Assembly (NCBI GenBank): GCA_027031765.1
Contig: JALVPN010000063.1
Location: 1 to 5,740, forward strand
DNA length: 5,740 bases
Source of the DNA: Promethearchaeota archaeon
GTDB lineage: Archaea > Asgardarchaeota > Thorarchaeia > Thorarchaeales > Thorarchaeaceae
Direction: 5' to 3'
The notes beneath the pieces were generated by a model. That model made no database searches and had not been told where the DNA came from. It worked only from the letters and a program-made list of their open reading frames with translations. This document shows positions 1-5,740 of the stretch, one piece after another (the first letter of the stretch is position 1; the number at the start of each line of letters is the position of its first letter). The translations under genes were made by a program, and so were the position numbers.

Positions 1-1
1 G

Positions 2-751
2 TACCTCACTTGTGGTATCATCGGGCTCTCCGTCCTTGCGGTCTCCATCTTCCTGCCGGTCGCCACCGGCCCACACACAGACACCACTCCCCAGCGCATG
101 CCTCGAAACGGGGCACAGGACACCCCACGGGTACCAGTGACAGCTGTCCTGCGCAGAGACGTCCTCGTGATCTGTGCCGCACAGGCTGCGACCTTCTTCC
201 TTTACGGCGCCTACGAGTTCTTTTTCCCACTGCTGTGGTCAGAGGAGCTCGGCGCCCCGGAATGGATGGCCGGCCCGGCCCTCACCCTCCTCACCATCAC
301 ACTGCTCCTCGCCGGCCCGGCATTCGGCAGGGCATCCGACCGCACCGGCCGTGTGCCGTTCATAGTCACGGGCCTGGTATCACTGTGCATCCTTGTAGCC
401 GTGGCCTCCACTGTCCATGACATGCTCGTCCAGTACGTGCTCGTAGTGCCAATCGGTCTCTCGATCGTGGCCACAGACTCGTCCACATCGCCCCTCGTCA
501 CAGAACGGGTCGCCCCGTCCCGACGCGGCACCGCCCTCGGACTCCTCAGCACCGTCATGGACATCGGCCACTCCACCGGCCCCCTGGTCACAGGGCTCCT
601 CCTCGCCCTGGGCGGACACAGCTACTTCTTCGCCTTCGCAGTCGCAGGCCTGTGCCTCCTGCTCGTGCCAGCGCTCGTGCTCACAGTCCTTGGCAGGACG
701 GACGAGTACCGGTATCCCGACGGTACTGCTGCAGACAAGAGTACTGTGTGA
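2..751 (+). CDS. Major facilitator superfamily (MFS) transporter, C-terminal half; 5'-truncated by the window edge
   Basis: The frame of the 98..751 ORF is open back to position 2 (YLTCGIIGLSVLAVSIFLPVATG...), so ATG98 is probably not the true start. There are about 6-7 hydrophobic helices, MFS motif A-like GRASDRTGR at nt 326-352, and the typical late-helix pattern VTERVAPSRRGTALGLLSTVMDIGHSTGPLVTGLL. Stop TGA at 749-751. Substrate cannot be inferred. Confidence 0.9.
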   Translation, partial: YLTCGIIGLSVLAVSIFLPVATGPHTDTTPQRMPRNGAQDTPRVPVTAVLRRDVLVICAAQAATFFLYGAYEFFFPLLWSEELGAPEWMAGPALTLLTITLLLAGPAFGRASDRTGRVPFIVTGLVSLCILVAVASTVHDMLVQYVLVVPIGLSIVATDSSTSPLVTERVAPSRRGTALGLLSTVMDIGHSTGPLVTGLLLALGGHSYFFAFAVAGLCLLLVPALVLTVLGRTDEYRYPDGTAADKSTV

Positions 752-791
752 GTCTTGGGGCATGTCGGCGACCAGTCACACCCCGCAGGTG

Positions 792-2504
792 TCATACGTC
801 GATGATGCCCTGATATCCCGTCCCCTCGACACTGTCCAGCCACTCGTCCACCCCGCGATATGCGTCCCACCGGCCATGGTATGAGTTCCAGTCCTCAATG
901 AATGTCGAGAGCTTCCACCTGCCGTAGAGCGCACCACCCAGCAGGTGCACCTGGGCAGTGGGGCACAGACCCCGTACAGTCCTTGCAAGCCCCGCGGTCT
1001 CGCCATCCGGGACCCGGATCCGGAACATTAACCTGTCCTCCGAGACCTGTTCAACGTGTGTCATGGGGAGGTCTTCGGCAAGGGCGGCCAGCCCGTACGC
1101 CTCATCACCATGCCTGCATACCACGAGTATGTCTTCCGAGAGGCCCGCATGGTGGAGTTCGTAGACGTGCCCTATGACACCACTCTCACGGAACACGTTC
1201 AGCCACTTGCAAATGGTCTCGGTGCGACAGCCGATTGTCTGCCTCAGCTCACGCACCGTTGTCGCACCGCCCTGGAACTCGCACAGCACTCTTGTCCCAA
1301 TACTGTCAATGTACCGTAACGGTGTTGGCGGGTCCGGCAGGTCGAGCAGCGAGGGCTGTGCCCTCCCGTCCTCTACGAGGTGTGCTGTCCGCAGATAGAG
1401 CACTGTCCAGTCGATAGACCACCCGCCGATCCCGGGGACGTAGTGGTGGAATGAGTAGTGTGTCTTCACGCGTTCGCGTGTCATGGCCTGCACGCTGACC
1501 CCTTCACTCTCTGCATGAGCGATGGCACGGTCCACAGCATGGGAGTTGTCCTTGTTGTCGGGTATGGCGAGGGTGGCCATAAGCCCTCCTCCTCCGCTGA
1601 CTATCTCCCGTGACGAGTAGAGGAATGGGCACTTGGCGACCAGGTCACTTGCAGACACGGTGCTGCCCTCAGTGGGCGTGATGAGCAGGTGTCGGACCTG
1701 TACGCTCAGTGCCCGCAACGACAGTCTTTCAAACACTCTGAGCTGGCCCCGGGCAATGAGCCTCTGTAGGAGCCTGCCGACCCAGTTGGTGCTCATCCCT
1801 GTTTCCTGAGCAATGCGTTCCCTTACGGTGCCATTGGAGGCGAGGACTGCTCCCAGTACCCGCACCTCGGAAGTGTTCAGTCGGATGACATAGCCCCTCA
1901 TGTAGTCGGCCAGCAACCGCACCCACTCGTGTACTGACAGTCTGACCCCTGCCCTCGCGAACCGGATCACCATCCCGACGACGCCGTCAATGTACTCCTC
2001 CTCACCCATGGCGTGGAGCTGTCTGAAGATCTCCGGGCCGTCGTATACTGCCCCCGTTGGAGATGGTACCTGCTTGCTCGATGCCCGCCACCGTTGCCTC
2101 CACTCCTCCAGCAGGGGCCCGCCAAGGCACTGCTCCCCGAAGGCACATGCAATGTCGCTGACAACGACCGCATCAACACTGTCTGACGAGAGCATGAGCC
2201 TCAGTGCCTCCCTGTTCAGGAGTGCCCTGACAAGCGGGGCCTCCGTGCCCACAATGAACGGCAGGTGTACGGTGTTCCCATCAATTGCGACCTGTGTGTC
2301 CCAGGCCTCGGGCCAGTCAATGGGCCTTTCACCGTCCACCACGACACTCATCGATGTCAGCTCGTGGGACAGCCCAAAGCGTTCAGAGCTCCCATACACA
2401 CACTCTCGCCACAGCTGCACGAGTGCCTGCCGGGCCTGCTCATCAGCATAGTGACCGCTACTGGTGACCATTGTAGATGCACCTGTCTCATTTATCCTCT
2501 CCAT
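792..2504 (-). CDS. Large multidomain protein, putative transcriptional regulator: N-terminal ~200 aa helical domain + 2x (Lrp/AsnC-like wHTH + ferredoxin-like/RAM-like domain)
   Basis: 570 aa open frame; 559 aa from ATG2471, which has an AGGTG ribosome-binding-like motif 8 nt upstream (+ strand 2480-2484) and is the more likely start. wHTH-like segment 1, aa ~209-268: LNTSEVRVLGAVLASNGTVRERIAQETGMSTNWVGRLLQRLIARGQLRVFERLSLRAL. wHTH-like segment 2, aa ~399-455: IDSIGTRVLCEFQGGATTVRELRQTIGCRTETICKWLNVFRESGVIGHVYELHHAGL. Each is followed by an alternating beta/alpha segment and an aromatic motif (FHHYVPGIGGWSIDW; FIEDWNSYHGRW). The CDS is well supported; the product call is pattern-based. Confidence 0.7.
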   Translation of the reverse strand: MERINETGASTMVTSSGHYADEQARQALVQLWRECVYGSSERFGLSHELTSMSVVVDGERPIDWPEAWDTQVAIDGNTVHLPFIVGTEAPLVRALLNREALRLMLSSDSVDAVVVSDIACAFGEQCLGGPLLEEWRQRWRASSKQVPSPTGAVYDGPEIFRQLHAMGEEEYIDGVVGMVIRFARAGVRLSVHEWVRLLADYMRGYVIRLNTSEVRVLGAVLASNGTVRERIAQETGMSTNWVGRLLQRLIARGQLRVFERLSLRALSVQVRHLLITPTEGSTVSASDLVAKCPFLYSSREIVSGGGGLMATLAIPDNKDNSHAVDRAIAHAESEGVSVQAMTRERVKTHYSFHHYVPGIGGWSIDWTVLYLRTAHLVEDGRAQPSLLDLPDPPTPLRYIDSIGTRVLCEFQGGATTVRELRQTIGCRTETICKWLNVFRESGVIGHVYELHHAGLSEDILVVCRHGDEAYGLAALAEDLPMTHVEQVSEDRLMFRIRVPDGETAGLARTVRGLCPTAQVHLLGGALYGRWKLSTFIEDWNSYHGRWDAYRGVDEWLDSVEGTGYQGIIDV

Positions 2505-3201
2505 GTTCTTGGGCCTTCCAGATCCGTGTCATCTCAAGTACCGCGTTGCCAAGCTTGGTAATCCTCACCTTCTTGGTGTTCCCTACCTTCTCGGTCTCGA
2601 CATATCCCCAGTCATGAAGCGTCGAAACATGGTCTGATGTCGCTGACATCCCGAGGCGTACCGTCTTCGCGAGCCTTCCAATCGATGGGCACCACTCGTA
2701 GTTTCCCCGCTCGTCCTTCAAAGAACTGAGCGATTCGAGCACTCTCTTCTTCGGCGGGCTCAGCTGTTCCCTTGTTATGGGGAACACATCGACCACATCG
2801 ATGGCGTGACCTTTCCCGTCCTCCTTCACAAGGTGTATCACCGACTTGGTAAAGGCTGCTGCAGCATAGAGTGCTGCGCTCATGATGCGTGTCCCAAGTG
2901 ACGGGTTGAACGCAAACTCGACCTCCTCGTCATTGTCCTGTCCTTCCTGCTCCAACATGTATGTGTTGACGGTCTTCACCGCTTTGAACAGCACATCGTC
3001 AAATCTCCACGGTTCGACCTGCACTATTTCAATGGGCATGTGCCCCTTCTCCAGTATCTCGTCCCTGATCCTCTCTGCATCGTTGTGTGTCTCTCTCGTG
3101 CACATGATCACAAGCGCATCGGCCCCTCGTCTGTTCATTACGAAAGCAATCCTGCCCTGCTCGTTCCGACCCAAGGTGGCAATCATCACTTTCATGGGCA
3201 C
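2488..3201 (-). CDS. csa3: Csa3-family CRISPR-associated CARF + winged-helix transcriptional regulator
   Basis: N-terminal CARF strand-1 motif MKVMIATLG; CARF motif-II-like strand FAFNPSLGTRIMS (aa 96-108; from memory Sulfolobus Csa3 has DLTMGMRM); C-terminal wHTH LSPPKKRVLESL...SIGRLAKTVRLGMSATSDHVSTLHDWGYVETEKVGNTKKVRITKLGNAVL. The size (235-237 aa) and CRISPR-proximal location fit. Start is GTG3201 (GGAG 5 nt upstream) or ATG3195. The stop lies 17 nt inside the maximal downstream ORF, or 16 nt before ATG2471, which suggests an operon. Confidence 0.8.
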   Translation of the reverse strand: MPMKVMIATLGRNEQGRIAFVMNRRGADALVIMCTRETHNDAERIRDEILEKGHMPIEIVQVEPWRFDDVLFKAVKTVNTYMLEQEGQDNDEEVEFAFNPSLGTRIMSAALYAAAAFTKSVIHLVKEDGKGHAIDVVDVFPITREQLSPPKKRVLESLSSLKDERGNYEWCPSIGRLAKTVRLGMSATSDHVSTLHDWGYVETEKVGNTKKVRITKLGNAVLEMTRIWKAQEHGEDK

Positions 3202-3244
3202 GCATTCTCCGCCAGTCCTGTCCCGGTGTATGTGATGTCCCGCC

Positions 3245-3250
3245 TATAAA
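3245..3250 (-). promoter_or_regulatory. Putative archaeal TATA box (TTTATA) for the csa3-like operon
   Basis: The minus strand reads GAGTTTATAGG, matching archaeal TTTAWA. It lies ~45 nt upstream of the csa3-like start and is a rare AT-rich patch in a GC-rich intergenic region. Confidence 0.5.
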
Positions 3251-3462
3251 CTCGCGCTGCGGCCCTGCGGTCGTAGTATTCTGGCGGGCGTGGCACACCC
3301 CGGCCTCACCTCTGGGTACCACGACGCACCGGATGCACGGCTCTCCTATGAACAGGTTTCCGCGACTGCTGTCCCCAACAGCGTGCAGCCGCAACAACCC
3401 CTCTCCTGGGCCCCCTGCCGGCCCCCTAGGCCACCCGGCGGCAAGCGCGTCGTCGTGACTAC

Positions 3463-3468
3463 ATTAAT
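3463..3468 (+). promoter_or_regulatory. Possible TATA-like element (ATTAAT) for the plus-strand CARF gene
   Basis: AT-rich hexamer 42 nt before ATG3511, mirroring the spacing on the csa3 side. It is an imperfect consensus with no clear BRE. Confidence 0.25.
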
Positions 3469-3510
3469 CTCACTGGTGTTGCCGTGCTCCCGACAGGTGT
3501 ACATCAGTCC

Positions 3511-4398
3511 ATGACCCACCTTCGGGATGTGGGCCCGTCAGATGGCAGGACCCGGTACAGAGTGCTCATCGGGTCTGGCGCTGCGGTGTCACAGGGCACA
3601 ACGGAGTACCGCTACCCCGCGGTCGCGCCACGGAGCTCTCAGGCCCTGTCCTCTACAGCTGCCATAGCAGAGCTCCTTGGCCCCTTCGACTCGCTCGTGG
3701 TCTTCACGTCTGGCTGCACACCACATGTCCTGCAGGAGGCCGACGCAGCACGGCTTGCAGGCCACATCCGTGACTGGTCTGTCATCAGGACCAGCCCCGT
3801 ACACGGTCCTTCTCCACTCGTGGACGTCCGCAAGACCATCAGTGCTCTCGAAGACATGGTGACCCCTGACAGGCACCTGCAAGTTGTGGTCGACCTGACC
3901 GGCACTGACGGATATATGACACTTGTCCTCATCGCAGCACTGTCGTTCATGGCCGCCCGCGCTCTCGCCTCCATCGAGCGTGTGGTCCACGCCGTGCCCG
4001 CCAGGACGCCGGGCCAGGCCCTCATCTCTGACATGACCGACACCGCCCTCCTCCTCGAGTGGGTCCTCTGTACCACTGCCCTCTCCTCCCCCAGCCCCGT
4101 TCACCGGCTCGCATCCCTGTTCCGCCGTTTCGCTGACCAGCTCTCATTCTCTCTACCGTCCAGCCTCCGCCTGTCCCACATCGCAGACACCCTCGACCAT
4201 CTCGCAACCCAGTGGCACCCCTCTCATACCACCCAGCCCACACCAGACACTGACACACTTCTCACACTCCTCACTCACGCACGGACGGACGTGGGCCCCG
4301 AAACACCCCTCTCACTCGTCATCGCACATCTCATTGACTCTCTACAACATGACCCATCACCAGCACGACCGGAGGATGACCACCAGTGCAGCAAATGA
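3511..4398 (+). CDS. Divergent Csx1/TM1812 (DxTHG)-family CARF-domain protein lacking a recognisable HEPN effector domain; possibly degenerate
   Basis: 295 aa from ATG3511 (AGGTG at 3495-3499); 304 aa from GTG3484. The order of motifs matches TM1812/Csx1-type CARF domains: RVLIGSG..TTEYRY..STAAIAELLGPFDSLVVFTS..VVVDLTGTDGYMTLVLIAALSF..IERVVHA..GQALISDMTDTALLLEW. The canonical DxTHG position reads DLTGTDG (nt 3892-3912). No RxxxxH motif is seen, and the C-terminal ~100 aa are H/T/P/L/S-rich. Confidence 0.65.
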   Translation: MTHLRDVGPSDGRTRYRVLIGSGAAVSQGTTEYRYPAVAPRSSQALSSTAAIAELLGPFDSLVVFTSGCTPHVLQEADAARLAGHIRDWSVIRTSPVHGPSPLVDVRKTISALEDMVTPDRHLQVVVDLTGTDGYMTLVLIAALSFMAARALASIERVVHAVPARTPGQALISDMTDTALLLEWVLCTTALSSPSPVHRLASLFRRFADQLSFSLPSSLRLSHIADTLDHLATQWHPSHTTQPTPDTDTLLTLLTHARTDVGPETPLSLVIAHLIDSLQHDPSPARPEDDHQCSK

Positions 4399-4485
4399 CC
4401 AGTGCCACAGCCCACAAGGTGACAGCCCAAAGTACGCCGCATCATGGCAGCTCTCCAGACTGCCGCCAGCAGACACACCACCACC

Positions 4486-4534
4486 TCCCACAGTCGCCCC
4501 ATGTCCCGCAGCCCATGATATGTCCCACAGTCCC
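4486..4534. repeat. Degenerate 18-19 bp tandem repeat, core TCCCRCAGYC
   Basis: TCCCACAGTC at 4486, TCCCGCAGCC at 4504 and TCCCACAGTC at 4523 (spacing 18 and 19). Confidence 0.45.
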
Positions 4535-4543
4535 GCCTCTGGG

Positions 4544-4614
4544 CCCGTAGTACGCCTTTGGATTCGTAGTACGCCCTTGAACCCGTAGTACGCCCTTGAA
4601 CCCGTAGTACGCCC
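4544..4614. repeat. 19-bp tandem repeat, ~3.7 copies, with palindromic core CGTA-G-TACG
   Basis: CCCGTAGTACGCCTTTGGA (4544-4562), TTCGTAGTACGCCCTTGAA (4563-4581), CCCGTAGTACGCCCTTGAA (4582-4600), CCCGTAGTACGCCC (4601-4614). CGTAGTACGCC is invariant in all four copies. Confidence 0.95.
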
Positions 4615-4743
4615 GTGCTGTTTCTTCTACGTCTGTGCGCCCATACAACACATGTCGATAGCGATAGCGTACACTTGGCCTGACGAGCCGGAAGACCCGC
4701 CGTGGTGACCGGCCCGTCGATGACGCTCACACGTCAACCTAGC

Positions 4744-4790
4744 GGGCCAGCTCCGGCTGGCCCTACACCTTCTTTTTTTCCCCTTTTCCT
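4744..4790 (+). terminator. Putative plus-strand terminator: 8-bp GC hairpin followed by a T-rich tract
   Basis: GGGCCAGC (4744-4751), loop TCCG, GCTGGCCC (4756-4763) form a perfect stem. A 23-nt pure pyrimidine run follows at 4768-4790, containing T7 (4773-4779) and T4 (4784-4787). Oligo-T tracts are established archaeal termination signals. Confidence 0.6.
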
Positions 4791-4874
4791 GCGGTGCAGT
4801 TCCGATCTGGCCCCACCGTGGTGCCCACGACACCGCCATGGTGTCCATGTCATCCAGTCATGACTCTGTGCCCT

Positions 4875-5740
4875 GTTTCAACCCTAGTTCTAGTCTGATT
4901 GCAACGGGTCTGTCAGGTCAATGTAACCGACCCTCTGGCCAGTTTCAACCCTAGTTCTAGTCTGATTGCAACGTCGTTCATGAGCTCAAGCCTTAACTTC
5001 ACCCGTCACGGGTTTCAACCCTAGTTCTAGTCTGATTGCAACGATTCAGGGGGACTTTGAAGGCCTGCTCCGGAAACTGTTTCAACCCTAGTTCTAGTCT
5101 GATTGCAACGGGCCGGATGGGTGATGTAGAGTTCACTTTTTACCTTCGTTTCAACCCTAGTTCTAGTCTGATTGCAACAGGAACAATGATAACGATAGTG
5201 GTGGATCGACTACTGTGTTTCAACCCTAGTTCTAGTCTGATTGCAACAAGAGGAGGGAGTTACAGCTACGGAATCTGGCACCGTTCGTTTCAACCCTAGT
5301 TCTAGTCTGATTGCAACTGGTCGCCTAGCCAGCCACCACCGACCGCCGGGGGGAGTTTCAACCCTAGTTCTAGTCTGATTGCAACAGGCTACTATGTAGT
5401 AGCCTACAGGGCCGACACCGGTGTTTCAACCCTAGTTCTAGTCTGATTGCAACCTGAACATTGTCACGGTGGACGGCAACGTCTGTCTCGGCTTCAACCC
5501 TAGTTCTAGTCTGATTGCAACACTGAACCAGTTAAGCTGCTCGGGTTTAACCCGACTACGTTTCAACCCTAGTTCTAGTCTGATTGCAACTGACACGGGT
5601 CCCGTTGGGGGAGTCCGTGACGAGGAGGGTGTTTCAACCCTAGTTCTAGTCTGATTGCAACCCACGGGTGGAACGCGATATTCCGTGAGGAAATACTGTT
5701 TCAACCCTAGTTCTAGTCTGATTGCAACCCACGGGTGGAA
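4875..5740 (-). CRISPR. CRISPR array: 13 repeats of 31 bp, 12 complete spacers (36-40 bp) plus a partial 13th; continues past the window edge
   Basis: Plus-strand repeat GTTTCAACCCTAGTTCTAGTCTGATTGCAAC starts at 4875, 4942, 5012, 5079, 5148, 5217, 5287, 5355, 5423, 5491 (variant GCTTC...), 5560, 5631 and 5698. Spacer lengths are 36,39,36,38,38,39,37,37,37,38,40,36. The reverse complement GTTGCAATCAGACTAGAACTAGGGTTGAAAC ends in the usual ..TTGAAAC handle and resembles weakly structured archaeal repeats linked to type I-A/I-B/III systems, so minus-strand transcription is inferred. The array is certain; the orientation is about 0.75. Confidence 0.98.

Follow-up and report, generated by a model that had tools for sequence, protein, structure and literature searches.

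Gene arrangement and source genome

What do two different CARF genes, one of them tightly coupled to a large Lrp-like gene, do beside a CRISPR array? The window, that is, the whole stretch of 5740 nt analyzed here, is a complete contig of a hydrothermal-vent archaeal MAG of 2.95 Mb. The array (4875..5740, plus strand) is built from a 31-nt repeat that ends in ATTGCAAC and is present in 13 copies, separated by spacers of 36–40 nt; it follows the genes as the original prediction held, with no cas ORF intervening, again as first described, begins at 4875 and reaches the contig end. An identical contig (L002) is 9281 nt long and its array contains at least 62 repeats. The last 12 nt of the window duplicate the beginning of spacer 12 and are apparently an artefact of assembly. 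The CARF genes p237 and p304 are divergent, and the shared region of about 310 bp between them (3202..3510, read from the sequence) measures 282–309 nt, varying with the p304 start. A TATA-like element, TTTATAGG (3243–3250, minus strand), precedes the p237 start by approximately 45 nt and is a putative promoter element.

A second contig of the source genome contains type I-D, I-B, and III-B loci together with a paralogous p237/p570 pair, and the CRISPR repeat of the window is located at its end. The Cas10 of the type III-B (Cmr) locus, a potential source of cyclic oligoadenylate (cOA), possesses an intact GGDD motif, and an array with the repeat of the window adjoins the cmr6/Cas10 locus. The window array and the cas contig have no spacer in common, and the identical repeat is the sole link between them. 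The reading we prefer, at a probability of roughly 0.55, is that the window represents the regulatory head of a CRISPR array, where p237 and p570 would form a cOA-linked regulator operon and p304 would be a remnant.

p237 resembles Csa3

p237 (2488..3201, minus strand) is, judged by its profile matches, a distant Csa3-like CARF-wHTH protein, with the CARF domain at approximately residues 1–135 and the wHTH at approximately residues 140–230. The Csa3 model TIGR01884 aligns collinearly along its full length (E 6e-7), and the same model matches all 35 members of the p237 family (best E 1.7e-16), in agreement with the original assignment. Among Pfam models, p237 matches HFX_2341_N and DUF6293_C best, the latter at 28.6 bits, exceeding its cut-off of 27; within the family, HFX_2341_N matches 29/35 members and Csa3_N 16/35. 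The p237 profile also matches the CARF domains of 8bao and 7bdv, as well as ArsR/MarR wHTH structures. Both CARF ligand motifs are intact. Motif I, IATLG (residues 7–11; 3169..3183, minus strand), contains a glycine, G11, shared by 32 of 35 homologues; motif II, FNPSLGTRIM (residues 98–107; 2881..2910, minus strand), follows the S-x-G-T-R pattern in the homologue alignment, where S and G are each conserved in 27, T in 25, R in 21, and M in all 35 sequences.

Csa3a and Csa3b of the Sulfolobales type I-A systems (TIGR01884; PDB 2WTE, 6W11, and 6WXQ) share with p237 the two-domain architecture and the conserved CARF motifs I and II, and both kinds of gene are found at cas operons and next to the leader of an array. 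Compared with Csa3, however, p237 scores 29 bits against a family cut-off of 60.2, is associated with types I-D, I-B, and III-B rather than I-A, and is almost always co-transcribed with a partner of 540–580 aa; no such partner is mentioned for Sulfolobales Csa3 in the Csa3 literature searched. Csa3 proteins bind cA4, and Csa3 motifs are present in CRISPR leaders and cas promoters (PMC8699464; PMC8844856; PMC7480081). In vitro, the DNA binding of purified Csa3a is non-specific and cA4-independent, which in our reading leaves room for a specificity partner.

p570 combines a zincin-like domain with two Lrp units

The partner p570 (792..2504, minus strand; 570 aa) was studied with an AF2 model built on a 41-sequence alignment (pLDDT 91, pTM 0.85) and with structure and profile searches. 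Residues 207–530 (915..1886, minus strand) contain two Lrp/AsnC units joined by a linker, at residues 207–356 and 401–530, each composed of an HTH and a beta-alpha-beta-beta-alpha-beta domain, as in the feast/famine regulators. The double-Lrp assignment made at the outset is upheld by profile, AF2 model, Foldseek, and VIA-align together. The family profile matches the Lrp/AsnC protein PH0061 at E 4.8e-10, with FL11 and LrpA also matched, whereas the Pfam RAM domain, AsnC_trans_reg, is not detected in p570 by sequence. Foldseek pairs the model with 4ch7 (E 7e-7), and VIA-align superposes residues 211–561 on NirDL 4czc with Z 15.8. In the predicted structure the two units show a NirDL-like intramolecular pseudo-dimer, with the halves packed as in the NirD–NirL fusion, the double-Lrp siroheme decarboxylase of PDB 4CH7/4CZC. 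Unlike Lrp/AsnC proteins and NirDL, p570 is one polypeptide that also bears an N-terminal domain and a C-terminal tail containing many conserved Trp; furthermore, its gene is the obligate partner of a CARF-wHTH gene and lies outside any haem-pathway setting.

The N-terminal domain, of about 190 aa, is absent from the earlier description of the protein. Residues 17–206 (1887..2456, minus strand) superpose on the gluzincin catalytic domains of the M1 (LTA4H, aminopeptidase N) and M4 (thermolysin) metallopeptidases, and on inactive copies such as TAF2; for the M1/M4 domains, Z is 8–9.4 over 165–177 residues with an rmsd of 4.1–4.8 Å, a range that the tool itself calls possibly just a common arrangement. 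Many zincin families are found among the 50 best VIA-align matches. Unlike the M1/M4 zincins, none of the 41 homologues contains HExxH, and the equivalent helix has a conserved R-E-(C/A). On the model, the domain is best described as zincin-like and presumably catalytically dead, a pseudo-peptidase.

The closest structural match of p570 is an enzyme rather than a transcription factor, and NirdL-like_HTH matches 19/41 members. Fusions of a zincin-like domain with a regulatory domain recall the IrrE/ImmA-type regulators. From such likenesses p570 could be regarded as an adaptor or enzyme-like protein that does not bind DNA: a scaffold of Lrp fold for catalysis or ligand binding, comparable to NirDL/AhbAB, whose pseudo-protease domain would serve for docking and which would act on p237 post-translationally by sequestration or as an anti-repressor, with ImmA/IrrE-like logic minus the proteolysis. 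We consider this improbable, as the same homologues lack HExxH throughout, haem-pathway genes are absent nearby, and generic DNA-binding HTH models match most members (HTH_24 34/41, best E 1.5e-12; HTH_AsnC-type 22/41).

Conservation and neighbourhood of the p237/p570 pair

The p237 ORF overlaps the start of p570 by 17 nt, and the overlap recurs in homologous loci. Within the same taxonomic family, 52 of the 62 p237-like genes are accompanied, within approximately 1.7 kb, by a p570-like gene in the same orientation, so that the tight coupling first proposed from one contig extends across the family; the two genes are a conserved, translationally coupled two-gene operon. No description of the pair was found in the literature searched. 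The co-occurrence of all three genes was likewise confirmed by a neighbourhood search, the full divergent layout being present in six genomes of five genera, namely the source genome and five others (G315, G330, G336, G318, and G324). In the window and in G318 the p304-like gene is immediately followed by an array; in G315 a single additional gene separates the two.

Cas genes or arrays are found within 9 kb at 17/40 sampled loci, yet cas loci cover only some 1% of the genomes concerned, and in the clade of the window itself the proportion is 6/10. The pair adjoins cmr1–6 at three loci (L056, L057, and L060) and type I-B genes at L048, and in 11 loci, among them that of the paralogous pair of the source genome on contig C139, it closes a type I-D operon. 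The pair is not confined to CRISPR loci: one clade, with 100/100 support, consists of p570–p237–double GNAT acetyltransferase operons that lack a cas gene within 9 kb, and at 23/40 sampled loci no cas gene was seen within the same distance. Some clades may therefore respond to a ligand other than cOA.

These cas-free loci and the GNAT-coupled clade would also fit a general, lineage-specific two-protein transcription regulator, whose CARF-like domain senses another nucleotide or metabolite and whose proximity to CRISPR reflects defence-island clustering or the control of non-CRISPR neighbours. In the window, such a neighbour might be the MFS transporter gene that adjoins p570; in L065 and L081 an MFS gene directly follows p570 on the same strand. 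However, the MFS gene of the window is convergent and therefore lies outside the operon of p570. The enrichment near cas loci, including in the clade of the window, the location of the pair at the operon end in type I-D loci, and the match of every p237-like protein to the Csa3 model all argue against a general regulator, which we hold to be unlikely, though less so than the adaptor role for p570. The CRISPR-linked operon remains the preferred reading for the window.

p304 is probably a remnant of a Csx1-like nuclease

p304 (3511..4398, plus strand) has two possible starts: ATG 3511 yields 295 aa and GTG 3484 yields 304 aa (ORF 3484–4398), and the ATG is the start chosen by gene callers in two other assemblies. 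An exhaustive phmmer search with p304 recovers P0005 (E 1.6e-23) and P0006 (E 2e-6) and nothing else. The A4 family profile aligns with Csx1-Crn2 (8y7g) at E 6e-16, spanning CARF, HTH, and HEPN, and p304 ends ahead of the HEPN, so it is a CARF protein lacking an effector domain, as predicted. A tblastn search of the leader (4399–4874) revealed no HEPN relic.

In most of the relatives with the three-gene layout, the position of p304 is occupied by a full-length Csx1-like CARF-HTH-HEPN nuclease of 565–581 aa. These long forms retain DITHGFR and the HEPN motif RNxxAH, as in the cA4-activated Csx1 and Csx1-Crn2 ribonucleases (PDB 8Y6Z/8Y7G; SisCsx1 6QZQ), and end in a second CARF-like domain, in the position of the Crn2 domain of Csx1-Crn2. 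Unlike these enzymes, p304 and P0005 end after the helical HTH domain and have degenerate cA4-contact motifs. The ancestral module therefore had an effector, contrary to the effector-less circuit first envisaged, and survives in the window in decayed form. By sequence comparison, p304 is a truncated, fast-evolving descendant of such a nuclease.

The motifs that contact cA4, defined from Csx1-Crn2 (PMC11317161), are both degenerate in p304: LGKG is changed to SGAA in motif I (3568–3591, plus strand) and TxGxR to TGTDG in motif II (3892–3918, plus strand). In Csx1-Crn2, K12 of motif I is essential. The proposed role of p304 as a signal sink or modulator is therefore doubtful. A working nuclease-less CARF, absorbing or degrading cOA like a Crn1-type ring nuclease and so tuning the signal to p237, would agree with the type III context and with the CARF plus helical-domain architecture of stand-alone ring nucleases (PMC9638899). 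The short form is, moreover, an intact ORF in both the source genome (G000) and G315, with 29% identity and coding-type GC by codon position (0.67/0.51/0.70 in p304). Between the same genomes, however, p237 retains 58% identity and p570 45%, so that p304 evolves much faster than its neighbours, and together with the lost motifs this makes a working p304 improbable. A decaying or repurposed remnant, rather than a cOA sink, most likely describes it.

Leader and proposed regulation

The non-coding leader (4399..4874, plus strand) has no GC periodicity, and no gene is called there in other assemblies. It contains four tandem 19-nt repeats with the core CGTAGTACGCC (4544..4614, plus strand; TRF score 114). 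This 11-mer occurs six times in the 2.95-Mb genome, four of them within the leader repeats, which are a candidate protein-binding array; the tandem repeat is absent from both related leaders checked. In the source genome, the divergent region has no motif in common with the leader and the cas promoters, and the divergent regions across six genera share none either. These negative results weigh against the proposed regulation.

Overall, the original prediction is partly supported: the domain assignments, the coupling, the co-occurrence, and the Cas10 stand, the sink role of p304 is doubtful, the ancestral module included an effector, and the pair also occurs away from CRISPR loci. In the regulatory head that we favor, target RNA bound by the GGDD-competent Cmr/Cas10 complex would lead to the synthesis of cOA, which may bind the putative CARF dimer of p237 and alter the engagement of DNA by its wHTH. 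p570, presumably in contact with p237, would act as an obligate co-regulator whose Lrp-type HTH pairs add DNA contacts, possibly at the four leader repeats, and its RAM-like domains could supply a second, small-molecule input. p237 and p570 would jointly set transcription from the divergent promoter, from the leader and array, and probably from the cas operons.

Organization of the locus and its CRISPR array

The best-supported reading of the window is a CRISPR-linked regulatory operon consisting of a Csa3-like sensor of cyclic oligoadenylates (cOA) and an obligate Lrp-type partner, which heads an array and faces the decayed remnant of a Csx1-like effector still present in relatives. The window (5740 nt) is the whole of contig C63 of a 2.95-Mb metagenome-assembled genome (G000; 229 contigs, estimated completeness 95%). 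An archaeal origin is indicated by the taxa of related protein clusters; a TBP family search of the genome gives no match and does not bear on its domain of life. A hydrothermal-vent metagenome is the sole sequencing run containing the stretch and probably the source of the DNA, and no RNA run is listed. The 3' part of an MFS transporter gene (2–751, + strand) is followed on the − strand by the gene of a 570-aa protein, p570 (792–2504), and by that of a 237-aa protein, p237 (2488–3201), which overlaps the p570 start by 17 nt. A TATA-like element lies approximately 45 nt upstream of p237. Across a divergent intergenic region of 282–309 nt stands the gene of p304, a Csx1-derived CARF protein (3511–4398, + strand; alternative GTG start at 3484), and then a leader of approximately 475 nt (4399–4874) leads into the CRISPR array, which starts at 4875 and is built of a 31-nt repeat ending ATTGCAAC with spacers of 36–40 nt. 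The MFS gene and p570 are convergent neighbors in the window; at two other loci, an MFS gene is situated directly downstream of p570 on the same strand (L081:6426–7571 and L065:2109–3380).

An independently assembled contig of 9281 nt (L002) matches the window at 100% identity through position 4874 and in the first 12 spacers; its array comprises at least 62 repeats. At the end of the window, 12 nt (5729–5740) duplicate the start of spacer 12, which is present once only in L002, and the distal end of L002 is a fold-back, formed by an inverted repeat with a reversed fragment of the repeat behind it. These two array ends resemble assembly artefacts.

The p304 gene has a coding-type GC content by codon position (0.67/0.51/0.70, with a genome mean of 0.63/0.45/0.70), while the leader, unlike p304, possesses no such periodicity. 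Four tandem 19-nt repeats with the core CGTAGTACGCC are located in the leader at 4544–4614 (TRF score 114), approximately 260 nt upstream of the first CRISPR repeat. This 11-mer occurs six times in the whole genome, only two of them outside that leader stretch, and the tandem repeats are absent from both related leaders examined (L005, L060). No DNA motif above chance is common to the divergent regions of six related loci, or to the divergent region, the leader and the cas promoters of G000. The 9-mer GTCCCGCCT, common to the divergent region and the leader, is rejected as a signal, as about one such match is expected by chance. The Rfam search of the window returns no match.

p237 is a distant Csa3-like protein

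p237 is collinear with the entire Csa3 model TIGR01884 (E 6e-7) and differs from Csa3 in its score of 29.0 bits, below the curated family cut-off of 60.2; hence, it is named Csa3-like and not a member of the curated family. Within the p237 family, 35 homologues gathered from related genomes, all 35 match the model at E ≤ 0.01 (best 1.7e-16), and the Pfam matches are HFX_2341_N (29/35), DUF6293_C (29/35), Csa3_N (16/35), and CARF_Card1 (8/35). In p237 itself, the DUF6293_C winged helix scores 28.6 bits, above the cut-off of 27. The profile of the family hits the CARF domain in 8bao, a DUF1887/Can2-type protein (E 1.2e-4), and in Can2 (7bdv, E 3.4e-4), and ArsR/MarR winged-helix structures match the C-terminal part of the profile (positions 138–212).

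As in Csa3, an N-terminal CARF domain is joined to a wHTH, and both CARF ligand motifs are present and conserved in the family. Motif I, the Gly loop after β1, reads IATLG (residues 7–11), and motif II ([ST]xGx[RK] after β4) reads S101-L-G-T-R105, with the Arg replaced by Cys in 8 of the 35 members, counted across the whole family. By its sequence, p237 is a distant Csa3-like CARF-wHTH protein. A sensor role is proposed because of these motifs and of published work on Csa3 (PMC8699464, PMC8844856, PMC7480081), and binding of cyclic tetra-adenylate (cA4) together with regulation of cas promoters and leaders is predicted from the context, namely the GGDD motif of Cas10 and the linkage to cas loci. 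For purified Csa3a, DNA binding is non-specific and independent of cA4 (PMC8699464).

p570 combines a probable zincin-like domain with a double Lrp unit

The AlphaFold (AF2) model of p570 is unusable with a 2-sequence alignment (pLDDT 41) and reaches a pLDDT of 91 and a pTM of 0.85 with a 41-sequence alignment. Superposition places residues 211–561 on NirDL, a fused double-Lrp protein (VIA Z 15.8; Foldseek E 7e-7). Ordinary Lrp/AsnC regulators are matched by each half, and many full-length Lrp/AsnC structures score Z 6.7–7.4. The family profile matches PH0061 as a full-length Lrp unit (E 4.8e-10), with a second HTH further on. Compared with Lrp/AsnC proteins, p570 shares the AsnC-type HTH and the RAM-like β-α-β-β-α-β pattern, which appear twice in the model. 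Within the 41 members of the p570 family, HTH_24 is matched in 34 and HTH_AsnC-type in 22, and Pfam AsnC_trans_reg has no sequence-level match.

Residues 17–206 superpose on the catalytic domains of zincin metallopeptidases (M1, M4, M3, M2, M49, M36) over 165–177 residues at Z 8–9.4, values which are moderate and inside the tool's stated grey zone. HExxH is found nowhere in the protein in any of the 41 homologues, and the helix equivalent to the HExxH helix carries a conserved R-E-(C/A); another helix of the domain has the pattern D..E(F/Y)(A/G)RQ. With moderate confidence, this region may be regarded as a dead zincin-like docking domain. The original prediction of a two-wHTH, double-Lrp protein is thus borne out, although it missed the N-terminal domain. 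Among double-Lrp proteins, p570 is of a new kind.

A role of p570 as the partner of p237 is proposed because the two genes are conserved as a pair and overlap. A complex prediction of p570 with p237 scores 0.22, with the mark at 0.32, and counts neither for nor against binding.

Conservation and genomic contexts of the gene pair

Word-indexed homologue searches return almost no relatives of p237, p570 and p304, which is misleading compared with six-frame genome searches. In the other 85 genomes of the same taxonomic family, p570-like matches are found in 56 and p237-like matches in 46. By coordinates, 52 of the 62 p237-like matches have a p570-like match on their own strand no more than approximately 1.7 kb away, and at least five of those without such a neighbor sit at contig ends. 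Forty loci were fetched and annotated by searching them with the Cas proteins of G000 and with a repeat finder; cas genes or arrays occur within 9 kb in 17 of the 40, a count which, like the other locus counts, is descriptive since related genomes are not independent samples.

Three contexts are distinguished. In the first, that of the window, a p304-like gene is divergent from p237, which is followed by p570; it is present in six genomes of five genera (G000, G315, G330, G336, G318, and G324). This arrangement adjoins cmr1-6 in two genomes, G318 and G324, and in G315 a type III module whose Cas10 match is weak. In the window and in G318, the p304-like gene is immediately followed by the array; in G315, one extra gene intervenes. 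The G315 stretch from the short Csx1-like gene to the array encodes a 336-aa protein (L005:11050–12060) that matches the SAVED domain weakly, at 30.4 bits with a cut-off of 33. In the second context, the pair is situated at the end of type I-D operons (11 loci). In the third, the order is reversed, p570 being followed by p237 and then by a protein of approximately 315 aa with two GNAT acetyltransferase domains, and no cas gene lies within 9 kb (L068:4045–7786 and eight similar loci, L069–L071, L075, L077, L080, L082, and L084).

The main rival explanation takes the pair for a general regulator whose clades are found both in defence loci and elsewhere. In the p570 maximum-likelihood tree, the loci of the GNAT context form a single clade (support 100/100), which shows that, for the entire family, this explanation holds at least in part. 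The clade of the window in the same tree, also with 100/100 support, comprises ten loci, six of which are cas-linked. For the window itself, the CRISPR-linked operon is retained as the better-supported reading.

CRISPR-Cas loci and cOA signalling parts of the genome

The CRISPR repeat of the window, in opposite orientation, ends contig C139 of the same genome. Along this contig, a type I-D operon (cas10d, csc2, csc1, cas3, cas6, csa1) is directly followed by a paralogous p237-like/p570-like pair, then by a convergent type I-B operon and, divergently, by the type III-B cmr1-6 operon, which leads into the array. The three types are thereby packed in one cluster of approximately 30 kb (L004, L001), where the paralogous regulator pair is separated from cas2 by a 311-aa DUF2225/TPR-like gene. 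The terminal spacer of C139 is missing from the set of 61 in L002; therefore, C63 and C139 are not joinable by a shared spacer.

The Cas10/Cmr2 of G000 contains GGDD and is devoid of the HD domain. A 566-aa protein with CARF and Csm6-type HEPN domains (C69:295–1995, L087; Cas_Cas02710, 53 bits) is the only candidate cOA-activated nuclease found in the genome. For Crn1-type CARF ring nucleases, considered as a comparison for p304, a search with Cas_APE2256 (PF09651) gives no match in G000, but none in any control genome either, and is therefore uninformative. With a GGDD Cas10, a candidate effector and candidate sensor transcription factors, G000 therefore has the parts for cOA signalling. Two weak SAVED-domain matches of approximately 25 bits, just below the cut-off, are located on a 5.2-kb contig of the genome (C83:2661–2945, − strand, and 3655–3936, + strand).

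p304 and the Csx1-like nucleases of relatives

An exhaustive HMMER search of p304 against 1.8 billion representatives returns two relatives only, P0005 (323 aa, E 1.6e-23) and P0006 (582 aa), the N-terminal half of which matches p304 (E 2e-6); further members of the family were obtained by genome searches. In the alignment, the long forms (565–582 aa) have DITHGFR in their CARF domain, RNxxAH as the HEPN motif behind a helical domain and, as the third part, another CARF-like domain. This last domain carries SPLG and TGGT motifs, has a weak CARF_Card1/DUF1887 match, and occupies the position of the Crn2 ring nuclease in Csx1-Crn2 (L056:11926–13668; L050:3156–4850; L060:5980–7686; L047:11309–13006; P0006, L006:1905–3653). 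The long forms may represent a different kind of self-limiting Csx1 fusion. At the loci arranged as in the window, the divergent gene is a long nuclease form in G336, G318, G324 and probably G330, where the gene is cut by the contig end. In G315, the short P0005 is the divergent gene, and a long form lies downstream of p570. Between G000 and G315, identity is 29% for p304, 58% for p237, and 45% for p570.

The p304-family profile matches Csx1-Crn2 (8y7g, E 6e-16) across CARF, HTH and HEPN (chain residues 3–452; domain limits from PMC11317161). The cA4 contacts of Csx1-Crn2 are made by motif I (LGKG, in which K12 is essential) and motif II (TxGxR/K) (PMC11317161). At the aligned cA4-contact positions, p304 has SGAA for LGKG and T-G-T-D-G for motif II. 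Furthermore, p304 and P0005 stop after the helical domain, before the HEPN block (R-x4-6-H; RNxxAH in the long forms), and no HEPN relic is found downstream of p304 in the leader. Thus p304 shares with Csx1 the CARF and helical HTH domains, without the HEPN domain and the cA4-contact motifs I and II. As far as alignment can tell, p304 is a truncated, motif-less Csx1 derivative. Its original description as an effector-less CARF protein fits this truncation, while the proposed role as a cOA sink is not favoured, given the putative replacement of both cA4-contact motifs.

Discussion

To our knowledge, infection-triggered CRISPR-Cas expression is understood only for a few Csa3 proteins of Sulfolobales. 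A more far-reaching reading of the pair, to which a probability of roughly one in four is given, is that p237 and p570 would form an obligate heteromeric regulator of I-D, I-B and III-B loci and arrays, with two inputs and with specificity given by the Lrp pseudo-dimer, and would constitute an unrecognised CRISPR-associated family in this archaeal lineage. The infection signal (cOA) would be sensed by the CARF domain of p237, and a metabolic or amino-acid signal by the RAM-like domains of p570. The DNA sequence specificity missing from purified Csa3 in vitro would come from the Lrp pseudo-dimer of p570.

No description of the Csa3-like/double-Lrp pair, or of the zincin-like and double-Lrp family as CRISPR-linked, was found in the open-access papers searched, and a recent survey of type III systems explicitly left transcription factors for later analysis (PMC11229360). 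Csa3-type CRISPR regulation is known; the obligate partner is what is new here.

The locus records the decay of a Csx1 nuclease into a nuclease-less, motif-less CARF protein, a caution that a stand-alone CARF protein is not always a cOA sensor or sponge. In this lineage, a conserved partner gene is attached to the Csa3-like gene at three CRISPR-Cas types. p570 is a concrete candidate for the specificity or integration factor missing from Csa3 regulation, and its family would extend the list of CRISPR-linked genes.

Follow-up and report, generated by a model that had tools for sequence, protein, structure and literature searches.

Profile and fold comparisons show the 295-aa protein described here to be the counterpart of a Csx1 that ends after the HTH domain: it retains the CARF core together with the middle domain of Csx1 but has no HEPN nuclease. 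Alignment with long relatives indicates that the canonical cA4 pocket is dismantled, with the L-G and Tyr of motif I and the Arg and aromatic residue of motif II all replaced. As the pocket is both dismantled and unconserved, we tentatively favour a reading, held at a little short of even confidence, in which the protein is a non-catalytic CARF-HTH dimer that acts as a regulator or pseudo-sensor via protein contacts in a csa3-linked module. Type III CRISPR signalling is usually portrayed as consisting of effector-fused sensors and signal-clearing ring nucleases. If the favoured reading is true, an intact sensor with neither effector nor canonical pocket would represent a third kind of type III part, a pseudo-sensor or adaptor.

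A Csx1-type CARF-HTH protein without a HEPN domain

The window, that is, the whole stretch of DNA analysed, is the entire 5,740-nt contig C63, and its features are collected in Table 1. The genome to which this contig belongs measures 2.95 Mb and is 95% complete. The 295-aa protein is also encoded on a 9281-bp contig. As the preliminary description of this locus had stated, the target frame is uninterrupted and is preceded by a ribosome-binding-site-like AGGTG. Its G+C content by codon position (0.67/0.51/0.70) is like that of the neighbouring genes. The 3' end of the frame and the spacer that follows (4001-4500) have a GC skew of -0.43 (C>>G) together with a positive AT skew, in keeping with which the tail region of the protein is rich in Pro, Thr and His.

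Table 1 Features of the window (positions 1-5,740)
Feature	Position	Strand	Basis
MFS transporter gene, cut	2-751	+	ORF/annotation
570-aa multi-wHTH protein, 3' of csa3, in conserved module	792..2504	-	weak HTH matches only
Csa3-like CARF + winged-helix regulator, 237 aa, divergent	2488..3201	-	PADLOC CARF3 5.7e-19, CasR 2.4e-13; TIGR01884 6e-7
TACATTAATC, A/T-rich, possible archaeal TATA box, ATG 42-51 nt further on	3460..3469	+	inferred from sequence
Shine-Dalgarno-like AGGTG, ATG 11 nt further on	3495..3499	+	sequence; function inferred
Gene of the 295-aa HEPN-less CARF2-HTH protein, stop included	3511..4398	+	intact ORF; orthologue E 2e-23
CARF domain, residues ~13-175	3547..4035	+	AF2 secondary structure; CARF structural alignments
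LIGSG string, residues 19-23, at/near motif I position	3565..3579	+	sequence, family alignment
Motif II, DLTGTDG, residues 128-134, replacing D-I-T-x-G-[FY]-R	3892..3912	+	family alignment
Helical 'HTH' domain, Csx1 type, residues 176-281, acidic	4036..4353	+	five helices (AF2); 8y75 alignment
C-terminal tail, disordered, residues 282-295	4354..4395	+	pLDDT ~40
CRISPR array, 13 repeats of 31 nt, past contig end	4875..5740	- (probable transcription)	repeat detection

In line with the CARF assignment of the preliminary description, the AlphaFold model built on the family alignment (pLDDT 80.8, pTM 0.77) has a CARF fold at residues 13-175, followed by five helices at 176-281 and a disordered tail. 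Its best Foldseek match is 8Y75, the CARF-HTH fragment of Marinitoga Csx1-Crn2 (E 2.4e-8); VIA-align places model residues 14-283 on chain residues 1-304 over 255 residues with Z 15.9, and the family profile matches 8Y75 by sequence at 1e-11. Helices 176-281, which align up to residue 304 of 8Y75, correspond to the middle HTH domain of the Csx1 family, and residues 13-182 of the model can be superposed on the CARF domains of Can2, Csm6, Card1, Cad1, Csa3 and Crn1 with Z of about 8-10.

With PADLOC, the target matched the models for Csx1 (9.4e-6), CARF+HEPN (2.8e-4, profile positions 16-242 of 412) and CARF2 CARF_HEPN (4e-3), and its orthologue scored 4.5e-12; CARF clade names used here follow PADLOC model names and general usage. 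No Pfam family was matched at E<=1, including Cas_APE2256, and no cas family in NCBIfam; the curated cut-offs of TIGR02221, TIGR02549 and Pfam Csx1_CARF were not reached, and a single-sequence search of the PDB gave no match. The relationship to Csx1 is thus visible only to PADLOC and to profile and fold methods. The ESM Atlas pointed to clusters of ~264-314 aa labelled 'MJ1674_2nd', and MJ1674 is not mentioned in the papers searched. A search of BFVD for a viral origin or an anti-CRISPR relative found nothing at E<=0.001.

The protein ends at residue 295, whereas the HEPN helix of its long relatives, RNxYAH, lies near residue 395. The preliminary description had held that both the RxxxxH motif and a HEPN domain are absent. 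The first part does not hold literally, as R-x4-H occurs twice, at R93-H98 in the CARF domain and at R286-H291 in the disordered tail, but neither string lies within a HEPN helix and the second part stands. Full-length relatives match nothing in 4200-4900, in any frame, beyond the ORF, in agreement with the earlier statement that no HEPN continuation follows downstream, and their C-terminal halves have no counterpart after the stop codon or on any other contig of the genome. The target is therefore neither a frameshifted nor a split gene, and a separately encoded HEPN, which we had considered, is ruled out on the same grounds. In the absence of the HEPN domain the protein cannot cut RNA. Because HEPN and the canonical motifs I and II are lacking and the curated cut-offs are not reached, we refer to it as a Csx1-derived CARF-HTH protein and not as Csx1.

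No wHTH family in Pfam or NCBIfam matches the C-terminal domain, in which we had looked for a winged helix. The helical domain has a pI of 5.6, with 5 Lys+Arg per 106 residues, and in structure it comes closest to the HTH domain of Csx1; such acidity would speak against DNA binding.

Long relatives and a single orthologue

A phmmer search of 1.84e9 representatives returned two relatives, a 323-aa protein (29% identity) and a 582-aa protein matched over the first 242 residues. The former is an orthologue, intact and in the same synteny, encoded in the MAG Candidatus Thorarchaeota archaeon A361 (G004), which places the source of the target among the Asgard archaea. Apart from this orthologue, the target is closest in sequence to Thorarchaeotal CARF-HEPN-CARF or TM1812-type proteins of 570-620 aa (hereafter long forms; 20-27% identity), with whose N-terminal ~290 residues it aligns end to end, Y33, A51, D128, T130, W184 and L200 being invariant. 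The long forms match the PADLOC CARF2 CARF_HEPN_CARF models at e-84 to e-91, TIGR02221 with up to 82 bits (cut-off 76) and the DxTHG model, which bears out the proposed Csx1/TM1812-type CARF lineage. Of the TIGR02221, TIGR02549 and DxTHG profiles suggested earlier for comparison, TIGR02221 and DxTHG match the long relatives, while the target itself falls below the cut-offs.

The two short forms have in common the blocks AAIAEL-GPFD (GPFD at residues 57-60 of the target), VVD-x-TG-x-D, AALS[FY] in helix alpha4, SIERV, a Trp and the first HTH helices. No further short form was found among 86 family genomes, 400 phylum genomes, JGI metagenome contigs and the 1.84e9 representatives, nor among the matches listed when 5.8e9 protein clusters were searched in three ways, two of them on the best 8000 candidates. 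Two other short frames, from further Asgard genomes, were discarded as candidates: that in G038 is a gene cut by the contig end, and that in G219 covers a CARF-HEPN gene except for its N-terminus.

The canonical ligand pocket is dismantled and differs from one short form to the other

In Marinitoga Csx1-Crn2, cA4 is contacted by motif I LGKG (K12, Y15), motif II TxGxR, E59 and Y164; activation by cA4 needs Y15, R132, K12, E59 and Y164, and R132, which enters the cA4 ring, is essential (PMC11317161). The counterparts of K12, E59 and Y164 are already variable among the Thorarchaeotal long forms. By contrast, all eight long forms aligned retain [LI]-G, the Tyr after it and the motif T-x-[GAC]-[FY]-R, their Tyr and Arg being the counterparts of Y15 and R132.

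The corresponding residues are GSGAAVS..Q and TGTDG in the target, and SFEDDVA..R and TGADK in the orthologue. L-G, Tyr and the aromatic residue of motif II are lost in both, and the aromatic position is occupied in both by Asp (D133 in the target). The motif II Arg, present in 8/8 long forms, is G134 in the target and Lys in the orthologue, and the Tyr of the V-x-Y strand is His and Ser, respectively. The orthologue has no Gly in motif I. What remains is the D-x-T core: D128 and T130 are invariant across the family, and the two short forms agree at T130, G131 and D133.

The reported rewriting of DxTHG as DLTGTDG was found as described. The LIGSG string, which had been taken for the N-terminal motif, is likewise present, but it is offset by three residues from the FLGxG motif I of relatives, whose L-G aligns with G23-A24 and whose conserved Tyr aligns with Q28, and it is thus probably not a retained motif I. 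Among the full-length Thorarchaeotal relatives, the position of the DxTHG His holds H, F, P or S (DITFG, DITPG, DITSG; G004 long form at L010:10309-12003), while the Arg two residues on is invariant. Loss of the His alone therefore means little, and T-x-G-x-R is the better diagnostic for the Thorarchaeotal CARF2 clade.

A ligand site under selection, whether old or new, should be conserved. The motif I loop has 1 of 11 residues common to the two short forms, while their core and likely interface helices are conserved, which weakens a ligand role, "not conserved" here meaning one comparison of two short-form sequences. This bears on the cOA sponge or ring nuclease proposed in the preliminary description, which is disfavoured because pocket residues of all long relatives are lost and those replacing them differ in target and orthologue; we regard a regulator or pseudo-sensor as more probable than a canonical cA4 sponge or ring nuclease. 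In a broader form of the idea, a CARF-HTH dimer would bind cyclic oligoadenylate, maybe of another ring size, through a remodelled pocket, and would sequester or slowly cleave it. Such a cOA sink, which we consider rather unlikely, is compatible with the CARF fold and the retained motif II D-x-T core, and S22 closes strand beta1 as in Crn1-type enzymes. Against it, the ring-inserting Arg/Lys is Gly here and is flanked by D133, and the Crn1-type Ser-plus-Lys pair is not common to both short forms, as the target has S22 but no Lys or Arg in motif II and the orthologue has Lys in motif II but Phe aligned with S22. The lack of a Cas_APE2256 match in Pfam points the same way.

Some CARF families bind cOA through other residues, so that a remodelled, working pocket is conceivable here. 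It would speak against the preferred, non-catalytic reading, and the agreement of the two short forms at T130, G131 and D133 may be taken in that sense.

Short forms evolve fast but appear constrained

In the tree, the short forms group together as sisters (support 100/99). Their stem measures 1.71 and their tips 1.1-1.4, against tips of 0.3-0.8 in the long forms, and they evolve ~2x as fast as the latter. Between the target genome and G004, the short form is 29% identical, while the neighbouring Csa3-like and multi-wHTH proteins are 55.5% and 43% identical, again indicating that the short form evolves fast. These rates would also fit relaxed selection. The short-form pair gives a pN of 0.50 and a pS of 0.74. 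Synonymous sites are saturated and non-synonymous sites are not, so that dN/dS is unusable and only the comparison pN < pS can be used. The ~300 codons are open in both genes, with no frame breaks. These data, from one sequence pair, argue for a constrained protein and not a pseudogene.

The opposite view is that the gene is a functionless relic, a truncated duplicate drifting to loss whose frame is open by chance in G+C-rich DNA. It draws on the longest branches of the tree, the rarity of the short form (2 of the 86 family genomes and 2 of the 400 phylum genomes), the loss of the ligand residues and the composition of the window, which is 63% G+C and rich in long chance ORFs. Set against this are two lineages that, at 29% identity, align end to end without frameshifts, a pN well under the saturated pS, conserved core and interface blocks, a confident AlphaFold model and codon-position G+C as in real genes, and we regard a relic as quite improbable. 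The decaying effector of the preliminary description is unlikely for the same reasons, its orthologue being intact at this divergence. That description had named, as an outcome that would overturn it, close relatives with an intact CARF-HEPN while this copy evolves neutrally: the long relatives do carry an intact CARF-HEPN, but pN < saturated pS, in the one pair compared, argues against neutral evolution.

Genomic context and type III signalling

The gene divergent from the target encodes a Csa3-like regulator, as had been proposed, and is followed by the multi-wHTH gene. The counterpart of the latter in G004 is a syntenic 594-aa frame (L010:8147-9928), and a paralogue lies beside a second csa3 in the target genome (G000:C139:12043-13665). 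In every pair seen, two in this genome and one in G004, a multi-wHTH protein of ~540-590 aa (25-43% identity) follows the Csa3-like gene, and csa3 plus multi-wHTH looks like a conserved, undescribed regulator pair of Thorarchaeota CRISPR loci. The sequence CCTATAAACT at 3243-3252, which reads TTTATAGG on the minus strand, lies ~45 nt upstream of the csa3 start; by its sequence it is a plausible archaeal TATA box of csa3, mirrored by TACATTAATC before the target. A search for intergenic operators found no repeat common to the target and G004 loci, and Rfam gave no match in the window.

Synteny with csa3, multi-wHTH and array is conserved between the target and G004, where the order is array, SAVED-only gene and short form, then the divergent csa3, multi-wHTH, a full-length CARF-HEPN-CARF gene, a Can2/Card1-like CARF nuclease and a Cas10d-like gene. 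In our window the MFS transporter gene occupies the position of the CARF2 long form of G004. In other Thorarchaeota the long form itself is divergent from csa3, so that the short form occupies the ancestral Csx1 slot. The SAVED-only protein of G004 (348 aa, L010:4926-5969) has no effector domain and lies between short form and array, so that G004 has a pair of adjacent sensors that both lack an effector. In the target genome, SAVED frames related to it are found on C83.

The 31-nt repeat of the array also ends contig C139 (G000:C139:31085-31922), where it is accompanied by a leader rich in A/T, a tandem repeat of 30 nt and cmr6-cmr1, and its reverse complement ends in GTTGAAAC. From the leader side on C139 and this repeat end, the array is most likely read on the minus strand of the window. 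C63 most likely joins C139 through the array, and thereby the cmr (III-B) operon; if the two are joined, the array is transcribed towards the target gene. Cmr2 of the C139 operon has an intact GGDD and lacks the N-terminal HD domain. A second GGDD Cas10 locus, on C69, includes a CARF-HEPN RNase of the CARF1 clade, in line with the earlier suggestion that such an RNase is encoded elsewhere in the genome.

Directly upstream of cmr1, a 150-aa ORF (G000:C139:24294-24746; L020:1013-1462) begins VLITSIG, in the manner of a CARF2 protein. Its match to the N-terminus of the G004 long form is weak (E 0.008 in a small database), it has no PADLOC match, and it may be a second, still shorter CARF stump.

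Some of this context would suit the cOA sink, which would be induced through the neighbouring Csa3-like regulator as negative feedback on the type III-B signal. The array-adjacent Cmr2 has GGDD, the CARF1-HEPN RNase on C69 would need switching off, and neither Crn1 or Crn2 ring nucleases nor Csx3 was found in the 95%-complete genome, while most active Cas10 loci are accompanied by ring nucleases (PMC12669027). For Csx3, the negative result counts for less, as it comes from a search without a working positive control.

The preliminary description had further suggested a dominant-negative partner of Csx1: the stump would heterodimerise with a full-length CARF2 Csx1 via CARF/HTH interfaces and block the composite HEPN site. 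Csx1 activity requires a HEPN dimer (PMC11317161), the interface helices are kept, and a full-length CARF-HEPN-CARF gene is found ~3 kb away from the short form of G004. In the target genome, however, no CARF2 long form was found by tblastn, the family profile or the PADLOC model, so that the proposed partner is missing at 95% completeness; the only CARF-HEPN protein found is of the CARF1 clade, and at 20-27% identity to long forms an exact heterodimer fit is doubtful. We judge this the least probable of the explanations considered. A weak match on C186 (E 0.002) was rejected as compositional noise with an internal stop.

Proposed role and comparison with known systems

The target is a HEPN-less offshoot of the Thorarchaeotal CARF2 (Csx1/TM1812) CARF-HTH-HEPN-CARF family, and the reading we prefer is that of a non-catalytic regulator or pseudo-sensor. 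The CARF-HTH fragment of Marinitoga Csx1-Crn2 is folded and dimeric by itself (PMC11317161), which makes a stable dimer plausible for the target, and its CARF-HTH portion would form a dimer as that fragment does. The dismantled pocket would render it insensitive to ligand, and protein contacts, not catalysis, would carry a regulatory role. It would act within a conserved module of Csa3-like regulator, multi-wHTH protein and CRISPR array, near a putatively cOA-producing type III-B system, with a control region probably common to target and csa3. A more specific version, which is possible but which we hold with less assurance, is a ligand-blind "pseudo-CARF" that has lost output enzyme and messenger pocket while selection maintains it as a subunit, structural or regulatory, of a type III circuit built around Csa3. 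If true, it would be a pseudo-receptor in the cOA signalling of Asgard archaea.

Marinitoga Csx1-Crn2 (PDB 8Y6Z, 8Y7G) resembles the target in its CARF plus middle HTH fold and its type III CRISPR context, and its motif II D-x-T, PFD and Trp after beta6 are kept. Unlike it, the target lacks both HEPN and the Crn2/second CARF, and has lost the motif I L-G/Tyr and the motif II Arg. The Thorarchaeotal CARF-HEPN-CARF proteins (PADLOC PDLC01840/01839) are also encoded divergently from a Csa3-like gene, but carry the RNxYAH HEPN helix, a C-terminal CARF and the pocket motifs, and the short forms are a separate clade. Crn1 enzymes (Sso2081, Sis0455, Sis0811) are effector-less CARF proteins of type III loci with a similar fold (Z 7.7-9.2); they belong to another CARF clade, their Ser/Lys pair is unshared, and their C-terminal domain is absent or a wHTH, whereas that of the target is a Csx1 HTH. 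Csa3 likewise combines CARF with a helical C-terminal domain and has no enzyme domain, but the helical domain of the target is acidic and of Csx1 type, with no winged helix detected. The G004 orthologue agrees with the target in family, synteny and domain losses and differs in the Lys at the motif II Arg position, the SAVED-only gene before the array and the full-length Csx1 nearby.

Effector-less CARF2 proteins are an already catalogued category (PADLOC "CARF2--CARF" models). What the present analysis adds is a comparison of pocket residues with those of eight long forms, a comparison of evolutionary rates between the short form and its neighbours, the probable connection of the array to a cmr operon, and the finding that this genome shows no CARF2 partner. 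If the favoured reading is true, it would also caution against labelling every effector-less CARF protein as a sponge or ring nuclease. The evidence comes from two uncultured Thorarchaeota genomes, and its narrow yield is a well-defined protein suited to simple assays of binding and cleavage rather than a finding of broad reach.

Repeats flanking the array

The 476 bp between the target stop and the array contain a 19-nt tandem repeat (4544-4614; 3.7 copies, 88% matches, unit CCCGTAGTACGCCCTTGAA), probably on the trailer side of the array. Look-alikes elsewhere in the genome are single and scattered only, and the repeat could be a protein-binding site or a remnant. At the contig end, the last two spacers (5631-5740) start with the same 12 nt (CCACGGGTGGAA), which may stem from duplication of a spacer or from misassembly where the contig breaks off.
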